The notes under the pieces: model-generated | Database searches by the model: none | What the model was told of the DNA's origin: nothing | What the model saw: the letters and a program-made list of their open reading frames with translations, nothing else | Assembly (NCBI GenBank): GCA_003525075.1 | Contig: DQFO01000014.1 | Span: 64,032-128,031 of the forward strand | DNA: 64,000 nt | From: Clostridiales bacterium | Lineage (GTDB): Bacteria; Bacillota; Clostridia; TANB77; CAG-508 | Direction: 5' to 3' | Made by a program: the position numbers and the translations under genes | Shown here: in pieces, positions 1-64,000 of the stretch | How the letters are laid out: each line of letters begins with the position of its first letter | Numbering within the stretch: the first letter of the stretch is position 1

Positions 1-203
1 TTTATTTTTTCTTTATATTTATTAATTATGAAATAACCAAAATATAATATTTCTATTCCATATAACATAGCAAGTCTTATTAATGTACTTTTTTCTAGTA
101 TTACTTTTTTTGAAAATAATAGTTCTATTATTATTGGTATAATTAAGTATATAACTCCTTTTAATATATTTTTTCCTACTTTTTTCAATTGTTTTTTCTC
201 CAT
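1..203 (-). CDS. Partial CDS (N-terminal ~67 codons, continues beyond the left window edge); small hydrophobic membrane protein of the glycan locus
   Basis: My own minus-strand translation from ATG at 203 gives MEKKQLKKVGKNILKGVIYLIIPIIIELLFSKK...GIEILYFGYF, open to position 1. It starts 2 nt after the stop of the upstream GT gene. It is absent from the ORF track because no stop lies in the window. Confidence 0.4.
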   Translation of the reverse strand, partial: MEKKQLKKVGKNILKGVIYLIIPIIIELLFSKKVILEKSTLIRLAMLYGIEILYFGYFIINKYKEKI

Positions 204-205
204 TC

Positions 206-1891
206 TTAATAACTTATTTTATTATAATTTATCTTTGGCAAATCTGTATCTAATCTATAATTTTTATTATAATAAGGATCTCCTTTTGCAATTACTTTAG
301 ACCATCTTTTTACAAAAAGCTCATATTCTTTAGCAAATCTTTTTTGTTTTTCTGTATTTTCTGTGTCTTCTCCTCTTGATTTTGATTCATAATGATATGC
401 TTCAACAAATGGATTGTATACAATTAGATATTTTGCAGTTCTTATTTTCATGCAAAAATCGACATCATTAAATGCTACTGCCAATTTTTCATCAAAACCT
501 AACATATCTATATATAATTGTTTTCTTACCATAAAACATGCTGCTGTAACTGCACTTAAATCTTGAACTATATTTATATAATCATCTTTTTTGAAGTCTT
601 TTTCTTGTACTTCTCTACATCGATGTCCTGCAAGACCTCTAGTTCCTAATGTAACTCCTGCATGTTGAATACTTCTATCAGGGAAATATAATTTTGCCCC
701 ACATATTCCTACATCTGGTCTTTGTGCATACATAAGTAATTGTTCTATCCAGTCTTCTGTTATAAATTCTATATCATTATTTAACATTACTATGTATTCA
801 CCATTTGAACATTCAACACCATAATTTACAATTGCAGAATAGTTAAAGTAATTTATATCAAATTTGCAGACCTTTATTCTATTATCTTGTTTTGAAATCT
901 TTTCATAATATTCAAATGTTTCTTTATTTTTGCTATTATTTTCTACTATTATAACTTCATAATTTGAATATGTTGATTTTTCTAAAGATTTTAGCAATTT
1001 ACTTAAATCTTGTATATGATCCATATTTGGTACAACTAGTGATACTAATGGATTTCCTTTTATTTTATAATTAATTTTATATTGTCCTTCAAATCTTCCA
1101 TCTTTTATATTATCATATTCTAAGTTCATTCTTTTTAAATGTTTTGCTATTATTTGTTTTTCATCTTCAACATCTATTTTTCTGTTTTCAATTGTTTCAT
1201 GATATAGTATTTTTTGAATGTGTTCAATTTTTCTTGTTTTTTCACTAATTTGTAATAGTATGTCATAAATTATATTCTTATTTAAATTATTTAAAATATC
1301 TTGATGTATTTTTATAAAATCTGTTTTTACTGCAATAAATTGTCCAATATAATTTTGAGATAAAATTGTATCTCTTGCAAATCCTGGTTTAAAATGTGGT
1401 TCAGTTCTTTTTTCATCTATTAATTTGTCATTATCAGAATAAATTAATATACTATCTCTATATTCTATTGATTTTACTATTTCATATAATGCAAATTGGG
1501 CAAGTTCTATATTATTACCTAAAAAGATTAAATAATCACTTTTTGAGTTTAATATTCTTTCTTTCTCAAATTTATAAACATTATATTTTTTATATGTTTG
1601 ATTTTCTATACTTTTTATTAGTTTCTCATCATTTGGGCATATTATATCAAATTTCAAATTTTGACAAGATTCGTACTTTTTTTCATTTTCAAGTTCAGAA
1701 GTATTAGGCTCATTATTAGCAATCCATGTTGCATATTCGTCTAACACTACCTTTCCAAATCTTATTTTGTTAATTATTGTTGTTCCTAAACCTTTAAAAC
1801 CATTATTCTTTATATATCTAAGAACTGATTTCATATTTTGTAAATTAATTGCATTTAAAACTTTTTTTACTTTCCTTATTAGAGATTTCAT
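206..1891 (-). CDS. Glycosyltransferase family 2 (GT-A fold), two-domain
   Basis: 561-aa ORF. The C-terminal half has GT2-type motifs (VSLVVPN...SNYEVIIVENNS...MLNNDIEF...NDVDFC). It sits in a glycan biosynthesis gene cluster. Confidence 0.75.
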   Translation of the reverse strand: MKSLIRKVKKVLNAINLQNMKSVLRYIKNNGFKGLGTTIINKIRFGKVVLDEYATWIANNEPNTSELENEKKYESCQNLKFDIICPNDEKLIKSIENQTYKKYNVYKFEKERILNSKSDYLIFLGNNIELAQFALYEIVKSIEYRDSILIYSDNDKLIDEKRTEPHFKPGFARDTILSQNYIGQFIAVKTDFIKIHQDILNNLNKNIIYDILLQISEKTRKIEHIQKILYHETIENRKIDVEDEKQIIAKHLKRMNLEYDNIKDGRFEGQYKINYKIKGNPLVSLVVPNMDHIQDLSKLLKSLEKSTYSNYEVIIVENNSKNKETFEYYEKISKQDNRIKVCKFDINYFNYSAIVNYGVECSNGEYIVMLNNDIEFITEDWIEQLLMYAQRPDVGICGAKLYFPDRSIQHAGVTLGTRGLAGHRCREVQEKDFKKDDYINIVQDLSAVTAACFMVRKQLYIDMLGFDEKLAVAFNDVDFCMKIRTAKYLIVYNPFVEAYHYESKSRGEDTENTEKQKRFAKEYELFVKRWSKVIAKGDPYYNKNYRLDTDLPKINYNKISY

Positions 1892-1907
1892 TCACAATCC
1901 TCTTTCT

Positions 1908-4025
1908 TTATTGTTTTTTTATCCCCATTTTTATTAAAATATTTTTCAACACTCTTTTACATCTTCTTAAAAATCTATATGTTTTTCCATGATTGTCTAC
2001 ATATATTGGTTGTGCTTTTTGTAACTCTTCTGAGCATTTCATTGCTTCTTCTGTAGCTAAAAAAGCTGATTTTTTATAAAGTGGTTTTATCTCTGGTATA
2101 TCTTTATAATCTGTTTCTAACATGTCTTTTACTGCTTTTAAATATTCTTCAAATCCTTTTTCAAGTGGATAATTTTTCATATATTGTACACCAAATTTTG
2201 ACATCTTCTCAGCCACTTGTGGATTATCTAATATATATGCAATAGCACTAGCAATAGCCTCTGGTATTGGTTGTGCAAGCAATACTCCTTCATCTGGCAA
2301 GTCATATATGTTATTTTCTTTATATAATTCTACTACTGGTAACCCTGCTGACATCATTTCAAATGGTATTCTTGATGGATTTGATGCACTCATACATATT
2401 CCAACTTTACATTTATTATATAATTCATTACATTCTTTTATTGGTATTATATTTAAGTTTTTACATTCAAATTCAAATGTTGCTGGCATACTTGAACCAT
2501 ATAAATATATTTGTACATCTGGTTTCATTGCTTTTAATATTTTTAAAGCTTTTAATCCTATATAATCACATCTTCTTGGCTTTTCTGGTTGATATACAAA
2601 ACATATTGCATTTTCCTTTTTTACTTTTGGTAATGGTTTATATACATTTAAATCTGCACCAAAACTAAAATATTCTGCTGGCGTATTAAATTCTGCCTGC
2701 ATTTTATGCGCTAACCATTTTCCTATTGTTACTGGTAAAAATCCATATCTATATGAATTTTCTGTAATTAAATATTGATCTCCCATTGGGAAGAACCATG
2801 GTTCAAAATCTTGTATAAAATATGCTTTTTTCTTTGCTGGTAGTTTTCTTACAAATTCTACTGTTTGCCAACCTGTTGCAAACATCAAATCATATTCTTG
2901 TTTTAAATCAAATCCAACATATACTCCTGCATCACATTTTTCATACCAATCATTTATTTTTTGTCTTACTATTTCAGATGTTGAAACACCATCTTCTTCA
3001 AAATATAAATCACAATCATATCCTGCTCTTATTAAAGCATTTACATTTTGAATTATTGTTCTATGCCCACCAGATCCTTTTCCAGGATGTGGTATTACCC
3101 ATGCAATTTTCTTTTTTCCATTATCTTTTTTTGGTAATAATGGATACATAAAACTTCTTCTTAATTCTTGTTTGTCTTTGATTTCTTTTGTTAATTCATA
3201 TGTTTTAGATATCTCGTCTTGAATTCTACAAATCTCATTAAATTCGATTTCTGCTTTTACATCTGTACATACTGATGAACCATGTTTTCTATAATAGTTA
3301 AGTGGCTTATTACACCAACTAATCTTTCCATTTTTTAATATATTAAAATAAATATACCAGTCTCCTGCAACCTTAAATTCTCCTGCTTTTTCTAAAATTT
3401 CTGTGTAATCTTGTTTTTTCCACATTACACTAGAAACATTTAATATTGTGTTTGTTACACTTAAATGTTCTTTTATTTCTTTTTCTCCTGGCCATATATA
3501 TGATTTATTCCATTCTCCTGTTCTGCACATATCATATAAATCATCTGATTTTTCTCTTATTAAATTATTTTCTCCATCAATTCTAGCAGATTCACAATAT
3601 GATAATACAACTTCTGGATCATCAAATGGTTTTATTAAATTTTCAACAAAATCATTTTCAGCAGAATCATCTGCTTCTGCAATCCATATATAATCTCCTG
3701 TCGAAGCATTAAATCCCTTTTTCCATTGTTTAAATACACAACCACCACTATTTTTTTCATTAATGATAAATTGAACTTTTATTTCTGGATGTTCTTTTTT
3801 TATCTCATCTATTTTTTTATTTATTACTTTAACACTATTGTCTGGTGAACAATCATCTAATATAACAATTTCATATATTGGATATGTTTGCATTAATACA
3901 GAGTCTATTCTCTCTATTATATATTTTTCGTAATTATAATTTGGAATTATTACACTTACTTTTTTTGGATTTTCTATTTTTAATTTTTTCTTTTGATGTT
4001 TATAAATATCTATTTTTTTCTCCAT
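1908..4025 (-). CDS. Bifunctional glycosyltransferase: N-terminal GT2 domain plus C-terminal WsaF-like/GT-B domain
   Basis: The ORF track gives 1908..4037. ATG 4025 (MEKKIDIY) with GGAGG at 4031-4035 is the better start. GT2 motifs are VSVIIPNYNYEKYI, ILDDCSPDNS and IAEADD. The C-terminal KKIAWVIPHPGKGSGGHRTI resembles WsaF-type rhamnosyltransferases. Confidence 0.7.
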   Translation of the reverse strand: MEKKIDIYKHQKKKLKIENPKKVSVIIPNYNYEKYIIERIDSVLMQTYPIYEIVILDDCSPDNSVKVINKKIDEIKKEHPEIKVQFIINEKNSGGCVFKQWKKGFNASTGDYIWIAEADDSAENDFVENLIKPFDDPEVVLSYCESARIDGENNLIREKSDDLYDMCRTGEWNKSYIWPGEKEIKEHLSVTNTILNVSSVMWKKQDYTEILEKAGEFKVAGDWYIYFNILKNGKISWCNKPLNYYRKHGSSVCTDVKAEIEFNEICRIQDEISKTYELTKEIKDKQELRRSFMYPLLPKKDNGKKKIAWVIPHPGKGSGGHRTIIQNVNALIRAGYDCDLYFEEDGVSTSEIVRQKINDWYEKCDAGVYVGFDLKQEYDLMFATGWQTVEFVRKLPAKKKAYFIQDFEPWFFPMGDQYLITENSYRYGFLPVTIGKWLAHKMQAEFNTPAEYFSFGADLNVYKPLPKVKKENAICFVYQPEKPRRCDYIGLKALKILKAMKPDVQIYLYGSSMPATFEFECKNLNIIPIKECNELYNKCKVGICMSASNPSRIPFEMMSAGLPVVELYKENNIYDLPDEGVLLAQPIPEAIASAIAYILDNPQVAEKMSKFGVQYMKNYPLEKGFEEYLKAVKDMLETDYKDIPEIKPLYKKSAFLATEEAMKCSEELQKAQPIYVDNHGKTYRFLRRCKRVLKNILIKMGIKKQ

Positions 4026-5542
4026 AAAAACCTCCATTTTGGTATTTTTACATATTGCTCTCTTAATCTTTTATTTTCTTCTGTTAAATTAAAAATTTGT
4101 TCTTTCAAATTATCTGCTTCTGCTTTTTGTGCATTACTTCTAATATTCAAGTTTTCTATTTCTTGTTCTTGTGCCTTATTTCTTATATTTTGATTTATTA
4201 ATTCTTGTTTTGTCGCATCTATATCTATAATATTATTTTGCTTATATGATTTCCATGTTTCATCATCTCTTACCATTTCTTGCATTTTATCATCTAGTTT
4301 TTTAAATAGTTCTAAATATTTTGTTAAATTGTATTTTTCTAATAAATCTTCAATTTTTATAAATCTTCTTAATGATATTGTATATAAAATAGATCTATAT
4401 AAAATGTATTCAACTGGTAAATTAGGCTCGTCCCATTCTTGATCAAAGAAATAGAAATCATTATCTATATAAAAACAATTTTTAAATGTCATATCCCATA
4501 ATCCTTTAGGAGTAAAATGCAAATCATTTATTATAGTTTTATCTTGTATTTCTAGATTATATTTTCCAAATGCTGTTTTTTCATAATTTTCTTCATGATA
4601 TATATCAATACTAATTTTTTCTATAAATTTATCTAATATTTCATAAAATTCATCATTTCTCTGTTCTTCAAGTAGCTCTGTTAATCTATTATTTAATAAA
4701 TTTTTCTGTTCTATATATTTACTTCTTATTATTTGATTTTCTATATAATCAACAGTTTTTATACCATTTTCATTTAAATATCTTATATTACTTTTTATAT
4801 TTTCATAATGTTTATGTGCTTTTTCATTTACTTCTTGTTTTTCCACATATTCATCTGCAATTTTTGTAATTAATCTATATTTTTCTTTTCTTATATTATT
4901 AAAAGATATATATTTATATGTTTTATCACATTCACCTTTTGTTATTTCAATTAAAAATGAATTTGCAAAAAATGTAAACATATTTTTATCTGTTTTTAAT
5001 ATTTCTCTAAATACATCAATTTCATTAAATGTAATATCATTATTTTCTATATAATATGGATGATATTTATCTATACTATTATATTCTGGCAATTGTTCAT
5101 CTGTAAAAATTACATTAGGCTTTTTATAATCTGGTAATGGATAATAAAATCTCATATTATATCCTAATTTTCTTATTTCATTTTCTATACTTGATTTTGT
5201 ATATGTTTCTCTTTTATTTTGTTCATTATTATATCCTGTTAAACTAGCAAATTTCTTTTTATATATTTTATCTGGCGTTCCATTAAATGCTTCTAGCCCA
5301 AATTTATTATCAATTGTTATTAGTATTTTTCCTTTTTCTTCTAAAATTTTTTCTACCTTTTTTATAAGTTCTTTTAATTTGATATTTTGATTTTCAAAGA
5401 TTCCTACAAGTATAATTACATCAAATTTTTCATTACATAAATCAATTTCTTCTATATTTTTTATTTCTTTTATTTTTTGGTTTTCTTTAAAAGGATACCA
5501 ATTTAATATATTAGGACTTTGAACTTCACCCACTATTTCCAC
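4010..5542 (-). CDS. Methyltransferase-like protein with C-terminal coiled coil (possible glycan chain terminator/ruler)
   Basis: 510-aa ORF. FDVIILVGIFEN...KGKILITIDNKFG resembles motifs II-III of class I SAM methyltransferases, but motif I (GxGxG) is not evident. The last ~70 aa are heptad-like (NQNIRNKAQEQEIENLNIRSNAQKAEADNLKEQIFNLTEENKRLREQY). Its 3' end overlaps the downstream GT start. Confidence 0.45.
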   Translation of the reverse strand: MEIVGEVQSPNILNWYPFKENQKIKEIKNIEEIDLCNEKFDVIILVGIFENQNIKLKELIKKVEKILEEKGKILITIDNKFGLEAFNGTPDKIYKKKFASLTGYNNEQNKRETYTKSSIENEIRKLGYNMRFYYPLPDYKKPNVIFTDEQLPEYNSIDKYHPYYIENNDITFNEIDVFREILKTDKNMFTFFANSFLIEITKGECDKTYKYISFNNIRKEKYRLITKIADEYVEKQEVNEKAHKHYENIKSNIRYLNENGIKTVDYIENQIIRSKYIEQKNLLNNRLTELLEEQRNDEFYEILDKFIEKISIDIYHEENYEKTAFGKYNLEIQDKTIINDLHFTPKGLWDMTFKNCFYIDNDFYFFDQEWDEPNLPVEYILYRSILYTISLRRFIKIEDLLEKYNLTKYLELFKKLDDKMQEMVRDDETWKSYKQNNIIDIDATKQELINQNIRNKAQEQEIENLNIRSNAQKAEADNLKEQIFNLTEENKRLREQYVKIPKWRFLWRKK

Positions 5543-5546
5543 CTCT

Positions 5547-6437
5547 TTATATTGAAATTTTTATATTTCCATCTTTCTCTATAATATTTTTATTTACATT
5601 TAATTCTTCAATCCATTTTCTAGTTTCTTTAGTTTTCCAAGGTCCTGAATCTTCACCATTTCCTGAATCATTAATCCATAGCCAATCTGGTGTTGGCCAT
5701 AAACATATTTTAGGTTTTATGTATTCATATATTTCTTTACTAACTCCTTGTTGACCATGATGTGCCATTTGCAATATATTTACTTTTAATTTTTCCTTTT
5801 GATTATCTAATAATTTATTTCCACTTTCTACTCCAGTATCTCCTAAAAATAAAATTGAGTTTTTCTTTGTCTCCATTTTTATTACCATACTAGAATTGTT
5901 TATTGCATTTTTTGTTATTTCTGGATTTTTTATTCCTAAAATTTCACATTTTATATTATCAATTTGTATTTGTTCATTTAATGTTACTTCTTCAACTTTT
6001 GAAGATATTTTTTCAGATTTTATAGTGTCTAAAAATCTTATACACTCATCTGCTCTACCATCTCCATAATTATTATACCATTCTTCATCTTCTGTTGTTA
6101 CATATACTTTACCAATATCTATATTATAATTATTTACTATCTCAATAAATGCTGTTGCATGGTCTTGATGTGGATGTGTTATAAACCAATAATCTACTTT
6201 TCCTGTGTATTCGTTTATTTTCTGTAAAAGATTTTCTGTATCATCAGATGTCCCACCATCAATAACAATTATTTTATCATTATCTGTTTTTATGATATAT
6301 CCCATCATTTGACTATGTCCACTATTTTTTAATTGTTCTAGTGTAGTCGTCTTTAAATTTAATTTCCAAACTTCCAAAATTCCTACAAGTATTATTAATA
6401 TTATTACTGTTAAAAATATTTTCTTTTTATTTTTCAT
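5547..6437 (-). CDS. Membrane-anchored MBL-fold metallo-hydrolase
   Basis: HxHxDH motif (THPHQDHATAF) and a later MAHHGQQG. N-terminal hydrophobic helix KKIFLTVIILIILVGILEV. The start overlaps the ABC ATPase stop by 11 nt. Confidence 0.75.
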   Translation of the reverse strand: MKNKKKIFLTVIILIILVGILEVWKLNLKTTTLEQLKNSGHSQMMGYIIKTDNDKIIVIDGGTSDDTENLLQKINEYTGKVDYWFITHPHQDHATAFIEIVNNYNIDIGKVYVTTEDEEWYNNYGDGRADECIRFLDTIKSEKISSKVEEVTLNEQIQIDNIKCEILGIKNPEITKNAINNSSMVIKMETKKNSILFLGDTGVESGNKLLDNQKEKLKVNILQMAHHGQQGVSKEIYEYIKPKICLWPTPDWLWINDSGNGEDSGPWKTKETRKWIEELNVNKNIIEKDGNIKISI

Positions 6438-7749
6438 TATTTCCTCTTATTTTTTCAATTTTGATTTTTGAATCTAATCTCATCAATCCAACAGTATCTT
6501 TTGTAGATAAAACTTCAATCAATAATGCATCATATTTTCTGTTTAATACTTCTAATTCACCTTTACTATTAAAATGTGTACAACTAAATGATAATGTATA
6601 TTTTCCTGGTGCTACATTTATTACCTGTCTGAATTCTGCAACTACTACATCACCTTTTTTATAATTTCCTGTTGCAATTTTTTCTATTAATGTATTTGTT
6701 CCTGCCATCTCAAGACCTTTAAAATCTTTTACAGTCATTGTAAATATAGGATCTTTTACATCTTTATGAAAAACTATTTTAGATTTTAATACTACTTCTT
6801 TATCATTTTCTAATACTGATATATAATTTTCATTTTCATCAAACATTCCATAATCTACTACTTCTGCACTTCCATCTCCATATGTAATTAAATTTGGATT
6901 TTCATTAAAGTGTGATTTCCATGTTTCTCCATTTTTCTCTTTTAATGCTTGATAATTAGGATTTTTTTCTAATATTTGCTTATCTGTAAGTATTCCTTCT
7001 TTACTTGTTTTATCATCTAGTCCAACTATAATTTTCTTATATTTTTCTACTCCTTCTTTTACATCTCCATCAAATATTTTTCTGCCTGCATCAATTATAA
7101 TCGTTCTTGTACAGTTTCTTAAAATATCAGTTATACTATGTGTTACAAATAAAATTGTTTTTCCACTTTCTTTAAATTGTTCAAATTTTTTGAAACATTT
7201 TAATTGGAATGACATATCTCCAACAGATAATACTTCATCTACAATTAATATATCTGGATTAACATTTATTGCACATGCAAATGCTAGTCTTGCAAACATT
7301 CCTGATGAATATGTTTTTACTGGTTGATATAAGTGATCCCCTATATCTGCAAAGTCTATTATTTCCTGTTCTCTAGCTTTTATTTCTTCATTTGTTAATC
7401 CCATAACTTGTCCATGTTGATATATATTCTCATATCCAGTTAATTCTTGATTAAATGCTGTTCCTAACTCTAAAAGTGAACTTATTTTTCCTTTAGCTTC
7501 TATTGTTCCTTTTGTTGGTGTTACAACACCTGTTATCATTTTTAATAATGTTGATTTTCCTGCACCATTTTTTCCTAAGACACCAAGTACTTCACCTTTT
7601 TTTACTTCTAAATTAAAATCATGCATTGCTTCAAATACTCCATGTCTTTCAACTCCTGGAAATAATGTTTCTATTATCCTATCTTTTTTCCTTGCAAACA
7701 TTTTGTAATCTTTTGAAAGCCCTTCTATTTTTAAAACTGTTTCACTCAT
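6427..7749 (-). CDS. Polysaccharide/teichoic-acid export ABC transporter ATP-binding protein with C-terminal substrate-binding-type extension (Wzt/TagH-like)
   Basis: Walker A GKNGAGKST, signature YSSGM and Walker B ILIVDE. A ~190-aa beta-rich C-terminal domain follows the NBD. A paired ABC-2 permease lies at 8777-9571. Confidence 0.85.
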   Translation of the reverse strand: MSETVLKIEGLSKDYKMFARKKDRIIETLFPGVERHGVFEAMHDFNLEVKKGEVLGVLGKNGAGKSTLLKMITGVVTPTKGTIEAKGKISSLLELGTAFNQELTGYENIYQHGQVMGLTNEEIKAREQEIIDFADIGDHLYQPVKTYSSGMFARLAFACAINVNPDILIVDEVLSVGDMSFQLKCFKKFEQFKESGKTILFVTHSITDILRNCTRTIIIDAGRKIFDGDVKEGVEKYKKIIVGLDDKTSKEGILTDKQILEKNPNYQALKEKNGETWKSHFNENPNLITYGDGSAEVVDYGMFDENENYISVLENDKEVVLKSKIVFHKDVKDPIFTMTVKDFKGLEMAGTNTLIEKIATGNYKKGDVVVAEFRQVINVAPGKYTLSFSCTHFNSKGELEVLNRKYDALLIEVLSTKDTVGLMRLDSKIKIEKIRGNNEK

Positions 7750-7769
7750 ATTGTATAACTCCTTTTCGC

Positions 7770-8756
7770 CTATCTTTTTAATTTTTTAAATCCTCTTCTA
7801 ATTTTAAACAATCCTCTTCCTATTGCAGGCATATTCATTATTATAAAGTTTTCTATATAATAAATTAATGTTTCTGTTTTATATAATTCATGAAATATTC
7901 CCCATCCTTTAAAATTAAAGTTTTTCTTTTTTTGAATATCTTGAAAATATTTATATGCTTTTTCATTTTGTTTTTGAAGTTTTTCTGGAAATATTTCTTT
8001 ATGTTTTACATATGTACCAAATACACCTAATTTTACATTTATGAATAATTCTCTTACTTGTTCTAATTCTTGAAAATTATGTGATATCTTATTTGTTCCA
8101 ACTTGATTATTTCCATGTTGCCTATATTTTATATACTTTTCTGGCATATATGCCAATTTTCCATTTAATGCAATAACAATTCCAATCCAATGGTCATGTA
8201 TTAAATATTTAGAATCTGTTGGAAATGGTAATATTTTTTCTATAAATTCTTTTGTAGATAATATTGTACAACCTGTAACTACATTATATAAATAATTTAC
8301 TTTATAACTTCCAATGTATTTATTTATTTTTCTATTCAATAACATGAAATCTCCAAAAGAAGGATATATTGTTTCTAATTTTTCATTTACTACTTCTAAG
8401 TCTCCAAAAACTAAATCTGCTCCTGTTTCTTTTTGTTTTTGAATAGTTTTTTCTATTTTTTCTGGAAGCCATACATCATCTTGATCTGATAACATATAAA
8501 ATTTGCTTTCTACTTGTCTTAGTAAAAATTCAAAATTTTTATTTGAACCTAAGTTCCTGTCGTGTAAAAATATTTTTATTCTATCATCTTTTTTCTCATA
8601 TTCTTGCAATATTTCTTGTGTTCTATCTTTTGAACAATCATCTGAAATTAAAATTCTTATATTTTTATATGTTTGTTTTATTATACTATCTAATTGTTCT
8701 CTTAAATATTTTTCTCCATTATATGTTGCTACAAGAACATCTACTTTTTCTTTCAT
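7770..8756 (-). CDS. Glycosyltransferase family 2 (rhamnosyltransferase-like)
   Basis: VDVLVATYNGEKYLREQLDSIIKQTY...ISDDCSKDRT and SDQDDVW motifs. Paralog of 10158-11138. Confidence 0.8.
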   Translation of the reverse strand: MKEKVDVLVATYNGEKYLREQLDSIIKQTYKNIRILISDDCSKDRTQEILQEYEKKDDRIKIFLHDRNLGSNKNFEFLLRQVESKFYMLSDQDDVWLPEKIEKTIQKQKETGADLVFGDLEVVNEKLETIYPSFGDFMLLNRKINKYIGSYKVNYLYNVVTGCTILSTKEFIEKILPFPTDSKYLIHDHWIGIVIALNGKLAYMPEKYIKYRQHGNNQVGTNKISHNFQELEQVRELFINVKLGVFGTYVKHKEIFPEKLQKQNEKAYKYFQDIQKKKNFNFKGWGIFHELYKTETLIYYIENFIIMNMPAIGRGLFKIRRGFKKLKR

Positions 8757-8776
8757 TTTTGCTTCCCTTCTATTGT

Positions 8777-9571
8777 TTATAATACATCTGCAAAATCTTT
8801 TTTACTCTTTTTAAATATATAATTTCCCCATGCAAAAATTAATATTGTTATTACCCAAAATGCAATTGTAAACATTCCATGGTTTGCTGTTACTATATTT
8901 GTATTTCCCATAAAACAATCTCTAAATCCTGTTACTAAATATGTAAATGGTAAGAATTTCATAATCATTGAAATTTTATGATGTTCTGCAATCATTGATA
9001 AGTCCCAAACAACTGGTGTAAGCCACATACATATTTGCATTACAATTCCTAATAAATTTGAAAAGTCTGGAACTAATGTTGCAACAGCTGATGTAAATCT
9101 TGTTATTGCTATTAAGAATATATATACTGAAATTATCATATATATCATTTGAAATACATTTGGTACAAATTTGAATATTACACATACTGCTGTTGCTATA
9201 ACAATTAAAAATAATGATACAAATGCATTAGCTATTAATGATATTAATGGTATTATATCTACTGGAAATACTACTTTTTTTACTAAATAACTATATCCTC
9301 TTATTGAATTACTTGCTCCTATAATTCCATCATTTATTGTCATCCACATTGCCATTCCAGGCATAAACCATACTACATATGGTGCTCCTCCAGGTCCTGT
9401 TTGCTTAAATATATATTGAAATACTATTACATACATCATCATAAATACAAATGGTTGTAAAAATCCCCATATACTTCCTAAGCTTGTATTAGCAAATCTA
9501 TTTTTAAAGTCATTTTTTCCTAATTGCCATGCTAATCTTTTGTTTTTCAAAAATACTTTTAAAAATTCCAT
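8777..9571 (-). CDS. ABC-2 type polysaccharide/teichoic-acid export permease (Wzm/TagG-like)
   Basis: 264 aa with ~6 hydrophobic segments. The N-terminus WQLGKNDFKNRFANTSLGSIWGFLQP is typical of the ABC-2 family. It lies next to the Wzt/TagH-like ATPase. Confidence 0.8.
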   Translation of the reverse strand: MEFLKVFLKNKRLAWQLGKNDFKNRFANTSLGSIWGFLQPFVFMMMYVIVFQYIFKQTGPGGAPYVVWFMPGMAMWMTINDGIIGASNSIRGYSYLVKKVVFPVDIIPLISLIANAFVSLFLIVIATAVCVIFKFVPNVFQMIYMIISVYIFLIAITRFTSAVATLVPDFSNLLGIVMQICMWLTPVVWDLSMIAEHHKISMIMKFLPFTYLVTGFRDCFMGNTNIVTANHGMFTIAFWVITILIFAWGNYIFKKSKKDFADVL

Positions 9572-9667
9572 TTCTTCCTTTTCCTTTCGCCATTCATCCC
9601 TCTGTTTTTTATCTTCTACATTCTATCTTTAAATTGCTTATTTGTCAATAAATGGGCTTCAAAAAAA

Positions 9668-9706
9668 AGAATTACATAGAAAATAATTCTCTATGTAATT
9701 CTTTTA
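9668..9706. terminator. Intrinsic terminator hairpin (A-run/T-run flanked, bidirectional shape)
   Basis: 13-bp perfect stem agaattacataga (9668-9680) / tctatgtaattct (9690-9702) with a 9-nt loop. An A8 run precedes it and TTTT follows. Confidence 0.6.
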
Positions 9707-10111
9707 TTAATTCATACTATTATCAACTGAAAAAGACCCATTTGATAATTCTATATATCCAGCTCCAGAACCAATTCCTTGTGATTCCATATTTATATTT
9801 TTTAATACTTCATTCATTGTAATTATTTTATCTGTTGTTTTGGCAGTTTCATATGCTGGATTCTTATATGATAACTTTTCCTTTATTTTTTAATGAATAT
9901 AGATAGTCTGTAGTCCATCTTCTGTTTCTTGCAAATAATTACTAGAATTATAGTCATCTAATAAAAAATTCAAATACTCTTTTGCTTTTCCTTCTTCATT
10001 TGCTTCTTTTGATCTTGCTACAATTCCATTCTTTCAAGTCAATGCATTTATTGTAGTTCCAGCAAAAACCAACATAATAACTATTGTTACTGCAAGAGTT
10101 ATTAGTGTCAT
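9707..10111 (-). pseudogene. Decayed pilin/pseudopilin-like gene (type IV pilin-like N-terminal helix) with in-frame stops
   Basis: My own translation gives MTLITLAVTIVIMLVFAGTTINALT*KNGIVARSKEANEEGKAKEY...TIYIH*KIKEK...GYIELSNGSFSVDNSMN*. The in-frame TGA at 10034-10036 sits where related proteins have the G of the LTGENGI motif. A TAA lies at 9890-9892. There is no prepilin leader and no ORF in the track. Confidence 0.55.
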
Positions 10112-10157
10112 CCCATCTTTTGTTATTATCCCATTTTCTCCTATTCTAATACCACTT

Positions 10158-11138
10158 TTAGTATCTGTATTTTAAATATGAAATTATTGGAAAGTGAAAC
10201 AATGCAATTTCTCTTATCATTTTCTTTCCTTGATTTTTTCCTGACAAAATTTTGAAATAGTCTCCTATATTTTTAATATTTATTTTCTTTGTTTTATATA
10301 TTTCATTATAATAATTTATTGCTTTTTGGCAAAATTCTAAATCTATTTTTTTATTTGCATATTGTTCACACATCTTTATTCCACCATCATATGCCCTTTT
10401 TATAGCATCTTCTCTGTATTTTAAGAATGCATCATAACTATTACCATTCTTCTCTTTCCATCTATTCAAATTTTGATTTAAACTTCGTCCTCCAAAAACA
10501 TTTGAATTATGTAATCTATAATCAAATAATTCTTCTTTTATATAGTCTATTCCCTTTCCTTCATTTGCAATAAAAGCTGCTAACCAATCATGTGCAATTA
10601 CTTTAGATTTAAATGGTATCATCTTTTCTTTAACTGATTTAGTTATTATTTGAGAACATCCAATCCCAACACATCTTGATATTGCCAATTTGTCATTCCC
10701 TTTTACTAATGGTACATTTTTATATTTGAAATAGTTGTCTCTTAGCACAATTCCATCTTCATCTATTTGCCTACAATTGCAATAAACCATATCAACATCT
10801 TTGTCTTTTAATAATTTTAGGCTTTTTTCTACTTTATCTTTATGCCAAACATCGTCATGATCTGAAAACATTATATAATTTGCTGTAGATTGTTGTAACA
10901 AAAATTCAAAATTTTTATTATATCCTAAATTTTGAGGTTGCAAAAATAATCTTATTCGATTATCATTTTTTTCATACTCTTCTAGTAATTCCTTTATTTC
11001 ATTTTTATTTGAATTGTCATCACTTATATATATTTTTATATTTTTATATGTTTGTCTTAATATACTTTCAATTTGTTTTTTTAGATATTTTTCATTTGTA
11101 TTATATGTTGTAACTAATATATCTACTACTTCGTCCAT
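10158..11138 (-). CDS. Glycosyltransferase family 2 (paralog of 7770-8756)
   Basis: VDILVTTYNTNEKYLKKQIESILRQTY...ISDDNS and SDHDDVW. Same architecture and length as 7770-8756. Confidence 0.8.
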   Translation of the reverse strand: MDEVVDILVTTYNTNEKYLKKQIESILRQTYKNIKIYISDDNSNKNEIKELLEEYEKNDNRIRLFLQPQNLGYNKNFEFLLQQSTANYIMFSDHDDVWHKDKVEKSLKLLKDKDVDMVYCNCRQIDEDGIVLRDNYFKYKNVPLVKGNDKLAISRCVGIGCSQIITKSVKEKMIPFKSKVIAHDWLAAFIANEGKGIDYIKEELFDYRLHNSNVFGGRSLNQNLNRWKEKNGNSYDAFLKYREDAIKRAYDGGIKMCEQYANKKIDLEFCQKAINYYNEIYKTKKINIKNIGDYFKILSGKNQGKKMIREIALFHFPIISYLKYRY

Positions 11139-11213
11139 TTTCCGCTCCCTTTTTTTATTTAATTGAATTTTAGCATATCTATTTTATAAAGTCAAATTCA
11201 TTTTACATAAACA

Positions 11214-11242
11214 TTGACATTTTTTTCTAATTATACTATAAT
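11214..11242 (+). promoter_or_regulatory. Sigma-70/SigA-type promoter, perfect consensus
   Basis: TTGACA (11214-11219), 17-nt spacer, TATAAT (11237-11242), 56 nt upstream of ATG 11299. Confidence 0.6.
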
Positions 11243-11298
11243 AATAATATAGGCTGATTTGCCTATTATAATTTTGTGGCCTACAAGGAGGGCTAATT

Positions 11299-11607
11299 AT
11301 GAGCATTTTTGAGAATGACGGAAACTACTACGCCAACTATTCTGTCCCTGCAATTTCTTTTTGCAACAGAAAAGCATCATCTGCCGAGTTCCGCAAATAC
11401 CTGGCCGAACATCCTTCTGTACAGGAAGATGTTCCGTCCTCTATTATGGAAGAACTCCAGAAGATGCCCAGCGCCAAACCCGCTGGTGCTGCCTACTATG
11501 CAACCCTGAACACTCAGCTGTTCACCAAGTTCTGCAAAGATGTGGCAACGGCGATGGTAGAGAAGTCTCGCGATCCTCAGTGTGTTATGGTCTTCTCTGG
11601 AAACTAA
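11299..11607 (+). CDS. Hypothetical 102-aa soluble protein on a GC-rich foreign island
   Basis: AAGGAGGG (11285-11292) lies 6 nt before the ATG. G+C is 24/60 for nt 11299-11358 and 29/60 for 11401-11460, against ~23% in the flanks. A hairpin terminator follows. No family recognised by eye, and no TM segment or signal peptide. Confidence 0.6.
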   Translation: MSIFENDGNYYANYSVPAISFCNRKASSAEFRKYLAEHPSVQEDVPSSIMEELQKMPSAKPAGAAYYATLNTQLFTKFCKDVATAMVEKSRDPQCVMVFSGN

Positions 11608-11637
11608 AATAGATTTTATATTTTAGTTTTTCACAAA

Positions 11638-11673
11638 AGCCCGCAGATGAAAAAAATCATCTGCGGGCTTTTT
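11638..11673. terminator. GC-rich bidirectional intrinsic terminator (serves the 102-aa ORF and convergent recO)
   Basis: 13-bp perfect stem agcccgcagatga (11638-11650) / tcatctgcgggct (11657-11669) with an A6 loop. A-run upstream and T-run downstream. Confidence 0.8.
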
Positions 11674-11676
11674 ATA

Positions 11677-12381
11677 TTATCTTTCTAATTTATCATCAAA
11701 ATATAATTTTGAAACAAGTTTTAATTCATTTAAAGATTCATCTTTTAAAGAAAATGAAAATAATTTTTTTGCTGGAGCCATAACAATATATCTAATCGCT
11801 GATACTGTACTTTCAGATATTGAAATTGCCCCTTTATCTAATCTTCCACAATTTTCACATTTAAAGCCATCATTTTTTAGACTAAAATACTTCAAATTAT
11901 TTTTTTCTTTACAATTTACACATTCCATAATTCTTGGTGTAAAACCAAGAAAGCATAATAATTTTAACTTAAATGTACTTATAACTAAATCTATATTTTT
12001 ATCTGTCTCTGATAAAGTATATAACGTATTTAATAACATTTGTAATATTTTATAACAATTTTCATTTTCATCAGTTACATCTCTTACAATTTTTGTAATC
12101 TCTATTGCATAATTAAGTTTATCTAAATCTGTTCTCAAATTATAAAAAACTTCAATAGTATCACAAGAATTTATATTATATGTATTTGACCCTTTATACA
12201 TCATATACTCTCCAAAACAAAATAACTGTGTTCCAGCTAGCAAGGCGCTTCTCGGACGCCTCGCCCCTTTAGCAACACACGATATCTTGCCTAATCCTGG
12301 AGTTAACATTGTAAGCATTTTGTCATAATCTCCTAAATTGCTTTCAGAGATTATTATCCCACTTGTTTTTATTGTCCCCAT
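11677..12381 (-). CDS. recO: DNA repair protein RecO
   Basis: 234 aa. The N-terminal OB-fold region contains VAKGARRPRSALLAG and the C-terminal zinc motif is CVNCKEK...CENCG. The era-yqzL-recO order is conserved in Firmicutes. Confidence 0.9.
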   Translation of the reverse strand: MGTIKTSGIIISESNLGDYDKMLTMLTPGLGKISCVAKGARRPRSALLAGTQLFCFGEYMMYKGSNTYNINSCDTIEVFYNLRTDLDKLNYAIEITKIVRDVTDENENCYKILQMLLNTLYTLSETDKNIDLVISTFKLKLLCFLGFTPRIMECVNCKEKNNLKYFSLKNDGFKCENCGRLDKGAISISESTVSAIRYIVMAPAKKLFSFSLKDESLNELKLVSKLYFDDKLER

Positions 12382-12511
12382 ATTTTTCCGCCTTTTGTTC
12401 CATATTATTATTTTGCAATTGTTCTTCTATTCCTTGAAATTGTTTTAATTCTAAAAATGTATTAACATCTCCTGTATTTTTAAATGTGTCCCATGCAATT
12501 TTTTTAATCAT
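12344..12511 (-). CDS. YqzL-like small protein (55 aa)
   Basis: My own translation gives MIKKIAWDTFKNTGDVNTFLELKQFQGIEEQLQNNNMEQKAEKYGDNKNKWDNNL. The W..F..TG.i..YL..K pattern matches the YqzL family found between era and recO. GGAAGTGAG lies upstream. It overlaps the recO start and is below the ORF-track length cutoff. Confidence 0.55.
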   Translation of the reverse strand: MIKKIAWDTFKNTGDVNTFLELKQFQGIEEQLQNNNMEQKAEKYGDNKNKWDNNL

Positions 12512-12576
12512 AAGCTCACTTCCTTTAACATTATCTTTTGCATTTTATTATTTTTTATTCATATTTGTGACTATTA

Positions 12577-13476
12577 TTATAACTTGAATTTTTTTACAAC
12601 TGATGTATCATCAAGCCAATTTTCTTTAACTTTTACCCATGTTCTTAAATTAACTTTTGTTCCAAAGTTTCTTTCCATGTCAATTCTTGCTGATTGTCCA
12701 ATTCTTTTTAACATCGTTCCATCTTTTCCAATTATTATCCCTTTATGTGATTCTCTTAAACAATATATTGTTGCTTCAATATCATAAAATTCTTCTTTAT
12801 TCTTAGTTTTCTTTAATTTCATTTTTGTTACTTCTACATATATCCCATGTGGAACTTCGTCTTGTAAATACATTAATGCTTTTTCTCTTATTGTCTCTTC
12901 AGCAAGTTGCCTCATTGTCTGATCTGTATATTCTTCAACATCATAATATGCTGGCCCAGGCTTTAATACTTTTTCTATTTCATCTAATATAATATCTCTA
13001 TATTTTGATTTTATTGATGATACAGGAATTACAGCTTCAAAGTTATATTCTTTTTGATATAAATCAATTAATTTTAATAAACTCTCTTTTTTTACTAAAT
13101 CTATTTTATTAATAATTAATATTGCCTTTTTCTTAGATTCTTTAATCTTCTCTAAGATTCTCATATCTCCTCTTCCAATTTCATCACTTGTAGCTTCTAT
13201 AACAAATAATATTAAATCAATATCTTTTATTACTCCAAATGATGTTTCAATCATTGTTTCATTTAATTTTGTCTTTGGTTTATGAATTCCAGGAGTATCT
13301 ATAAATATGATTTGAGAATTTTCTCTATTTACAATACCTCTTATTGCAGTTCTTGTTGTTTGAACTTTATTTGCTGTTGCAGCTACTTTTTCTCCAACTA
13401 AGAGATTTACTAAAGTTGACTTTCCTACATTCGTTCTTCCTAGCATTGCTACAAATCCTGATTTAAATTCTGACAT
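12577..13476 (-). CDS. era: GTPase Era
   Basis: G1 GRTNVGKST, G3 DTPG and G4 NKID, with a C-terminal KH domain (IIGKDGTMLKRIG). Confidence 0.95.
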   Translation of the reverse strand: MSEFKSGFVAMLGRTNVGKSTLVNLLVGEKVAATANKVQTTRTAIRGIVNRENSQIIFIDTPGIHKPKTKLNETMIETSFGVIKDIDLILFVIEATSDEIGRGDMRILEKIKESKKKAILIINKIDLVKKESLLKLIDLYQKEYNFEAVIPVSSIKSKYRDIILDEIEKVLKPGPAYYDVEEYTDQTMRQLAEETIREKALMYLQDEVPHGIYVEVTKMKLKKTKNKEEFYDIEATIYCLRESHKGIIIGKDGTMLKRIGQSARIDMERNFGTKVNLRTWVKVKENWLDDTSVVKKFKL

Positions 13477-15773
13477 TATTCTTCCTCCATTTGTTTAACT
13501 GAATACTCTAAAACATTAATATTTTTTACAATTAATTTTGCTCCAATTTCCTCATCGTCTAATTTTCCTATTCTTATAACTTTTTTTGATTCTAATTTTA
13601 TGTCCATATCACTTAACTTAGCTATAATTCTAGTATCATTATCCATTCCAATTGGTAATGTTTTATTTTGGTTATCATAATATATACAATTAGAAAATGC
13701 TATAACATTTGAACCTTTTTCTAATTTTATTTTATATAAATTAATCTTACTATTTTCTGATTTTTCTGTTGCTTTTTTTACTTCATCTTCAGCATTTAAA
13801 TTAAATACATTTATTTTATTTGCATCAATACTTTCTCCATCTTCAGTCCACATATATGCAATAATGTCTTGACTTGTAGTTACTTTAGTAATTGCTTCAT
13901 TTATTCTCCAAATAACTTGACTAAGATTTACTTTATAATCAACAACTTTATATTGTTTTGCTAAACCTAATATTAGAAATTTATTTTTTGGATTTTCTCT
14001 ATGGGATTTATTATCTAATTTTTTTATTTTTCTCGTATCTTCTTCCAATCCTCCAAAAATATCAACTTCATCATCTAATCTTCCTTTTTGTTCCTTATAT
14101 TCAGCTTTCAATATTTTTAAATACTTATCCAATTCTTTAGGTTCTAATGAATTTGTCTTTAATTTATTTATTGGCTCTATTTGTTCTGTTGCTACCAAAA
14201 ATATAGAATCTAACTCTTCTTTATTTAATTTATTTCTTTGAACTTTATCCATCATAATGCCAAATTCTTCAAAATCTTCTTCAAACTCAAAAGTTTTGGT
14301 ATGTGGTTTTACATTTACAACTTCTTCTTCACCTTCTGCTAAAGACTTTACTTCATCTTTATTACTGTATTTCCAAAATTCAAATATACTCTTTTTATGA
14401 CTATCTATTTCAGCTATAAAAGCTGATGCATTTTCTATCTTTTTTGTTAAATTAACTTTCTTTAATTTTATTGCATTTATATCCATTTTTGTATTGTTAA
14501 ATTCTTTTTCTTTTTCTGCAGTCTCTTTTCCTTTTTCTAACAAATCGTCTAATGTATATTGTTTTTTTATTTTTTCTTCTTCATCTACTTCAGCTACTTC
14601 TTGTATTGTGTTATTTTCTTTTACTTCTGCTTCTTTTTTTGCTTCTTTCTTTTTCTTCTTTCCACTATATTTAAAGAAATATTTAACTTTTCCAAAAAAT
14701 GTTTTTTTACATTCTAAAAATGTTGAAATTTGTTTTTCTTTTTCTATATAATCTGCTTCAAGTTTTTCTGTTTCTTTTTTTAAAATTTCTAATTTATTTT
14801 TATATTCTATATTATTTTTTATATTTTCTTCTTCTATATCAATTAATTTTTTATATTGACTATTAATAAAGTCTGGTAGATCATCATATTTTAAAATTTC
14901 ATCTTGATAATAAAATTCTAGTTCTCCCTGTTTGTCTATTTGAACTTCAAATTTATAATACTCCGGAATTTCTGTTTGGAGTATATATAATGCTTTTACA
15001 AGTTTAAAAAATTTACTTGCATCTATTTTTCCGGTAAGTTTTACTTTGTATTCTGATTTTATTGTTCCTAAAACTTGAGTTTGTCCAATTATTTGTAATG
15101 ACACTTTCCCTGTTTTATCATAAACTTCATATATTGATGGCCAATCATTTGTAAATGTCCATAAATAATTTTCCAAGCTTTCAATTTCTGTTTTATTTAA
15201 TATTTCCTTTGAATAATCTATATTACTTATAGGAACAAATATCTTTCCAGCTTTCTTTTTTTCTAATTGTTTTTTTAATACATAAAAAAATGTTGAATAG
15301 TCTTTATCTTCAGTTGTTACTATCATAAAATATTTTTCATCATTTTCTGAATAATATATTTGCCATAAATAATTTTTTGGATATCTTATTTTGAAAGGAA
15401 TTTTTTTATTTAAATTTTGTTGTTGTTCTTCAATTTCTTTTATCTCATCTATATCAACTTCACTTAACATTCTTAAAAATTCTTCATGTAGTTGCTTTTC
15501 TTCTTCTGTTTTGGGATCTAAATATGAAACTAATGGTTTGGCCATAGAATATTTTGTTTTAGTATCTTCTAATCTATTACATGGTGATACCAATATTTCT
15601 AATTCTTTTGGTGATACAAATCTATATTGTTTATACTTATTTTCTTCAATTCCTGTATTAGGTCTAAAATTTATATTTTCAACATATTTTAATGTTTCAG
15701 GTATTTGTTCTAAATCTAAGCATATATATTCTAATTTTTCTGCTATTTCTTGTGCTATTTTTTTCTTTTCCAA
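13476..15773 (-). CDS. Hypothetical 765-aa protein with a central K/E-rich coiled-coil region, translationally coupled to era
   Basis: Long uninterrupted ORF. The TAATG stop/start overlap with era is at 13474-13478, and the era GGAGG lies inside its 3' end. No recognisable catalytic motif. Confidence 0.6.
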   Translation of the reverse strand: MEKKKIAQEIAEKLEYICLDLEQIPETLKYVENINFRPNTGIEENKYKQYRFVSPKELEILVSPCNRLEDTKTKYSMAKPLVSYLDPKTEEEKQLHEEFLRMLSEVDIDEIKEIEEQQQNLNKKIPFKIRYPKNYLWQIYYSENDEKYFMIVTTEDKDYSTFFYVLKKQLEKKKAGKIFVPISNIDYSKEILNKTEIESLENYLWTFTNDWPSIYEVYDKTGKVSLQIIGQTQVLGTIKSEYKVKLTGKIDASKFFKLVKALYILQTEIPEYYKFEVQIDKQGELEFYYQDEILKYDDLPDFINSQYKKLIDIEEENIKNNIEYKNKLEILKKETEKLEADYIEKEKQISTFLECKKTFFGKVKYFFKYSGKKKKKEAKKEAEVKENNTIQEVAEVDEEEKIKKQYTLDDLLEKGKETAEKEKEFNNTKMDINAIKLKKVNLTKKIENASAFIAEIDSHKKSIFEFWKYSNKDEVKSLAEGEEEVVNVKPHTKTFEFEEDFEEFGIMMDKVQRNKLNKEELDSIFLVATEQIEPINKLKTNSLEPKELDKYLKILKAEYKEQKGRLDDEVDIFGGLEEDTRKIKKLDNKSHRENPKNKFLILGLAKQYKVVDYKVNLSQVIWRINEAITKVTTSQDIIAYMWTEDGESIDANKINVFNLNAEDEVKKATEKSENSKINLYKIKLEKGSNVIAFSNCIYYDNQNKTLPIGMDNDTRIIAKLSDMDIKLESKKVIRIGKLDDEEIGAKLIVKNINVLEYSVKQMEEE

Positions 15774-15839
15774 AACTAGATTTTCCTTTCTCTTTATTTC
15801 TTTTTTATTTTACTATTATTTACTGAAAATATCAATATT

Positions 15840-16820
15840 TTAATTTTTATTTTCCATAAAAAATTTTTTTACTTTATCTATAAGTTCATCTGCATTTGTT
15901 ATATGATTTACTTCATCTCTAAATTTTGAAGCTTCTGGCATATTTTTTGTGTATGCTGATATGTTTTTTCTCATTTCATTAATTCCAACAATCTCTCCCT
16001 TTTCTTTTATATTTAATTCTATATGTTGTTTAATAATTTCATATTTTTCTTTATTATCAGGTCTGGGCATTTTATTATTATTTTCTATAAAGTATTTTAT
16101 TTGTTCAAATATCCAAGGATTTCCCATTGCTCCTCTTCCTATCATTATCCCATCAACACCTGTATATTCAAACATTTTTAATGCTGATTCTTCATCAACT
16201 ATGTCTCCATTTCCTATTACTGGTATTTTTACTGATTCTTTAACTTTCTTTATAATATCTAAATCTGCTTTTCCGGAATAATATTCTTCTCTTGTTCTTC
16301 CATGTATTGTTATTGCTGAAACCCCACATTTTTCAGCAATTTTAGCTAATTCACATGCAACAATATTTTCATTATTCCATCCTTTTCTAAATTTTAAAGT
16401 CACTGGTTTGGTTGAATTTTTTACTACTGATCTTATTATTTCTTCAGCTTTGTCTATATCTAATAATAATTTACTACCATCACCATTTTTTACAACTTTT
16501 GGGGCTGGACATCCCATATTTATATCTACTATATCTGCTATTTTACTTACATATTGTGCTGCAAATCCCATAGTTTCAGGATCACTTCCAAATATTTGCA
16601 TGCTTACTGGAACATTTTCTCCTGTTCTATTTAATAATTGTTTTGTTTTTTCGTCTCCAAAAAACAAGGCTTTTGAACTTACCATTTCTGTACAAACTAA
16701 ACCAGGTTTGAATTTTTCTGTAATTATTCTAAAAGGCAGGTCTGTTACACCTGCCATTGGAGCTAATATTAAGTTATTTTCTAATTCTAAATTTCCAATC
16801 TTTAATTTTTTTAAATACAT
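15840..16820 (-). CDS. dusB: tRNA-dihydrouridine synthase
   Basis: LILAPMAGVTDLPFR, DINMGCP and HGRTREE motifs of the Dus family. 326 aa. Confidence 0.9.
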   Translation of the reverse strand: MYLKKLKIGNLELENNLILAPMAGVTDLPFRIITEKFKPGLVCTEMVSSKALFFGDEKTKQLLNRTGENVPVSMQIFGSDPETMGFAAQYVSKIADIVDINMGCPAPKVVKNGDGSKLLLDIDKAEEIIRSVVKNSTKPVTLKFRKGWNNENIVACELAKIAEKCGVSAITIHGRTREEYYSGKADLDIIKKVKESVKIPVIGNGDIVDEESALKMFEYTGVDGIMIGRGAMGNPWIFEQIKYFIENNNKMPRPDNKEKYEIIKQHIELNIKEKGEIVGINEMRKNISAYTKNMPEASKFRDEVNHITNADELIDKVKKFFMENKN

Positions 16821-16829
16821 CTTTTACTC

Positions 16830-17945
16830 CTATTTGTTAAACAATCCATTTCGTCTTTGACTACTAATATTTAATAAAATTCCAATTGCAACAAAACTTG
16901 TCATCATAGAACTTCCACCATAACTTACAAATAATAATGGAACTCCTGTTATTGGTAATACTCCCATTGTCATACCAATATTTTCTAAAGTATGAAATAA
17001 AAATATTCCAGCAATTCCAATTGCAACATATGCTCCTGCTTCATCTTTTATCCCTTTTGCAATCTGAACTGCTTTTACAATAATCAATATATTCAGTAAT
17101 ATTACTGAGCATGCAATTATAAAGCCCATTTCTTCTCCGACTACTGCAAAAATAAAATCTGTTGTTTTAGGATATAAATATCCTAATTGTGTTTGATTTC
17201 CTTTTAATACTCCCATTCCAGTAATTTGTCCAGAGCCTATTGCTAATTTAGATTGTAAAATATTATATCCAGATCCTGTTGGATCTGATTCTGGATTTAA
17301 AAATGTGTCAATTCTATCTTTTGCATGTTTTGGTAAAATAAAATTATATGTTATAGGTGTTGCTATAGCTATTATCAAAATTGATACAATAATGTATTTT
17401 TTATCAATTCCAGCTACAAAAATCATTAGTAAAAATGACACAATATATGCTGCTGCTGTTCCATAATCTGGTTCTACAATTATAAGTACTAAAGGAATTG
17501 CTATTGCTAATAATATTAATGCTAACTTGCTAATTCTATTTATTTCATCTCTTCCATTTCTTATCTGAATAAAAGAAATAACGTATGACATAAATAAAAT
17601 TATAAATATTTTTGATATTTCAGCTGGTTGAAATGAAAATAAATCATCTCCTATTACAAACCAACTCCTTGCACCATTTATTGGTTTGGTAAATAGTACT
17701 GCAATTAACATTATTATTGAAATTCCATAAAAAATCGGTGACACTTTAACTAAAATTTTATAATCTATTAACATAACAATTAGCATAAGTACAAAACTTA
17801 TGCCAATCCAAATTGCTTGTTTCTTAAATTCTTCTAAATTTGTATCATATGAAGCTGAATATAATGCAACTAGTCCAATTACACATAATATTATTGCCGC
17901 TATTGGAATCAGCCATTCTATCTTTCTTAATCTTCTTATATCCAT
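16830..17945 (-). CDS. rodA: SEDS-family peptidoglycan glycosyltransferase RodA (FtsW/RodA/SpoVE)
   Basis: About 10 TM segments. Motifs RSWFVIGDDLFSFQPAEISK and LPITGVPLLFVSYGGSSM. Located after minDE. Confidence 0.9.
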   Translation of the reverse strand: MDIRRLRKIEWLIPIAAIILCVIGLVALYSASYDTNLEEFKKQAIWIGISFVLMLIVMLIDYKILVKVSPIFYGISIIMLIAVLFTKPINGARSWFVIGDDLFSFQPAEISKIFIILFMSYVISFIQIRNGRDEINRISKLALILLAIAIPLVLIIVEPDYGTAAAYIVSFLLMIFVAGIDKKYIIVSILIIAIATPITYNFILPKHAKDRIDTFLNPESDPTGSGYNILQSKLAIGSGQITGMGVLKGNQTQLGYLYPKTTDFIFAVVGEEMGFIIACSVILLNILIIVKAVQIAKGIKDEAGAYVAIGIAGIFLFHTLENIGMTMGVLPITGVPLLFVSYGGSSMMTSFVAIGILLNISSQRRNGLFNK

Positions 17946-17962
17946 TAAATCACTCTTTATTC

Positions 17963-18499
17963 TTAATTTTTATGTTTTTTTTGTTTTTTCTTAAAATTAT
18001 TATTTGATTTATAATTGTTTGAATTGTTATTTTGTTCGTTTTCGTTCTTTTCCTCTATTGTTTTTGTATTTTCTTCTATTATTGTGATTTCTTCTTTTTC
18101 TTGATTATCTTCTAATAAAGTTTCTTTTTTTTCTTCATTATCATTTATAAAGTTTTCTTTTTTTTCTTCGTCTTTTGTTTTTACTTTTGCTGTTTGTCTT
18201 ACTTCATCTTTTATATTTAAAATTGGTATATTAGCATATAATGCTGGTGCACCATTTGTTCCATCCCCATTATCTTTATTGGTTAGTTTTACATCTATTG
18301 CGCTTTCATCTATCTCTATGTATTTTTTTATTACGTCTATTATTTCTTGTTTCATCAAATCTAAAAAGTCTGCGGATACATTTGCTCTATCTTGCATTAA
18401 TACTAGATGTAGTCTTTCTTTTGCTGCATCTTTAGATTTTAATGTTTGATCTTCTTTTTTTGTTACTTTTCTTACTAATTTCATTATGCTTTCAAACAT
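17963..18499 (-). CDS. minE: Cell division topological specificity factor MinE with long K/E/N-rich C-terminal tail
   Basis: AKERLHLVLMQDRANVSADFLDLMKQEIIDVIKKYIEID is the MinE core. About 85 extra low-complexity residues follow. Confidence 0.85.
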   Translation of the reverse strand: MFESIMKLVRKVTKKEDQTLKSKDAAKERLHLVLMQDRANVSADFLDLMKQEIIDVIKKYIEIDESAIDVKLTNKDNGDGTNGAPALYANIPILNIKDEVRQTAKVKTKDEEKKENFINDNEEKKETLLEDNQEKEEITIIEENTKTIEEKNENEQNNNSNNYKSNNNFKKKQKKHKN

Positions 18500-18520
18500 T
18501 ATCCTTTCTCCTTTATTGTT

Positions 18521-19312
18521 TTATTTTTTAAATATGCTTTTTATTCTTGAAAAGAAACCTTTTTCTCTTCCAGGTATTGTTACTTCTATGTTTTCCCCAA
18601 GAACTCTTTTTGCAATTTCTAAATATGCTTTTCCTGATGGTGCTTTTCTGTTCTGAATTACTGGCTCACCTTTATTTGTTTGTGTTATTATATATTCATC
18701 ATCTGGAACTACACCTATTAAATCAATAGACAATAAATCAACAATATCATCGACATCCATCATTTCACCTTTTCTTACCATATTAGGTCTAATTCTATTT
18801 ATTACTAGTTCTGGATTTTTTATTTCTGCTGATTCTAATAATCCTATGATTCTATCAGCATCTCTTATTGATGATATTTCTGCCGTTGTTACTACTATTG
18901 CTCTATTTGCTCCTGCAATTGCATTTTTAAAACCTTGTTCAATTCCTGCAGGACAATCTACAAGTATATAATCAAATTCTTCTTTTAATTTATTTGTTAA
19001 TTCTATCATTTGTTCTTCATTTACTGCACTTTTATCTCTTGTTTGTGCTGCAGGCAATAAATATAATTCTTTAAATCTTTTATCTTTTATTAATGCTTGT
19101 CTTAGTTTACATTTTCCTTCAACAACATCTACTATATCATATACTATTCTATTTTCTAGCCCCATTACAACATCTAAGTTTCTTAAACCAATATCTGTAT
19201 CTATTAATGCTACTTTTTTTCCTTCTAATGCTAAACTTGATCCTAGATTTGCTGTTGTTGTTGTTTTACCTACTCCACCTTTTCCTGATGTTATTACTAT
19301 AACTTCTCCCAT
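18521..19312 (-). CDS. minD: Septum site-determining ATPase MinD
   Basis: Deviant Walker A SGKGGVGKTT. 263 aa, with a C-terminal amphipathic helix FFSRIKSIFKK. Confidence 0.95.
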   Translation of the reverse strand: MGEVIVITSGKGGVGKTTTTANLGSSLALEGKKVALIDTDIGLRNLDVVMGLENRIVYDIVDVVEGKCKLRQALIKDKRFKELYLLPAAQTRDKSAVNEEQMIELTNKLKEEFDYILVDCPAGIEQGFKNAIAGANRAIVVTTAEISSIRDADRIIGLLESAEIKNPELVINRIRPNMVRKGEMMDVDDIVDLLSIDLIGVVPDDEYIITQTNKGEPVIQNRKAPSGKAYLEIAKRVLGENIEVTIPGREKGFFSRIKSIFKK

Positions 19313-19397
19313 ATTTTTCCTCCTTAGGATTTTTGTTTATAGGTTTTCTTCTTTTTTACTTGTCCTAAATTTATGCTTATATCATACACTCAAATCG

Positions 19398-19425
19398 TAA
19401 AAAAGTCAATAATAATATTGACTTT
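19398..19425 (-). terminator. Intrinsic terminator after cwlD
   Basis: 10-bp perfect stem aaagtcaata (19402-19411) / tattgacttt (19416-19425) abutting the cwlD stop. A U-run follows on the minus strand. Confidence 0.6.
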
Positions 19426-20132
19426 AATCGTAAAAATAATCAATTATTCCATTATACATTCCCCATGCTAATCTGTTTTGATAATCATCTTCTAAAAGCT
19501 TTTTTTCTTCAGTTGGATTTGATAAAAATCCACATTCTACAATTGTAATTGGAATCTCTACATGTTTTATTATATATATGTTCTCTATTGTTTTCGCCAC
19601 TCTATTATTTTCTTTTTGAATCGCTTCATTTAAATTATTTTGTATTGATATTGCAAGTTTTTTTCCTTCTTCACTCCCTTGCTTATAAAATGTTTGCCAA
19701 CCGTCATATTGTTGTTGTGGGATTTTGTTCAAATGTATTGATACAAACAAATCAGCAGAACTTTCATTTCCAATTTTTACTCTATTATGTATGTCTGATA
19801 TTTTTTTCTGTTTTAATGTTTTGGCCTCTATATCATATATAGCATTTTCATCTGAGCGTGTTAATATTACTATTGTTCCACTTTGTTCTAATAAATTTTG
19901 TAATTTTAATGCAATTTTCAAATTTGTTGCAGCTTCTGTTGTTCCTGTACTACTTTGTGCCCCTTCATCTGGTTTTCCATGTCCGTGCATCTATTACTAT
20001 AGTTTTTCCAGAGACTGGTAATGATACTGTTGGTACTATTTCTTTCTTATCTTTTATAAGTGTAAATACTAATATTGACAAAAATACACTGAATACAATA
20101 AATGTTATTCTTTTTTTTCTTAATAAAATCAT
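19424..20132 (-). pseudogene. cwlD: Germination-specific N-acetylmuramoyl-L-alanine amidase CwlD, interrupted by a +1 frameshift
   Basis: The ORF track covers only 19424..19990 (MHGHGKPDEGA...). My own translation from ATG 20132 gives MILLRKKRITFIVFSVFLSILVFTLIKDKKEIVPTVSLPVSGKTIVIDARTWKTR*. Removing one base near 19985 restores TIVIDAGHGKPDEGA, the amidase_3 DxGHG motif. Confidence 0.7.
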
Positions 20133-20181
20133 AATAAAACTCCCATACTTTTTTTATAATTGTATGCAATTTTTTTATTAT

Positions 20182-20724
20182 TTATGTTTTAGATATTTCT
20201 TTTCTAATCTGTTTTAGTTTTTTTATTTCATTATCAAAGTCTTCTTTATCCCAAAAACAAAATGTATACATTGAATCATTTTTTTCTCTTGCTAATTCCA
20301 TTTCTTCTATTGTTACATATTTTACATCTGAAACTTCCTCTTTTTGTAATGTATACTCATTTATTTTATAATTAACTTTAAAAATAAAATTATATGAAAA
20401 TCTTTTGGTTTTATCATTACTTTTATGAATATCATATATTTTTATTTGATTTTTTGGAATCTCTATACCTAGTTCTTCTTTTACTTCTCTGAATATAGCA
20501 TTTTCAACACTTTCGCCACTATCTACTTGTCCACCAGTTTTGGCCCATTTGTTAGGATTCTTCTTTTTATTACTAGATCTTTTTTGAAGTAGAATCTCAC
20601 CTTTTTCATTCATTATCCAACATGATACAGTTCTTCTCCAAAGTCCTTTTTCATAAGCTATTTCTCTTTCTTCAATTTGACCAGTAAATTCATTATTCTC
20701 ATTTACAATATCAATTAATTCCAT
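20182..20724 (-). CDS. NUDIX hydrolase
   Basis: Nudix box GGQVDSGESVENAIFREVKEELGI. The likely start is MELIDIV at 20724, preceded by GAGGAGAG. The ORF track extends to 20778. Confidence 0.85.
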   Translation of the reverse strand: MELIDIVNENNEFTGQIEEREIAYEKGLWRRTVSCWIMNEKGEILLQKRSSNKKKNPNKWAKTGGQVDSGESVENAIFREVKEELGIEIPKNQIKIYDIHKSNDKTKRFSYNFIFKVNYKINEYTLQKEEVSDVKYVTIEEMELAREKNDSMYTFCFWDKEDFDNEIKKLKQIRKEISKT

Positions 20725-20809
20725 CTTCTCTCCTCTCTCATAATTAATTTTATCATTTATATATTTTTTATGCAACAAGAAAAAATTGCAAATTTCTCAA
20801 TCTGCAATT

Positions 20810-21151
20810 TTATATATAATAAATAATTATTCCTATCAAAATTAATAGATTTCCTATTAATTTCTTTTTAGTTATTTTTTCTTTTAAAATTCTATTACTT
20901 AAAATCATTACGAAAATATATCCTAATGATTCTATAATTGGCTCATTTTTATATGGAACTCCTTTTAATCCTAAAACTACTAAAACTGTTGATAATACCA
21001 TTAATCCATATCCTATTATTACATATGGATTTAAATATTCTTTTATTATTGAATTGTAAGTTTTAGAAGCACTTTTTTTCAAAATTATTTGTGATACAGA
21101 ACTTACTACAACTGCTAATACTAATAAAATTATATATTTACTCATCTTCAC
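20810..21151 (-). CDS. Small 4-TM EamA/SMR-type membrane protein (ArnE-like flippase subunit)
   Basis: 113 aa with 4 hydrophobic segments. It is paired and overlaps with a second similar protein, the arrangement seen for ArnE/ArnF. Confidence 0.6.
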   Translation of the reverse strand: MKMSKYIILLVLAVVVSSVSQIILKKSASKTYNSIIKEYLNPYVIIGYGLMVLSTVLVVLGLKGVPYKNEPIIESLGYIFVMILSNRILKEKITKKKLIGNLLILIGIIIYYI

Positions 21152-21506
21152 TATTTACTATAATTGTACCTGCTATTACAATTATTACTCCTATTACATT
21201 TTTTATTGTTATTGTTTCATTAAATATTAAGATTGCCCATACAATTGACCATAGCAATCCCATTGCTTTATTTGCATATGCAACTGATATATCAAACTTT
21301 TTTATTAATTGTTGCCAAATTATTGCATATACACCTAATATAAGGATTTCTATTCCATAAAATAATATGAACTTAAATGATAAAAATTCTTGTCCTGATG
21401 CAAATTTTGCAAACACTGTTGATAATGTATAAACTGCTATTACTGCTTGTAATATACATATATCTCTAATTTTCGTTTTTTTCTTTACTTCTTTTTCTTT
21501 ATCCAT
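21138..21506 (-). CDS. Small 4-TM EamA/SMR-type membrane protein (ArnF-like flippase subunit)
   Basis: 122 aa with 4 hydrophobic segments. 14-nt overlap with the downstream paralog. Confidence 0.6.
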   Translation of the reverse strand: MDKEKEVKKKTKIRDICILQAVIAVYTLSTVFAKFASGQEFLSFKFILFYGIEILILGVYAIIWQQLIKKFDISVAYANKAMGLLWSIVWAILIFNETITIKNVIGVIIVIAGTIIVNSEDE

Positions 21507-21530
21507 TTTTATTTCCTTTTAAATAATATT

Positions 21531-22646
21531 TTATATTGCTAAAATATAATATCCATATCTTGTTGAACTATCTATAATTTTATGAGAATTTATTTCATCA
21601 ATTGGACTAATATAATAAATATATTCTGGATGTTCTTTCTTTATCTTCTCTAATTCATCTACATCACTTTTGGTGAAAATAAATTTTATTACTGCTTGTT
21701 TTGGATTTGTAACTTTAGTAAAATCTGGTTTATTACCTAATGCTACATCTATTACCATTTTTAAAAAGTCATATCCTGTAGAAATTTGAACTAAGTCTGA
21801 ACCTATACAATCTCCACCCATTCTGGCACCAATTTCTATTATCTTCACTTCTCCTTCAGGTGTAATTTTAAATTCTGCATGTGATGCACTATTTTTTATT
21901 TTTAAACTATTTAATCCTGCAATCACTTCTTTTTTTACCTTTTCTTGCATTTCATTACTTAATCCTGCAGGCTCTGTATGTCCTGTTTCTATAAAATGTG
22001 GTGCACCAGTTGTCTGCTTTCTAGTTATTGTTAATATTGTATGTTCTCCATTATATGTAATACCTTCTGCACTGAATTCATCACCATCAATATATTCTTC
22101 TACAATAGCTTTTTTTTCAAATGATACTTCTATTGCATCTCTAATTGCTGTTTTTAACTTTTCTTCATCATTCAAATCTTCTATTTTAGTAATTGATCTA
22201 CTTCCAGATCTATCTGTCGGTTTTACAATTATTGGGGTCTTCATTTCCTTTATTTTAGATAAATCATTAACATCTGATATTTCAAAAAATTTAGGTACTG
22301 ATACACCATATTTTTGAAATGCCTTTCTCATTTCATATTTATTCGTTGAAATTTTAGTACATTCTAAACTATTTCCAGCAAGTCCTAATTTTTCAGCTAA
22401 ATAATTTACTGTTAATGTTGCCAAATCTGATGCAACAGATGTAATTGCATCAGGCTTAATTTCTTTGCATTTTTCTAATATCTTTTCTTTTTCTATTATA
22501 CTAATTGGATAAAAATAATCTGCAAATTCTGCCCCAACAGCTCCATCTGCCCAAGCGAAAACATGTGTCTCATATCCTAATTGTTTCGCTTTTTTTATTA
22601 ATGGCATTTGAAAATTATTTGCCCCTATTATAACAATTTTTTTCAT
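21531..22646 (-). CDS. ATP-grasp domain ligase
   Basis: 371 aa. KIVIIGANNFQMPLIKKAKQLGYETHVF pre-ATP-grasp region, IVKPTDRSGSR, and the glycine-rich/Mg-binding region EIGARMGGD. Confidence 0.75.
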   Translation of the reverse strand: MKKIVIIGANNFQMPLIKKAKQLGYETHVFAWADGAVGAEFADYFYPISIIEKEKILEKCKEIKPDAITSVASDLATLTVNYLAEKLGLAGNSLECTKISTNKYEMRKAFQKYGVSVPKFFEISDVNDLSKIKEMKTPIIVKPTDRSGSRSITKIEDLNDEEKLKTAIRDAIEVSFEKKAIVEEYIDGDEFSAEGITYNGEHTILTITRKQTTGAPHFIETGHTEPAGLSNEMQEKVKKEVIAGLNSLKIKNSASHAEFKITPEGEVKIIEIGARMGGDCIGSDLVQISTGYDFLKMVIDVALGNKPDFTKVTNPKQAVIKFIFTKSDVDELEKIKKEHPEYIYYISPIDEINSHKIIDSSTRYGYYILAI

Positions 22647-22668
22647 TAAAAAATCTCACCTTCTGTAA

Positions 22669-23799
22669 TTATTTTTGATAAAATTCTTTTATTCTTTTTA
22701 TTACTTCATCTTGATCTTGCTTTGTTAGTCCATAATACATTGGAAGTCTAATTAATTTTTCGCTTTCTATTGTAGTAAATTCATCTTTTCCATTAAATCT
22801 TCCAAATCTCTTTCCTGCTGGAGAATCATGTAATGGTATATAATGGAATACTGCTTGTATACCATTGTCTTTTAAATATTTTATTAAGCTTGTTCTTTCA
22901 TCTAAACTTCTTGCTTTTATATAAAACATATGTGCATTATGTGTACTATATTCTGGAACTGTTTGTATTTTTATTAATCCTTTTTTTTCTAATTCTTCTA
23001 AATTCTTTTTATAATAATTCCATGAACTTAATCTTGCATTATTAATTTCTTCTGCTTTATCTAATTGTGGATATAAATAAGCACAATTTAGCTCACTTGG
23101 TAAATATGATGAACCATAATCTACCCATGTATATTTGTCAATTTCACCTCTAAAGAATTTATTTCTGTTTGTTCCTTTTTCTCTTATTATTTCTGCTCTT
23201 TCAATTAAATCAGGATCATTTATTACTACTGCTCCACCTTCGCCCATACTATAATTTTTTGTTTCATGGAAACTATAACAACCAATGTCTCCAATTGTTC
23301 CAAGATATTTGTCTTTATATTTAGCCATAAATCCTTGTGCTGCATCTTCTACAACTTTTAAATTATGTTCTTTAGCAATTTTCATTACTTTATCCATATC
23401 TGGTGAAATTCCTGCATAATGAACAACAGCAATTGCTTTTGTTTTATCTGTTATTGCTTCTTTTATTTTTTCTTCATCTATATTCATTGTATCAGGATTT
23501 ACATCTACAAAAACAACCTTTGCCCCTACCATTACAAATGCATCAGCAGTTGATACAAATGTATATGATGGCATTATTACTTCATCACCTGGTTTTAAAT
23601 CTAATAATATTGCTGCCATCTCTAATGCTGATGTACAAGATGTTGTCATTAATACTTTATGAGCATTAAATTTATTTTCCATCCATTCACTACATTTTTT
23701 AGTAAATGCTCCATCACCACAAATTTTTCTACTTTCTGCAGCTTCTTTTATACAATCTATTGATTCTTTTATATAAATTGGTACATTAAACCCTATCAT
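22669..23799 (-). CDS. DegT/DnrJ/EryC1/StrS-family sugar aminotransferase (WecE/ArnB-like)
   Basis: 376 aa. TSCTSALEMA, SYTFVSTADAF and the PLP-lysine region SFHETKNYSMGEGG are typical of nucleotide-sugar 4-aminotransferases. Confidence 0.85.
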   Translation of the reverse strand: MIGFNVPIYIKESIDCIKEAAESRKICGDGAFTKKCSEWMENKFNAHKVLMTTSCTSALEMAAILLDLKPGDEVIMPSYTFVSTADAFVMVGAKVVFVDVNPDTMNIDEEKIKEAITDKTKAIAVVHYAGISPDMDKVMKIAKEHNLKVVEDAAQGFMAKYKDKYLGTIGDIGCYSFHETKNYSMGEGGAVVINDPDLIERAEIIREKGTNRNKFFRGEIDKYTWVDYGSSYLPSELNCAYLYPQLDKAEEINNARLSSWNYYKKNLEELEKKGLIKIQTVPEYSTHNAHMFYIKARSLDERTSLIKYLKDNGIQAVFHYIPLHDSPAGKRFGRFNGKDEFTTIESEKLIRLPMYYGLTKQDQDEVIKRIKEFYQK

Positions 23800-23815
23800 T
23801 TTTACCCTCTTCTTT

Positions 23816-25201
23816 CTATTTATATGTTGGTATTATATATCCAAATAATGCTCTTTGTGCTATTAAGATTATAATTACCATTATTACTATAATTATTATA
23901 TTTCTAATTTTTTCTGACTTTATAAATTTTTCTAAAATAGTTTTTATTCCACTAACTATAAAATATGTAAATGGTATTATTATCCCCATTATATATCTTC
24001 CTTGTGCTTGATAATCACTTGTATATGAATAATATATGCTTAAAATAATAGGAATTATAATTGATGGAATAAATATATAATTTAATAAATATCTATTTTT
24101 TTCTTTTTTATTATAAATAAATAATTCTTTAAAATTGATTAGACATCCTATAATTCCAAGTCCCCATAATATTAAGTAAAATTGATAAATTCTACTAGAC
24201 ATTATTATATTTTGATACCCAAAAATTCCAACAAAGCTTTTTAATGTTGTCTTTATCCAATCATCCTTTATCAACATATCCATTACTGATTCATTATTTT
24301 TTTGTGGTGTTTCTCTTTTTGATGGTTTATATTTATCAATTGCATATTTGTCTCCACATTCCACCTGTGTTTTCATTCCTAATATATCACCATCATAAAT
24401 AATTGCATTTCTTATAAACCACCACCCAGCAACTGCAAATGCCATTAATGCTACTATTAATACTTTTTGAAGTATTTCTTTAATTTTCATCTTATTAGAA
24501 ATTACTGATACTAAACAAAGTATAACACTACATAAGATATATCCATAAGCATTATAATATGTAAGAGAACAAAATCCTATTGAAAGTCCTAATAATATAC
24601 AATGTTTTGTCTTCCAATTACTTTCTAATCCTAAAATCCATAAATATATTATCATTGTTGTTGCCAATACTGCTGTAGAATCATTATTTATATATGATGC
24701 TAAAAATGCCGTTATTGGTTGAAATACTATAATTACTATAAATAAATATTTATATATTCCTTTCAATAATTTTTGAGCTATTTTAACTACAAAATATACA
24801 GATACTGTCATACTTATTGTACTTACAAGTCTTGCAGCAACAACTAATGCAAATTTATCATTTGTGAAAAATGATGCTATTTTAACAAAAACACCACCTA
24901 TCATATATGTAAGAATTGGTTGAAATGCATATGATATTCCCCAATCAGGTTCTCTTATTTCTTCATTACCTCCTTGTGGAATACTGCCATGTTTAGCTAT
25001 ATATTTACATATCTTCCACTTCATTCCTTCATCAGGACACTTATTAAATGGTTGAGAAACTGTCCATATAAGAAAATATGAAAATACAAAAATTAAAAAA
25101 ATTCCTAATATTAATTTTTTATGTTTTTTACATTTTTCGACAAAATTTGTAATATTTATTTTTTTATATTTTTTTATTTCATTTGTCATCTTTTTTCTCA
25201 T
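23816..25201 (-). CDS. GT-C fold membrane glycosyltransferase (ArnT/PMT-like)
   Basis: 461 aa with more than 10 TM segments and an N-terminal loop containing PDEGMKW. It is adjacent to a polyprenyl-phosphate GT2 with a 23-nt overlap. Confidence 0.7.
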   Translation of the reverse strand: MRKKMTNEIKKYKKINITNFVEKCKKHKKLILGIFLIFVFSYFLIWTVSQPFNKCPDEGMKWKICKYIAKHGSIPQGGNEEIREPDWGISYAFQPILTYMIGGVFVKIASFFTNDKFALVVAARLVSTISMTVSVYFVVKIAQKLLKGIYKYLFIVIIVFQPITAFLASYINNDSTAVLATTMIIYLWILGLESNWKTKHCILLGLSIGFCSLTYYNAYGYILCSVILCLVSVISNKMKIKEILQKVLIVALMAFAVAGWWFIRNAIIYDGDILGMKTQVECGDKYAIDKYKPSKRETPQKNNESVMDMLIKDDWIKTTLKSFVGIFGYQNIIMSSRIYQFYLILWGLGIIGCLINFKELFIYNKKEKNRYLLNYIFIPSIIIPIILSIYYSYTSDYQAQGRYIMGIIIPFTYFIVSGIKTILEKFIKSEKIRNIIIIVIMVIIILIAQRALFGYIIPTYK

Positions 25202-26126
25202 CCCCTTTTTCCACTTTTTCTATGATATATGGTGGTCTTTTTCTTGCAGCATCATATGTTCTCCATAAGTATTCTCCTATAATTCCTATTGATAACATAA
25301 TTACTCCAAATCCCATAAGCATAATCATTACAAGCGAAGTATAACCTTCAACATCTATTTTACCAGTTATCTTTTTATATACTATTGCAATTAATAAAAC
25401 TAAAGATAATAATGATGTTAAAAATCCAGTTGTTGTTATTAATTTTACTGGGAAATATGAAAAACTTAGTAATGAATCATATACTAGTTTTATTTTTTTA
25501 GATAATGTCCATCTTGACTTTCCTATTTCTCTTTTCTTTCTTATATATGGAACTGTTGTTGTTTCAAAACCAGCCCATAAAATTTGACTCATTAATGATG
25601 TATTTTTTTCTTGCATATTAACTAATAAATTTATAACTTGTCTATCTATTAAAAATGAATCAAATCCTCCCTTAGGCATATTATGAAGTGCTAATTTTCT
25701 CATTAAAAATGCATATAAATTTGAAAACATTTTTTGAGTTAATGGTTCTTCCCTATCAGCCCTTGTTGCTAATACCACTTTATAACCTTCATCATATTTT
25801 TGTATCATATCTAATATCATTTCAGATGGTTCTTGTAAATCAGCAGCTTTTCTTACTGCACAATCCCCCGTACATTGTGATAGACCTGCTAATATTGCCG
25901 AATGTTCTCCAAAATTTCTTGATAGTCTTATTGTCTTTATATTAGAATCTATTTTTGCTAATTCTTTCATTACACTATATGAATCATCTTTTGACCCATC
26001 ATCTACAAATATTAGCTCATATCCTATATCAAGTTTTGATAATACCTTTTCTTTTAAATCAGCATATAATGGTAGTAAATTATCATGATTATAATATACT
26101 GGTACTACTATTGATATTTTCTTCAT
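25179..26126 (-). CDS. Polyprenyl-phosphate glycosyltransferase, GT2 with two C-terminal TM helices (ArnC/GtrB-like)
   Basis: ISIVVPVYYNHDNL, FVDDGSKDDS, RLSRNFGEHSA and ADLQEP, followed by 2 TM helices. This is the classic GtrB/ArnC/DPM1 layout. Confidence 0.85.
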   Translation of the reverse strand: MKKISIVVPVYYNHDNLLPLYADLKEKVLSKLDIGYELIFVDDGSKDDSYSVMKELAKIDSNIKTIRLSRNFGEHSAILAGLSQCTGDCAVRKAADLQEPSEMILDMIQKYDEGYKVVLATRADREEPLTQKMFSNLYAFLMRKLALHNMPKGGFDSFLIDRQVINLLVNMQEKNTSLMSQILWAGFETTTVPYIRKKREIGKSRWTLSKKIKLVYDSLLSFSYFPVKLITTTGFLTSLLSLVLLIAIVYKKITGKIDVEGYTSLVMIMLMGFGVIMLSIGIIGEYLWRTYDAARKRPPYIIEKVEKGDEKKDDK

Positions 26127-26189
26127 CTAAATTTTCCCTCCAATTATTTCGTTGCTATTTTACCATATAATTATCCTGAAATCAATCTT

Positions 26190-26699
26190 TTATTTATTAA
26201 GATTATTCTTAATATTTTCAATGCTTTCATTTAATTTGGATGTACAATATGGACACCTATCTGCTTTTATATTAATTTTATTATAACAATGTGGACAAAT
26301 CTTTGTATCTTCTGCTTTTTTCTCTTCTTGTTTTTCTCCTATTTTTGCAATTTTATTCATAACTTTTACAAGTATAAATATTACAAATGCCATTATCAAA
26401 AAGTTTATTATATCTGTTAAAAATGCTCCATATGTTAGTTTTAATTTTCCAATTTCTAATACCCATTCTGAAAAATTTACTCCTCCAAAACATCCTAAAA
26501 TTGGAGAAATAATATTATTTGTAAATGATGTTACAACACTTTGAAATGCACTTCCTATCAATACACCTACTGCTAAGTCTAAAACATTTCCTCTAAGTGC
26601 GAATTCTTTAAATTCCTTAAAAAACTTTCCTTGTTTTTTCTTTGCTTTTTCTATCGCATCTTTTGCTTCTTTTATTTTTTCTTCATTTTCTTTTTTCAT
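26190..26699 (-). CDS. mscL: Large-conductance mechanosensitive channel MscL with N-terminal K/E extension and C-terminal zinc-ribbon
   Basis: FKEFALRGNVLDLAVGVLIGSAFQSVVTSFTNNIISPILG is the MscL TM1 signature. The C-terminus carries CPHCYNKINIKADRCPYC. Confidence 0.85.
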   Translation of the reverse strand: MKKENEEKIKEAKDAIEKAKKKQGKFFKEFKEFALRGNVLDLAVGVLIGSAFQSVVTSFTNNIISPILGCFGGVNFSEWVLEIGKLKLTYGAFLTDIINFLIMAFVIFILVKVMNKIAKIGEKQEEKKAEDTKICPHCYNKINIKADRCPYCTSKLNESIENIKNNLNK

Positions 26700-26740
26700 T
26701 ATAATATACCTTCTTCCGCTGTTATTATATTACATTTTTA

Positions 26741-26769
26741 TTTACATATCAATATAAAAGTGATATTAT
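26741..26769 (+). promoter_or_regulatory. SigA-type promoter for the PHP gene
   Basis: TTTACA (26741-26746), 17-nt spacer with TGa extended -10, then TATTAT (26764-26769). GAAGGAG RBS before ATG 26791. Confidence 0.5.
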
Positions 26770-26790
26770 ATTTTTGAAGGAGATTTTTAT

Positions 26791-27675
26791 ATGATAGATT
26801 TACATATGCATACAACTTATTCAGATGGCACTGAAAGTTGTAGTACAGTTTTAAAAAAATGCCAAGAAAAAAACTTAAATTTTATTTCAATAACAGATCA
26901 TAATACTGCTTTAGTATATGAAGAGTTAGAAGATCAAAGTATTTCTTCACTTTTTAATGGTCATATTATTTCAGGAATAGAGCTTAATACAAAAGCTTTA
27001 AATATTCCTATAGAAATTCTTGGATATGGTATTGATTACAAAAAAATGAATGAACTTGTAAAAAATGTGTATATTCCCGCTGAAGAAAGAAATAAAATCG
27101 AAGTAAAAAGATTATATGATAAATGTATTAATGCTGGAATTGTCCTAGATAAGAACTGTCTGGAAAACTACTCACCAGATATGTTTGCCTCAACATTTTT
27201 CCATAAAGAAATAACAAAACATGCGGAAAATAAAAAAATATTATCTGAAGAAGCTTGGAATTCTAGTAAAATCTTTTATAGACAATATATGTCTGATCCA
27301 AAAACAAAATTATATGTTGAAATGGATGATTTTGTACCAGACTTTGAAACTGCTAGTAATTTAGTTAGAGAAGCTGGTGGTTTAGTATTTATTCCTCATA
27401 TTTATGAATACAAGAAAAATTCAGAACCTATACTAGAACATATTCTTAAAAATTATAAAATTGATGGTATTGAATGTTATTATACAACATTTACTGAAGA
27501 ACAACATAAAAGATTATTAAATCTTTGTAAAGAACGTAATTTATTTGTTTCAGGTGGTAGTGACTTCCATGGTACTATAAAACCAGATGTAGATATTGGT
27601 GTTGGATATGGAAATATGCAAATTCCTGATGAAATTTTAAATTCTTGGAAAAATAAAATTAAATTTTTCAAATAA
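26791..27675 (+). CDS. PHP-domain metal-dependent phosphoesterase (TrpH/YciV-like)
   Basis: MIDLHMHTTYSDGT and ISITDHNT motifs and a late GGSDFHG. Host-like AT-rich composition. Confidence 0.85.
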   Translation: MIDLHMHTTYSDGTESCSTVLKKCQEKNLNFISITDHNTALVYEELEDQSISSLFNGHIISGIELNTKALNIPIEILGYGIDYKKMNELVKNVYIPAEERNKIEVKRLYDKCINAGIVLDKNCLENYSPDMFASTFFHKEITKHAENKKILSEEAWNSSKIFYRQYMSDPKTKLYVEMDDFVPDFETASNLVREAGGLVFIPHIYEYKKNSEPILEHILKNYKIDGIECYYTTFTEEQHKRLLNLCKERNLFVSGGSDFHGTIKPDVDIGVGYGNMQIPDEILNSWKNKIKFFK

Positions 27676-27678
27676 AAT

Positions 27679-27707
27679 TTGACACATTTCGATTTTTGGT
27701 ATATAAT
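27679..27707 (+). promoter_or_regulatory. Sigma-70/SigA-type promoter, perfect consensus, starting 3 nt after the PHP stop codon
   Basis: TTGACA (27679-27684), 17-nt spacer, TATAAT (27702-27707). A 76-nt leader runs to ATG 27784. Confidence 0.65.
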
Positions 27708-27783
27708 TAATATATTAACCCATTGTATGGATTTGCTATTCAAAAATCGGATAGTAAAAAACAATTTATGGAGGTATGGCACT

Positions 27784-28416
27784 ATGACTACTCGTTGGAT
27801 TGCTGTTACTGGCTTGGACGGAAGTGGCAAAACCACTTTGGTCGACAATCTCGTTAAATTTCTCGAATCTAAGGGATTCAAGGTTTACCGGGATCGTTTC
27901 CCCCACGATAAGTATTTGACCAAGACTCTCTTGAATGAGAGCAAGGATGCTTATACTGATCGTCTGCTCTTTGCACTGGATAATCGCATCGCGGGTACTC
28001 ACCTGCGTGGCATCATTGAGACTGGTGAATATGATTTCATAGTTACTCAGCGTTGTTTCCTGGACAGTTTTGTCCATGGTGCAGTTCAGGGCTATTCCTA
28101 TTCTTGGGTGTCTGAACTCAATCATGTCAGAGATCTTCCCAAGTGTGACATTATGGTCCACATGGTCGCAGAAGCCCGCATCGCGTATGCGCGCATTTGC
28201 AATGATCCTGATGCTGATAAGTTCGAATATCCTGAATACATCGGCAAACAAGAGCAAGAAACCCGGCGGGCATATGTTGAAGTTGAAGCGCATAACAATC
28301 CTGCACTCATCCACTTTAACACTTGCCAAAACATCTACATGGACACCACTCAGATGTCCACTGATGAGGTCTTCGAAACGGTAAGCTCTAAGCTCGTTAA
28401 GATGCTCAACCTCTAA
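27784..28416 (+). CDS. Thymidylate-kinase-like P-loop nucleotide kinase (divergent), on a GC-rich foreign island
   Basis: GGAGG (27770-27774) lies 9 nt before ATG 27784. The ORF-track start at 27679 is the TTG of the -35 box. Walker A IAVTGLDGSGKTT is Tmk-type, and LLFALDNR resembles Tmk LLFxADR. The DRY/DRH position reads TQRCF. 29/60 G+C in the first 60 nt. Confidence 0.75.
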   Translation: MTTRWIAVTGLDGSGKTTLVDNLVKFLESKGFKVYRDRFPHDKYLTKTLLNESKDAYTDRLLFALDNRIAGTHLRGIIETGEYDFIVTQRCFLDSFVHGAVQGYSYSWVSELNHVRDLPKCDIMVHMVAEARIAYARICNDPDADKFEYPEYIGKQEQETRRAYVEVEAHNNPALIHFNTCQNIYMDTTQMSTDEVFETVSSKLVKMLNL

Positions 28417-28421
28417 AAAAT

Positions 28422-28460
28422 AAAGCCCAAGTAGCGTATACGTTACTTGGGCTTTATTTT
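28422..28460. terminator. GC-rich bidirectional intrinsic terminator between convergent genes
   Basis: Stem aaagcccaagtagcg / cgttacttgggcttt (15 bp including one G-U) with a tata loop. A-run before and T-run after. Confidence 0.8.
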
Positions 28461-28469
28461 ATTAAAATC

Positions 28470-29396
28470 TTATTCATGTCTTCTATCAACTGCATAACTA
28501 CTTCCAATAATAGATTTTGCAACATGTTTTACTTGTGCTCCTATTTCACCTATTTCCAATATATTGGCAAATCTATCCTTATCTGCAATTACAGCTCCTA
28601 TAGAAATTGATGTTAAAGAAAATTGTTCTATAATTCCTTTTCTATTTGCAACCTCTATATATCCTTTTTCTAGATCCTCTTCAGTAAAGAATTTTGTTAC
28701 CCCTTCATCAAAGTTAGCAATTATTAATTGGCATATATTATCAACATCTAATGTTGGAACGATTGCTATAAAATCATCTCCACCTATATGCCCTATAAAA
28801 TAATTTTCCTTAAAACTTTGATGAATACATTTTAAAATTGTATCTGCTGTATATTCAATTATTTGATCTCCTTTTAAAAATCCATATACATCATTATATG
28901 CTTTAAAATTATCCAAATCTAAATATAAAACTGAAAATTCCTCTTTATTTGTAATTCTTTTCTTCAATTCTGCATGAATTTGTACATTTCCTGGTAAACC
29001 TGTTAATGGACTTATTCTTCTATTCATTTTCAATAATCTATCTAAGTTTTTTATTGTATAATACAAATATTCTGTATCAACTGGTTTTTTTATATAATAT
29101 TCAACTGATTGTTCTAAAACTTCTAATTTATGATATTTATCAGTATTTGATGACACAACAATTATTGGTGTTATTTGATTATCTTCATCTGTTCTTATCT
29201 GTTTACATAGGCCTGTAATATCTCTATCTATTGAATCTTCATTTATAATTATCAAAAAAGGTATATTTTTTAATGTTATATCTATTTGTTCAGTTTTTAC
29301 TCCAATAAATTTGAACTCTTTATCATTTCTAAATAATTCTTTAAAAATCGGAATAGATGATTCATCATCATCTATTACATATATATCTTGTGCCAT
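28470..29396 (-). CDS. Response-regulator-like protein: pseudo-receiver domain plus degenerate GGDEF (GGDDF) domain
   Basis: The REC landmarks are VIDDDE, IIVVSS and YIKKP, but the phospho-acceptor position aligns to N in FLIIINEDS. The GGDEF-type region has PLTGLPGN, YLDLDNFKAYND and HIGGDDFIAIV. Confidence 0.75.
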   Translation of the reverse strand: MAQDIYVIDDDESSIPIFKELFRNDKEFKFIGVKTEQIDITLKNIPFLIIINEDSIDRDITGLCKQIRTDEDNQITPIIVVSSNTDKYHKLEVLEQSVEYYIKKPVDTEYLYYTIKNLDRLLKMNRRISPLTGLPGNVQIHAELKKRITNKEEFSVLYLDLDNFKAYNDVYGFLKGDQIIEYTADTILKCIHQSFKENYFIGHIGGDDFIAIVPTLDVDNICQLIIANFDEGVTKFFTEEDLEKGYIEVANRKGIIEQFSLTSISIGAVIADKDRFANILEIGEIGAQVKHVAKSIIGSSYAVDRRHE

Positions 29397-29421
29397 ATTT
29401 TCCCTCGTTTCTTATTTTATT

Positions 29422-30393
29422 CTATGGTAAACTACATTGTGCCTTCTTTGAAGTTGTCAAATTCTCATTTGATGCCTCTATTATTAATTTATTATCAAAT
29501 CCTTTTTGTAGTACAATTTCTGTTGTATATTCACTTGAATTTACATCTATATTTACTTTTTCTTCATCATTTAAAGTTATTTTTACATTTTTTAGTATAA
29601 CTTCGTCTTTTATTGATATTGAATAATAAACATTTCCATCAAGCTTCTTTATCGCTTGAACTTTTATTTCTGGTACTTTTGCTCCAATTACTACTTGTGT
29701 TTTTTCTGTTTTTATTCCTTTATCATCTATTACTTCTATTTTTAGCGTATGTTTTCCAACTGGTGCTATAATTCTTTCTGAATATTGTGTTGAATTAACT
29801 TCTATTACTTTCTCTTGTTCATCATCCCATTTATATGATACTTTCTTTATTTTTTCAACTGATGTAACTGTTAATTTTACAGCATTATCCACATTATTTA
29901 AATCTATTTGTGCTAAATTACCTACAGTATATTCTTGTTCATATTCTACAAGATGATTCATTTCATCTGTTGCTTTTACAACTATCTTGTTTTTTCCTCC
30001 ATCCAATTTTACTGTAGTTTTTATATCTTGTTGATTATTTCCTTCAATAACTTTTTCATCTTGATTGTTTAGTGTATATATAACTTGTGTTATTCCTTTT
30101 GGATGGTGAACTGAAATGTCAACAGAACTTTCATCTTCATTAAAACTAAAATTAACTACTGGTGTTGCATTTTCTTCAATATTTTTATTTATTTTGTCTT
30201 TTGCATATATACTTCCAGCAATAATACATATCCCTAAAATTAATATACTTATTGCAAAAAAGATTACTATTTTATTTATTTCAATAACTGATTTTTCTTT
30301 ATATACTTTTTGTTTTTTATTTTGATTATAATTTCCATAGTTTATATTATTATTTTTGAATTGTTCTTCACCTGTATCTAATATTTGATTCAT
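29422..30393 (-). CDS. Single-pass membrane protein with repeated beta-rich (Ig-like) extracellular modules
   Basis: 323 aa with a cytoplasmic N-rich N-terminus and the TM helix IVIFFAISILILGICIIAGSIYA. About three ~80-aa beta-strand-pattern modules follow. It lies 25 nt upstream of the REC-GGDEF gene. Confidence 0.5.
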   Translation of the reverse strand: MNQILDTGEEQFKNNNINYGNYNQNKKQKVYKEKSVIEINKIVIFFAISILILGICIIAGSIYAKDKINKNIEENATPVVNFSFNEDESSVDISVHHPKGITQVIYTLNNQDEKVIEGNNQQDIKTTVKLDGGKNKIVVKATDEMNHLVEYEQEYTVGNLAQIDLNNVDNAVKLTVTSVEKIKKVSYKWDDEQEKVIEVNSTQYSERIIAPVGKHTLKIEVIDDKGIKTEKTQVVIGAKVPEIKVQAIKKLDGNVYYSISIKDEVILKNVKITLNDEEKVNIDVNSSEYTTEIVLQKGFDNKLIIEASNENLTTSKKAQCSLP

Positions 30394-30427
30394 TTTTTCA
30401 CCTCATGTTTTTTTATTTCTATGTTGA

Positions 30428-30456
30428 ATTATAACATATTGATTTTTAGTTGTAAA
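30428..30456 (-). promoter_or_regulatory. SigA-type promoter for the 29422-30393 / REC-GGDEF operon
   Basis: On the minus strand: TTTACA (30451-30456), 17-nt spacer, TATAAT (30428-30433). Confidence 0.5.
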
Positions 30457-30501
30457 TAGTAAGATTTAATAAAATTTTTTCCTATTTTATTATTATTACA
30501 C

Positions 30502-30543
30502 AAATCAAAAGACTAGATTATTGTAAATCTAGTCTTTTGATTT
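30502..30543 (-). terminator. Intrinsic terminator after ldh
   Basis: 18-bp perfect inverted repeat aaatcaaaagactagatt (30502-30519) / aatctagtcttttgattt (30526-30543) abutting the ldh stop codon. Confidence 0.7.
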
Positions 30544-31499
30544 TATTGTTTTAACATTGGATCAATTTCATTTTTTATATTTTCTTTCATTATATCACAA
30601 CTATGATCAAATTTTGCTTGATCTTCATTGCTAAGTTTTAATTTCAATATTTCTTTTACACCATTTTTATTTATTATTGCTGGAACTCCTATATATAAAC
30701 CTTCTTGTTCATATTCTCCATTTTGATATGTTGAAACTGTTAATATTGCATTTTCGTCATTTAAAACTGCTTTCACTAATCTATTTAATGCCATACCAAT
30801 TCCATAATATGTTGCTCTCTTTTTATCAATTATTTCATATGCTGCTTTCCATACTCCATCATGAATTTTCTTTAAATCTTCCATTGGATAATTATTGTCT
30901 TCCATAATATCAACCATTTTTTTACATCCAACATAGCAATGCTCCCATGGAACAAATGATGAATCACCATGTTCTCCTAATATATATGCATGTACATTTT
31001 TACTTGAAACATCTAAGTATTCTGCAATTAAATATCTTAAACGTGCTGTATCTAATACTGTTCCAGATCCTATTACCTTTGATGTTGGTAAACCTGACAC
31101 TTTTGAAACAACATATGACATTAAGTCTACTGGGTTACTTGCAATTATAAATACTCCATTAAATCCACTCGCCATTACTTGTTCTGTTATTTCTTTTACT
31201 ATTTTTGTATTAGCTACTGCTAATTCTAATCTAGATTGTCCTGGTTTTTGTGGTAATCCAGCTGTTATAACAACTACATTAGCATCTTTACATTCAGAAT
31301 AATCTCCTGCTTTTATTGTCATTTTTTGTGGGGCATATGGTAATCCATGTGATAAATCCATTTCCTCACCTTTTGCTTTATCTTTTAATACATCTATTAG
31401 TACAAGTTCATCTACTCCTCCTTGGTTTAGCATTGCATATGCCATACTCATTCCAACAAAACCTGTTCCTACTAATACTACTTTTTTATTTGTATCCAT
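30543..31499 (-). CDS. ldh: L-lactate dehydrogenase
   Basis: VVLVGTGFVGMSMAYAM (NAD-binding GxGxxG) and the GEHGDS catalytic loop. The likely start is MDTNKK at 31499, after GGAAAGGAATGTGA. The ORF track extends to 31556. Confidence 0.95.
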   Translation of the reverse strand: MDTNKKVVLVGTGFVGMSMAYAMLNQGGVDELVLIDVLKDKAKGEEMDLSHGLPYAPQKMTIKAGDYSECKDANVVVITAGLPQKPGQSRLELAVANTKIVKEITEQVMASGFNGVFIIASNPVDLMSYVVSKVSGLPTSKVIGSGTVLDTARLRYLIAEYLDVSSKNVHAYILGEHGDSSFVPWEHCYVGCKKMVDIMEDNNYPMEDLKKIHDGVWKAAYEIIDKKRATYYGIGMALNRLVKAVLNDENAILTVSTYQNGEYEQEGLYIGVPAIINKNGVKEILKLKLSNEDQAKFDHSCDIMKENIKNEIDPMLKQ

Positions 31500-31562
31500 A
31501 AAAATCACATTCCTTTCCCATTTGTTTTTGAACATTATAATTATAGCACATATCACTAATTT

Positions 31563-33266
31563 TTAAACTATTTTTTTATTAAATTCTTTTAATTTTTCTT
31601 CAACTTCACTTGTAGTTCCTAACTTTAATATTTCTTCTGCTAATTTTTCACATTCTTTTTTATCTAACATATTAACAATTTTTCTTGAATTTAATATTTT
31701 ATTAGGATTCATTGAAAATTCATCTAATCCTAACCCCACTAATAATGGTATTAATAATTCATCACTAGCTGCTTCTCCACACATTCCGCAAAATATTCCA
31801 GCCTTATGTGCCCCATCTATTGATGATTTTATTAATCTTATAACTGCTGGATGATATTTTGAATATAAATTTGATATTTTTTCATTTCCTCTTTCTACTG
31901 CAACGGTGTATTGAATTAAATCGTTTGTTCCTATACTAAAGAAATCACATTCTTTTGCAATTTCTTCTGCAATAATTGCTACAGATGGTATTTCTACCAT
32001 TATTCCTGTTTTTATATCTTTTTTATATTCTTTTCCTTCATTATCTAATTCTTTCTTACATTCTTCTACAACTGCTTTTGCTCTTCTTAATTCTTCTATT
32101 GAAGAAATCATTGGAAACATTATTGCAATATTTCCATATGCACTTGCTCTTAATAATGCTCTTATTTGTGGCTTAAATATTTCAGGATTATCTAGGCATA
32201 ATCTAATTGCTCTATATCCTAAAAATGGATTTGCTTCTTTTTCCATTTTTAAATATTTAATTTCTTTATCTCCTCCAACATCTAGTGTTCTTATTATTAC
32301 TTGTTTTCCTTGCATTTTTTCAGCAACTTCTTTATATGAATTAAATTGTTCTTCTTCTGTTGGCATTTCTTCACTATCCATATATAAAAATTCACTTCTT
32401 AATAATCCAATTCCTTCTGCTGTATTTTTTAAAACTAATTCCACATCTGCTGGTGTTCCTATGTTTGATACAAGTTCAACTTTAAATCCATCTTTTGTCT
32501 TACTTTCTGAATTTTTATATTTTTCTAATTCAACTTTACTTTCAATAAAATCTTTTTGGATTTTTATTAAATTTTGTTGTTGTTCTTCTGTTGGATTTTC
32601 AAAGATTTCTCCACTTCCTCCATTTATGGCTACATATTCTCCATTTTTTAATATTGTTGTTGCATTTTCTACTTTTGTTACTGCTGGAAGCAAATGAGTT
32701 CTTGCCATAATTGATGTATGAGAATTTTCTCCACCAACTTCTGTAATTATTCCTGATATATTCTTAAAATCTAATTTTGCTGTATCTGATGTTGTAAGTT
32801 CTTTTGCAACTATTATTGTATTATTTTTTAATTTACTCAAATCTATCTTTTCTTCATTATATAATTTTGATATTATTCTATCTTTTATATCTGCAATATC
32901 TCTAGCTCTTCCAGACATATATTCATCATCCATATTTTCAAATATTTGTATTACAGAATTAAATCCCATTTCTGTGGCATATTCTGCATTTATTTTTGAA
33001 TTTTTAATTTGACTTTCTGTTTCTAAAATTAATGATGGATCTTGCATAATCATCAAATATGCTGTCATAATTTCTTTTTCTGTTCCTCTTGCCTTTTCTA
33101 CAATTTGATTAGTTTCATTTATTACCTCTTCTAGAGCTTTATGAAATCGTTCTAATTCTTTATCTGAATCTTCTACAATATTTTTTTCTATTTTTCTTAT
33201 TTCATTTTTCAAAATAACAATATTTCCAAAACCAATACCTACAGAAACTCCTTTTCCTTTTATCAT
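31563..33266 (-). CDS. ptsI: Phosphoenolpyruvate-protein phosphotransferase (PTS Enzyme I)
   Basis: GGENSHTSIMAR (active-site His) and the C-terminal PEP-utilising domain FFSIGTNDLIQY. The likely start is MIKGKG at 33266, after AGGAAGGAATGTGA. Confidence 0.95.
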   Translation of the reverse strand: MIKGKGVSVGIGFGNIVILKNEIRKIEKNIVEDSDKELERFHKALEEVINETNQIVEKARGTEKEIMTAYLMIMQDPSLILETESQIKNSKINAEYATEMGFNSVIQIFENMDDEYMSGRARDIADIKDRIISKLYNEEKIDLSKLKNNTIIVAKELTTSDTAKLDFKNISGIITEVGGENSHTSIMARTHLLPAVTKVENATTILKNGEYVAINGGSGEIFENPTEEQQQNLIKIQKDFIESKVELEKYKNSESKTKDGFKVELVSNIGTPADVELVLKNTAEGIGLLRSEFLYMDSEEMPTEEEQFNSYKEVAEKMQGKQVIIRTLDVGGDKEIKYLKMEKEANPFLGYRAIRLCLDNPEIFKPQIRALLRASAYGNIAIMFPMISSIEELRRAKAVVEECKKELDNEGKEYKKDIKTGIMVEIPSVAIIAEEIAKECDFFSIGTNDLIQYTVAVERGNEKISNLYSKYHPAVIRLIKSSIDGAHKAGIFCGMCGEAASDELLIPLLVGLGLDEFSMNPNKILNSRKIVNMLDKKECEKLAEEILKLGTTSEVEEKLKEFNKKIV

Positions 33267-33293
33267 TTTTATCACATTCCTTCCTAACATATT

Positions 33294-33325
33294 AAATGCC
33301 TATAATAAAATTATTATAGGCATTT
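33294..33325 (-). promoter_or_regulatory. Intercistronic stem-loop between ptsH and ptsI
   Basis: 13-bp perfect stem aaatgcctataat (33294-33306) / attataggcattt (33313-33325). On the minus (mRNA) strand the U-run precedes rather than follows the stem, so it is more likely a processing/stability element than a full terminator. Confidence 0.4.
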
Positions 33326-33329
33326 TTTA

Positions 33330-33593
33330 TTATTCTCCAAAGTTATTTTCAAAAGCTTGTAAAAGCTCTTTCATTGCAGATTCTTCGTCTGCTCCATCAC
33401 ATTGAATTTCAATTTCTGTACTTGATTTAATTCCAGCTGCCATAATATTTAAGATTGATTTTGCATTAATTGTTTTTCCATTTGCAATTAAGCTTATTGT
33501 ACTTTGATATTTTGATGCGATTTTTACTATTTCTGATGCAGGTCTTGCATGTAAACCTGTTTCATTTTTTAATGTAATTTTTTCTGTTTTCAT
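33330..33593 (-). CDS. ptsH: Phosphocarrier protein HPr
   Basis: 87 aa. GLHARPAS (His15 site) and KSILNIM (Ser46 region). Confidence 0.95.
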   Translation of the reverse strand: MKTEKITLKNETGLHARPASEIVKIASKYQSTISLIANGKTINAKSILNIMAAGIKSSTEIEIQCDGADEESAMKELLQAFENNFGE

Positions 33594-33613
33594 ATTTTAT
33601 CTCATTCCTTCCA

Positions 33614-35527
33614 TTATTTTTTATCATATTCAGGTAAGTTTTTCTTTAATTTTGCCATAATCATAGTTGATACAACTGTTCCTACAGCAATTGCTAATAA
33701 ATATAATAAAGGATGTCCTATTGTTGCTACAACAAATATTCCTCCGTGTGGTGCCATCAATGTACAATTAAATATCATTGATAATGCCCCTGTTACTGCT
33801 GAACCAACAACAAATGCTGGTAATGTTCTTAATGGATCTGCAGATGCAAATGGTATTGCACCTTCTGATATAAATGAAAGTCCCATTATATAATTAACAT
33901 ATGCTGCTTGTTTATCTTTTTTAGATATTTTCTTTGGAAATGCTGTTGCTAAAAATGCGATTGCAAGTGGTGGTACCATTCCTCCAGCCATTACTGCTGC
34001 CATTATTTCATATTGACCTGATGCTAACATTCCTGTTCCAAATGTATATGCTGCTTTATTAATAGGTCCTCCTAGGTCTATTGCCATCATTCCACCTAAG
34101 ATTGCGCCTAAAACAACTTTATTTGCAGTTCCCATTGATGATAAGTAATTATTTATTGCTGTATTTATTGCTCCAACATATGGGTTAATTAATAACATAA
34201 ATGCTCCAATAAGTAAAATTCCAAATACTGGATATAATAAGATTGTTTTTATTCCCTCTATACTGTCTGGTAAATAACTGCAAATTTTCTTTAATAATAT
34301 TACAATATATCCACCAACAAAACCTGCTATTAAAGCTCCTAAAAATCCTGAACTTACAAGTACAACTGAACTATCTGTTAATGATGCAAATGTTGTTCCT
34401 TGAACTGCTAAAATTCCTCCAACAAATCCAACTGCTAAACCTGGTCTATCTGCAATACTCATTGCTATATACCCAGCCAATATATATAACATTACATTAA
34501 ATGCTGCTCCTCCGACTGTTTTAAAGAATGCAGCTACTGGTGTATTCATACCAAAATTAGATGGATTTATTGAATAATCATCTAATAAAAATGCTATTGC
34601 AATTAAAATACCTCCACCTACAACAAATGGTAACATATGTGTAACACCATTCATTAAATGTTTGTATATTTTTGTTCCAAATCCTTCTTTTTCATCTGAA
34701 TCACTATTTTGAGATTTATTGCTTGAATGATATATTTTTGCATCACTTGATAATACACGTTCTATTAACTCTTGTGGTCTATTAATTCCATCTGCAACTT
34801 TTGCCTTTATTAATTTTTTGCCATCAAATCTTGACAAATCAATCTTTGTGTCTGCAGCAATTATTACTGCTTTTGCATTTTTTATTTCTTCTTTTGTAAA
34901 TTTATTTTTCACACCTGAAGAACCATGTGTTTCTACTTTTACTTTATGTCCTAATTGTTCTCCCATTTTTTCTAATGCTTCTGCTGCCATATATGTATGA
35001 GCAATTCCTGTAGGACATGATGTAATAGCTAATATTTCATATTCATCATTTTTCTTTGTTTGTGATAATTTTGCATTTTCTGCAATATCTATATATCTTA
35101 GAAATTCTTCTGGAGTTTTTGCTTCCATTAGAGACTTCCTAAATTCTGTATCCATCAATAATGTTGATAATCTACTTAATACATCTAAATGTACATTATC
35201 TTTTGTATTTGGTGCGGCAATTAAAAATAATAATTTTGCAGGCTGTCCATCTAATGAATCAAATTCTACTCCATCATTTATTACCATTGCTGATAATCCT
35301 GGTTTTGAAACTGCATCTGTTTTTCCATGTGGTATTGCAATTCCTTCTCCAATTCCTGTTGACCCTTCTTCTTCTCTTTTTAATACAACTTGTGTGTATT
35401 TTTCTTTGTCTGTTAAGTTTCCATTTTTCGCCATTAAATCTACTAATTTATTAATAGCATCTTGTTTACTATTTGCTATGCCATTTAATTTTATAGCATC
35501 TTTGCTAAGTAAATCTGTAATTTTCAT
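33614..35527 (-). CDS. fruA: PTS fructose-specific transporter subunit IIABC
   Basis: IIA region GIAIPHG, IIB region ILAITSCPTGIAHTYMAAEAL, and a polytopic IIC domain. The likely start is MKITDLL at 35527. Confidence 0.9.
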   Translation of the reverse strand: MKITDLLSKDAIKLNGIANSKQDAINKLVDLMAKNGNLTDKEKYTQVVLKREEEGSTGIGEGIAIPHGKTDAVSKPGLSAMVINDGVEFDSLDGQPAKLLFLIAAPNTKDNVHLDVLSRLSTLLMDTEFRKSLMEAKTPEEFLRYIDIAENAKLSQTKKNDEYEILAITSCPTGIAHTYMAAEALEKMGEQLGHKVKVETHGSSGVKNKFTKEEIKNAKAVIIAADTKIDLSRFDGKKLIKAKVADGINRPQELIERVLSSDAKIYHSSNKSQNSDSDEKEGFGTKIYKHLMNGVTHMLPFVVGGGILIAIAFLLDDYSINPSNFGMNTPVAAFFKTVGGAAFNVMLYILAGYIAMSIADRPGLAVGFVGGILAVQGTTFASLTDSSVVLVSSGFLGALIAGFVGGYIVILLKKICSYLPDSIEGIKTILLYPVFGILLIGAFMLLINPYVGAINTAINNYLSSMGTANKVVLGAILGGMMAIDLGGPINKAAYTFGTGMLASGQYEIMAAVMAGGMVPPLAIAFLATAFPKKISKKDKQAAYVNYIMGLSFISEGAIPFASADPLRTLPAFVVGSAVTGALSMIFNCTLMAPHGGIFVVATIGHPLLYLLAIAVGTVVSTMIMAKLKKNLPEYDKK

Positions 35528-35600
35528 AACATTCATCCTTTCTTTAGTTTTTCTATATAAAGACCTTTAAGCTATATCTTAAAGAATTTTATAAACTTAT

Positions 35601-36542
35601 TTATATTTTTTCTATAGTAATTTGTTTTAATAATCCATTAATTTCTTCATTCATTGCCAATCCTGCTGAAAAAGCTGTTGCACTTCCTGATGCAATTCCT
35701 AATTTTAGAGCTTCTTTGTAATCTTTTTTTTTCAAATATCCTGCTACAAAACCAGCAACCATTGAGTCTCCTGCACCCACTGTATTTATAACTTGTCCTT
35801 TTGGTGTATTTGAATAATATACTTCGTTTTTTTCTGTAAGTAATATTGCTCCATCTCCACCAAGTGATATAAGTACATTTTGAGCACCTTTTTCTTGAAG
35901 CTTTTTAGCATAAATTATTATTTCTTCTTTTGTTTCTATTTTTGTATTAAATGTTTCTTCTAATTCTTCTTTATTTGGTTTTATAAAAAATGGTTTATAT
36001 TTTAAGCAATTCATTAATAATTTTTGCGATGCATCTACTACAAATTTTACATTCTTTCCATCTAATTCTTTACATATTATTTCATATATATTTTCATTTA
36101 TACATTTTGGAATATTTCCAGATAATATTACTATATCATTTGAATTAATATTTTGTATTTTCTGTAACAATTTTTCAATATCATTTTCTGTAATTTCTGG
36201 TCCATTACCATTTAATGCTGTCTCACTTTCTTGTATTAATGAATTTTTTTCTAATGAGCTAATCTTTACATTTATTCTAGTATATCCTCTGTTCGTTTCA
36301 ATAAATTCCGTTTCTATATTATATTGTCGTATTTTTCTTTCTAATTCTTTTCCAGTAAATCCTGCTATAAAAGAAAGTGCCGTATTTTCTATTCCTAATC
36401 TTTTTAAAATTATTGACACATTTAACCCTTTTCCTCCGGCTAATATATTTTCTGATTTTGTTCTATTTATTTTTCCTATTTCAAATTTTTCAACTTGTAC
36501 TGTATAGTCTAAAGCAGGATTAAATGTTATTGTATATATCAT
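35601..36542 (-). CDS. fruK: 1-phosphofructokinase
   Basis: MIYTITFNPALDY start, GGKGLNVS and GAGDSMVAG (PfkB family motifs). Immediately upstream of fruA. Confidence 0.9.
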   Translation of the reverse strand: MIYTITFNPALDYTVQVEKFEIGKINRTKSENILAGGKGLNVSIILKRLGIENTALSFIAGFTGKELERKIRQYNIETEFIETNRGYTRINVKISSLEKNSLIQESETALNGNGPEITENDIEKLLQKIQNINSNDIVILSGNIPKCINENIYEIICKELDGKNVKFVVDASQKLLMNCLKYKPFFIKPNKEELEETFNTKIETKEEIIIYAKKLQEKGAQNVLISLGGDGAILLTEKNEVYYSNTPKGQVINTVGAGDSMVAGFVAGYLKKKDYKEALKLGIASGSATAFSAGLAMNEEINGLLKQITIEKI

Positions 36543-36635
36543 ATTTTCACATTCCTTTCCTCTTTTGTTCTCATTTCCAATTTGATAATATCATAATCTT
36601 ATTTTTTTTACAATAGATTTTTTCATTTTAGACCT

Positions 36636-36673
36636 AAAAAAAGAACCACAATTTTTCAATATAATTGTGATTC
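36636..36673 (-). terminator. Intrinsic terminator after the carD-like gene
   Basis: 11-bp stem (gaaccacaatt / aattgtgattc, one U-G pair) followed on the minus strand by a U7 run (plus-strand A-run 36636-36642). Confidence 0.6.
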
Positions 36674-36688
36674 CGACTTTTTTCTTTT

Positions 36689-37252
36689 TTATCCGTTAAA
36701 TGGTATAAATTTATTTACTATACTTCCTGCTGATGCTTTTCCAATTTCTCCATCATCTGTTCTAAACATTGCATATGAAGAATTTATTTTACTATCTATT
36801 AATTCTTCTACTTCATTTTGTGTTGAATTTTCTGCAAAAACAAGTTCGCTTACAAGTATTTGTTTTGCATTATATAACATTTTCTTTTCACCTGTTGATA
36901 AACCTTTTTCTTTTTGTTTAAAACTTAAATTTCTGACAACATCTGCGATTTCATAAATGTTTCCACTTTTCATTTTGTCCATATTTTCTCTATAACGTTT
37001 ATTCCAATTCTTTTCCATTTCTGTTTCATCTTGTTCTAATACTGACATAACTTTTTGTGCTTCTTCTTTATTTATTACACTTCTTATACCATGTTCTTCA
37101 GCTGTTGCTGTTGGTATCATTACCTTAACTTCTCCAGGCATTTCTAATATATAATATGATTGTTTTTCCTCCATTACTTCTCTTTCTTCTATTGCTACAA
37201 TTCTTCCTGCTCCATGCATTGGGTATACAACTTCGTCTCCTACATTATACAT
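36689..37252 (-). CDS. CarD/CdnL-family RNA-polymerase-binding transcription regulator with C-terminal extension
   Basis: MYNVGDEVVYPMHGAGRIVAIEEREVMEEKQSYYILE is the CarD N-terminal Tudor-like domain. The likely start is at 37252; the ORF track extends to 37297. Confidence 0.8.
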   Translation of the reverse strand: MYNVGDEVVYPMHGAGRIVAIEEREVMEEKQSYYILEMPGEVKVMIPTATAEEHGIRSVINKEEAQKVMSVLEQDETEMEKNWNKRYRENMDKMKSGNIYEIADVVRNLSFKQKEKGLSTGEKKMLYNAKQILVSELVFAENSTQNEVEELIDSKINSSYAMFRTDDGEIGKASAGSIVNKFIPFNG

Positions 37253-37341
37253 GTCTTTCTCTCCTCTCAGTAAATTTATTTGGCATATTTCAATCATAAA
37301 ATTTTTTTTTTAGATTTTTTTAACCTTCTTTATTATACCAC

Positions 37342-37377
37342 AAAAAATGGCAAAAGTCAAAGCATTTGCCATTTTTT
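37342..37377 (-). terminator. Intrinsic terminator after dut
   Basis: 13-bp perfect stem aaaaaatggcaaa (37342-37354) / tttgccatttttt (37365-37377) with a 10-nt loop. Confidence 0.6.
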
Positions 37378-37403
37378 CTAATTTTTTTATTGCTAATTTT
37401 AAA

Positions 37404-37865
37404 CTAATTGGTAGATCCAAATCCACCATTTCTTTCACCATTTGCAGTATCATTATCTGCCACAAGATATGGTGTAAATATTGCCTGACCTATTCTGTCA
37501 CCTTTTTTTATTTCTATATCTTCATCTTTTATATTATAAAAAGCAAACATTATATGTCCATCATTATCTTCATTTCCATAATAATCTTTATCTACAATTC
37601 CAATACTATTTGCTAATATTAATCCTTTTTTTCCTGGATTAGAACTTCTATTTACTAACATTAAATATTCATTATCTTGCATATATGCTTTTATACCTGT
37701 TTTTACTAATGTAGGTTTCATACCTTTCTTAAAGCTTGGAATTATAACATCTTCTGCTGATTCTACATCATATCCAGCTGAATATTTTGTCTTTCTTTCT
37801 GGTAAATTTATTCCATTATTTTCAAATCCTTTTGCTATCTCAAATCCTCTAATTCTTTTCATCAT
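37404..37865 (-). CDS. dut: dUTP diphosphatase
   Basis: SAGYDV, the GDRIGQ region and the C-terminal GGFGSTN motif. 153 aa. Confidence 0.9.
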   Translation of the reverse strand: MMKRIRGFEIAKGFENNGINLPERKTKYSAGYDVESAEDVIIPSFKKGMKPTLVKTGIKAYMQDNEYLMLVNRSSNPGKKGLILANSIGIVDKDYYGNEDNDGHIMFAFYNIKDEDIEIKKGDRIGQAIFTPYLVADNDTANGERNGGFGSTN

Positions 37866-37884
37866 TTTTTCCTTTCATTTGTTT

Positions 37885-38412
37885 TTATTTTCCATTTACT
37901 TTTATCATTCCAGTACTACTTGCTGCTATTGTATATTGACCTGCATTTGTAAAGCTTAAAAGAGAACCTTTTAATGTTTGTGCTTGTGTTGTATTTGTAT
38001 TTTTTACATTTACTACAATTCTATCTCCTTCTTTTAAACTTATCTCACCAGTTGTTGAACTTTCTAATTGTTCTAATACTTGTGTTGTATATTCTGAATA
38101 ATAAACATTTTCACCAATTTTGGTATAATTTGCTTGTGTTGTTTTCTTCCCAGGGTTTTCATCTAAATGTTGTACTTCCATTTCAACATTATATGTATTT
38201 CCTGTTGCTGCTAGAGAATTTTCTAATGATTGGTATTTTGCTTGTGATATTATTCCTGTATTTTGTACATCTGTTACAAATTCATTTACTAATAATTCTA
38301 CATTTTCTTGAACCACATTATCATTTCTTTCTGTTAATGAAACTAGTGGTGCTACGAATAGTAATGTTGCTGCTAAACATATTGCTATTACTGTTGTTGT
38401 TGTATTTTGCAT
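37885..38412 (-). CDS. Hypothetical exported/anchored 175-aa protein
   Basis: N-terminal hydrophobic segment TTTVIAICLAATLLFVAPLVSL followed by a T/N/Q-rich beta-type sequence. No motif recognised. Confidence 0.5.
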   Translation of the reverse strand: MQNTTTTVIAICLAATLLFVAPLVSLTERNDNVVQENVELLVNEFVTDVQNTGIISQAKYQSLENSLAATGNTYNVEMEVQHLDENPGKKTTQANYTKIGENVYYSEYTTQVLEQLESSTTGEISLKEGDRIVVNVKNTNTTQAQTLKGSLLSFTNAGQYTIAASSTGMIKVNGK

Positions 38413-38443
38413 AAAATCACATCCTTTCTTATTTTATTAAACA

Positions 38444-40408
38444 TTATTTTTCATTTTTTGTCAAATTTTGATCATATTTTTCTAATATATAATCTAAACT
38501 TTTTGCAAATTCTTCTAGCATAACAATTTTTATTGATGCTGTTTTGTCTTTTATATATTCTCTTATAACTTCTCTTAATTTTATTAAGTTATCTTTTTCT
38601 TCAAGTAATAATTCTGAATATAATTCAGCTCTTTTTATCATCTTGTCTTTTATAGTAACTAAGTCTTCATTACTAGAATACATTAATCGTTGTAAAACAT
38701 TTCTTGGCTCATAATATCTAAAGATTGGTATTTCCATACATTCTTTATCAAATCTATCATAGAATTGTTCCATTTTCATAGGAATACATTTGAATATTTC
38801 TTCTGCCTTTTTTCCAAAGGCTTTTTCTTTTAAACTTTCATTTATTTCATAAAATTTATTTAGTATTTTTTGCATATCTTTTTGATTTTGAACTAATGCA
38901 AATTCAGTAAATTCATCTTTTTTTATTTCATAGTATTCTGATTTTTGAGCAACTAAATCCATACTATCTTCAAATATCTTTTTTATTGTTTCAGATTCAT
39001 ATGGGATTAATTTTTTACTTGAAAAATAACTAAAATATGAATATAGTTTTACTAATTCAATTAATTCTACTTTTCCAGATTTTATTTCTTTTATTATATC
39101 ATTTATTACTTTCAAAAATTCCTCATCAGGTATTTTCCAATATTCTTCTGTTAATAATCTTTTATATGCAGGAACATTTCTATTTTCTCCTGTATTTTGT
39201 ATTTCTGCCATGTCATTTTTTAATAGTTTCATATCAAAGATTCTTGTTCTCACATAATATTCAATAAATTTAAAAAATCTATATTCTGCTTTAAAATTAT
39301 AATAATAATTATTATCAAATTCTTTAATATAAAATTGTCTATTATCCATTAATACTCTTGATGATACTAATATTGCTTTATATTCTTCATTATTTTTTAT
39401 ATCTATAAATTTATCTTTAGTTACTTTTCCTGCTTTTATCTCAAAGGATATTGCTATAGTAAATATTAGCATTGTTTGAATTACTCTATTACTAATATCA
39501 GGATATTTTTGTGTTACAACTTGATATATTTTTTGAAAATCTTTTAATGCATGTTTTAAAATTCTTAAGTTTCTAGTTCCACTTTTTTTAAATGTTGAAA
39601 TTATAAGGTTTATATTTGTTCTATAAAATCTTTCTAAATCAGGATCATCTTCATATCTAATTAATATTCCATTTATTATATAATCAAATTTTGGAGCATA
39701 TTCAAATGTTTCGCCTATAAGTTTTTCTTTTATTCTTTCATAATCATTTGCTTTATCAAATACATTTTCTATTTGGTCTTTTATTTTTTCGACCATAGGC
39801 TTATTATTATCTTGTAACTCACCTTCTTTATCAAGTATATATGTAGCTATAAATGTTTTCATTTCCAAATTGCTACTTTTTATTTTTGTTGATAATTCTT
39901 TTTCATTACATATTATTATTGTTTTTATATGATCATGCTCAACAAAATTATTTATATATCCTAAAATGTCTATAACATCTACATTTGCTCTTTCTAGGTC
40001 ATCGAAACATAATACTTTATCATCTGTAGAGAAAAATTCTTCATAATCTATTTTTCCTTCATTTGCTGATACTCCAAATAGATTTGCCATATCTAACCCT
40101 GTTTTAGCATATTCTGGTATTGTCATTTCTTCATGTTGATTCATATATTTTTTTAAGTTTTTGTCCATAAGTTGTGTTGTTTCTATAAAAATCTTTTTAC
40201 TTATATCTTCAAGATTAGAAATTCCATATAATGACATATATATTGTTTTATATTGTTTTCCATTAAATTTCATGGAATCTATTTTCTTTCTAATTTTGTT
40301 ATTCCAAAAATGTGTTTTTCCTGAGCCCCATTCTCCATTAATCATTATTGCATAATCTGTATAATCTGCTCTTACATAATCTAATATACTTTCAACTAAG
40401 TCTTCCAT
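38444..40408 (-). CDS. KAP-family P-loop NTPase (no obvious inserted TM helices)
   Basis: Walker A INGEWGSGKTHFWNN and Walker B VLCFDDLERA about 100 aa later, with a long helical C-terminal region. This is the typical KAP NTPase layout. Confidence 0.7.
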   Translation of the reverse strand: MEDLVESILDYVRADYTDYAIMINGEWGSGKTHFWNNKIRKKIDSMKFNGKQYKTIYMSLYGISNLEDISKKIFIETTQLMDKNLKKYMNQHEEMTIPEYAKTGLDMANLFGVSANEGKIDYEEFFSTDDKVLCFDDLERANVDVIDILGYINNFVEHDHIKTIIICNEKELSTKIKSSNLEMKTFIATYILDKEGELQDNNKPMVEKIKDQIENVFDKANDYERIKEKLIGETFEYAPKFDYIINGILIRYEDDPDLERFYRTNINLIISTFKKSGTRNLRILKHALKDFQKIYQVVTQKYPDISNRVIQTMLIFTIAISFEIKAGKVTKDKFIDIKNNEEYKAILVSSRVLMDNRQFYIKEFDNNYYYNFKAEYRFFKFIEYYVRTRIFDMKLLKNDMAEIQNTGENRNVPAYKRLLTEEYWKIPDEEFLKVINDIIKEIKSGKVELIELVKLYSYFSYFSSKKLIPYESETIKKIFEDSMDLVAQKSEYYEIKKDEFTEFALVQNQKDMQKILNKFYEINESLKEKAFGKKAEEIFKCIPMKMEQFYDRFDKECMEIPIFRYYEPRNVLQRLMYSSNEDLVTIKDKMIKRAELYSELLLEEKDNLIKLREVIREYIKDKTASIKIVMLEEFAKSLDYILEKYDQNLTKNEK

Positions 40409-40451
40409 AAATCTATAGCAAATGCTTTTATTAGCATTTTCTCCTTTCTAT

Positions 40452-41063
40452 TTAATCTTTTGCAAGAGTTAGTACACCTATGTTTTCTTTTTTTATTCCA
40501 TTTTTTCTTAAGAGATTTGAACATTCATTTAATGTACTTCCAGTTGTATAAATGTCATCTATTATAAGAATTTTATTGTTCATTATTTTTTCTATATTTT
40601 TTATCTTAAATGCTCCTTTTATATTTTCTTTTCTTTCTTTTTTATTTAGTGTACTTTGCGGTACAATATTTTTAGTTTTATATAATATTCTACTTTCTAT
40701 TTTTATTTGTAAAATACTTGAAATTATTTCTGCTATTAATTGACTTTGGTTATAGCCTCTTTGTAGCCTTCTTTTCCAACTTAATGGTACCACAATAATT
40801 ATATCATATTTTTTTAATTTTTCCAAATATTTTTTATTATTTTGTAAAAAATATTCAATTGTTTTGTAGATATATGGTTTTTTTTGAAATTTCATTTCCA
40901 AAATCATATTTCTTATTAAATCTTTGTATTGAAATAAATAATATTGTTCTAAAAAATTTTTGTCTTTAGTATGAATTTTTGTAAATTTGAATTCTTTTTG
41001 TATTTTTTTCTTACATTTATAGCAAAGTGAATTTCTACTTTCATTTTTACATATTCCACACAT
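40452..41063 (-). CDS. comFC: ComF family protein (ComFC, phosphoribosyltransferase-type)
   Basis: N-terminal CGIC...CYKC zinc motif and the PRTase motif ILIIDDIYTTGSTLNE. The start is uncertain (see findings). Confidence 0.8.
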   Translation of the reverse strand: MCGICKNESRNSLCYKCKKKIQKEFKFTKIHTKDKNFLEQYYLFQYKDLIRNMILEMKFQKKPYIYKTIEYFLQNNKKYLEKLKKYDIIIVVPLSWKRRLQRGYNQSQLIAEIISSILQIKIESRILYKTKNIVPQSTLNKKERKENIKGAFKIKNIEKIMNNKILIIDDIYTTGSTLNECSNLLRKNGIKKENIGVLTLAKD

Positions 41064-41145
41064 TTGCGGATAAAAAATGTCTAGTATTTTTTGAATTTTT
41101 TTATTATTGATTATATCTTTATTTCATCTCTCCTTCATAAAACAA

Positions 41146-41176
41146 TAAAAAGAGCTTATCTTTAATAAGCCCCTCT
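41146..41176 (-). terminator. Intrinsic terminator after rnj
   Basis: Minus strand reads gaggggcttattaaagataagctctttttatt: a ~9-bp stem with a U-run. Confidence 0.5.
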
Positions 41177-41182
41177 ATTTTA

Positions 41183-43054
41183 TTATACTTCCATGATTAT
41201 TGGTATAATCATTGGATTTCTTTTTGTTTTTATAAATAAGTAATCTCTTAGGTTTTCTTTAATTGTTGATTTTATTGTTGTCCAATCACGTATTCCTCTT
41301 TCTTCGCATTTTGCCACTTCATGTCTTACAACACTTTTTACATCATCCATTAAATTTTCTGATTCTCTTACATATACGAATCCTCTTGAAATTACATCTG
41401 GACCAGCTACAACTTCCCCTGTTTGTGAATCCATTGTTAATACTATTACTATTAGTCCATCTTGTGCTAAATGTTGTCTATCTCTTAATACAATATTTCC
41501 AACATCTCCAACACCTAATCCGTCAACCAATACTCTTCCACTTGGTACACTTCCATTAAATTTGCATTCATCTTCATTCATTTCTAATACTCTACCATTT
41601 GTAAGCATAAAAATGTTTGATTCACTTATTCCCATTAATTTCGCTGTATCTGCATGTGCTCTTAATTGTCTATATTCACCATGTACTGGTATAAAATATT
41701 TTGGTTTTGCTAATGCCATTATTAATTTTTGTTCTTCTTGGCATGCATGTCCTGAAACATGTACATTTGCTAATGCACTATATACAACTTCTGCACCTAA
41801 TTGCATTAAATCATCTATTACTTTTGATACATATTTTTCATTTCCTGGAATTGGTGTTGCTGATATTATTATTAAATCATTTGGTGTTATTGTTATTTTT
41901 CTATGATCACCTGCTGCCATTCTTGTTAATGCTGACATTGGTTCTCCTTGACTTCCTGTTGTTATAATAACTAATTGTTCATCTGTATATGTTCCTATCA
42001 TATCAATATCAATAAATATGTTGTCTGGACATTTGATATATCCTAATTCTATTGATGTATTTATAATATTTATCATACTTCTTCCACATACAGCTATTTT
42101 TCTGTTATATTTAATAGCCGAATTTACTATTTGTTGTATTCTGTGTACATTTGACGCAAATGTTGCTACAACTATTCTTTTTGAACAATTTTGAAATACT
42201 GTATCAAATAGTTCTCCTACAGAACTTTCTGACATTGTAAAGCCTTTTCTTTCTGCATTTGTACTATCTGACATTAATGCTAATATTCCTTTATTTCCTA
42301 ATTCTGCAATTCTTCCAAAATCCATAAGTTGTCCATCTATTGGTGTGTAATCTACTTTAAAGTCTCCTGTATGTAATATTGTTCCTGCTGGTGTTGTAAT
42401 TGCTAACATTACAGAATCTGGTATGCTGTGTGAACTTCTTATAAATTCTACTTTAAAGTTCTTTCCTAATTGAATTGTTTCACCTTGTGTTACTATATGC
42501 ATTTCTGTACTTCTTAATAATTTATGTTCTTCTAATTTATTGCTTATTAGTCCTGCTGCTAATCTTGTTGCATATATTGGTGTATTTATTTGTTTTAAGA
42601 AATATGGTATTCCTCCTATATGATCTTCATGACCATGTGTTATAACCATTCCTTTTAATTTTTCTTGATTTTTTACTAAATATGTTATATCTGGAATTAC
42701 TAAGTCAACTCCTAACATATCATCTTCTGGAAATGATAAACCACAATCTACAACAATCATTTCATCTTCATATTCAAATACTGTAATATTTTTTCCGATT
42801 TCATGTAATCCTCCTAATGGGATTATTTTTAAACTTGATTTTTTGAATACCTCTTTTGCAATGCTTGTTTCTACTACTTCTCCATCTTTTACTTCTTGCA
42901 TTATTTTTGGTGTTCTTGTTTTATAATTTCTCTTTGTTTTTGTTCCTTCTTCTTGTTTATAATTTTCTTTTTTATGATAATTTCTTCTTGTCTTTCTTAC
43001 TTTTTCTGCAACAGTACTTGCTGTTTCTTCCAATATATTTTTTTCTTCTGACAT
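41183..43054 (-). CDS. rnj: Ribonuclease J with basic N-terminal extension
   Basis: MBL motif THGHEDHIGG plus beta-CASP and C-terminal domains. KIIPLGGLHEIGKNITVFEY. The first ~70 aa are K/R/E-rich. Confidence 0.9.
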   Translation of the reverse strand: MSEEKNILEETASTVAEKVRKTRRNYHKKENYKQEEGTKTKRNYKTRTPKIMQEVKDGEVVETSIAKEVFKKSSLKIIPLGGLHEIGKNITVFEYEDEMIVVDCGLSFPEDDMLGVDLVIPDITYLVKNQEKLKGMVITHGHEDHIGGIPYFLKQINTPIYATRLAAGLISNKLEEHKLLRSTEMHIVTQGETIQLGKNFKVEFIRSSHSIPDSVMLAITTPAGTILHTGDFKVDYTPIDGQLMDFGRIAELGNKGILALMSDSTNAERKGFTMSESSVGELFDTVFQNCSKRIVVATFASNVHRIQQIVNSAIKYNRKIAVCGRSMINIINTSIELGYIKCPDNIFIDIDMIGTYTDEQLVIITTGSQGEPMSALTRMAAGDHRKITITPNDLIIISATPIPGNEKYVSKVIDDLMQLGAEVVYSALANVHVSGHACQEEQKLIMALAKPKYFIPVHGEYRQLRAHADTAKLMGISESNIFMLTNGRVLEMNEDECKFNGSVPSGRVLVDGLGVGDVGNIVLRDRQHLAQDGLIVIVLTMDSQTGEVVAGPDVISRGFVYVRESENLMDDVKSVVRHEVAKCEERGIRDWTTIKSTIKENLRDYLFIKTKRNPMIIPIIMEV

Positions 43055-43101
43055 TTATTTATCTATTCTCCTTTCTCTTTTAATTTTATCTGTATCAAAT
43101 A

Positions 43102-43142
43102 GAACAAATAAGAAAAATTTAAAATTTTTCTTTGATTTGTTC
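43102..43142 (-). promoter_or_regulatory. Long stem-loop in the rnj 5' leader
   Basis: 19-bp inverted repeat gaacaaataagaaaaattt / aaatttttctt(tg)atttgttc with a 2-nt bulge, ~45 nt upstream of the rnj ATG on the minus strand. Confidence 0.4.
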
Positions 43143-43331
43143 TTGAATATTTTTTATTTAATTATCTCTCATAATTATTTACTACTTTTATCATTTCATA
43201 CGATAAAATCAAATCAATCTCTTGACAACACATTTGATATTTTAGCATATTTTTATATAATTGTCAATTGTATAAATTCCATTTTCTTGTAAATAATAGC
43301 ATTATAATATTTTTTACAAGAAAGGATCATT

Positions 43332-44426
43332 ATGGAAAATACTAAAATTGGAAATAAAGAAGCAATTGCCCTTTTAACAACAATCTCATTTAATCAAATA
43401 ATTATATTTGGAGTAAAATCTATAATAAACAATACTTCATCTGCTTCTTTACTTAATCTACTATATTTAAGTATTATTATATTAATTTTCACAATTTTAA
43501 TATGTTATTTATTAAATAAATTTCCATCATTTGATTTACTTGATATATCTGATTATCTTGGTGGAAAAATATTAAAATGGATTATTGGAATTTTATTTTT
43601 TATATATTTTATTATTTTTGCAGGGAATTCACTTCATCTGTTTTCTTCATGTTTAGAAATAATATATTTTCCTTTAACTCTACTGATTTTTATAAGATCA
43701 TTTTTAATAATAGGTGCTACTATTACTTGCTTATTCAAAAATAATGCGTTATATAGAAGCAATTTTATTGTTTTTCCTTTAATTATAATTACTACTATTT
43801 TTATGTTTTTCTCTGATATGAAATATTTTAACATTGAAAATGTATACCCTATATTTGGAGATAGTCTCTTTTACACTTTTATTGTTGGATTAAATAATAT
43901 GATTGTATTTCAAAGTTTAGCATATATTTTTTTCTTGCCACCATTATTAAAAAATACTCAAAACATAAAAAAAATTGCAATAACATCTATTGTAATATCT
44001 TGTATTTTAAACTTATTATGTGTTGCAACAGTTCTTTTTACATTTGATGGTTTTACAGAAATAGATGAATTACTACCTTTATATTCAGCAGTAAAGCATA
44101 TAGAATATGGTGAATTTTTTAGAAAAATGGATTCTATATTTTTTCTAATTTGGATTATTAGTTTTGTAAGTTACTTAAGTTTAACACTAAAATTTTCAGC
44201 AAATATTTTAAAAAAATTAACATATTCAAAATCCAACTTTTTCTTTATATTTATTTCTGCATTTCTATTATTTATAACATCTGGATGGCAGAAAAATTAT
44301 AATACATCTTTGATGTTTACTGAAAATTTTTTAAGTTATTTCTTTTTTATATTAGTATTCGTAATTGCTATTTTAGTTTTACTATTAGCATTTATAAAAA
44401 AGAAAATTAAAAGGTGGTCAAAATGA
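43332..44426 (+). CDS. Spore germination protein, GerAB/GerKB-type permease subunit
   Basis: 364 aa with ~10 TM segments. The N-terminus NKEAIALLTTISFNQII and overall organisation are typical of the germinant-receptor B subunit. It is coupled to a GerC-like gene. Confidence 0.7.
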   Translation: MENTKIGNKEAIALLTTISFNQIIIFGVKSIINNTSSASLLNLLYLSIIILIFTILICYLLNKFPSFDLLDISDYLGGKILKWIIGILFFIYFIIFAGNSLHLFSSCLEIIYFPLTLLIFIRSFLIIGATITCLFKNNALYRSNFIVFPLIIITTIFMFFSDMKYFNIENVYPIFGDSLFYTFIVGLNNMIVFQSLAYIFFLPPLLKNTQNIKKIAITSIVISCILNLLCVATVLFTFDGFTEIDELLPLYSAVKHIEYGEFFRKMDSIFFLIWIISFVSYLSLTLKFSANILKKLTYSKSNFFFIFISAFLLFITSGWQKNYNTSLMFTENFLSYFFFILVFVIAILVLLLAFIKKKIKRWSK

Positions 44427-45802
44427 AGAAAAAATTTATAATTATTTTAATATTATTTGTTGTCTTTATTACATTTATTGCAGGATTTTCCAATTCATAC
44501 ATCTCTCGTCGTATAGAACATCTTGCATATGTTCTTGTGCTTGGAATTGATAAAGGTGAAAAAGCAAGATTAAAAATTTCTATTCAATTTATAAATGTTT
44601 CTTCTTCATCAAGTGGTGCATCTTCTGATTCTTCGCAAATTGTATTAACATCTTGCGAAGCTAATTCTATGTTTAGTGGATTAAACCTTTTAAATAGTTA
44701 TATAGGTAAAGAAATTAATCTTGCACATTGTAGTGTTGTCGTTTTTTCAGAAGAAATTGCCAAAGAAGGAATTTCATCAGAGATATATAGTTTAATAAAT
44801 AATGAAGAAATTCGTTCTTCTGCTAATATTGTTGTTGCAAATTGTAAAGCATATGATTATATTAATAATAGTAAACCTAATTTAGAAAATCTAACAAGTA
44901 AATATTTCGATACATTTGATATTACAAGTAAACTAACTGGATATTTTTCAAATATAACACTTGGTGATTTTTTTAATAATCTATCTGAAAGCAATTCAGA
45001 CCCAATAGCAGTTTTAGGCGGATTAAATTCAACAGCACGTTCTGAAGAAGATAAATCATCTTCAAATTCTTCTGAAGAAAGTTCTTCATCTTCAAATTCT
45101 TCTGAAGAAAGTTCTTCATCTTCAAATAGTGGCAATTCAGACAATATAAATGGTGAAACCTCAAATTCTAATTCATCATCACAAGATATTGAAGATCAAG
45201 AGAAACAAGAAATTGAAACTACTCAAAATAATTTAGTTGCTGGAAAAAGTTCAATTGTTGGTGGAAGAGGTACAGAAAACCTTGGTCTTGCTATTTTTTC
45301 TGGTGATAAATATATTGGAGAATTAACTGTTTGGGAATCAATTTGTCATTCTCTTATCACAAATTCTATTGATACCTGTATAATATCTGTTGAAGATCCT
45401 TTAGTTGAAAATAAACAATTAGAAATTCAACTTTCTCCTAATAAAAAATCAAAAATAACATCTAATATCGAAAATGGAGCTATAAATATAAATATTGAAC
45501 TAAATTTAATTGCTAATATAATTTCATTAAATTCAAATATAAACTATGAAGATACAGATACTATAAATAAGATATCCACAGCTACTCAAAATCGTTTAAA
45601 TGACGAATTAAATAAATATTTTGATAAAACAGCAAGAAAGTATAATGTTGATATTGATAAATATTATTTAAGTATTCTAAAATATTTTCCTTATCAAAAA
45701 AACTTTGATAATTTTAATTATAAAGAAAAATTAAAAAATGCCAACTTTAATTGTAATACACATGTGAACATCATTTCTTCATTACTTATAACCAAAACAT
45801 AA
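44423..45802 (+). CDS. Ger(x)C-family germination protein, with no lipobox cysteine and a Ser-rich insert
   Basis: The likely start is ATG 44423 (ATGA overlap with the gerB stop; AAGGTGG RBS). RIEHLAYVLVLGIDKGE matches the GerC N-domain. The signal region ends FIAGFSNS, with F where the lipobox Cys is expected. Confidence 0.7.
   Translation: MKKKFIIILILFVVFITFIAGFSNSYISRRIEHLAYVLVLGIDKGEKARLKISIQFINVSSSSSGASSDSSQIVLTSCEANSMFSGLNLLNSYIGKEINLAHCSVVVFSEEIAKEGISSEIYSLINNEEIRSSANIVVANCKAYDYINNSKPNLENLTSKYFDTFDITSKLTGYFSNITLGDFFNNLSESNSDPIAVLGGLNSTARSEEDKSSSNSSEESSSSSNSSEESSSSSNSGNSDNINGETSNSNSSSQDIEDQEKQEIETTQNNLVAGKSSIVGGRGTENLGLAIFSGDKYIGELTVWESICHSLITNSIDTCIISVEDPLVENKQLEIQLSPNKKSKITSNIENGAININIELNLIANIISLNSNINYEDTDTINKISTATQNRLNDELNKYFDKTARKYNVDIDKYYLSILKYFPYQKNFDNFNYKEKLKNANFNCNTHVNIISSLLITKT
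45056..45127 (+). repeat. Coding tandem repeat, 30-bp unit x about 2.4 (SSNSSEESSS)
   Basis: ttcaaattcttctgaagaaagttcttcatc occurs at 45061-45090 and is repeated exactly at 45091-45120, with partial copies on both sides. Confidence 0.9.
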
Positions 45803-45830
45803 GTGCAAATGTATTTTAACATTTGCACTT
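45801..45830. terminator. Bidirectional terminator between convergent gerC-like and yitT genes
   Basis: 12-bp perfect stem aagtgcaaatgt (45801-45812) / acatttgcactt (45819-45830) that fills the whole intergenic gap. Confidence 0.7.
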
Positions 45831-46688
45831 TTAATTTGATTCTTTAAATCCTTTTCCTAATACTTCTCTTGCATTTGCAACTACAATAAAACATTTTTCA
45901 TCAATATTTTGAGCAATACTTTTTATTCTTGGTATATCTCCTATATTTGCTGCACATATTAATACTAATTTGTCATTTCCACTATACATTCCTTTTCCAT
46001 AAAGTCCTGTTACTCCTCTTTTTACATTTTCTTCTATCTGTTTTGAAATTTTCTCACTTTTATCTGAAATTATAAACATTATCTTAGTATAATAAACTCC
46101 TTCAAATATAGTGTCAATTAATTTTTCATATAAATATATTGCAATTGCAGAATATAATCCTATTTCAATATGTTTAAATACAAATACATTTGCAATGACA
46201 ATTATAATATCTATTATTGCTAAATATCTACTTATAGTAATATTAGGTTTATATGATTTTATTAAATTTGCAATTAATTCTGTTCCACCAGTAGATGCTC
46301 CTACTTTTAAAATTATTGCTGTTCCTATTCCAATTATTGTTCCCCCATATACTGATGCTAAAAATCTGTCTGTTGTTATTGGTTCAATTTTATCAAATAT
46401 ATCTATAAAAACTGACAAACTTGCCGTTCCTACTATAGATTTTATTAAAAACTTTTTTCCTATTCTATAATTTGAAAAAATAAACATTGGAATATTTAAT
46501 ATTAAATTCATTAATCCCATAGGAATATTAAATAAATAATATGTTATTGTTGCTATTCCAGAAAATCCTCCTGTTGATAATTGATTTGGTAATAAAAATA
46601 ATGATATTCCAAATGCCATTATCATTGCACCTATTACTGTTCCACTTCCATCTAAAATAGCTTGTTTTACTCCACTTTTCACAAACAT
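45831..46688 (-). CDS. YitT-family membrane protein (DUF2179 C-terminal domain)
   Basis: 285 aa. Five TM segments with GGFSGIA and GGTEL motifs, then a soluble C-terminal domain (GVTGLYGKGMYSG). Confidence 0.75.
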   Translation of the reverse strand: MFVKSGVKQAILDGSGTVIGAMIMAFGISLFLLPNQLSTGGFSGIATITYYLFNIPMGLMNLILNIPMFIFSNYRIGKKFLIKSIVGTASLSVFIDIFDKIEPITTDRFLASVYGGTIIGIGTAIILKVGASTGGTELIANLIKSYKPNITISRYLAIIDIIIVIANVFVFKHIEIGLYSAIAIYLYEKLIDTIFEGVYYTKIMFIISDKSEKISKQIEENVKRGVTGLYGKGMYSGNDKLVLICAANIGDIPRIKSIAQNIDEKCFIVVANAREVLGKGFKESN

Positions 46689-46753
46689 CTCCTTTACAAA
46701 AAAAACTATATATTACAATTATTTGTAATATATAGTTTTTTATACATATTATA

Positions 46754-48097
46754 TTAGACAACCACTTTTTCACCTGTTTCAATATTATAATATTCTGTTA
46801 ATCTTTGTGGTTCAATTTTTAAGACATCTGTAAAGTTATATACATATTCTGGAATTCCGCCACCTTCATTTGCACTTCTATCATATTTTATTATTATAGG
46901 TTCAATTGTTGTCTCAAAATCATGTATTGTCATATCATAATAATTTCCCCACTCTGTTACAGATACTAAATTTTCATCAAGTGATTGTTCAAAAAATCCA
47001 TTTATTTCAATATAATAATTTAAAATATAAAAATTATTTGTATCTTGATTTGCTTTTACTTTTAAATCTGAAACTTCTCTTTCTATATCTTTTATTTTAT
47101 TTGATACTAATTGTTTTTCGAAATCACTACTATTATCCTCATCCCATAAAACTGAAATCTCTATAAAATAATTTTTCTCATTTTGATAATTTGTATAATA
47201 ATAAAAATCGTTTAATGTCCTATCTGTTAATGTATATAAATTTTTATATCCTATGTTATTTGATTTATATAATGATTCACTTGATAAATACTTATTATAA
47301 ATATTTATGTAGTCAGCCCATTCTTCAAATGAAACTGGTATATATATTTCATCATATACTATCATAATTGCTGATGGAGTACAATAAAAGTCTGTTATTT
47401 TTCCATTTTTATATTGTTCTATAAAATCTGCAACATCTTCTTCTATATTTCCATAATCATTAACTTGTAAATCTCCACTTAAATTCATCTCAGCTCTATT
47501 TGACACAAATCCATAATATGCTGATTTTCTTAATATTTCAGTTATTGGAGCATTCGTTGTAAATAAATCTTCTAACTTTATTAAATTTCCTGTATTTAGG
47601 TCATATGTAAATCCTTTTTGAACATTTATCAAATCATCACTATCATCATTTATTTTTCCCCAAGAAAATGAAGAAAAAGAAAGTATGTTACTAAAATTAG
47701 CTGTCTCATATAAACTTATTGAAGCATTTACAACTTTATCTAAATCAATGTTTTCTTTATATCCATTTAGAGCTTCAATTTCAATTTCTTTATTTATCTT
47801 ATCTTGAATTTTTTGATCTTTTAAACCATCTATCTGAAAGTATGTTATTTCAACTCTTTCTTTTGTTACTCTTTTTTCTACAATTTTTAAATCATTTTGA
47901 TTATATTTTCCTTTTAAATCAATTCCTTTTTCATTTGTTGACTCATTGGCTTTTGTTTCTTCTGTTTTGGATGTTTCTTCTGAATTATCATATTTTATAT
48001 CAATTCTTTTATACATAACTAATATTGATGTTATTATTATACAAATAACAGAAAATATAACAACAAAGATCAATTTTCCTTTAATAGTTTTGAACAT
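46754..48097 (-). CDS. Hypothetical membrane-anchored protein (possibly DUF3298/DUF4163-like)
   Basis: The likely start is MFKTIKG at 48097, with AAGGAGG 6 nt upstream; the ORF track extends to 48127. It has an N-terminal TM helix. ITYFQIDGLKDQKIQDKINKEIE resembles DUF4163-type modules, but this is a weak call. Confidence 0.45.
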   Translation of the reverse strand: MFKTIKGKLIFVVIFSVICIIITSILVMYKRIDIKYDNSEETSKTEETKANESTNEKGIDLKGKYNQNDLKIVEKRVTKERVEITYFQIDGLKDQKIQDKINKEIEIEALNGYKENIDLDKVVNASISLYETANFSNILSFSSFSWGKINDDSDDLINVQKGFTYDLNTGNLIKLEDLFTTNAPITEILRKSAYYGFVSNRAEMNLSGDLQVNDYGNIEEDVADFIEQYKNGKITDFYCTPSAIMIVYDEIYIPVSFEEWADYINIYNKYLSSESLYKSNNIGYKNLYTLTDRTLNDFYYYTNYQNEKNYFIEISVLWDEDNSSDFEKQLVSNKIKDIEREVSDLKVKANQDTNNFYILNYYIEINGFFEQSLDENLVSVTEWGNYYDMTIHDFETTIEPIIIKYDRSANEGGGIPEYVYNFTDVLKIEPQRLTEYYNIETGEKVVV

Positions 48098-48998
48098 ATC
48101 CTGCCTCCTTAGCAACTTTTTGACCATATGTTGATATCATCGCATTTAATAATTTTCTAGCATTACTATTTTCTGGCTCGTCTTTTCTTATTACAGCATA
48201 ATATGCTGTTTGGATATTATATAAACCTGTTTTTATATTATCATAAGTTGGTTCTATTCCATTTACAGATAAAAGTTTTATTTTGTCTTTTGAATACATT
48301 GTTGTAATATAATAATAATATGAATATCCTATAGCATTCTCTTTATTTTGATAATCTGAAACTACATCAACTATATCTACCATAGATTGTGCAACTGTTT
48401 CTTTTTCAGGTTCTTTCATTTTTATTCCTTGCATTACAAGTGATAACATTCCAGACTGACTTCCAGAATTTTGTGGTCTTTGATATGCTAATATTTGAGC
48501 ATCTGTTCCTCCAACTTCTTTCCAATTAGTTACTTTTCCTGAATATATATCTTGAATTTGATTTAATGTTAAATTATCTATTGAATTTTCCTTATTAACA
48601 AAAAATACAAAGGCTTCTTTTACAACTGGTACAATTTCTAATTCTACCCCTGCATCTTTTGCAAGTTGTTGTTCTTCTTCAGATGGATATGTTACTAATA
48701 TTAAATCTGATTTTTTATTTATTAAATTAACATATGCATTATGTGTTTTAGAATGTGTAACATCAACATTTTCAATATCTGTTCCTGTAAATGCTGATTT
48801 ATATGCTTGTGCTAAAGGTAATGTAGCTGTTGAACCATCTATTTTAGGATAATTTTCCATTGTAAAAATTGGATCTTGATTTTTATCTTTCTTTTCCCAT
48901 GCATGTGTAAAATATAAATATGCAACAATACATCCCACAACAACTAATATCATTATAACAATCAATAATATATTTATAGTTTTATTTTCTTTTTCCAT
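48081..48998 (-). CDS. PstS-like periplasmic-binding-protein family lipoprotein
   Basis: Lipobox-like LVVVGC. DGSTATLPLAQAY and YQRPQNSGSQ are typical of the PBP-like_2 (phosphate-binding) fold. Confidence 0.65.
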   Translation of the reverse strand: MEKENKTINILLIVIMILVVVGCIVAYLYFTHAWEKKDKNQDPIFTMENYPKIDGSTATLPLAQAYKSAFTGTDIENVDVTHSKTHNAYVNLINKKSDLILVTYPSEEEQQLAKDAGVELEIVPVVKEAFVFFVNKENSIDNLTLNQIQDIYSGKVTNWKEVGGTDAQILAYQRPQNSGSQSGMLSLVMQGIKMKEPEKETVAQSMVDIVDVVSDYQNKENAIGYSYYYYITTMYSKDKIKLLSVNGIEPTYDNIKTGLYNIQTAYYAVIRKDEPENSNARKLLNAMISTYGQKVAKEAGYVQNY

Positions 48999-49006
48999 AG
49001 TTTCTT

Positions 49007-50068
49007 TTATTCCTTTTCATCTAAAAATTCTGGATATTTTTCTAATATTTCTAGTTTGAATTTTCCTTCTTTCATTTTTTCATCTTGTTCAATTATTAAA
49101 TCTAATTCATATACATCTTTCAATTTTTGAATATTTTCCCTTTTATGTCCAACAACATTATTTACATCTTTAGGATTAATTATAATTTTTACCCTTTTTA
49201 CCTTAGTATTCATTTCTTTTATTCTTTTTAATATATCATCATACCATAAATTTGCTTCTACTAATTGTCTAAATGCTGGATGATATGGACCTGCAACTAC
49301 TTCACTTCCTTTTACAGATGGATCTGTTATTTCATCTGTATTTTGAAGTCCTATTCTAATTATATCTATTCCTTTTTCTCTAAATATTGGTACAATCTCT
49401 TTACATGTTTCTACAGCTTGTACAACTGTTAATGGCTTATATTTTCCTTCTAAATAATCTTTTTCAAGTTTTGTATTATGTATTACTAACACAGGATAAA
49501 TTCTTACCATTTTTGGTTTTAATTTAATTAATTCTTTTGCTGTATTTATTTCATCTAATCTAGTACTTTCTGGCAAACCTACCATCATTTGATGTCCTAG
49601 ATAAAATCCATACCATCTGATTAATTTTGATGCTTTTTTTACATCTTCAAATGTATGCCCTCTGTGACTTTGTTTTAATATATAATCATTTGCAGATTGA
49701 ACTCCTAATTCTATTGTTCTTACTTTATATTTCTTCAATCTTTTTAATATATCTTTATTTATATAATCAGGTCTTGTTGAAACTCTTATACTATCTATTC
49801 TTCCATCTTTTATAAATTTATATGCTGTTTGTAGAAATTCTTCTTGTTTGTCTACATCAATTCCAGTAAAACTTCCACCAAAAAATGCAACTTCTTTTTT
49901 TGCTTCTTTATCTTTTATGTTCTCTAAATAAAAATTAATTGTTTTTATTATATCTTCTTTTGTTATCATTTTTTGTTGACCACTTATTGATTTCTGATTA
50001 CAAAATACACAATCATTTGGACATCCTAAATGTGGTACAAATATTGGAATTATATAACGTTTTTTCAT
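49007..50068 (-). CDS. ELP3-like radical SAM protein
   Basis: The CPNDCVFCNQ (CxxxCxxC) cluster sits near the N-terminus in IPIFVPHLGCPNDCVFCNQ. 353 aa. Located downstream of rnc. Confidence 0.75.
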   Translation of the reverse strand: MKKRYIIPIFVPHLGCPNDCVFCNQKSISGQQKMITKEDIIKTINFYLENIKDKEAKKEVAFFGGSFTGIDVDKQEEFLQTAYKFIKDGRIDSIRVSTRPDYINKDILKRLKKYKVRTIELGVQSANDYILKQSHRGHTFEDVKKASKLIRWYGFYLGHQMMVGLPESTRLDEINTAKELIKLKPKMVRIYPVLVIHNTKLEKDYLEGKYKPLTVVQAVETCKEIVPIFREKGIDIIRIGLQNTDEITDPSVKGSEVVAGPYHPAFRQLVEANLWYDDILKRIKEMNTKVKRVKIIINPKDVNNVVGHKRENIQKLKDVYELDLIIEQDEKMKEGKFKLEILEKYPEFLDEKE

Positions 50069-50102
50069 ATTTTTAATTCCTTTCTTACATTATATATTTA
50101 TT

Positions 50103-50771
50103 TTATTTTAAGATTTCAAGAGCTTTTCTTGCAGCTTCCATTTCTGCAATTTTTTTAGATTTTCCTTCACCTATTGCAAGTTTTTTTCCATTCCATTCTA
50201 CTTGTGATACAAATATTTTTGCATGGTCTGGTCCTTTTTCATCTATTATTTCATATTTTATGCTTGTTGTTCCATGTGCTTGTAGTTTTTCTTGAAGTAC
50301 TGTTTTATAATCTTTTTGTCCAACATGTTTTGTTGCAACTTCAATTTCGTTTTTTAAATTATCTATAATAAATCTTTGAGCTTCTTCTAAATTACTATCT
50401 AAGTACATTGCTGCAATTACTGCTTCAACACTGTCTGCTAAAATGGCCTTTCTAATTTGCTCTTTTCCTTTTATTTCTGAATTTCCTAAATATAAAAATT
50501 CATTAAATTTTAGTCTTGTTGCTATTTTATACAAACTATCTTCACATACTACTGTTGCTCTTACTTTTGTCATCTCCCCTTCTTTTAATGTTGGATAATT
50601 TTGATATATATATATACTTGATATGAATTCTAATATGCTATCACCTAAAAATTCTAGTTTTTCATTACTTTGAACTCCTTTTTCATAAGCATATGATGTA
50701 TGTGTTAATGCTCTTTTTAGTAATTCTTTATTTTTAAATGTATATCCTATATTTTCTTCTAAACTCTTCAT
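50103..50771 (-). CDS. rnc: Ribonuclease III
   Basis: RNase III signature NEKLEFLGDSILE and a C-terminal dsRBD (GEGKSKKIAEMEAARKAL). Confidence 0.95.
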   Translation of the reverse strand: MKSLEENIGYTFKNKELLKRALTHTSYAYEKGVQSNEKLEFLGDSILEFISSIYIYQNYPTLKEGEMTKVRATVVCEDSLYKIATRLKFNEFLYLGNSEIKGKEQIRKAILADSVEAVIAAMYLDSNLEEAQRFIIDNLKNEIEVATKHVGQKDYKTVLQEKLQAHGTTSIKYEIIDEKGPDHAKIFVSQVEWNGKKLAIGEGKSKKIAEMEAARKALEILK

Positions 50772-50845
50772 GATTTATTTAACTTACCTCTTTTTTCCAT
50801 TATTATATGTTTCTATTTTACTATATCAAATAAAAAAATGCAATA

Positions 50846-50997
50846 AGAAAAGTGACTTTGTCAACTTTTCTTAACACGATTTGAGTTTTCTACTTGTAGT
50901 AGAAAATCTCAAAGGGAATAGCGATTGGAGCATCATTTTATTATGCAAAAATTATAAATTTTTGCATAATAAAAAGGACATGTTTTTTAACATGCCT
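50846..50997 (-). promoter_or_regulatory. Cluster of four stem-loops between acpP and rnc (acpP terminator plus possible rnc leader structures)
   Basis: The hairpins are at 50975-50997 (weak, with a U-run: the acpP terminator), 50938-50972 (16-bp perfect AU-rich stem), 50880-50913 (14/15 bp) and 50846-50871 (11 bp with a bulge). Confidence 0.5.
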
Positions 50998-51011
50998 ATC
51001 TTTTGTTTTTA

Positions 51012-51251
51012 TTATACATTTTCTTTTATGTAATCTACTACATCTCCAACTGTAACAACTTTTTCTGCATCAGCGTCTGGAATTTCTATATCAAATTCTT
51101 CTTCTAATGCCATAACTAATTCTACTATATCTAAAGAATCAGCACCTAAGTCATCAATGAAAGATGCTTCTAATGTAACTGCTGTATCAGCTACACCTAA
51201 TTGTTCAACAATTATTCCTTTTACTTTTTCAAATACTTCTTCTGAACTCAC
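51012..51251 (-). CDS. acpP: Acyl carrier protein
   Basis: [19 protein letters not shown] (phosphopantetheine Ser). The likely GTG start at 51251 ([10 protein letters not shown]) lies 7 nt after GAGAGGGGGTGA. The ORF track extends to 51272. Confidence 0.9.
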
Positions 51252-51390
51252 TACAAGTTCACCCCCTCTCAATTTTAAATGATATATTTCATTTAATTTT
51301 CAAATGTTTCTTTAACATTTATATTATATGTTTATTATTTTGTCAAGCATATTTGGATTTTTTTTATTTTTTATACTAACCATTCAATAT

Positions 51391-52416
51391 TTAAGCTTTA
51401 TTAATTTGTTCAAAGTGCTCTATCATCTTATCTACAGCTTTATTTTCAACAAATTTTTCAGCTTGTTTTATTGTAAATTCAAATAGTTTTTCATCACTAC
51501 TTCCATGTGCTTTTACAACTGGCTTTTTTACTCCTAAGAATAATGCTCCTCCATATGATTTATAATCCATTGTCTTTTTAAATCTATTAATTGCTGGCAA
51601 ACATGGTATTGTTCCAATTTTAGCAAATATATTTTGTGTTAGACTTTCTGATAAAGTTCTTTTTACAAATTTTCCAAGTCCTTCTGTTGTTTTCAAAAAT
51701 ACATTTCCTGTAAATCCATCTGTTACTATTGCATCAACTTTTCCTGAAAATGCATCTCTTCCTTCAACATTTCCTATAAAGTTTATTCCTAATTCCTTTG
51801 ATTTTTCTTTTAATAACTGATAACTTTCTTTTACTAACTCATTTCCTTTTGTTTCTTCTGTTCCTATATTTAATAAACCTACTGCTGGTTTTTCAATTCC
51901 AAATGTGTTTCTTAAATATATTGTTGACATTTGAGCAAATTGTAATAAGTTAATTGGTTTACAATTTGTATTTGATCCTGAGTCTATTAATAATAATTGG
52001 CTTTTATATGCTGGTAATATTCCTGCTAATGCTGGTCTATCTATTCCTTTTATTCTTCCAACAATTAATGTTGCTCCTGCAAGCAATGCTCCTGAATTTC
52101 CAGCAGATATGAATACATCACCTTCGTTTTCTTTTAGCATTTTAAATCCAACTACCATTGATGAATCTTTTTTGTGTCTGATTGCATCTGTTGGTCCATC
52201 TTCCATTTCAATTGTTTCTGTTGCATTTTTTATTTTTAGTCTATCTGATACTTCTTCAATTTCTTTTCCTGTAAATTCTTTTACTTTGTTTCTTATTACT
52301 TCTTCTTTTCCTACTAATGTTATTGTTGCTTTTATTTGATTAACTGCTTTTAATGCTCCTTTTATATTGGCATCTGGTGCATTGTCTCCTCCCATTGCGT
52401 CTAGTAATATATTCAT
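51391..52416 (-). CDS. plsX: Phosphate acyltransferase PlsX
   Basis: MNILLDAMGGDNAP start and the GNVEGRD and DGFTGNV motifs. 341 aa. Confidence 0.95.
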   Translation of the reverse strand: MNILLDAMGGDNAPDANIKGALKAVNQIKATITLVGKEEVIRNKVKEFTGKEIEEVSDRLKIKNATETIEMEDGPTDAIRHKKDSSMVVGFKMLKENEGDVFISAGNSGALLAGATLIVGRIKGIDRPALAGILPAYKSQLLLIDSGSNTNCKPINLLQFAQMSTIYLRNTFGIEKPAVGLLNIGTEETKGNELVKESYQLLKEKSKELGINFIGNVEGRDAFSGKVDAIVTDGFTGNVFLKTTEGLGKFVKRTLSESLTQNIFAKIGTIPCLPAINRFKKTMDYKSYGGALFLGVKKPVVKAHGSSDEKLFEFTIKQAEKFVENKAVDKMIEHFEQINKA

Positions 52417-52559
52417 TGTTTCATTTCCTTTCTTATTATGTTTGTTATATTTTGCTATTATTCTTATTCATGATGTTTCTATTTTATTATTGTTTTATTA
52501 AAATTGCAATAGTAATCAATAAAAAACCATAGAAATTTATATTTCTATGGTTTTTTGTT

Positions 52560-53693
52560 TTATCTTTCTTCGTCTTGTTCTTCATCCGTTTTAAAAGTTA
52601 ATTCAAAGTCTTCTTGTTCCTTATCCTGTATTAGCTGTTCTTGTTGATGTTGTTCCCCTTCTTTTGCTTGTTCATTATCTTCTTGACACTCTTTCTTTAC
52701 TTTTTCTCTATATTCCTTTGATTTATCAATAACTTCTGAATTTTCTTCTACTTTTTCATCTTTTTTATTTTTAGAAAAAATATTAGAAATTTTACTTCCT
52801 AAATTTTTAAATACTTCTGCTAATTTAGAATTTTTTATTTTTGTAACAATATTTTCTTTTTTTATTATTGCTGGTAAATTATTTCCCTGGTCTTTTACAG
52901 TTTTATCATTTTCTTCAATTTCTTTAACAGATATCATTCTTTCTTTTAATTGTCTTTTTAATTCATCTTGCTTTTTTACTGCATCTTTCCCACCAATTAT
53001 TCCTGATACCATCAAAGATTGCTGTGTTTCGATAAGTTCCTTTAACTTACCTATTTCTTTATCATCTTTTTCAACATCTTCTATTACTTTTTCCCATTTA
53101 TCTATATCAGTTTTAGAAACTCTTTTTAATTCAGAAATTTTATTTTCATTATTAACTAATTGTTCTCCATACTTTTCACCAACAATTCTTCCAGAAGCAA
53201 ACATTGCTCTATGATTTTCAACCATTTCCTTAGTTTCATCATATCTTTTATTTATCTCTGGTGCAGATTTTATTTTCTCTTTATATGCTATTGCCAATTC
53301 TCTCTTATAAGCCATAATTTTATTATGAGGAATTTCCCTCATACTAGCTAATTCTTTTTTATATTCTTCTATTTGTTTGAAATATCCCTCTGATACTTGT
53401 CTTCCAGATATAACCATTGCATTATGTGATTCAATTAATTCTGACAATTCATTTATTCTATTATTATTTTTTTCATATTCATCTAGTTTTTTCTCGTATT
53501 CATTTACTTTATCATCTATCTGTTTTTCACTTATAACAGACATACTAGAATATTTCTCTTTCATAGATTTCAATTGTTCAAAATACATCTCTCCTACTTT
53601 TTTTCCTGAAGCAATTACAGCATTATGATTTGCAATTTCCTCTTCTAAATCTTTTACGTTTTTATTATTTTCATACATTTCTGATATTGTCAT
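52560..53693 (-). CDS. Hypothetical coiled-coil protein with four internal ~70-aa repeats and an acidic tail
   Basis: The repeat cores are HNAVIASGKKVGEMYFEQL, HNAMVISGRQVSEGYFKQI, HRAMFASGRIVGEKYGEQL and QQSLMVSGIIGGKDAVKKQ. Confidence 0.55.
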   Translation of the reverse strand: MTISEMYENNKNVKDLEEEIANHNAVIASGKKVGEMYFEQLKSMKEKYSSMSVISEKQIDDKVNEYEKKLDEYEKNNNRINELSELIESHNAMVISGRQVSEGYFKQIEEYKKELASMREIPHNKIMAYKRELAIAYKEKIKSAPEINKRYDETKEMVENHRAMFASGRIVGEKYGEQLVNNENKISELKRVSKTDIDKWEKVIEDVEKDDKEIGKLKELIETQQSLMVSGIIGGKDAVKKQDELKRQLKERMISVKEIEENDKTVKDQGNNLPAIIKKENIVTKIKNSKLAEVFKNLGSKISNIFSKNKKDEKVEENSEVIDKSKEYREKVKKECQEDNEQAKEGEQHQQEQLIQDKEQEDFELTFKTDEEQDEER

Positions 53694-53930
53694 ATAAAAT
53701 CATCCTTTCTTTACATAAAATTACAGCAACTAGTTTTATTTTAGCACAATTTAGCATAATTGTCAACTTTATGTAAATTAAACTAGTATCATCTAAACTA
53801 CCATAATTATAACTTATACAATAAAAAAAGTATATTTCAATATCATTAAATTTTCATTACAATTTTATTACAATTTTCATGCTTTTTTGATATATGACAA
53901 TTTTGTCTATATTAGGTACTTGTTTCCGAA

Positions 53931-53969
53931 TACAAAAAGAACTATGAAAAATTCATAGTTCTTTTTGTA
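53931..53969 (-). terminator. Terminator hairpin after tuf
   Basis: 18-bp perfect inverted repeat tacaaaaagaactatgaa (53931-53948) / ttcatagttctttttgta (53952-53969), 13 nt after the tuf stop. Confidence 0.65.
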
Positions 53970-53981
53970 TTTATTCAAATA

Positions 53982-55184
53982 TTATTCAATTATATCAGCA
54001 ACAACACCTGAACCAACTGTTCTACCACCTTCACGAATAGCGAATCTTAATCCCTTTTCGATAGCGATAGGTGTAATTAATTCAATTGTCATTGATACGT
54101 TATCACCTGGCATAACCATTTCTGTTCCAGCAGGTAATTCAATAACACCTGTTACGTCTGTTGTTCTGAAATAGAATTGTGGTCTGTATCCGTTGAAGAA
54201 TGGTGTATGACGTCCACCTTCTTCTTTTGTTAGAACGTATACTTCTGATGTGAATTTTGTATGTGGATGTATTGTTCCTGGTTTACATAGTACTTGACCT
54301 CTTTCGATGTCTTTTCTATCAATACCTCTTAATAATGTTCCGATATTATCTCCAGCTTCAGCTTGGTCTAATAATTTTCTGAACATTTCAACACCTGTTA
54401 CAACTGTTTTCTTTCTTTCTTGTGATAATCCTATGATTTCAACTTCGTCAGAAACTTTAACTTCTCCTCTTTCTACTCTACCTGTAGCAACTGTACCACG
54501 TCCTGTGATTGTGAATACATCTTCAACTGGCATTAAGAATGGTTGGTCAATTGGTCTTTGTGGTGTTGGGATATAGCTATCAACTGCATCCATTAATTCT
54601 TTCATTGGAGCATAAACTGGATCGTTAGGATCTGTTGATGTGCTCTCTAATACTTTTAATGATGATCCTTTTACAACTGGAATTTCGTCTCCTGGGAAAC
54701 CATATTCTGTTAATAAGTCTCTAACTTCCATTTCAACTAATTCTAATAATTCTGGATCGTCAACCATATCACATTTATTTAAGTAAACAACGATGTATTT
54801 TACACCTACTTGTCTAGCTAATAAGATGTGTTCTCTTGTTTGTGGCATTGGTCCATCAGCTGCAGAAACAACTAATATTGCACCATCCATTTGTGCAGCA
54901 CCTGTGATCATGTTCTTTACATAGTCAGCATGTCCTGGGCAGTCAACGTGAGCATAGTGTCTTGTATCTGTTTCATATTCAACGTGAGCTGTATTAATTG
55001 TGATTCCTCTTGCTTTTTCTTCTGGTGCTCCATCGATTTGATCATAAGCTTCGAATTTAGCTTGACCTTTTAATGATAAATATTTTGTAATAGCAGCTGT
55101 TGTTGTTGTTTTTCCATGGTCTACGTGTCCGATAGTACCGATGTTAACGTGTGGCTTTGTTCTTTCAAATTTTGCTTTTGCCAT
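53982..55184 (-). CDS. tuf: Elongation factor Tu
   Basis: 400 aa. [17 protein letters not shown] and NKCD motifs, with full-length conservation. Confidence 0.98.
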
Positions 55185-55328
55185 TTTTTATTCCTCCTTA
55201 TTTTTTTGAGATTTCTCTCTATATTTTAAATTTAATAACGTATTTTATTTTGCACTTGCATTTTATAACATTTCAGCCTAAAATGCAAGCGTTTTTACAA
55301 AATTCACATATTTCTTTATTTTAGTGTA

Positions 55329-57413
55329 TTAGTTTTCTTTCTTAGCTCTTGAAGCTACGATTGCTTCTAATACTGATTTTGGAACTTCTTCATAATGAGA
55401 TGGTTCCATAGAGTATGTTCCTCTACCTTGTGTTTTTGAACGTAAGTCTGTAGCATAACCAAACATTTCTGATAATGGTATGAATGCTTTTATTTCTTGC
55501 ATTCCATCATTTGCTTCCATTCCTTCCATTCTACCACGTCTTGAGTTTACATCTCCAATAACATCTCCCATGTATTCTTCTGGAACTGTTATTTCTACTT
55601 TCATTATTGGCTCTAATAGAACTGACTTAGCTTGTTTACATCCTTCTTTGAATGCCATTGATGCAGCTATTTTGAATGCCATTTCTGAAGAGTCAACTTC
55701 ATGGTATGATCCATCTACTAATGATGCTTTGAAATCGATTACTGGATATCCAGCTAAAATTCCTGTTTCAGCAGCTTCTCTTAAACCTTGTTCAATTGGT
55801 TTAATATATTCTTTTGGAACTGCTCCACCAACAATTTTACTTTCGAATTCAACACCTTTACCTGGCTCTAATGGTTCCATTTCAAACCATACGTCTCCGT
55901 ATTGTCCTTTACCACCAGATTGACGGATAAATTTACCTTGAACTTTAACTTTATTTCTTATTGTTTCTTTGTAAGCAACTTGTGGTTTACCTACATTACA
56001 TTCTACTTTGAATTCTCTCTTTAATCTATCAACAATGATATCTAGGTGTAATTCACCCATACCAGCAATGATTGTTTGACCTGTTTCTTGATTTGTATAA
56101 GCTTTGAATGTTGGGTCTTCTTCAGCTAATTTTGCTAAAGCTATTCCCATTTTTTCTTGAGCAGCTTTATCTTTTGGTTCAATAGCTATATCAATAACTG
56201 GTTCTGGGAATTCCATTGATTCTAGAATTATTGGATGTTCAGGATCACATAATGTATTTCCTGTTGTAACATCTTTTAATCCAACTGCAGCAGCAATATC
56301 ACCAGCATATACTTTTTCAATATCTTCTCTGTGATTTGAGTGCATTTGTAGAATTCTTCCAATTCTTTCTTTTTTATCTTTACTTGAATTTAAAACTGTA
56401 GATCCTGTTTCTAATGTTCCTGAATATACTCTAAAGAAACATAATTTTCCTACAAATGGATCTGTTGCAATTTTAAATGCTAATGCAGCAAATGGTTCTG
56501 AATCAGATGTTTTAGCTTCTGTTTCAACACCATCTAATGTTGTTCCTTTGATATGTGGTATATCTAATGGAGATGGCATATAGTCAACTATTGCATTTAA
56601 TAATTCTTGTACACCTTTGTTTTTATATGAAGAACCACATGTTACTGGAACGATTTGATTTGCTATTGTTCCTTTTCTTAATGCTTTTTTGATTTCTTCT
56701 TCAGATGGTTCTTTTCCATCTAAATAATTCATCATTAATTCTTCATCTTGTTCACATGCAGCTTCAATCATTGTAGTTCTCCATTTTTTAGCTTCTTCTA
56801 ACATATCTTCTGGAATATCTGTTTCTTCAATTTCTTTTCCTAAATCATCTTTATGAATGAATGCTCTCATTTTAATTAAATCAACAATTCCTCTAAAGTG
56901 ATCTTCTGCTCCGATTGGTAATTGAACTGGTACTGGATTTGCATGTAATCTATTTTTTAATTGGTCAACGCAAAGCATAAAGTTTGCTCCAACGATGTCC
57001 ATTTTATTTACATATACCATTCTTGGAACTTGGTATTTATCAGCTTGTCTCCAAACTGTTTCTGTTTGTGGTTGAACTCCACCTTTTGCTGCTAATACTG
57101 TAACCGCACCATCAAGTACTCTTAGAGATCTTTGTACTTCTACTGTAAAGTCAACGTGACCTGGAGTATCAATTATATTGATTCTGTTATTTTTCCAGAA
57201 ACATGTTGTTGCAGCAGATGTTATTGTTATACCTCTTTCTTGTTCTTGTTCCATCCAGTCCATTGTTGCAGCACCCTCGTGAACTTCTCCTATTTTATGT
57301 GTTTTCCCTGTATAGAATAATATTCTCTCTGTTGTTGTTGTTTTACCAGCATCAATATGAGCCATTATTCCTATATTTCTAGTTCTTTCTAGTGGGTATG
57401 CTCTTCCTGCCAT
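55329..57413 (-). CDS. fusA: Elongation factor G
   Basis: 694 aa. [17 protein letters not shown] and NKMD. Located in the str operon. Confidence 0.98.
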
Positions 57414-57483
57414 GTAATTATTCCCTCCTTTTTTTCATTTTATGATTGAAATAATTGTTACACTTTTTTTCTCAATCTAAATT

Positions 57484-57954
57484 TTACCATTTATAATGTG
57501 CAAATGCTTTATTAGCTTCTGCCATTCTATGTGTATCTTCTTTCTTCTTAAATGCTCCACCGTTTCCATTAACAGCGTCCATGATTTCACCAGCTAATTT
57601 CTCAGCCATTGTTTTTTCATGTCTTGTTCTAGCATATGTTACTAACCATCTTAAACCTAATGTTTGTCTTCTTTCAGGTCTAATTTCTAATGGTACTTGG
57701 TATGTTGCTCCACCAACTCTTCTTGCTTTTACTTCAAGAACTGGCATGATGTTTTCTAATGCTGCTTCAAATACTTCTAATGGATTTTTTCCTTCTTTTT
57801 CTTTTATTATATCAAAAGCATCATAAACTATTCCTTGAGCAACTGATTTTTTACCATCTAACATTATGTTGTTAATTAATTTTGTAACAACTTTGCTATT
57901 GTATATTGGATCTGGTAATACATCTCTTTTTGCTATAAATCCTCTTCTTGGCAC
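57484..57954 (-). CDS. rpsG: 30S ribosomal protein S7
   Basis: [16 protein letters not shown] start (GTG start codon, AAGGAG upstream). 156 aa. Confidence 0.97.
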
Positions 57955-58130
57955 TATTCTTCACTCCTTTTCTTTCTGAGATTTGCTCTCTTATTGATGA
58001 TATCTATAAGATATCTAAGTTACTCTGAAAATCTATTGATTTTCCGTTTAGTGCTACATTATCTATTCTAAATTTAAGTACCTTAATTTAGTAAGATGTG
58101 CATGCACTATAAAATAAATCCTTTATCGAT

Positions 58131-58544
58131 TTATTTTTTTGGGCGTTTTGCTCCATATTTTGAACGTCCTTGCATTCTGTCTTTTACACCTGCAGTATCT
58201 AATGTTCCTCTGATAATATGGTATCTAACACCTGGAAGGTCTTTTACTCTTCCTCCTCTGATTAGAACAACACTATGTTCTTGTAAGTTATGTCCTATTC
58301 CTGGGATATATGATGTTACTTCATAACCATTTGAAAGTCTAACTCTGGCAACTTTTCTTAAAGCTGAGTTTGGCTTCTTTGGTGTTACTGTTTTTACAAC
58401 TGTACATACACCTCTTTTTTGTGGTGCTTTATTGTTTGTTAATGTTTTGTTTTTTGAATTCCATCCATGTTGTAAAGCTGGTGCTGTTGATTTTGCCTTT
58501 GTTGATTTTCTTCCTTTTCTTACTAATTGATTAATTGTTGGCAC
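58131..58544 (-). CDS. rpsL: 30S ribosomal protein S12
   Basis: [12 protein letters not shown] start and the [16 protein letters not shown] motif. 137 aa. Confidence 0.97.
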
Positions 58545-58581
58545 TTAAATTTCACCTCTTTCCCTAATTTTACTTAATTTT

Positions 58582-58635
58582 AAAAATTAAATTAACCGCA
58601 AACAAATTATTAAAAATAATTCGTATTGCGGTTAA
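58582..58635 (-). terminator. Terminator-like compound hairpin between the 427-aa orphan and rpsL
   Basis: Outer 10-bp stem ttaaccgcaa / ttgcggttaa and inner 7-bp stem aattatt / aataatt. A U-rich tract follows on the minus strand. Confidence 0.5.
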
Positions 58636-58689
58636 TATTTTATCATTTTTTTCCTATTATGTCAATGTTTTTTATATTAAATTTATTAA

Positions 58690-59973
58690 TTATTCTTTAT
58701 TTCCTTCTGGTAATATATTTGCACTACTTATATTAAATATTTTCTTCATAAAACATTTTATTTTTTCTGATAGTGTTACATTTCCAATTATATCTACTAA
58801 TGCATTTTGTGTTGAATTTTTTACTATTTTTTGTAAAATTTTTATTTCTTTTTTACTTATTTTTGCTTCATTTATATATGATAAATTATATGTTATAGCT
58901 GGTAATATATCTGAATCGTAATCATCTATTGATGAAAATGACATTACATAGTTATATACTAAATTTTGAGAATCCATATCATATTGTACTGCATATCTAT
59001 CTAAAATTTCACAAACAATTGGATCCATTTTCTTTATTGCTATATTTCTTAAGTTTCTATAGTTCTTTGCTGAATATTCTATTAACTCTCTTTTCCATGT
59101 TTCTCTTTCAAATTTTTCTTTTTCTAATATTTTTTCTTTAATAGGATATATTTTTATTGTTGTTTCATTACTTAATTCTGCTTTATATATTAATTCACCA
59201 TTTTCTACTTTTACAACAATATTCTTTATCGTTGTTGGTTCTTCTGTATTTGTATTAACTAATTGATTTTCTTCAGTTTCTTCTAAAGTAATTATTTCTT
59301 TTTCTAAATTTTTAGTTATTTCATTTATATTATTATAATAATCTGTTAATACTGGATCAATAGCAATTTCTTCAATAGGTTTTAGCTCTTCATTTATTAA
59401 TTGAACTTGTTCGTTTTCTTCTTTATTTTCAATTTCTTGTTTTTCTATTATTTCATTTATTTGTTCAGATTGTTCTTGGCTTTCTTCTATTTCTGTAGTT
59501 GAAAATAAATTAATTACATCAACAATTTGATTATGTTTGATCAATCTTTTTGCAAACATAATTCTAGCCATACTTTGTCCTATTTCATTTATGTTATCTG
59601 TTAATTCATAAATTTCTTCTGGATCAAGATTGTCTCTATTTTCTTCTATTTGTTCACTAATAATTCTACTTTTTCTTACACTTTCAGCAATCAAATTATC
59701 TATTTCTATAAATGCTTGTTCTCTAACTCTTAAAAGTTTAGAATTTATTTGATTTTGAAACCATTGGCTTTGGTTTCCTAAATCTGATATTTGTTTTCCT
59801 AAGCAATTTACTTCTGACCAAACATCTTCATCATTATTTATTTTATTTTGTGCTTTTTTTGTATTTCTTTCTTTTGCTAATTCATTTCTTTTGCTTTCTA
59901 TATCTCTTATCTGAGCACTTAAAACTGCTTTTTCATTAACAAATATATCTAATTCATTAATTAATTCTTCCAT
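58690..59973 (-). CDS. Hypothetical acidic coiled-coil protein (427 aa)
   Basis: Long ORF. The N-terminal half is E/Q/N-rich and helical, and the C-terminal ~170 aa look globular (ELIEYSAKNYRNLRNIAIKKMDPIVCEILDRYAV...). No motif recognised. Confidence 0.5.
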   Translation of the reverse strand: MEELINELDIFVNEKAVLSAQIRDIESKRNELAKERNTKKAQNKINNDEDVWSEVNCLGKQISDLGNQSQWFQNQINSKLLRVREQAFIEIDNLIAESVRKSRIISEQIEENRDNLDPEEIYELTDNINEIGQSMARIMFAKRLIKHNQIVDVINLFSTTEIEESQEQSEQINEIIEKQEIENKEENEQVQLINEELKPIEEIAIDPVLTDYYNNINEITKNLEKEIITLEETEENQLVNTNTEEPTTIKNIVVKVENGELIYKAELSNETTIKIYPIKEKILEKEKFERETWKRELIEYSAKNYRNLRNIAIKKMDPIVCEILDRYAVQYDMDSQNLVYNYVMSFSSIDDYDSDILPAITYNLSYINEAKISKKEIKILQKIVKNSTQNALVDIIGNVTLSEKIKCFMKKIFNISSANILPEGNKE

Positions 59974-60125
59974 CTTTTTTTAACCTGTTATATTAAGTTG
60001 ATTGCTTCTTAATACATTCCTTTCTTTTGTTATTTCCGAATTTTATTCATTTGTTATTCTATCATATGACTTTATTTCTTGCAAGAGTTTTTTGTCAATT
60101 TTTTTAATATTTTATCATTTTTTGG

Positions 60126-61478
60126 TTAATCAATTTTTAAGTTCTCAATAGCCCTATCTGCTAACATTCCATACTTTATTTTTTTGTCTTTTATTCTCTT
60201 TGGAAGTTCTGGAACAATTCCAAAATTTGCATTCATTGGTTGAAATTTGTCATTTGCTGTTGAAATATATTTTGCTAATGCTCCTATCATTGATAAATTT
60301 GAAAATTCAATTTTGCTTTCATTTTTTATTTGTGAAACAGCATTTAATGCTGACACCATTCCTGATGAAATTGATTCAACATAACCTTCAACACCTGTAA
60401 TTTGTCCGGCAAAATAAATATTTTTATTATCTTTGAAGTTATATGTGTTATCTAATAATTTCGTTGAATTTATATATGTGTTTCTATGCATAACTCCATA
60501 TTTTACAAATTCAGCATTTTGTAATCCAGGAATCATTCCAAATACTCTTTTCTGTTCTCCATATTTTAAATTTGTTTGAAATCCAACTATATTATAAATT
60601 GTTCCTAATTCATTATCTTGCCTCAATTGAATTACTGCATATGGTCTTTTTCCTGTTCTTGGATCATCAAATCCAACTGGTTTTAATGGTCCATATCTTA
60701 ATGTATCTTTTCCCCTTTTTGCCATTACTTCTACCGGCATACAACCTTCAAATATCTCTCTTTTTTCAAATTCATGTAATGTTATAACTTCAGCATTTAT
60801 TAATTCTTCTACAAATTTTTCATATTCATCTTTATTCATTGGTAAATTTATATAACTTGCTTCTTGTTTGTGTAATCTTTCTTTCCAATCATCTATTGTT
60901 TCATCTTTTCCTTTTTCTTGTTCATATCTATTACCAAAAAAAGCAATATTAAAATCGATGCTTTCTTTTGTAACAATTGGTGCAGCTGCATCATAAAAAT
61001 GTAATTTATCTTCTCCAGTTATTTTAGAGATTTCTTTTGATAATCCTTCTGATGTTAATGGTCCTGTTGCAATTATTACAATTCCTTTTTCTGCAATTTT
61101 TTCTATTTCTGTTACTTCTTGATGAATTATTTCTATTAATGGATTTTTTTCTAATTCTTCTGTTACTTTTTGTGAAAACAATTCTCTATCTACTGCTAAT
61201 GCTTGTCCTGCTGGTATTTGTGTTTCATCTGCTATTCTTATTAGCAATGAGTCTAGTTTTCTTAATTCTTCTTTTAACAAACCACATGCATTTGTATGTA
61301 AATTAGATTTGAACGAGTTACTACATACTATCTCAGCCAAATTTTTATTACTATGTGCTTCTGTAAATTTATCAGGCTTCATCTCATACAATTTTACCTT
61401 TATTCCTCTTTTTGCTATTTGATATGCAGCTTCACTTCCAGCTAATCCTCCACCTATTATTGTTATATAATCTACCAT
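60126..61478 (-). CDS. trmFO: Methylenetetrahydrofolate--tRNA-(uracil-5-)-methyltransferase TrmFO
   Basis: MVDYITIIGGGLAGSEAAYQIAKRG (FAD GxGxxG). Start at 61478 after GGAAGGAA. The ORF-track start at 61517 lies inside the upstream terminator hairpin. Confidence 0.9.
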   Translation of the reverse strand: MVDYITIIGGGLAGSEAAYQIAKRGIKVKLYEMKPDKFTEAHSNKNLAEIVCSNSFKSNLHTNACGLLKEELRKLDSLLIRIADETQIPAGQALAVDRELFSQKVTEELEKNPLIEIIHQEVTEIEKIAEKGIVIIATGPLTSEGLSKEISKITGEDKLHFYDAAAPIVTKESIDFNIAFFGNRYEQEKGKDETIDDWKERLHKQEASYINLPMNKDEYEKFVEELINAEVITLHEFEKREIFEGCMPVEVMAKRGKDTLRYGPLKPVGFDDPRTGKRPYAVIQLRQDNELGTIYNIVGFQTNLKYGEQKRVFGMIPGLQNAEFVKYGVMHRNTYINSTKLLDNTYNFKDNKNIYFAGQITGVEGYVESISSGMVSALNAVSQIKNESKIEFSNLSMIGALAKYISTANDKFQPMNANFGIVPELPKRIKDKKIKYGMLADRAIENLKID

Positions 61479-61502
61479 TTTATTTTCCTTCCTTTTTTCA
61501 TT

Positions 61503-61534
61503 AAAAAGTCTCTGCAAAAATGCAGAGAACTTTT
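61503..61534 (-). terminator. Intrinsic terminator after clpE
   Basis: Stem tctctgca (61509-61516) / tgcagaga (61521-61528) with an aaaa loop. A U-run follows on the minus strand. Confidence 0.6.
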
Positions 61535-61536
61535 AA

Positions 61537-63885
61537 TTATTCAATATTAAATTTTAATTCATTATTTTCTATGTCAACATTAATAGTTTGCCCATCATGG
61601 ACATCACCTTTTAAAATCATTTCAGAAATTTCATCTTCAACATATCTTTGAATAGCTCTTCTTAAGGGTCTTGCACCATATTTCAAATTAGTTCCTTTTT
61701 CTAATATAAAATCTTTTGCATTTTCTGAAACATTTAAAGAAATATTTTTGTCTGCTAAAGCTTTTACTGTATCTTTTAACATTAATTCAACAATTTGTAA
61801 TAATTCAGTTTTTGTTAATGAATCAAATACTATAATTTCATCTATTCTATTTAAAAATTCAGGTCTAAAAACTTGTTTTAGATTTTCTTCTATTTTATTA
61901 TTATCAACTGTTTTTTTATCAAAACCAATTGAATTTGTATTAACATTTGAACCTGCATTTGATGTCATAATTATAATTGTATTTTGGAAACTAACAACAT
62001 TTCCTTGTGAATCTGTAAGTTTTCCATCATCTAATACTTGTAATAAAATGTTAAATACATCAGGGTGTGCTTTTTCAATTTCATCAAATAATATAATAGA
62101 ATATGGTTTTCTTTTTACTTTTTCAGTAAGTTGACCTGCATCATCATATCCAACATATCCTGGAGGTGCACCAATAAGTTTTGCTGTTGAGTGGCTTTCC
62201 ATATATTCAGACATATCTACTCTTATTATTGAGTCTTCTGATCCAAACATTTCATATGCTAAGCTTTTTGCAAGTTCTGTTTTTCCAACACCTGTTGGTC
62301 CAACAAATATGAATGATGGTGGACGTTTCGTGCTTTGAAGTCCAGCACGATTTCTTCTTATTGCTCTAGAAACTGCAGATACTGCTTTATCTTGGCCAAT
62401 AACTCTTTTATGAAGATTTGTTTCAAGATTTAATAGTTTTTGTGTCTCTGCTTCTGTAATTTTTTTAACTGGAATTTTAGTCCAATTTTCAATAACTTGT
62501 GCTATATCTTGAACTGTTAAAGATTTTAATTTTATTGTACTATTTAAATGGTCAATTTCTTCAATTAATCTACATTCTTTAGTTTTTAAATCTGCTGCTT
62601 TTTGATAATCTTCTGTTGAATCTGCTTGTGCAGCATCTTCTTTTTGTGCTTGAACATCAGCAAGTTCTTGTTTTAACATTTCAAGTTTAAACAATTCTTT
62701 ATTTTCAAGATTAATTCTAGAACAAGCCTCATCTAAAATATCAATTGCTTTATCTGGCAAAAATCTATCATGAATGTATTTTTCAGACATTATAACTGCT
62801 TGTTTTATAACATCATTTGAAATTTTTACTTTGTGATATTCTTCATAATATTTCTTTATTCCTGTTAAAATTGAAATTGTATCATCGATATTAGGTTCTT
62901 CAACTAAAACTTGTTGGAATCTTCTTTCTAATGCTGTATCTTTCTCTATATATTTTCTATATTCTCTTAAAGTAGTAGTACCTATTAATTGAATTTCTCC
63001 ATTTGCAAGTGATGGTTTTAAAATATTAGCAGCATTCATAGAATGTTCTCCATCTCCTGCTCCAATTATATTGTGAATTTCATCTATTACAAGAATAATA
63101 TTCTTGAATTCTTTACATTCATCAATAATACCTTTCATACGAGCTTCAAATTGTCCTCTAAATTGAGTACCAGCTATAACAGATGTCATATCTAATAAAT
63201 AAACTTCTTTATTTAAAAGTTTTGCTGGAACATTATTATTAGCAATTTTTATAGCCAAACCTTGAGCAATTGCTGTTTTACCAACACCAGGTTCACCAAT
63301 CAAACAAGGATTATTTTTAGTACGTCTATTTAAGATTTGTATAACTCTTTGAATTTCCTTATCACGACCAATAACCATATCAAGTTCATTATTTTTAGCT
63401 TTTTGAGTTAGATTTGTTCCAAAAGTATCAAGATATTTTTTCTTTTTCTTAGCTTTCTTTGATTCAACTTTAACCTTTTGTCTACCACCATTAGTTTCTT
63501 CCTCATCTTTTTGTTTTTTAGGAACAAAATTAGCAAAGATAGATCCAATAGGAATTCCCATAGAAATACCCTCTGGAGCATTTTCATCATCAACATCTTC
63601 ATCACCATCAGATTCAAAATTTTCAAAATCCATATTTTCAAGATTTTCCAATTTTAAATTAGAAGATAAATCCTTAAACAAAGACTCTAACTGTTTTGAC
63701 ATATTATTCATATCTATATTATTATTCGTTTGATTAGAAGTAGACTGATTTGTATTAGTCTCAGGAACATCTAATCCACGTTTTTTTGCACACTCTTTAC
63801 ATAAGCCTTCCATTGAAGAAACGCCATTTTCAATTTTGTTTATAAATACAACTGCAGTGCGTTTTTTACATTGTGAACATATCAT
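61537..63885 (-). CDS. clpE: ATP-dependent Clp protease ATP-binding subunit, ClpE type (N-terminal zinc finger, two AAA+ modules)
   Basis: The N-terminus has CSQCKK...CKECAKK and lacks Clp_N repeats. Walker A motifs are GEPGVGKTA and GPTGVGKTE, and a UVR-like coiled-coil linker lies between the AAA modules. Confidence 0.85.
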   Translation of the reverse strand: MICSQCKKRTAVVFINKIENGVSSMEGLCKECAKKRGLDVPETNTNQSTSNQTNNNIDMNNMSKQLESLFKDLSSNLKLENLENMDFENFESDGDEDVDDENAPEGISMGIPIGSIFANFVPKKQKDEEETNGGRQKVKVESKKAKKKKKYLDTFGTNLTQKAKNNELDMVIGRDKEIQRVIQILNRRTKNNPCLIGEPGVGKTAIAQGLAIKIANNNVPAKLLNKEVYLLDMTSVIAGTQFRGQFEARMKGIIDECKEFKNIILVIDEIHNIIGAGDGEHSMNAANILKPSLANGEIQLIGTTTLREYRKYIEKDTALERRFQQVLVEEPNIDDTISILTGIKKYYEEYHKVKISNDVIKQAVIMSEKYIHDRFLPDKAIDILDEACSRINLENKELFKLEMLKQELADVQAQKEDAAQADSTEDYQKAADLKTKECRLIEEIDHLNSTIKLKSLTVQDIAQVIENWTKIPVKKITEAETQKLLNLETNLHKRVIGQDKAVSAVSRAIRRNRAGLQSTKRPPSFIFVGPTGVGKTELAKSLAYEMFGSEDSIIRVDMSEYMESHSTAKLIGAPPGYVGYDDAGQLTEKVKRKPYSIILFDEIEKAHPDVFNILLQVLDDGKLTDSQGNVVSFQNTIIIMTSNAGSNVNTNSIGFDKKTVDNNKIEENLKQVFRPEFLNRIDEIIVFDSLTKTELLQIVELMLKDTVKALADKNISLNVSENAKDFILEKGTNLKYGARPLRRAIQRYVEDEISEMILKGDVHDGQTINVDIENNELKFNIE

Positions 63886-63923
63886 ATACTATAATTCCTC
63901 TTTTCTTTTATTAAAATATTATA

Positions 63924-63952
63924 TATTCTACATTAAATTTTCCAAATAGTCA
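63924..63952 (-). promoter_or_regulatory. SigA-type promoter for clpE
   Basis: On the minus strand: TTGACT (63947-63952), 17-nt spacer, TAGAAT (63924-63929), ~38 nt upstream of the ATG. Confidence 0.45.
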
Positions 63953-64000
63953 AGAGAAAATACATTATAGTACTAGACAAAAAAATAAAAATATGATATA

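What the first reader, a model, noticed from the sequence alone, without database searches (positions are those of the whole stretch)
11205..11676. Second GC-rich single-gene cassette encoding a 102-aa orphan protein
Seen: this cassette lies between the divergent GT2 gene (start 11138) and convergent recO (stop 11677). It has a perfect TTGACA-17-TATAAT promoter (11214-11242) and AAGGAGGG 6 nt before ATG 11299. The ORF is 102 codons long. A 13-bp perfect GC-rich hairpin (11638-11673) flanked by A- and T-runs follows. G+C rises from about 23% in the flanks to 24/60 (nt 11299-11358) and 29/60 (nt 11401-11460). All three forward frames are open across the island, which is typical of foreign GC-rich DNA in an AT-rich host. 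Only the 11299 frame has an RBS. The protein (MSIFENDGNYYANYSVPAISFCNRKASSAEFRKYLAEHPSVQEDVPSS...) has no TM segment, signal peptide or motif that I recognise. Inference: it is an acquired or inserted orphan gene with its own expression signals. It could be a small regulator, an inhibitor or anti-defence type protein, or a partner of the kinase cassette.
Basis: partly seen in the sequence, partly recalled or inferred. Interest (0 to 1): 0.75.

Follow-up and report, generated by a model that had tools for sequence, protein, structure and literature searches.

The report
Hypervariable GC-rich small protein gene
This is a real, strongly expressed small-protein gene from an undescribed family that occupies a single chromosomal slot in one group of uncultured gut Clostridia, is not recent foreign DNA, and exists as deeply diverged, recombining alleles whose GC-rich codons this AT-rich genome has not erased.

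Summary
ORF 11299-11607 (+, 102 aa) has a perfect TTGACA-17-TATAAT promoter, an AAGGAGGG ribosome-binding site, a strong terminator and about 48% GC in a 25% GC genome.

It encodes a protein and is not a structured RNA. Substitutions fall at third codon positions, indels are in-frame, dN/dS is 0.1-0.4, and no RNA structure is conserved in the body.

It is not a recent foreign insert. About 40 relatives exist among billions of proteins. All examined sit in the same slot between recO and a GT2 glycan gene, in one genus-level clade of uncultured gut Clostridia. Subfamilies track host clades, and empty sites are interleaved among carriers.

The family shares an invariant K-P-x-G-x-x-Y-Y-x-x-L motif that caps a long helix. 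The rest is hypervariable. In sister species, strains with 99.8% identical flanks carry alleles 5-10% apart. In the window's lineage, a divergence peak is centred on the gene.

GC3 stays at 0.28-0.54 (host about 0.15) despite saturated synonymous divergence. The near-perfect promoter, 5'-terminal hairpin and terminator are conserved throughout.

Function is unknown. My best guess is an abundant binding protein under balancing selection, of the immunity or defence type. The kinase-partner idea is not supported.

The parts
11167..11195 (-). Predicted promoter of the divergent GT2 glycan operon (TTGACT-17-TAAAAT with an upstream TG), inside the island's left arm
   Evidence: Consensus scan only. 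The 160-nt GT2-ORF spacer is nearly invariant among window, L001 and L005 and among about 20 strains. In empty-site species GT2 starts 6-166 nt after recO, with no such spacer.
11214..11242 (+). Perfect sigma-A-type promoter TTGACA-17-TATAAT
   Evidence: It is one of only two perfect matches in the 64-kb window (expected 0.07). An 11-12/12 promoter with 17-nt spacing is conserved at the same distance from the ATG in every subfamily.
11249..11266 (+). Stem-loop at the 5' end of the transcript (ATAGGC-N6-GCCTAT), beginning about 7 nt after the -10 box. Probable mRNA stabiliser.
   Evidence: It is conserved through compensatory and wobble changes within subfamily A. A hairpin with a completely different sequence sits at the same position in subfamilies B and C and in L011, L012, L044 and L082. 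The transcription start and the stabilising role are inferred.
11285..11292 (+). Shine-Dalgarno sequence AAGGAGGG, 6 nt before the ATG
   Evidence: GGAGG or GAGG is conserved in all subfamilies.
11299..11607 (+). Coding sequence, 102 aa: subfamily A of a new small-protein family. GC 0.48, GC3 0.53.
   Evidence: Third-position excess of substitutions and an in-frame indel. dN/dS 0.09-0.41. GC3 0.53 against 0.12-0.18 in host genes. Homologues only in the same slot.
11476..11508 (+). Codons for the family-invariant core K60-P-A-G-A-A-Y66-Y67-A-T-L70, which starts the long predicted helix (residues 64-91)
   Evidence: Invariant or nearly invariant columns in alignments A2, A3 and A6. This is the only high-confidence segment in both AlphaFold models.
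11635..11672 (.). Bidirectional intrinsic terminator shared with the convergent recO
   Evidence: Compensatory stem changes occur in L005, L097 and L008. Strong terminators follow the gene in all subfamilies.

Best explanation
SHOWN.
- This is a genuine protein-coding gene for a small (82-132 aa), soluble protein with no signal peptide.
- It belongs to a previously undescribed family restricted to one genus-level clade of uncultured gut Clostridia.
- It always sits in one chromosomal slot, convergent with recO and divergent from the first GT2 gene of a cell-envelope glycan and ABC-exporter cluster.
- It is an old resident that has been lost repeatedly.
- It exists as deeply diverged allele classes that are reshuffled by short-tract recombination, and the divergence peaks on the gene itself.
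- Every subfamily keeps the same expression design: a near-perfect sigma-A promoter, a 5'-terminal hairpin, a strong SD and a strong terminator.
- Every subfamily also keeps a GC-rich, non-host codon usage.

INFERRED.
- The cassette is built to deliver a stable, abundant mRNA and protein.
- The protein works by binding. The invariant K-P-x-G-x-x-Y-Y-x-x-L helix cap and the N-terminal aromatic/Ser motif would dock onto a conserved cellular component.
- The hypervariable residues next to the motif and along the C-terminal helix would face a rapidly changing antagonist, such as a phage protein or a competitor's toxin.
- Rare alleles would therefore be favoured, and old alleles would be kept. This would make it a single-gene immunity- or defence-type determinant.
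- The GC-rich coding body is maintained in place, either by selection (for example an mRNA poor in AU-rich nuclease entry sites) or by GC-biased repair during frequent allelic conversion. It is not a relic of recent transfer.
For: Coding: codon-position differences of 6/6/20, in-frame indels, dN/dS 0.09-0.41.

Not an RNA: no Rfam match over the body. RNAalifold keeps only the 5' hairpin, the SD stem and the terminator, with a covariation term of +0.86.

Restricted family: 6 hits in an exhaustive phmmer search of 1.84 billion representatives, one of them spurious. A profile search finds 36 proteins with no Pfam domain or name.

Same slot: every context examined.

Phylogenetic pattern: subfamilies follow the era+recO tree, with at least 20 interleaved empty sites.

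Invariant motif. The confident helix starts at the YY in both models.

Within-species hot spot:
- Subfamily B: ORF 5.5-10.2% against about 0.2% in the flanks (p 5e-20 and 4e-41), with mosaic haplotype blocks and pN/pS 0.93-1.74.
- Subfamily C: 9/267 in the ORF against 0-0.6% in most flanking segments, p 2e-7.
- Ts:Tv 25:41 in the ORF against 58:16 in the flanks, p 1e-6.

Window lineage: against L129, pS is 0.026 (ABC2), 0.44 (GT2), 0.77 (orphan) and 0.25 (recO).

Composition: GC3 0.28-0.54 in all members against about 0.15 in the host. Synonymous sites are saturated among subfamily A members. Codon usage is uncorrelated with host or highly expressed genes.

Expression design is conserved in all subfamilies, with hairpins of unrelated sequence. 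Perfect promoters occur only at the two GC-rich cassettes.
Against: - There is no functional evidence of any kind and no homology to known immunity, defence or anti-defence proteins (PADLOC, Pfam, PHROGs, PDB).
- No partner or toxin gene is adjacent.
- Both structure models are weak (pTM 0.30 and 0.27), so the binding-helix picture is soft.
- In the window's own species about 14 closely related strains carry essentially one allele. The ORF differs by 0.7%, no more than GT2 (0.7%) or recO (0.5%). Balanced polymorphism is therefore demonstrated in sister species and through L129, not as a general property.
- Between-species dN/dS below 1 shows constraint, not positive selection.
- Within-species pN/pS near 1 is also what relaxed constraint would give.
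- The test of whether GC is being maintained or is decaying was inconclusive. S>W:W>S was 20:14, 19:15 and 6:5, not distinguishable from the flanks' own per-site ratio.
- The well-conserved kinase cassette is equally GC-rich, so GC richness cannot simply be a by-product of hypervariability.
- Expression has not been measured.
Confidence: 0.4

Rival explanations
1. Recently acquired foreign single-gene cassette. GC-rich DNA from a higher-GC donor or a phage landed between recO and GT2 with its own promoter and terminator, and its composition simply has not yet been worn down to host values.
For: The anatomy matches an autonomous cassette with atypical composition. Empty sites exist in related species. 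Some members have lower GC3 (0.28-0.37), as partial decay would give. The L005 lineage shows S>W 15 against W>S 4.
Against: No donor was found: nothing in phages, plasmids or viral contigs, or outside this clade, in 1.84-5.8 billion proteins. The slot is the same and the subfamilies are congruent with the host tree. Synonymous sites are saturated between members that still have GC3 of 0.4-0.5. No integrase, repeats or target duplications mark the junctions. The flanking promoter and terminator are AT-rich and host-like.
Confidence: 0.08
2. Accessory or regulator and insulator of the neighbouring cell-envelope glycan operon. The island supplies a terminator that uncouples the GT2/ABC-exporter operon from era-recO, together with a dedicated divergent promoter. 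The small protein would modulate that operon or its enzymes. Its diversity would hitch-hike with, or co-evolve with, a serotype-like variable glycan locus.
For: The gene is always adjacent to and divergent from GT2. In empty-site species GT2 follows recO by 6-166 nt with no terminator or promoter. The glycan side shows its own deep, flat divergence (GT2 dN 0.16-0.19 against every other species) and variable gene content. Against L129, divergence is also high in GT2 (pS 0.44).
Against: No DNA-binding or other known domain is present. Many species run the same GT2 cluster without the gene. Within subfamily B and C species, GT2 is 99.4-100% identical between strains whose orphan alleles differ by 3-10%. 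The diversity is therefore centred on the orphan and not on the glycan genes.
Confidence: 0.2
3. Weakly constrained, fast-evolving lineage-specific gene with no arms race. A young, dispensable ORF sits behind a very strong promoter in head-on orientation. Transcription-replication conflict or another local process raises its mutation rate, and relaxed constraint does the rest.
For: The gene is dispensable, having been lost repeatedly. Within-species pN/pS is about 1. dN is roughly 5-13 times that of recO and GT2, and dS only 1-2 times, at short range. The orientation is opposite to nearly all neighbours, on a strand with steadily negative GC skew. The promoter is very strong. Third-position composition is near uniform, as an unbiased local mutation process would give.
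Against: Alleles are discrete blocks that recur in many independent samples, not private mutations. Runs of adjacent changes and Ts/Tv of 0.6 at only 5-10% divergence point to conversion from old alleles. The invariant motif and the conserved expression architecture survive over deep divergence. Between-species dN/dS of 0.1-0.4 shows real constraint. About 14 close strains of the window's species show no excess at all, which argues against a constantly raised mutation rate. The equally head-on, equally GC-rich kinase is well conserved.
Confidence: 0.17
4. Structured non-coding or dual-function RNA. The GC-rich island would be an RNA gene, as GC-rich islands in AT-rich genomes often are, and the ORF would be incidental or secondary.
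For: It is a promoter-to-terminator unit with GC well above the background. The whole transcript folds with z = -6.96 and the body alone with z = -2.82 on the + strand.
Against: No Rfam family matches the body and there is no tRNA or tmRNA. The body fold is not conserved and has no covariation support. Conservation has 3-nt periodicity with an invariant peptide motif. The minus strand folds almost as well (z = -1.27). Much of the z-score comes from the terminator and from mixing AT-rich and GC-rich segments in the shuffles.
Confidence: 0.03

Closest known systems
Prophage 'morons' (autonomous promoter-gene-terminator units of atypical composition inserted between phage genes; concept recalled from the lambdoid-phage literature, not retrieved here)
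   Same: The anatomy is the same: one gene, its own sigma-70-type promoter, its own intrinsic terminator, nucleotide composition unlike the surroundings, and presence or absence between otherwise collinear genomes.
   Different: It lies between chromosomal housekeeping genes (recO, era) and a glycan operon, not in a prophage. No homologue occurs in 50,697 phage records or 2.9 million viral contigs. It is inherited vertically within one host clade.
Orphan immunity genes of polymorphic-toxin or bacteriocin systems, and other balanced-polymorphism loci (pherotype peptides, defence-island genes)
   Same: It is a small, soluble, dispensable protein with deep allele classes on near-identical backgrounds, mosaic recombination, a divergence peak centred on the gene and atypical composition.
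   Different: There is no adjacent toxin, receptor, processing enzyme or defence partner. No known immunity or defence domain is present. The gene occupies one fixed slot and not an island or array. The link is by evolutionary behaviour only.
Diversity-generating retroelement (DGR) variable regions
   Same: Variability is confined to a short stretch of one ORF, partly in its 3' half, with a GC-rich hairpin just downstream.
   Different: Changes affect all four bases, with no adenine specificity, and include indels and runs of adjacent changes. Alleles are discrete and shared between samples. No template repeat exists in the 64-kb window.
5'-terminal stem-loop mRNA stabilisers of Gram-positive bacteria (for example the ermC and aprE leaders; recalled from established knowledge of 5'-end-dependent decay by RNase J and RppH)
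   Same: A 6-8-bp hairpin lies within a few nucleotides of the predicted 5' end, followed by a strong SD. Its structure is conserved although its sequence is not.
   Different: The transcription start and the stabilising effect are predicted, not measured. Here the hairpin comes with a GC-rich coding body, which is not part of the classical examples.
The window's second GC-rich cassette, a thymidylate-kinase-like P-loop protein (27784-28416)
   Same: It has an identical design: the only other perfect TTGACA-17-TATAAT in the window, a strong SD, GC3 of 0.50, a GC-rich terminator, and opposite orientation to its neighbours. Its codon usage correlates with the orphan family (r = 0.51) and not with the host.
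   Different: It has a recognisable fold family (PF02223, 35.6 bits). Its family is much broader and well conserved (more than 300 proteins at 60-100% identity). Nothing indicates a functional partnership.

Membership tests
Prophage moron | Autonomous transcription unit: own promoter, single gene, own terminator | tested here: met
Prophage moron | Located within a phage or prophage genome, between conserved phage genes | tested here: not met
   The flanks are recO/yqzL/era and a GT2/ABC-exporter cluster in all loci. No phage or viral homologue was found.
Prophage moron | Nucleotide composition unlike the surrounding genome | tested here: met
   GC 0.48 against 0.25, and GC3 0.53 against 0.12-0.18.
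Recent horizontal acquisition (genomic islet) | Patchy distribution incongruent with host phylogeny, or a closer relative in another lineage or mobile element | tested here: not met
   Subfamilies are congruent with the era+recO tree. No relative was found outside the clade.
Integron gene cassette | attC recombination site, a nearby integrase, and a usually promoterless ORF | tested here: not met
   The gene has its own perfect promoter. The only inverted repeats are the 5' hairpin and the terminator. No integrase is among the flanking genes.
DGR variable region | Adenine-specific substitutions relative to a nearby template repeat, plus a reverse transcriptase | tested here: not met
   All substitution types and indels occur. 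No second copy lies in the 64-kb window. The rest of the genome was not searched for a reverse transcriptase.
Structured non-coding RNA (any Rfam family) | Match to a covariance model, or a conserved secondary structure with covariation | tested here: not met
   Only weak terminator matches, all below gathering scores. The body structure is not conserved.
Polymorphic-toxin immunity protein | Small cytoplasmic protein showing strong allelic diversity | tested here: met
Polymorphic-toxin immunity protein | Cognate toxin gene adjacent, or membership of a known immunity family or orphan-immunity array | tested here: not met
   It is a single gene between recO and GT2, with no Pfam or PADLOC match.
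Polymorphic-toxin immunity protein | Protects against a specific toxin | not testable with these tools
   This needs an experiment.
WXG100 / EsxA-like secreted helical hairpins | Sequence-profile similarity, about 100 aa, helix-turn-helix with a central W-x-G | tested here: not met
No PF06013 hit. The models show no confident hairpin.
Functional partner of the thymidylate-kinase-like cassette | Matching phylogenetic distribution of the two families | tested here: inconclusive
   The kinase family has more than 300 clusters and the orphan family about 40, which argues against obligate partnership. Genome-by-genome co-occurrence could not be computed.

The most novel reading that the evidence does not exclude
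The family would be a new kind of single-gene, chromosomally fixed immunity or defence determinant kept under long-term balancing selection. Its GC-rich coding body would be a compositional island created and maintained in place in a 25% GC genome. The cause would be either GC-biased repair at a gene-sized recombination hot spot or selection for an mRNA that escapes AU-directed nucleases. The kinase cassette shares the same design (perfect promoter, 5' hairpin, non-host codons, head-on orientation). That would point to a general, undescribed expression strategy in these reduced gut Clostridia.
Probability: 0.2. Interest if true: 0.75.

Novelty: new variant of a known kind. Interest (0 to 1): 0.6.

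Why it matters
GC-rich islets in AT-rich genomes are routinely read as recent horizontal transfer or as RNA genes. Here both readings fail. The gene is an old, vertically inherited, protein-coding resident that has kept foreign-looking codons through saturating divergence.

If the composition is maintained in place, the locus becomes a compact natural test case, about 300 bp with sharp edges. It could separate two explanations for bacterial base composition: GC-biased gene conversion and selection on mRNA properties.

The gene is also a gene-sized peak of allelic diversity in abundant but uncultured human-gut bacteria. That marks an unknown interaction, possibly with a phage or a competitor, and could serve as a strain marker.

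The invariant KPxGxxYYxxL motif gives a concrete handle for finding the binding partner.

Tried and rejected
- Known RNA family: an Rfam E-value scan over 10500-12500 gave only weak, sub-threshold terminator look-alikes, and ARAGORN found nothing.
- Conserved mRNA body structure: rejected by RNAalifold on eight subfamily A sequences.
- Protein family libraries: Pfam, NCBIfam, PHROGs and PADLOC gave no match passing a curated cut-off. There was only a sub-threshold DUF5647 hit at 15 bits and one chance Cas3f hit.
- Solved structures: the PDB sequence profile search gave a best E of 0.36, a T4 RNA-polymerase-binding protein at chance level. Foldseek against PDB gave 0 hits. I did not run AFDB searches because both models are low-confidence.
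- WXG100/EsxA similarity: rejected.
- Phage, plasmid or viral origin: no hits. The viral scan with the family alignment could not run because no stretch was conserved enough.
- Silent donor copies or a DGR template in the window: none.
- Mobile-element scars at filled and empty junctions: none seen.
- Translational selection as the cause of the GC-rich codons: rejected, because tuf, fusA and the rps genes have GC3 of 0.13-0.18 and use none of these codons.
- Polarised W/S substitution test for GC maintenance: inconclusive.
- Multiple alignment of 27 loci: it produced artefactual divergence in rearranged distal regions. Only the GT2-to-yqzL columns were used, and L129 was re-done pairwise.
- Literature searches for a precedent: nothing relevant.
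- L007/P0004: its apparent frameshifts go with single-base indels in the promoter and terminator too, so I treated it as a low-coverage assembly error.
Full report
**Observation.**
- ORF 11299-11607 (+) encodes the quoted 102-aa protein.
- TTGACA-17-TATAAT lies at 11214-11242 and AAGGAGGG ends 6 nt before the ATG.
- A 16-bp hairpin with a T run lies at 11635-11672.
- GC in 100-nt windows rises from 0.13-0.26 to 0.40-0.53.
- The perfect promoter is not a chance feature of AT-rich DNA. Only two perfect copies occur in the 64-kb window (0.07 expected), and they precede the two GC-rich cassettes, at 11214 and 27679.

**RNA or protein?** A promoter-to-terminator GC-rich islet in a 25% GC genome could be a structured RNA, so I tested that first.
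- Rfam finds nothing over the body, only sub-threshold terminator look-alikes, and there is no tRNA or tmRNA.
- The transcript folds better than shuffles: z = -6.96 for the whole unit and -2.82 for the body alone. The opposite strand gives -1.27.
- On eight subfamily A sequences, RNAalifold retains only the 5' hairpin, a small stem around the SD, and the terminator. The covariation term is +0.86, so the body fold is not conserved.
- Substitutions against L005 fall 6/6/20 on codon positions of the 11299 frame.
- The only clean indel is an in-frame 3-nt insertion, and dN/dS within subfamily A is 0.09-0.41.

**Where else it occurs.**
- A word-indexed search of 5.8 billion proteins returned 5 relatives.
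- An exhaustive phmmer search of 1.84 billion representatives returned 6, one of them a spurious repeat protein.
- A profile built from divergent members returned 36, none with a Pfam domain or a name.
- Phage, plasmid and viral collections hold nothing.
- Every genomic context I examined is the same: GT2 gene (-), this gene (+), then recO, yqzL and era (-).
- The hosts are uncultured gut Clostridia MAGs with small AT-rich genomes. One complete relative is 1.55 Mb.

**Empty sites and phylogeny.**
- I fetched recO loci from 80 species representatives.
- About a dozen have a GC-rich (0.43-0.52) islet with a small convergent ORF just after recO.
- More than 20 have recO followed by GT2 after only 6-166 nt.
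- The islet ORFs look unrelated at first sight, but they form one family with three main subfamilies:
  - A: about 100 aa, the window's type.
  - B: about 127 aa.
  - C: 82-88 aa, ending FPERKKR.
  - There are also odd forms in L011, L012 and L044, and in L082/L095, where two copies are in tandem.
- On an era+recO tree each subfamily occupies its own host clade, and empty-site species are interleaved.
- The simplest reading is presence in the ancestor of a genus-level clade, vertical descent and repeated clean loss.
- In the outgroup clade recO is followed by hpf instead of GT2, and the family is absent.
- No repeats or scars at the junctions suggest a mobile element.

**The protein.**
- The invariant or nearly invariant positions are K60, P61 (in most members), G63, Y66, Y67 and L70 in window numbering. 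Together they form K-P-x-G-x-x-Y-Y-x-x-L.
- There is also a looser N-terminal aromatic/Ser motif and a proline near the C-terminus.
- Two AlphaFold models, one for the window protein and one for subfamily B, are weak overall (pTM 0.30 and 0.27).
- Both models show a disordered N-terminus and short helices. Each has one confident long helix (pLDDT 80-90) that begins at the YY.
- The proteins are hydrophilic, have no TM segment and vary in pI from 5.5 to 9.6.
- No similarity was found to known families, defence proteins, solved structures or EsxA.

**Evolutionary behaviour.** This is the unusual part.

*Subfamily B (one species).*
- Three alleles sit on backgrounds that are about 99.8% identical over roughly 4.9 kb on each side. 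The ORF differs at 21 and 39 of 384 sites (p = 5e-20 and 4e-41).
- The differences form shared haplotype blocks. L088 and L102 differ only at ORF positions 237-374. L103 adds a second block at 63-193, including an in-frame deletion.
- They include runs of adjacent changes (AACCA to TGACT), affect all base types and give pN/pS of 0.93-1.74.
- Each allele recurs in many independent samples.

*Subfamily C.*
- The result replicates: 9 of 267 sites differ, 8 of them within about 25 nt just upstream of the invariant motif.
- Most flanking segments differ by 0-0.6% (p = 2e-7). One 161-nt intergenic stretch upstream of GT2 is the exception, at about 5%.

*Substitution spectrum.*
- Pooled Ts:Tv is 25:41 inside the ORF and 58:16 in the flanks (p = 1e-6).
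- This fits short-patch conversion between old alleles. It does not fit fresh point mutation or DGR-type adenine mutagenesis. No silent copy exists in the window.

*The window's own species.*
- One allele dominates. Among about 14 close strains the ORF differs by 0.7%, similar to GT2 (0.7%) and recO (0.5%).
- Strain L129 carries an alternative allele class with 67% amino-acid identity.
- Against L129, synonymous divergence is 0.026 in ABC2, 0.44 in GT2, 0.77 (saturated) in the orphan and 0.25 in recO. That is a peak centred on this gene.
- Against the next species, L008 and L009, orphan synonymous sites are saturated (pS 0.71-0.80), while recO pS is 0.32-0.42 (dS 0.42-0.62) and era dS is 0.50-0.60.
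- At short range (L001, L005) dS is only 1-2 times that of the neighbours, but dN is about 5-13 times that of recO and GT2.

**Composition.**
- The GC excess is largely synonymous. GC3 is 0.53, against 0.12-0.18 in all host genes tested, including tuf, fusA, rpsG and rpsL.
- The codons used (CTG, GCC, CCC, ACC, GTC, CGC, CAG) make up at most 1% of their synonymous sets in tuf, fusA and the rps genes. In the three neighbouring genes they reach at most 10% (CAG).
- All family members have GC3 of 0.28-0.54.
- Family codon usage correlates with the kinase cassette (r = 0.51). It does not correlate with host genes (0.15) or with highly expressed host genes (0.10). Third positions are nearly uniform.
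- Members with saturated synonymous divergence still have GC3 of 0.4-0.5. Simple decay of an ancient foreign gene therefore does not fit, and translational selection for host-preferred codons is excluded.
- A polarised W/S substitution test could not separate maintenance from slow decay.
- The GC elevation stops at the ORF boundaries. The UTRs and the neighbouring gene ends are AT-rich.

**Expression design.** Every subfamily keeps the following:
- An 11-12/12 sigma-A promoter with 17-nt spacing, with the -10 box ending 49-61 nt before the ATG.
- A 6-8-bp hairpin at the predicted 5' end, whose sequence is unrelated between subfamilies. Within subfamily A it varies by compensatory changes.
- A GAGG or GGAGG Shine-Dalgarno sequence.
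- A strong terminator.

The terminator is bidirectional and also serves recO. The left arm of the islet carries a predicted promoter for the GT2 operon. In empty-site species that operon abuts recO. The gene, like the kinase cassette, is oriented against almost all its neighbours on a strand with steadily negative GC skew. I infer that it is head-on to replication.

**Interpretation.**
- Shown: it is a real, old, position-locked, dispensable small-protein gene with conserved high-expression signals, an invariant short motif, deep recombining allele classes and a persistent non-host composition.
- Inferred (confidence about 0.4 for the whole picture): it is an abundant binding protein. Its invariant helix cap would contact a conserved partner and its variable surface would face a fast-evolving antagonist. 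Alleles would be kept by frequency-dependent selection, which would make it an immunity- or defence-type determinant.
- Rivals:
  - An accessory, regulator or insulator of the adjacent glycan operon (0.2).
  - A weakly constrained gene with a locally raised mutation rate (0.17).
  - A recent foreign cassette (0.08).
  - A structured RNA (0.03).
- The cause of the GC richness is unresolved. The well-conserved kinase cassette shares it, so it is linked to the cassette design and not to hypervariability as such.

**Comparison with known systems.**
- By anatomy it is closest to prophage morons, but it fails the defining phage context.
- By behaviour it resembles orphan immunity genes and other balanced-polymorphism loci, but it lacks any partner or known domain.
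- It fails the tests for DGR targets, integron cassettes, Rfam RNAs and WXG100 proteins.
- I rate it a new variant of a known kind: a hypervariable accessory gene in an undescribed protein family, with an unexplained compositional feature.

**Caveats.**
- All sequences are metagenome assemblies.
- Expression, the transcription start and the protein itself are predicted, not observed.
- The structure models are weak.
- The strongest within-species evidence comes from sister species, not from the window's own dominant allele.
- The taxonomic placement rests on record titles only.

Noticed in passing
window 27679-28452: There is a second cassette with the same design. It has the window's only other perfect TTGACA-17-TATAAT (27679-27707), a GGAGG SD, and ORF 27784-28416 (210 aa). 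The ORF is thymidylate-kinase-like (PF02223, 35.6 bits) with GC3 of 0.50. A GC-rich terminator lies near 28424-28452, and the gene is on the + strand against its neighbours. Its family is broad (more than 300 clusters at 60-100% identity) and well conserved, unlike the orphan family.
   Followed up: partly
window 13476-15773 (-): A 765-aa Lys/Glu-rich protein with no Pfam domain lies downstream of era. It differs by about 15% at the nucleotide level between the window and L001 or L005, while era differs by 3-5%. Part of this may be an alignment artefact from indels (765 against 769 aa).
   Followed up: no
window 9572-10157: There is a 586-nt stretch without a long ORF between the ABC2 permease gene and GT2. 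L001 carries a 581-aa gene at this position and L005 has only about 200 nt. The glycan cluster therefore varies in gene content between close strains.
   Followed up: no
window 10158-11138 and orthologues: The GT2 gene next to the orphan is nearly identical within the window's close strains. Against every other species, from L008 onward, it jumps to a flat dN of 0.16-0.19 and dS of 0.74-1.06, unlike the graded divergence of recO and era. The glycan side of recO may therefore have its own history of allelic replacement.
   Followed up: partly
L095 5001-5258 and 5496-5711 (also L082, L096): One species carries two tandem family members in the slot, of 85-88 aa and 71 aa. The second is truncated just after '...IDLKITKR', before the YY motif.
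   Followed up: no
L085 and L053, first ~350 nt downstream of recO: In the outgroup clade, where recO is followed by hpf, the spacer holds GC-rich palindromic repeats. One example is GAACCCCCAGTC...GACAGC(C/T)CCCTTA, present twice in L085. They look like REP- or MITE-like elements or stacked terminators.
   Followed up: no
L016 and L031, recO-GT2 gap: Two 'empty' sites contain a short GC-rich direct repeat, GGACCGTCCCCTT twice in L016. It could be a remnant of a lost islet or of a terminator.
   Followed up: no
P0011, P0019, P0026, P0032; L088 4950-5384: Some database gene calls for subfamily B begin at an upstream in-frame ATG (MYAGKIPVNIYFKEVSS...). That start lies inside the promoter and 5'-hairpin region, so these are probably mis-called starts. 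The SD-preceded ATG gives 127 aa.
   Followed up: partly
window 12344-12511 (-): A 55-aa YqzL-like ORF (PF14006, 22.8 bits, below the cut-off) lies between era and recO and overlaps the start of recO. It is very highly conserved at synonymous sites between close species: dS is 0-0.17 where recO has 0.06-0.62.
   Followed up: no
L010, downstream of recO: This species sits inside the subfamily A clade but has neither the orphan nor GT2 after recO. Instead it has a run of terminator-like hairpins and an unrelated convergent gene, which indicates a local rearrangement.
   Followed up: no

Follow-up and report, generated by a model that had tools for sequence, protein, structure and literature searches.

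Do the seven minus-strand open reading frames that fill positions 20182-26126 of the window (the whole 64,000-nucleotide stretch of Clostridiales DNA analysed here) form one Arn-like pathway for an amino sugar of the envelope, in which an ATP-grasp ligase and a Nudix hydrolase take the place of ArnA and ArnD, as a sequence-only reading had proposed? Profile matches recovered all seven co-directional genes with the families named in that reading (Table 1). The tight packing that it described holds for the first six genes, with a 23-nt overlap between GT2 and GT-C, gaps of 16 nt (GT-C/aminotransferase), 22 nt (aminotransferase/ATP-grasp) and 24 nt (ATP-grasp/SMR1), and an 8-nt overlap between SMR1 and SMR2 (ATGAGTAA, read directly from the DNA), but not for the Nudix gene, which is set apart from SMR2 by an 85-nt gap holding a hairpin. 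The ATG of SMR2 lies inside the overlap with the SMR1 stop, an arrangement from which the two genes are predicted to be translationally coupled. Note that a GTG at 21151 was considered as the SMR2 start and was displaced by the ATG at 21145 as the most likely one, and that the gene calls of six independent assemblies give SMR2 a length of 111 aa. On the upstream side, a 63-nt gap separates mscL from the GT2 gene and contains a candidate promoter, which counts for little since matches of the sigma-70 type are not commoner here than in shuffled sequence. Within our best model, the six genes at 20810-26126 probably constitute one operon.

Table 1. Features of the locus in window coordinates (all on the minus strand), in the order of transcription
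Feature	Position	Strand	Length	Main evidence
Candidate sigma-70-type promoter, TTGATT-17-TAAAAT with upstream TG, in the mscL/GT2 gap	26157..26185	-		Consensus scan only
GT2 polyprenyl-phosphate glycosyltransferase (GtrB/ArnC/PgfS type), two C-terminal TM helices	25179..26126	-	315 aa	PF00535, 79.7 bits
GT-C-type polytopic membrane glycosyltransferase (DUF2142/PMT_2), ~11 TM helices	23816..25201	-	461 aa	Pfam
WecE-type PLP aminotransferase	22669..23799	-	376 aa	NF008687, TIGR02379
Cytoplasmic ATP-grasp carboxylate-amine ligase, L-amino-acid-ligase-like	21531..22646	-	371 aa	ATP-grasp_4, 91.8 bits
SMR/EamA-like 4-TM protein 1 (SMR1), candidate flippase subunit	21138..21506	-	122 aa	EamA, 31.1 bits (cutoff 28.2)
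SMR/EamA-like 4-TM protein 2 (SMR2), candidate flippase subunit	20810..21145	-	111 aa	EamA, 37.1 bits
AU-rich hairpin (13 bp) with U-run, directly after the SMR2 stop	20782..20811	-		RNA fold dG -12.4 kcal/mol, z -2.19
Nudix hydrolase gene, judged outside the module	20182..20724	-	180 aa	NUDIX, 77 bits

The aminotransferase, a member of the DegT family (304 bits, Pfam), had been read as ArnB-like, which proved wrong as to the substrate. Indeed, it scores well above the cutoffs of NF008687 (621.8 bits, cutoff 375) and TIGR02379 (608.5 bits, cutoff 434.85), while the ArnB model reaches no more than 192.8 of the 631 bits that its cutoff demands, and E. coli WecE (4PIW/4ZAH) matches it over its full length with 505 bits and with the SFHETKN lysine motif kept. 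By its sequence it is a WecE orthologue, expected to act on dTDP sugars and most likely to convert dTDP-4-keto-6-deoxy-D-glucose to dTDP-4-amino-4,6-dideoxy-D-galactose, which makes dTDP-4-amino-4,6-dideoxygalactose (Fuc4N), and not L-Ara4N, the most likely sugar. RmlB (TIGR01181, 474 bits vs 365) is present in 23 related loci, where its gene is often what separates the aminotransferase gene from that of the ATP-grasp, and RmlA (TIGR01207, 458 vs 361) in 7; neither rmlA nor rmlB was found in the 64-kb window, nor in the 10 kb on each side of the locus in the closest relatives. The chemistry of WecE-type enzymes is known, yet the aminotransferase does not map to an unrelated dTDP-sugar pathway encoded elsewhere, as the sequence-only reading had allowed it might, but is an integral and co-conserved part of the module.

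The nearest characterised relatives of the ATP-grasp protein are BL00235, BacD, RizA, PylC and DdaF, with scores of 98-123 bits for BL00235, 68-86 for BacD, 57.5 for PylC, 46 for DdaF and 34 for PurT. When its AF2 model (pLDDT 80.7) was submitted to Foldseek, the top match by E-value was 4DIM, a protein of unknown function (1.1e-27, TM 0.75), followed by BL00235 (TM 0.82), YwfE/BacD and RizA, then by PurK and PurT, with identity to the L-amino-acid-ligase matches of only ~21-24%. The fold and the catalytic residue set are intact: K142, E183, E258, E271 and R275 are invariant among 77 orthologues, and R275 falls in the alignment on the Arg that is catalytic in L-amino-acid ligases, whose role has been described (PMC9486568) in enzymes that work via an acyl phosphate (PMC9486568). 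D279 and C280 are conserved in 76 of the 77 orthologues, as is, to a high degree in the same alignment, the N-terminal (nucleophile-binding) domain.

The GT2 protein aligns over its full length with PgfS (210 bits) and ArnC (176 bits) among NCBIfam models, each under its equivalog cutoff, and with GtrB (5EKP, 198 bits) and ArnC (9HWJ/9BHC, 147 bits) in the PDB; TM segments lie near residues 232 and 267 in an orthologue with 83% identity (the cluster representative, locus L022). The GT-C protein exceeds the Pfam cutoffs of DUF2142 (42 bits, cutoff 30.1) and PMT_2 (30.6 bits, cutoff 26.1), and P56-D57-E58 in its first loop is invariant in 14 homologues. Its AF2 model (pLDDT 49) was too poor for use and its profile found nothing in the PDB, so that the GT-C fold stands without structural confirmation. 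This partner is swapped between lineages, being of DUF2142 type, YfhO type or others, as expected if a single donor module serves different acceptors. The YfhO-type partners match the GT-C protein with an hhalign probability of 94% and also resemble PgfM1 and PgfM2, with scores far under the equivalog cutoffs, and four large membrane partners of other loci (c9, c28, c29 and c42) showed no detectable similarity to GT-C profiles. SMR1 and SMR2 are paralogous (hhalign probability 96.5%), and ArnE is the best NCBIfam match for both, at 32.6 and 28.4 bits, respectively, under the cutoff of 92. No conserved acidic residue was found in TM1 of SMR1, the pair as a whole lacks an acidic TM1 residue, and it shows no relation to GtrA (hhalign probability <1%).

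A genome scan found ATP-grasp relatives in ~440 species-level genomes, mostly of gut and rumen Clostridia. Among the carriers in culture are Laedolimicola ammoniilytica, Anaerosacchariphilus hominis and Hominiventricola filiformis. In the 55 loci flanked by 6 kb or more to either side, the ATP-grasp gene co-occurs with GT2 (52/55), a large polytopic membrane protein (52/55), the aminotransferase (50/55), SMR2 (50/55) and SMR1 (48/55), and three ATP-grasp homologues (70-78% identical) sit in an identical six-gene set within three unrelated neighbourhoods. Exceptions are the loci L011 and L012, which miss the SMR pair, and L041 and L044, which miss the aminotransferase. An arrangement that recurs between unrelated flanks, with identities of 57-96%, across dozens of species-level genomes lies far beyond chance; the six-gene unit is kept as an operon in many gut Clostridia, and the seventh gene is merely its neighbour. 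We found no paper describing this six-gene module in our literature search. It should also be noted that the Lachnospiraceae loci adjoin genes for an LtaS-like membrane protein with a sulfatase domain, for a GDPD phosphodiesterase, for GtrA and for additional GT2s, a hint on the acceptor.

Altogether, we consider the module to be, with fair probability, an Arn-like system of three components that glycosylates outside the cytoplasm, with an N-acylated 4-amino-4,6-dideoxyhexose as its sugar, and the overall logic proposed before (a lipid-linked 4-amino sugar made in the cytoplasm, flipped by the small 4-TM pair and transferred by the GT-C protein) finds support. RmlA and RmlB, whose genes other lineages carry within the module and which here would lie outside the window, would supply dTDP-4-keto-6-deoxy-D-glucose, which the WecE-type enzyme would transaminate to dTDP-Fuc4N. 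The ATP-grasp enzyme would then convert a free carboxylic acid to its acyl phosphate and couple it to the 4-amino group of the sugar, thus filling the thermodynamic and recognition role of ArnA formylation in Arn, but paid for with ATP; an amino acid is the likeliest substrate here, because the closest ATP-grasp relatives use amino acids. The GtrB/ArnC-type GT2 would move the sugar onto undecaprenyl phosphate, the carrier we infer, presumably after the acylation; the heterodimeric SMR/EamA-like pair would flip the lipid-linked sugar; and the GT-C protein would pass it to an extracytoplasmic acceptor, for which a polymer of the teichoic-acid type, a polysaccharide of the wall and a protein are the candidates. 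Several findings count against this model: the lack of rmlA and rmlB in the window and near the loci of the closest relatives, the few loci with an incomplete gene set, the GT-C fold that found no structural match, the large partners that resemble no GT-C profile and the lack of a biochemical precedent for the ATP-grasp step in our literature search. In addition, we know of no GtrB-type enzyme that uses a dTDP-sugar donor.

The ATP-grasp step admits two other readings. The enzyme could be a PurT-like ligase of formate (or another small acid) in the same pathway, making dTDP-Fuc4N-formyl from ATP and formate; it would then directly replace the ArnA formyltransferase, and the surface would carry a neutral N-formyl or N-acyl Fuc4N, not a cationic aminoacyl sugar. 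ArnC-type enzymes take an N-formylated donor in the Arn pathway and formate is abundant in anaerobic gut bacteria, both of which favour this reading, as do PurT and PurK among the structural neighbours (TM ~0.71-0.76), weak matches to the PurT and PurK models and the lack of a conserved deacylase in the module. However, the sequence is clearly closer to amino-acid-activating ligases by the scores given above, and the N-formyl 4-amino sugars that we know of are made by N10-formyl-THF transferases, and we therefore hold formate to be a distinctly unlikely substrate. An ordinary L-amino-acid (dipeptide) ligase, or another envelope-precursor ligase, that only shares regulation with a simpler WecE/GT2/flippase/GT-C system for unmodified Fuc4N, seems improbable to us, even if all characterised relatives ligate free amino acids and our literature search found no biochemical precedent for an ATP-grasp enzyme with an NDP- or lipid-linked amino sugar as its substrate. 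Indeed, in the linkage matrix (83 loci where ORF clustering recovered ATP-grasp, 57-96% identity), its gene is the one most tightly linked to the aminotransferase, often with only RmlB between them, and keeps its position while GT2 and GT-C partners change. The conserved nucleophile-binding domain also speaks against an off-sugar role, as does an in-frame ATP-grasp::SMR1 fusion at L042, seen in a single MAG in which an assembly error is possible. That this enzyme belongs to the pathway finds support, no other gene being co-conserved with the aminotransferase as faithfully.

For the acceptor, O-glycosylation of proteins that are secreted or lie at the surface (S-layer, adhesins, pili), like that by Streptococcus mutans Pgf and PMT-type GT-C enzymes, is suggested by the GT-C match to PMT_2, a protein mannosyltransferase family, by PgfS as the best NCBIfam match of GT2 and by the PgfM-like partners elsewhere; it is nevertheless unlikely, since these Pgf scores fall far under equivalog cutoffs, no candidate target protein was found conserved beside the module, and the LtaS-like, GDPD and GtrA neighbours in Lachnospiraceae argue otherwise, as do DUF2142 proteins, which have been reported from streptococcal and lactococcal loci for rhamnose polysaccharides (PMC9746298). 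As for the seventh gene, trimming of a nucleotide-sugar intermediate by the Nudix enzyme in place of ArnA or ArnD has in its favour adjacency, the same strand and a linkage that is stable within the species (six independent assemblies), but synteny effectively refutes it and leaves it barely credible. Although the ATP-grasp gene is co-conserved as foreseen, the Nudix gene is not: it lies within a 621-nt indel (20188-20808), flanked by the direct repeat AAATTGCA, which is missing in L007, whose cluster genes are 94-97% identical to the window, and in the more divergent L010 (GT-C only 70%), and no Nudix homologue was found within +-10 kb in 86 related loci. Orthologues (75-80% identity) sit elsewhere in related genomes, ~450 kb from the module in one complete contig (L093 vs L001), beside cwlD with no sugar genes around (L095) or beside prfB (L097). 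We excluded the gene from the module because of this absence from close relatives and these other locations. Its product is a generic MutT/YfcD/IDI-like protein, weakly similar to GDP-mannose mannosyl hydrolase, and its likely start (ATG 20724, with independent gene calls agreeing on 180 aa) follows a ribosome-binding site of its own, GGAGAG, downstream of the hairpin. The latter, at the edge of the indel, is possibly a weak intrinsic terminator, missed by the terminator scan because this requires >=3 G-C pairs.

The six-gene module shares with Arn (PmrHFIJKLM/ArnBCADTEF, lipid A L-Ara4N, Gram-negative) a 4-aminotransferase, a putative N-acylation, an ArnC-type GT2 alignable over its full length with solved ArnC, an SMR-like pair closest to ArnE and a GT-C protein. 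In contrast, all Arn equivalog models score under cutoff on its proteins, its donor would be a dTDP-6-deoxyhexose and not UDP-L-Ara4N, its GT-C is of DUF2142/PMT_2 type with no ArnT match, it has the ATP-grasp ligase instead of ArnA (decarboxylase and formyltransferase) and the ArnD deformylase, and its host belongs to a lineage of spore-forming Clostridia and presumably has no lipid A. With the three-component systems of Gram-positive glycosylation and O-antigen modification (GtrA/GtrB/GtrC, CsbB/GtcA/YfhO, GtlA/GtlB, GacI/GacL, lactococcal Csd, S. mutans PgfS/PgfM; general scheme in PMC7389260, PMC11127046), it shares a GT2 of the GtrB type that ends in two TM helices, a small membrane protein as the candidate flippase and an exchangeable GT-C partner, YfhO types included. 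The donors of those known systems are ready-made UDP-Glc, UDP-GlcNAc or UDP-Gal, or pentoses derived from PRPP, and their flippase is one protein of the GtrA/GtcA type, whereas the module brings along enzymes that tailor its donor (WecE, ATP-grasp and, in some loci, RmlB and RmlA) and a candidate heterodimer of SMR-like proteins. The dTDP-Fuc4NAc branch of enterobacterial common antigen (RmlA/RmlB/WecE/WecD) shares the WecE orthologue, and RmlB and RmlA in other lineages, but the module lacks the WecD acetyltransferase, the cytoplasmic glycosyltransferases WecF/WecG and Wzx/Wzy; ATP-grasp would handle the amine, and a polyprenyl-monophosphate/GT-C route would replace the Und-PP-linked repeat unit. 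Finally, the L-amino-acid ligases (BL00235, YwfE/BacD, RizA, LdmS), PylC and DdaF resemble the module ATP-grasp in fold (TM up to 0.82), and the L-amino-acid ligases share its catalytic Lys, Glu, Glu and Arg, but they belong to antibiotic or dipeptide pathways and not to a context of sugar-nucleotide and lipid-carrier genes; the pocket position of BacD Trp332 is the almost invariant D279 in the module enzyme, and the proposed amine is the sugar 4-NH2 instead of an amino acid. If our model is true, ATP-dependent N-acylation would stand in for ArnA formylation in an Arn-like pathway.

The Arn-like pathway that the sequence-only reading had proposed for this locus proved broadly right as an overall idea and has strong comparative support, but the sugar type and the inclusion of the Nudix gene need correction. 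Seven ORFs, all on the minus strand, lie at 20182-26126 in a window of ~25% G+C with a strong strand bias, and the family names given to them were borne out by Pfam and NCBIfam scans. Reading of the sequence shows a 23-nt overlap between the GT2 and GT-C genes followed by gaps of 16, 22 and 24 nt, while the genes of the two small membrane proteins, SMR1 and SMR2, overlap at ATGAGTAA. An Rfam scan of 19.0-27.5 kb gave no RNA family at E<=0.1, and a consensus terminator scan of 19.3-27.0 kb, which needs at least three G-C pairs, called nothing. Note that a gene for a thymidylate-kinase-like P-loop protein, in a slightly more G+C-rich stretch, lies on the opposite strand two genes upstream of the operon, where it adjoins a PHP-domain gene, and is kept in the closest relatives only (loci L007 and L010).

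Features of the module and its flanks in transcription order, with Pfam or NCBIfam matches and the number of loci in which each partner of the ATP-grasp gene was found
Feature	Position	Strand	Length	Domain match	Loci
Thymidylate-kinase-like gene	27679-28416	+		PF02223, 35 bits	
mscL (upstream flank)					
Module of six genes	20810-26126	-			
GT2		-		PF00535, 79.7 bits	52/55
GT-C (polytopic membrane protein)		-		DUF2142, 42 bits, and PMT_2, 30.6 bits, both exceeding the cutoff	52/55 (at least 380 aa)
Aminotransferase		-		DegT family, 304 bits	50/55
ATP-grasp ligase		-		ATP-grasp_4, 91.8 bits	
SMR1	21138-21506	-	122 aa	EamA/SMR-like	48/55
SMR2	20810-21145	-	111 aa	EamA/SMR-like	50/55
Extra segment	20188-20808		621 nt		
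Nudix	20182-20724	-	180 aa	NUDIX, 77.5 bits	
cwlD (downstream flank)	19424-20131	-	55 aa and 188 aa (split)		
minD, minE, rodA (downstream flank)					

The ATP-grasp ligase has thousands of unnamed homologues, and three of them (70-78% identity) stand in the same six-gene order within three unrelated neighbourhoods. In a scan of one genome per species, a relative was found in 440 genomes, the best 80 of which are gut and rumen Clostridia that include the cultured Lachnospiraceae Laedolimicola ammoniilytica, Anaerosacchariphilus hominis and Hominiventricola filiformis. The seven window proteins were run by tblastn and all neighbouring ORFs were clustered across 86 related loci, and partners were counted in the 55 loci that have at least 6 kb on either side. 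A search for gene-neighbourhood conservation had been suggested as a check, and it confirmed that the ATP-grasp gene is co-conserved with the GT2, the aminotransferase and the SMR pair (48-52 of 55 loci); indeed, several seeming absences of the aminotransferase are frameshifted copies still found by tblastn. The steadiest block consists of the aminotransferase, the ATP-grasp ligase and the two SMR genes, and the GT2 and the large membrane partner vary in type and position across lineages, the latter being of DUF2142 type in 39 loci and elsewhere YfhO-type, DUF6020 or polytopic but unannotated. The genes next to the module in several Lachnospiraceae encode an LtaS-like membrane protein with a sulfatase domain, a GDPD phosphodiesterase, GtrA and more GT2s, neighbours that hint at a teichoic-acid-type acceptor.

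Several variants of the locus should be mentioned. Eight Lachnospiraceae versions (L043, L045, L048, L066, L067, L074, L076 and L084) lie inside a larger glycopolymer locus with two to three tandem unannotated polytopic proteins of ~600 aa, DUF6020, extra GT2s, an LtaS-like sulfatase-domain protein, a GDPD+Big_2 protein and GtrA, and some of them have an unannotated 9-TM protein of 398 aa between the aminotransferase and the ATP-grasp ligase. In each of two metagenome-assembled genomes (MAGs), the aminotransferase/ATP-grasp/SMR module is present twice, on separate contigs (L028 and L032 in CAKPGU01; L020 and L085 in CAKPGC01), so that one organism may decorate two acceptors; in CAKPGC01, the copies differ in their GT2 and GT-C partners and one of them has RmlB. 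In L011 and L012, whose ATP-grasp ligases are 89-92% identical to that of the window, mscL, GT2, GT-C, aminotransferase and ATP-grasp are kept and the SMR pair is absent, its place being taken by two unannotated ORFs of 227 and 82 aa that may represent an alternative flippase or operon decay. Lachnospiraceae-like modules (~61-63% identity) also occur under the labels Alistipes onderdonkii, Prevotella sp. CAG:279 and Candidatus Saccharibacteria (L043, L049 and L077), for which mis-binning is more likely than a cross-phylum distribution.

The aminotransferase was the gene for which the proposed sugar had to be changed. It passes the curated WecE models (621.8 bits for a cutoff of 375 and 608.5 bits for a cutoff of 434.85), can be aligned over its entire length with E. 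coli WecE 4PIW/4ZAH (505 bits; residues 1-373 for 4PIW) and keeps the PLP-lysine motif SFHETKN, whereas it reaches only 192.8 bits against the ArnB model NF008658 (cutoff 631). An ArnB-like substrate type (UDP-4-keto-pentose, UDP-Ara4O) was therefore not borne out, and the enzyme is, by these profile scores, a WecE orthologue, that is, a predicted dTDP-4-amino-4,6-dideoxygalactose (dTDP-Fuc4N) transaminase. In addition, RmlB (TIGR01181, 474 bits for a cutoff of 365) is present in 23 loci and RmlA (458 bits for a cutoff of 361) in 7, which ties the module to dTDP-4-keto-6-deoxyglucose; neither rmlA nor rmlB was found anywhere in the 64 kb of the window, nor around the module of its closest relatives. 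As a side observation, L052, L057 and L058 have, after RmlB, a second and shorter DegT-like protein (343 aa) whose match to the Pfam model is confined to the N-terminal half.

The AlphaFold2 (AF2) model of the ATP-grasp enzyme is confident (pLDDT 80.7), and its nearest structures in Foldseek are 4DIM, BL00235, BacD and RizA, with E-values of 1e-27 to 1e-24. The closest solved structure, 4DIM, comes from structural genomics and has no assigned function; the L-amino-acid ligases BL00235 (TM 0.82), YwfE/BacD and RizA come next, followed by PurK, biotin carboxylases and PurT, and sequence searches agree. Membership in the ATP-grasp family is supported by the fold and by a catalytic set made up of a Lys, two Glu that bind Mg and an Arg: K142, E183, E258, E271 and R275 are invariant in 77 non-identical orthologues. 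In the alignment, R275 falls on the catalytic arginine of the L-amino-acid ligases, the role of which has been described (PMC9486568). Our mapping of the pocket covers this arginine and the position equivalent to Trp332 of BacD, a donor-pocket residue (PMC6920838), which is here an almost invariant Asp, D279. On this residue, a basic amino acid may be guessed as the acyl donor. Since all characterised close relatives of the ligase activate an amino acid, an aminoacyl group, which leaves a free amine and thus a positive charge, is by analogy the most likely addition. L-amino-acid ligases are defined by the joining of two free L-amino acids; for this enzyme, the gene neighbourhood speaks for the amine of a sugar as the nucleophile.

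Two further observations concern the surroundings of the ligase gene. In L042, from a sheep-ileum MAG, an in-frame ORF of 507 aa (10001-11524) joins the ATP-grasp ligase (residues 1-368) to SMR1 through a Lys/Asn-rich linker of ~30 aa ahead of the 4-TM part; it may be a true fusion or the result of a lost stop codon in one MAG, and this single unverified case is consistent with a ligase acting at the flippase. An Orn/Lys/Arg-decarboxylase-like gene directly 3' of the SMR pair in five loci was considered as a clue to the acyl donor and was rejected because it adjoins holB; we take it to be part of the conserved yaaO-tmk-holB housekeeping block, in which tmk is not annotated there.

The GT2, with a GT-A domain, aligns over its full length with the polyprenyl-phosphate glucosyltransferase GtrB (5EKP, residues 3-303, 198 bits) and with the solved ArnC at 147 bits. 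Its best NCBIfam matches are PgfS (210 bits) and ArnC (NF007986, 176 bits for an equivalog cutoff of 529), both under their equivalog cutoffs; GtrB and PgfS outscore ArnC. Two C-terminal TM helices are predicted in the GT2 of L022, an 83% identical orthologue that represents the cluster. To our knowledge, a dTDP-sugar has not been described as the donor of any GtrB-type enzyme.

SMR1 and SMR2 are paralogous (hhalign probability 96.5%) and translationally coupled, with four hydrophobic segments each upon inspection of the sequence, and hhalign found them unrelated to GtrA. Their best NCBIfam match is ArnE, at 32.6 and 28.4 bits and thus below the cutoff of 92, and their scores against the EbrB, MdtJ and QacC models are far under the cutoffs. 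Proton-coupled SMR drug pumps are marked by a conserved, membrane-embedded glutamate in TM1 (Glu14 of EmrE), whereas in SMR1 and SMR2 no TM1 position reaches 70% acidic residues across the 66 and 67 members of their families, so that the two proteins do not fit the EmrE type of proton-coupled drug exporter.

For the GT-C protein, the Pfam families DUF2142 and PMT_2 are the only domain matches, as NCBIfam gave none; hhalign relates the protein to YfhO (94% probability), and P56-D57-E58 in its first loop is invariant. A 14-sequence profile searched against the PDB, which includes ArnT structures, found no match even at E=10, and the AF2 model built from the same alignment (pLDDT 49) was unusable; the GT-C fold is thus suggested by sequence profiles. 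The alternative large membrane proteins of the related loci (ORF clusters c9, c28, c29 and c42/DUF6020) showed no detectable similarity in hhalign to the DUF2142-type or YfhO-type profiles and therefore cannot be called GT-C.

Compared with Arn, the domains of ArnA (decarboxylase and N10-formyl-THF formyltransferase) and of ArnD are absent from all seven ORFs, and no ArnA/ArnD-like recurrent neighbour was found among the annotated accessory clusters of the 86 loci, in which several recurrent clusters are unannotated. Moreover, the GT-C protein does not match ArnT, the GT-C enzyme of Arn that acts on lipid A. Since none of the feasible equivalog tests for Arn was passed and ArnA and ArnD are lacking, the module should not be filed as Arn, which it resembles, by analogy, in function. 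It fits the architecture of a three-component glycosylation system (PMC7389260, PMC11127046), with a polyprenyl-phosphate GT2 carrying a C-terminal TM hairpin, a small multi-TM candidate flippase that is not GtrA and a putative GT-C transferase; DUF2142 proteins have been noted in streptococcal rhamnose-polysaccharide loci (PMC9746298). What appears new is a built-in donor-tailoring block of WecE and ATP-grasp, with RmlB/RmlA in some lineages, and an ArnE/F-like paired candidate flippase in Clostridia. We found no description of this gene combination in the literature covered, which leaves out most subscription journals, so that this absence is not proof.

The family assignments, the synteny and the conserved residues are observed, whereas the step order, the lipid carrier, the flippase role, the acid and the acceptor are inferred, all the chemistry being predicted from sequence. 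The model that we favour, with a confidence somewhat better than even, is an Arn-like pathway for an N-acylated Fuc4N that is lipid-linked, flipped and transferred. RmlA and RmlB would provide dTDP-4-keto-6-deoxyglucose, which the WecE orthologue would convert to dTDP-Fuc4N; the ATP-grasp enzyme would then activate a free acid as acyl phosphate and amidate the 4-amino group, the GtrB/ArnC-type GT2 would load the sugar onto undecaprenyl phosphate, the SMR-like heterodimer would flip the lipid-linked sugar, and the GT-C enzyme would join it to an extracytoplasmic acceptor. In Arn, the transamination by ArnB is unfavourable, and N-formylation by ArnA both pulls the reaction on and makes the substrate of ArnC; by analogy, an ATP-driven ligation could serve both roles, and since no deacylase is kept in the module, the acyl group would remain on the sugar. 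More tentatively, as a possibility that we would not yet call probable, the ATP-grasp enzyme would attach an amino acid, perhaps a basic one, to the 4-amine of dTDP-Fuc4N or, at the membrane beside the flippase, to that of Und-P-Fuc4N, and the resulting cationic aminoacyl-amino sugar would be flipped and placed onto teichoic-acid-like polymers.

Other explanations were weighed against the favoured model of an N-acylated Fuc4N. Protein O-glycosylation of the Pgf or PMT kind, which bears on the acceptor only, recalls the PgfS match of the GT2 and the PMT_2 match of the GT-C protein, and appears rather unlikely beside the LtaS-like and GDPD neighbours of the Lachnospiraceae modules. A PurT-like formate ligase would yield N-formyl-Fuc4N; PurT does occur in the fold ranking, after the L-amino-acid ligases, and we consider this outcome distinctly unlikely. 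An ATP-grasp enzyme with no connection to the sugar is highly improbable, although we found no precedent in the literature for an ATP-grasp enzyme acting on a nucleotide- or lipid-linked amino sugar: RmlB often lies precisely between the aminotransferase and the ATP-grasp gene, which ties the latter to the sugar-nucleotide steps.

Least credible of all, to the point of being scarcely tenable, is a seven-gene version with the Nudix gene. This arrangement is stable within the species of the window (six independent assemblies), the exact protein being indexed in 6,298 blocks of public assemblies. As a member of the cluster, the gene nevertheless failed: it is a singleton cluster among the 86 loci, and lack of co-conservation is what the sequence-only reading had itself named as counting against it. 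Relative to L007 and L010, where cwlD directly follows SMR2 and the flanking DNA is 90-96% identical, the window contains an extra segment bounded by an 8-nt direct repeat, AAATTGCA, that carries both the Nudix gene and the hairpin preceding it. This 13-bp AU-rich hairpin with a U-run, located in the 85-nt gap before the gene, was found by direct folding (dG -12.4 kcal/mol, z -2.2) and missed by the consensus scan because the latter demands G-C pairs. Orthologues of 75-80% identity are sited elsewhere. One, L093, stands among phosphatase genes at a distance of ~450 kb from the module (L001), with which it shares a contig of 1.565 Mb; another is flanked by a Peptidase_M23 gene and by cwlD, sugar genes being absent nearby, and a third by an HD-domain gene and prfB. 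The protein itself is generic (MutT/YfcD/IDI-like). Its translation almost certainly begins with the ATG at 20724, which a GGAGAG ribosome-binding site precedes; independent gene calls give the same length. A NUDIX gene two genes downstream in L003 was rejected as a homologue for want of a tblastn match and was treated as a coincidence. Since in another species the orthologous gene lies directly upstream of cwlD, with no sugar genes, the Nudix-cwlD linkage may be older.

The cwlD gene, directly downstream, is itself split into two ORFs with a shift site near 19985. They overlap at GAT-GCA-CGG-A, where a one-base skip (+1) restores the canonical amidase motif DAGHGKPDEGA. The same site is found in six assemblies of the window's species, in Clostridium sp. 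26_21 and in a different species with diverged flanks, and the split occurs also in L010, L087-L092 and L095/L096, with a first ORF of 55-60 aa, whereas cwlD of L007 is in frame (GAT GCT GGA CAT). With its GCA followed by a rare CGG codon, the site is similar to +1 frameshift sites of the known 'hungry-codon' kind, and the split may be a candidate conserved programmed +1 frameshift, not a sequencing error or a pseudogene.

Altogether, the module occurs in ~440 species-level genomes of gut and rumen Clostridia, cultured Lachnospiraceae included, and the species of the window is very common. If the model is true, these dominant and poorly studied commensals would carry a new surface glycan decoration, which would probably alter the charge of the surface and bear on how well the cells withstand antimicrobial peptides of the host, adsorb phages and are recognised by the immune system. 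N-acylation by an ATP-grasp enzyme would add a chemistry, and dTDP-6-deoxy-amino sugars a donor class, to three-component glycosylation; if aminoacylation is true, the decoration would be a charge-modifying one not previously recognised in abundant human gut Clostridia and functionally analogous to D-alanylation, lysyl-PG and the Ara4N of lipid A, the ligase would be the first ATP-grasp enzyme known to use a sugar linked to a nucleotide or lipid, and the GT2 would be the first GtrB-type synthase that depends on a dTDP-sugar. The exchangeable GT-C partners offer a natural system for how one lipid-linked donor reaches different acceptors, and the module would show that the difficulty which ArnA overcomes by formylation in the polymyxin-resistance pathway has a second solution, driven by ATP.

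Follow-up and report, generated by a model that had tools for sequence, protein, structure and literature searches.

Positions 27676–28465 of the window (the whole 64-kb stretch of DNA that was analyzed) contain a cassette for a kinase of the Tmk fold. The reading that we favor, with a probability of roughly 60%, is that of a natural, long-resident and independently transcribed NMP-type kinase that has a fixed PHP neighbor in a clade of uncultured, low-GC gut Clostridia and whose GC-rich codon usage is maintained. Atypical GC content and codon usage are standard evidence of recent horizontal transfer. The kinase gene has a 40-point GC3 excess, yet it is old and vertically co-inherited and the excess is kept in dozens of species, which makes it a counter-example to the amelioration model. 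Its product defines an uncharacterized Tmk-like family whose substrate-site residues are changed and whose genes are linked to those of nucleotide phosphoesterases in two phyla. This linkage suggests an undescribed nucleotide salvage or pool-control step in reduced-genome gut bacteria.

Architecture and residence of the cassette

The kinase gene is flanked by a PHP-domain gene on one side and a convergent REC-GGDEF gene on the other (Table 1). Promoter, leader, GGAGG, ATG, ORF, terminator and both flanking genes were all found where the initial annotation had placed them. The TTGACA element starts at 27679, 3 nt past the PHP stop codon, the TATAAT element ends at 27707, and GGAGG lies 9 nt from the ATG at 27784. 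This promoter is the sole 12/12 match within 26500–29500, and the whole window contains two such promoters versus 0.07 expected. Almost all related species have a near-perfect promoter in front of their kinase gene. A leader hairpin of 7–11 bp occurs at the same position, with differing sequences, in 16 of 21 tandem-type relatives. The leader matched no Rfam family, either by E-value over 27000–29000 or at the gathering score over the whole window; the sole Rfam hits are to the terminator hairpin, which speaks against a known RNA or riboswitch in the leader.

Table 1 Features of the kinase cassette and its neighbors.
Feature	Positions	Strand	Description
PHP ORF	26791–27675	+	PHP-domain phosphoesterase gene, 5' neighbor of the kinase cassette
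Promoter TTGACA-17-TATAAT	27679–27707	+	12/12 match to the sigma-70-type consensus
Leader (5' UTR)	27708–27783	+	76 nt, AT-rich; stem-loop 27732–27758; Shine-Dalgarno GGAGG 27770–27774
Kinase ORF	27784–28416	+	210 codons plus stop; Tmk-fold P-loop kinase; GC 0.458, GC3 0.50
Terminator	28417–28460	both	Bidirectional intrinsic hairpin, arms 28417–28438 and 28439–28460
REC-GGDEF gene	28470–29396	−	Convergent 3' neighbor; Pfam GGDEF 7.7e-16

The terminator is an inverted repeat (I1) with 22-nt arms that are 95% complementary, bounded by an A-run at the 5' side and a T-run at the 3' side. The hairpin reaches a folding energy of −29.1 kcal/mol (+ strand, z = −9.1) and −24.3 kcal/mol (− strand, z = −8.2); a simple scan for terminators overlooked it, as the T-run sits inside the stem. 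The hairpin is common to the kinase gene and the convergent REC-GGDEF gene. Strong hairpins follow the kinase gene in all relatives, with a different sequence in every species. The REC-GGDEF gene accompanies the kinase only in the closest relatives, is absent beyond the loci L004 and L005, and stands outside the conserved module. The kinase is an autonomous transcription unit, separate from the PHP unit, and the design of consensus promoter, leader hairpin, strong Shine-Dalgarno sequence and strong terminator is kept across species. The earlier description of an independent unit of foreign-looking composition, with its own promoter and terminator, is supported.

The cassette recurs widely in nature. 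Three contigs carry its junctions at 99.5% identity, the same junctions appear at 99–100% identity in many independent human-gut metagenome assemblies, about 27 human-gut contigs encode the kinase at 98–100% protein identity, and the gene is present on contigs of 1.49 Mb (ENA ERZ13688552 opera_contig_351112) and 1.62 Mb (ERZ28757446 contig_6844). This recurrence speaks for a natural origin. An empty site, with the PHP gene present and the kinase gene missing, was sought in PHP-anchored look-ups at 10 places of the same species and in 2 further species, and none was found. The cassette is not bounded by direct repeats or a target-site duplication, and neither an integrase nor a transposase lies near the kinase, in line with the initial annotation. 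The context is core chromosomal, without mobility genes. The species of the window, with a genome of ~1.5–1.6 Mb, is very common in the human gut.

These observations bear on the initial proposal that the kinase is a stand-alone gene of recent acquisition or artificial insertion, a moron-like cassette between convergent native genes that would serve phage defence or counter-defence or detoxify a nucleoside-type toxin. The perfect promoter and terminator and a GC3 of 0.50 versus ~0.1 in the host speak for insertion, as do a phrog_761 'thymidylate kinase' match at 1.7e-10, a weak PADLOC-DB 2.0 hit, the young second cassette described below and the movement of kinase alleles between related species. 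The PADLOC hit (PDC-M51B, 22 bits, 2.5e-5) is a generic P-loop match, and the PHP and GGDEF proteins had no hit in the same database. The kinase family had no relative in a scan of IMG/VR, and tblastn searches of INPHARED and PLSDB recovered only canonical tmk at 22–31% identity. These results and the core chromosomal context do not support a role in phage defence or counter-defence. Of the 34 species representatives, 33 have the same PHP-linked locus, the PHP tree agrees with the kinase tree, and the synonymous sites are saturated between clades with GC3 still high, which argues against recent arrival along with the natural junctions and the missing empty site. The initial annotation had named, as evidence that would count against insertion, relatives with the same gene at the same site in host-like composition; the site is indeed the same, and the composition is not host-like. 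The cassette is natural and long-resident, neither artificial nor recent, and we regard the insertion reading as highly improbable.

Two particular sources were considered and rejected. A higher-GC donor finds no support in the loci surveyed (63 GTDB and 80 metagenome loci), where flank GC is at most 0.33 in all non-chimeric members of at least 44% identity. Several other contigs have a flank GC of 0.36–0.41, and two low-coverage contigs, L082 and L090, one of 0.44; L082, the one inspected among these, looks like an assembly chimera in which a high-GC part encoding a RelA/SpoT-type protein is joined inside the GGDEF gene. An integron gene cassette is ruled out by the kinase's own consensus promoter, the A-run/T-run terminator with its species-specific sequence and the lack of an integrase nearby.

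The kinase family and its PHP partner

The kinase passes the Pfam PF02223 cut-off (35.6 bits versus 27; E = 9.6e-9), with residues 10–166 aligned to positions 3–161 of the 185-position model. It falls below the cut-offs of the dTMP-kinase equivalog TIGR00041 (49.1 versus 83.25 bits) and of NF005923 (38.4 versus 193 bits). An AF2 model has a pLDDT of 92.3, and the best 50 Foldseek hits in the PDB are all Tmks (E ~1e-9, TM-score 0.66–0.77). The initial assignment to divergent thymidylate-kinase-like P-loop kinases thus stands. A family HMM scores members at 128–413 bits and canonical Tmks at 20–37 bits, and a search of 1.84 billion representatives returned 22 at E ≤ 1e-30. By these scores the kinase belongs to a narrow, distinct Tmk-like family. 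JGI labels one member 'dTMP kinase'.

Part of the Tmk active site is retained. The P-loop reads VTGLDGSGKTT, where G10–T17 are invariant in 29 family members, the Glu of the Tmk pattern is Thr or Ser, and Asp12, the Asp contacting the 3'-OH in that pattern, is kept. The segment TDRLLFALDNR contains the invariant F63 and R68, which align to the stacking Phe and base-contacting Arg of LLFEASR in Aquifex Tmk. The position of the DR[YFH] motif had been read as divergent, and it is QR[GC] throughout the family, in the context T-Q-R-[GC]-F-L-D-S-F-V-H-G; only the Arg of the motif (Arg90) remains, Q89, H98 and G99 do not vary, and VH-G stands in place of the Tmk AYQ segment. No canonical lid had been recognized before; alignment to Tmk models reveals a lid-like segment through invariant R137 and D145-K-F-E148. 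The predicted substrate pocket is unlike the one of canonical Tmk, and the altered substrate specificity proposed in the initial annotation is plausible from the TIGR00041 shortfall, QR[GC] and VH-G. The gene is under purifying selection (pN 0.046 versus pS 0.446 between the window allele and L004). A 192-bp internal deletion of the kinase in L140, a low-coverage contig, argues weakly against essentiality.

The PHP protein scores 36.9 bits against a Pfam PHP cut-off of 26.4 (5.9e-9). Its matches among PDB sequences are 3e0f (1.8e-15), 7ug9 (RNase AM, a 5'-3' exoribonuclease; 2.3e-10) and 2yb1 (8e-6), and JGI labels a 73%-identical relative 'phosphoesterase TrpH'. To judge from these sequence matches, the partner is of the TrpH/YciV/RNase AM type and COG0613-like. 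The kinase is present in 34 GTDB species representatives and is adjacent to PHP in all but one of them, in three relative orientations (tandem, convergent and divergent), which does not support the earlier label of a stand-alone kinase. L033 has two kinase paralogues, one on each side of PHP. Distances among the kinases agree with those among the PHP proteins (Mantel Spearman 0.69, P = 0.0005), and both resolve the same clades. In 8 loci of actinobacterial family members the partner is an NT5C deoxyribonucleotidase, and members also occur in Mycobacterium spp. A literature search on the kinase-PHP pair found nothing relevant.

The adjacency suggests a two-step route, in which the PHP enzyme would release 5'-(d)NMPs from short oligonucleotides or 3',5'-bisphosphates and the kinase would add a second phosphate to the (d)NMP and so complete a step of salvage or nucleotide-pool control. 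The likely function is thus that of a (d)NMP kinase acting with a PHP nuclease or phosphatase. RNase AM-type PHP enzymes process di- and oligoribonucleotides to mononucleotides (PMC11528712).

A real, if minority, possibility is that the gene is the clade's housekeeping dTMP kinase, a xenolog that replaced the ancestral tmk and makes dTDP, the PHP adjacency being inherited synteny of no functional meaning. The kinase is found in every sampled species of the clade, is fixed within the window's species and is under purifying selection. A family member carries the 'dTMP kinase' label of JGI. The kinase has the Tmk fold, passes PF02223 and retains the thymine-stacking Phe, Arg68, Arg90 and the lid Arg. 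A dUTPase gene lies near the kinase locus, so the genome makes dTMP, and neither the 64-kb window nor ~1 Mb of related loci (flanks up to 10 kb) contains a second Tmk. However, the TIGR00041 score is far short of the cut-off, and the Asp and Tyr of DRY and the Tyr and Gln of AYQ have become invariant Q, G/C, H and G. Mycobacterium spp. possess a canonical Tmk, and their members of the present family are paired with a deoxyribonucleotidase. The PHP adjacency outlasts inversions, which plain synteny does not predict, and the paralogues around PHP in L033 and the deletion variant L140 also fit poorly with a housekeeping role. Very doubtful, in our view, is a split polynucleotide end-healing pair resembling T4 Pnkp, where the kinase would act on 5'-OH ends and PHP (or NT5C/HAD) would remove 3'-phosphates. 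Kinase and phosphoesterase do pair recurrently, in two distant clades and with different phosphatase folds, and the PHP relatives include pAp 3'-phosphate removers (PDB 2yb1). Against this, the 50 best structural neighbors are all mononucleotide Tmks, the Tmk NMP-site residues Arg68 and stacking Phe63 are invariant, and no ligase or RNA-repair partner lies near the kinase.

GC-rich composition of the reading frame

The GC content of the kinase ORF compares with 0.262 for the remaining window, and its GC3 with 0.07–0.18 in the 43 other window ORFs of at least 200 aa (EF-Tu, 0.18). The PHP gene is host-like, with a GC3 of 0.12. The G+C counts reported earlier, 29/60 for 27784–27843 and 14/60 for 27601–27660, are exact. 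Codon counts also bear out the remark that codons of the CTG/GCC/CGC/GGC type are common in the kinase and rare elsewhere: CTC, CTG, CGC and CGG are all but absent (usage ~0.00) from 24 long window ORFs taken as reference and make up 13 of 18 Leu and 6 of 12 Arg codons of the kinase. TTA, ACA, CCA and TCA are never used. A3 is halved (0.22 versus 0.43) while T3 is nearly unchanged (0.43 to 0.36), and there is no G>C skew (C3 0.30, G3 0.20). EF-Tu and EF-G of the window favor exactly the A-ending codons that the kinase avoids, which rules out the codon usage of highly expressed genes. The codon usage is near uniform and opposite to that of the host, and it shares with the cassette design its conservation among species. 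A trinucleotide test for avoidance of ACA-type RNase motifs revealed nothing specific.

The excess is general in the family. Kinase GC exceeds flank GC by 6–21 points in 34 of 34 loci of GTDB species representatives, with GC3 of 0.22–0.58 for the kinase and 0.09–0.23 for PHP; among lineages kinase GC3 spreads over 0.18–0.63. Pooled leaders are host-like (GC 0.24) versus an ORF GC3 of 0.42, which is already 0.40 in codons 2–31, so the GC excess is restricted to the translated region. The 3' UTR spacers pooled across species are somewhat GC-rich (0.38 over 246 nt), which hints at a regional rather than purely codon-level effect. Where members of different clades have the same amino acid, they share the codon at 0.41 of the sites versus 0.38 expected under independence, and the phi coefficient for the GC3 state is 0.09. 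Synonymous sites are thus saturated between clades and yet the excess is present in all of them, so it is maintained and is not a leftover of transfer. This upkeep and the limitation to the translated region point to a gene-specific force on codons and not to incomplete amelioration. The force is most likely selection at the level of translation or mRNA, possibly together with recombination-associated biased conversion. It is hard to reconcile with small-genome gut bacteria that codon selection should hold ~100 synonymous sites off mutational equilibrium, and a single strong constraint would not predict the GC3 spread among lineages. Parsimony polarization of AT-to-GC versus GC-to-AT changes was not relied on; it gave 30 versus 1 for the PHP control, a known artifact. 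No relevant paper turned up in a search on conserved GC-rich genes in AT-rich genomes.

Kinase alleles are exchanged among related species by homologous recombination. Between the window and L004, pS is 0.047 for PHP and 0.446 for the kinase, and between L004 and L005 it is 0.317 for PHP and 0.022 for the kinase. Recombination breakpoints are found at the kinase ATG, one tract ends in the 3' half of the REC-GGDEF gene, and P0003 is a mosaic protein. Within species, π is 0.0127 for the kinase versus 0.001–0.005 for the flanks, three times that of PHP or MscL. The raised diversity and pS in the ORF are also expected from neutral decay of a GC-rich sequence.

An unrelated second cassette of the same design occupies 11214–11675, with its ORF at 11299–11607 on the + strand. 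It is confined to this species complex, and the ORF is a young orphan of kinase-like composition whose structure model is uncertain (pLDDT 65). The window's two perfect promoters precede precisely its two GC-rich ORFs. Both cassettes run along the + strand and almost all other window genes along the − strand, and the elevated divergence and diversity are limited to their ORFs. Several other perfect-promoter ORFs in relatives are likewise GC-rich; a 195-aa membrane protein gene (L020–L026) and an HD-domain gene (L070) combine a perfect promoter with host-like GC3.

Three other explanations of the composition were weighed. A recombination hot spot, with frequent homologous exchange between lineages and GC-biased gene conversion raising GC only where heteroduplex forms, would account for the allele exchange with breakpoints at the ATG, the within-species diversity and the confinement of the enrichment to the alignable ORF, outside the fast-diverging leader. 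Conversion should treat A and T alike, whereas the depletion is strand-asymmetric and affects A3 far more than T3; the adjacent PHP gene is equally conserved without enrichment, and the young orphan ORF has the same composition with no deep clade for recombination. The effect amounts to ~30–40 GC3 points, far above reported effects of biased conversion in bacteria, and we consider the hot spot unlikely. More unlikely still is a transcription-driven mutational asymmetry, in which very strong transcription from the consensus promoter, opposite in direction to nearly all other window genes, would shift the local mutational equilibrium through transcription-coupled repair and damage to the non-template strand, deplete A from the sense strand and raise the mutation rate. 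The coincidence of perfect promoters with GC-rich ORFs, the excess of T3 over A3 on the sense strand, the ORF-limited divergence and the + strand location of both cassettes fit this mechanism. The leaders are host-like although transcribed, the G>C skew is missing, perfect promoters also precede host-like genes, promoters of equal quality precede kinase genes with GC3 anywhere from 0.18 to 0.63, and the orientation of the kinase relative to its neighbors is not conserved. The probability that GC-rich codons protect an antisense overlapping gene, a 187-aa ORF at 27766–28329 (−), is close to nil. That codon-aligned frame stays open across the whole gene in L006, L012, L022 and the window, and almost does so in a further 7 species, but it is broken (44–62 codons) in all low-GC3 members, and TTA, CTA and TCA, whose avoidance yields an open antisense frame automatically, are no more avoided than other A-ending codons.

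A tentative extension of the maintained-composition reading, itself rather improbable, is that the kinase cassette is the oldest of a set of 'insulated' expression units in very AT-rich gut Clostridia, each with a consensus promoter, a leader hairpin, a strong Shine-Dalgarno sequence, an ORF selected for near-equimolar composition and a strong terminator. The ORFs of such units would shun the A-ending codons favored by the translation machinery of the host. Expression of such units would be uncoupled from host limits on A/U nucleotides or major tRNAs; in a nucleotide-salvage kinase, this might constitute a nucleotide-sparing or codon-gated design. If true, it would represent natural long-term selection on the synonymous composition of a single gene versus strong AT mutation pressure. 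The cause of the kinase composition, if found, would help to explain how synonymous composition is determined in bacteria, be it by codon or mRNA selection, biased conversion or transcription-linked mutation. Human-gut metagenomes contain the window's species extremely often (the exact PHP protein occurs in 1,967 blocks of the collection), so population data that can separate these causes already exist.

Comparison with known systems

The closest known counterpart of the kinase is Tmk, with which it shares the fold (TM-score 0.70–0.77 to the Aquifex, S. aureus, Thermus, M. tuberculosis and human enzymes), a length of ~210 aa, the P-loop GLDGSGKT, the Phe and Arg of LLFxxxxR, the central Arg of DRY and a lid-like R...D-K-F-E. 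It differs in an identity to Tmks of only 19–24%, a TIGR00041 score of 49 versus 83 bits, Thr or Ser for the Glu before the P-loop, QR[GC] for DR[YFH], DSFVHG for the sugar- and base-contacting S-x-A-Y-Q segment, an invariant DPDADKFEY lid motif and a gene linked to a phosphoesterase gene, not to holB or other replication genes. Kinase/nucleotidase cycles, formed by deoxynucleoside kinases with the 5'(3')-deoxyribonucleotidases NT5C/NT5M, provide a parallel to the pairing of a kinase gene with a phosphoesterase gene, PHP here and NT5C in Actinobacteria. However, the kinase and PHP are not co-transcribed, and the fold is that of a Tmk-like NMP kinase, not of a nucleoside kinase. In nanoRNA degradation by RNase AM/TrpH, relatives of the PHP protein release 5'-NMPs, natural substrates for kinases.

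As a genetic element, the cassette resembles a phage moron in its own strong promoter and intrinsic terminator, its independent transcription, a composition different from that of both neighbors and the presence of a younger unit of the same design in the window. Unlike a moron, it resides in the core chromosome and not in a prophage, no relative with abutting flank genes was found, and the kinase is conserved clade-wide and co-inherited with its neighbor. Genes with functionally important non-optimal codons include Neurospora frq, cyanobacterial kaiBC and the TTA/bldA-dependent genes of Streptomyces. The kinase resembles them as one gene far from the genomic codon optimum, avoiding the A-ending codons favored by EF-Tu and EF-G. 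It differs from them in that the degree varies widely between species (GC3 0.18–0.63), and in that the unusual codons are coupled to a consensus promoter and a strong Shine-Dalgarno sequence, not to weak expression signals.

Layout and composition of the kinase cassette

The Tmk-like kinase gene lies between the upstream PHP phosphoesterase gene and the convergent REC-GGDEF gene. The order of elements described in the initial annotation (promoter, leader, GGAGG, ORF, hairpin and convergent stop) was confirmed position by position and is listed in the table together with a second cassette of the window. The kinase promoter is the only sequence within 26500–29500 that matches the consensus at 12 of 12 positions; the window holds two such promoters, against 0.07 expected by chance. 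The hairpin behind the kinase gene folds with an energy of −29.1 kcal/mol (z = −9.1), and because the opposite strand folds too it is assigned as the terminator of both convergent genes.

Features of the two GC-rich cassettes and their boundaries
Feature	Position	Strand	Remarks
PHP stop	27675	+	end of PHP ORF
Kinase promoter	TTGACA at 27679, TATAAT ending 27707	+	17-nt spacer; begins 3 nt past PHP stop
Kinase leader		+	76 nt; GGAGG at 27770–27774, 9 nt upstream of ATG
Kinase ORF	ATG 27784, stop 28416	+	210 codons
Inverted repeat	28417–28460		22-nt arms; between kinase and stop of convergent REC-GGDEF gene at 28470
Second perfect promoter	11214–11242	+	TTGACA-17-TATAAT; the window's only other one
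Leader hairpin, second cassette		+	ATAGGC-tgattt-GCCTAT
Ribosome-binding site, second cassette		+	AAGGAGGG
Second-cassette ORF	11299–11607	+	102 codons; GC3 0.53 versus host ~0.1; bases near equimolar
GC-rich terminator, second cassette	~11637–11675		

The kinase ORF has a GC content of 0.458 compared with 0.262 in the rest of the window, and its GC fraction at third codon positions (GC3) is 0.50 compared with 0.07–0.18 in the 43 other window ORFs of at least 200 aa. Earlier counts of 29/60 G+C at the start of this gene and 14/60 in its neighbor proved exact. CTC, CTG, CGC and CGG are common in the kinase gene, whereas 24 long window ORFs taken as a reference use them at frequencies of ~0.00. 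The host-dominant codons TTA, ACA, CCA and TCA are not used at all, and AGA is used once.

The window genes are nearly all on the minus strand, and the cumulative GC skew drops steadily along the window. Only PHP, the kinase, the 102-aa ORF and a gene pair at 43332–45802 are encoded on the plus strand; thus, both GC-rich cassettes run against the prevailing gene direction.

Distribution, linkage to PHP and exchange of alleles

When one genome per GTDB species was scanned, with inclusion at ≥44% identity, the kinase turned up in 34 species representatives, all of them uncultured low-GC Clostridia (for example, the records Clostridium sp. 26_21 and CAG:343). PHP adjoins the kinase in 33 of the 34, the remaining one being on a 1-kb contig, so the description of the gene as stand-alone was not borne out. 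The two genes are mostly in tandem; they are convergent in four loci (L027, L033, L034 and L037) and divergent in two (L035 and L036). Locus L033 carries two kinase paralogues on either side of PHP (2281–2883 and 4161–4754), which share 48% and 59% identity with that of the window; each has its own perfect promoter, and their GC3 values are 0.48 and 0.41. The remaining neighbors vary by species and are core chromosomal genes (SecA, GuaA, IMPDH, Cmk, MinDE, LDH and PTS genes), a context that speaks against the defense-related role proposed earlier. The distance matrices of kinase and PHP agree with each other (Mantel Spearman 0.69, P = 0.0005) and yield the same clades under average-linkage clustering.

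The cassette design is conserved as well. In nearly every species the kinase is preceded by TTGACA and TATAAT with 17 or 18 nt between them, and in many of the ~12-kb loci this is the sole perfect promoter of that spacing. Every species has a strong Shine–Dalgarno sequence (SD) and a strong terminator hairpin, with folding energies between −17 and −36 kcal/mol. The leaders cannot be aligned between clades; in 16 of 21 tandem-type species they contain a stem-loop of 7–11 bp, differing in sequence by species, ~15–25 nt upstream of the SD (shuffled controls gave a mean of ~5.8 bp). Rfam searches matched no family.

The initial annotation had considered the block recently acquired or artificially inserted. 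Public data include a 245-aa ORF call that takes in the translated leader, and three contigs with this call are 99.5% identical to the window over both junctions. In the same setting, the kinase is found at 98–100% protein identity on about 27 human-gut contigs, two of them 1.49 and 1.62 Mb long. The collection has 1,967 blocks with an exact copy of the PHP protein; PHP-anchored look-ups found the kinase downstream in 10 of the 10 places shown and in two further species reached via 76% and 73% identical PHP proteins, with no empty site among them. These junctions in natural contigs, the occurrence in 34 species and the saturation of synonymous sites described below contradict a recent or artificial origin. 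The kinase pN/pS of ~0.1 indicates purifying selection. The gene is natural, old, PHP-linked, Tmk-like, under purifying selection and transcribed on its own.

Kinase alleles are exchanged among relatives. Between the window and the related locus L004, pS is 0.047 for PHP and 0.446 for the kinase, whereas between L004 and another relative, L005, the values are 0.317 and 0.022. By sliding identity, the exchanged tract is bounded by the ATG on one side and by a point within GGDEF on the other. The window's allele occurs in diverged flanks in four human-gut contigs (L072, L073, L080 and L085), and one retrieved protein, P0003, is a two-lineage mosaic. The boundaries vary from event to event and no repeats were found; the process is ordinary homologous exchange and not a site-specific movement of the cassette. 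Within the window's species, kinase π is 0.0127, about threefold that of PHP or MscL.

Several further observations concern the locus. The 323-aa ORF downstream of GGDEF (29422–30393, minus strand) has an N-terminal hydrophobic segment and no Pfam domain; its product, 61–67% identical in L004/L005 compared with 98–99% for the neighboring LDH, is hypervariable and probably exposed at the cell surface, and the ORF shares with the kinase a variable stretch from 27787 to ~30500. In the low-coverage contig L073 (1–1830) the window's allele is 100% identical from the −10 box on, SpoVG, TatD and MTHFS-like genes replace PHP on the left, and GGDEF on the right is 78–86% identical; this is either another genomic context or a chimeric assembly. 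Human-gut contig L140 (546–983, ~27987–28179 of the window), with flanks 100% identical to the window, has lost ~192 bp from inside the kinase gene, including the core of the enzyme, between two 9-bp direct repeats (CGCATCGCG); this could be a true null allele or an assembly error. Metagenome contigs L082 (from ~1950 on) and L090 (upstream of 4437) join the locus to DNA of ~45–50% GC, which in L082 encodes a RelA/SpoT-type protein beyond a junction inside GGDEF; in L090, PHP is truncated. Given their 1.5–2.7x coverage, both look like chimeric assemblies and not donors.

Maintenance of the GC-rich composition

The compositional anomaly is real and clade-wide. Kinase GC exceeds that of the flanks by 6–21 points in 34 of 34 species, and kinase GC3 spans 0.22–0.58 (0.18–0.63 with the metagenome loci added), compared with 0.09–0.23 for the adjacent PHP gene. 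The synonymous sites of the kinase are saturated between clades: the same codon is found at identical amino-acid positions with a frequency of 0.41, against 0.38 expected under independent choice, and the GC3 state is nearly uncorrelated (phi 0.09). Assuming an equilibrium GC3 of ~0.1, we calculate that a GC3 excess in a host gene has a half-life of ~0.12 synonymous substitutions per site. PHP synonymous sites are saturated over the same divergences, so any remnant of a single transfer should have decayed by now; the composition of the kinase gene is being maintained and is not a leftover.

Of the explanations considered, selection at the codon or mRNA level best fits two of the observations. 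The GC effect is restricted to the ORF, beginning at the start codon (leader GC 0.24; GC3 of codons 2–31, 0.40; full ORF mean 0.42), and it is A-specific: A3 falls from 0.43 to 0.22 and T3 from 0.43 to 0.36, while C3 and G3 triple. However, the strength of selection required is hard to credit, and the lineages differ widely in GC3. Three alternatives, namely biased gene conversion at a recombination hot spot, mutation linked to transcription, and repeated import, each account for part of the pattern but fail on at least one observation. No higher-GC reservoir of the kinase was found among GTDB representatives, JGI/ENA metagenomes, IMG/VR, INPHARED and PLSDB. Codon usage typical of highly expressed genes is ruled out, because the window's EF-Tu and EF-G show the reverse preferences (A3 0.53–0.57; ACA 0.95, CCA 0.93, TTA 0.85, AGA 0.88); kinase usage, near uniform in an ORF of near equimolar base composition, is instead anti-optimal. 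It is possible that the consensus promoter, the SD and stabilizing hairpins offset poor translation of a rare-codon ORF, which would account for the co-occurrence of strong signals and rare codons. Some species have a fully open antisense frame, which is a side effect of TTA, CTA and TCA avoidance and is gone in low-GC3 members.

The most interesting result is that the anomaly recurs: at least one unrelated cassette built in the same way shows it too. The window's two GC3 outliers are the ORFs behind its two perfect promoters. The second cassette, flanked by GT2 and RecO genes on the minus strand, is natural and is found at the corresponding site of related genomes; its ORF is 89.6–94.2% identical there, compared with 95–100% for its promoter, terminator and flanks, and has a pN/pS of 0.2–0.43. 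The encoded protein is an orphan without a Pfam family (5 clusters among 5.8 billion sequences). In loci L009 (3866–4879, minus strand) and L103 (promoter at 3953, minus strand), the PHP-kinase pair is preceded by a divergently oriented gene for a 337–338-aa HIT-domain protein, which has a perfect promoter and a terminator of its own and a GC3 of 0.35–0.37 versus a locus GC of 0.29–0.30. It adds a third gene for nucleotide handling to the locus and is a cassette of the same kind. Further ORFs behind perfect promoters have GC3 of 0.39–0.57 and products without Pfam families: those of a 128–135-aa protein in L027 (8358–8744, 128 aa) and L127 (7098–7505, 135 aa), and, among the GC-rich small proteins of L006, that at 339–566 (75 aa, Cys-rich). 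A 195-aa membrane protein gene (L020–L026) and an HD-domain gene (L070) combine a perfect promoter with host-like GC3. The kinase cassette thus appears to belong to a class of such units.

The kinase family and its relation to Tmk

The earlier identification of a divergent Tmk-like kinase is upheld. The protein passes the Pfam Thymidylate_kin gathering score (35.6 versus 27 bits) and fails the NCBIfam dTMP-kinase equivalog cut-off (49 versus 83 bits). Its top PDB sequence matches are Tmks (E ~5e-6). An AlphaFold model made from 29 family sequences has a pLDDT of 92, and all of the best 50 Foldseek PDB matches are Tmks, with TM-scores of 0.66–0.77 and 16–24% identity. The family HMM scores members at 128–413 bits and ordinary Tmks at 20–37 bits, and only 22 representatives among 1.84 billion reach E ≤ 1e-30; the family is therefore narrow, distinct and Tmk-like, and its substrate cannot be read from the sequence. 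Distant members (35–41% identity) occur in Actinomycetota including Mycobacterium, Planctomycetota, Alphaproteobacteria and one archaeon; those checked have a host-like GC of ~0.6. Two members from Bacilli MAGs (42–44% identity) have low GC like their hosts and lack the PHP neighbor.

TrpH/YciV/RNase AM relatives of PHP convert short 5′-phosphorylated oligonucleotides and dinucleotides to 5′-NMPs (PMC11528712). By PDB match, the relatives of PHP are 7ug9, 2yb1 and 3e0f. According to the literature on 2yb1, PHP relatives reportedly also take the 3′-phosphate off pAp. The PHP enzyme may supply 5′-NMP-type products, which the adjoining NMP-kinase-fold enzyme would phosphorylate to the diphosphate. 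In eight actinobacterial loci the next gene encodes an NT5C-type 5′(3′)-deoxyribonucleotidase, a pairing that points to handling of the (d)NMP pool.

In the family alignment, the Tmk features that are invariant include the P-loop, the stacking Phe63 and Arg68 of LLFxxxxR, and Arg90. The initial annotation had found no canonical lid; a lid-like R137...DPDADKFEY segment is present and invariant. At four Tmk positions the kinase family has other, invariant residues: Gln for the Asp and Gly/Cys for the Tyr of DRY, and His for the Tyr and Gly for the Gln of AYQ. The changed specificity suggested earlier is probable.
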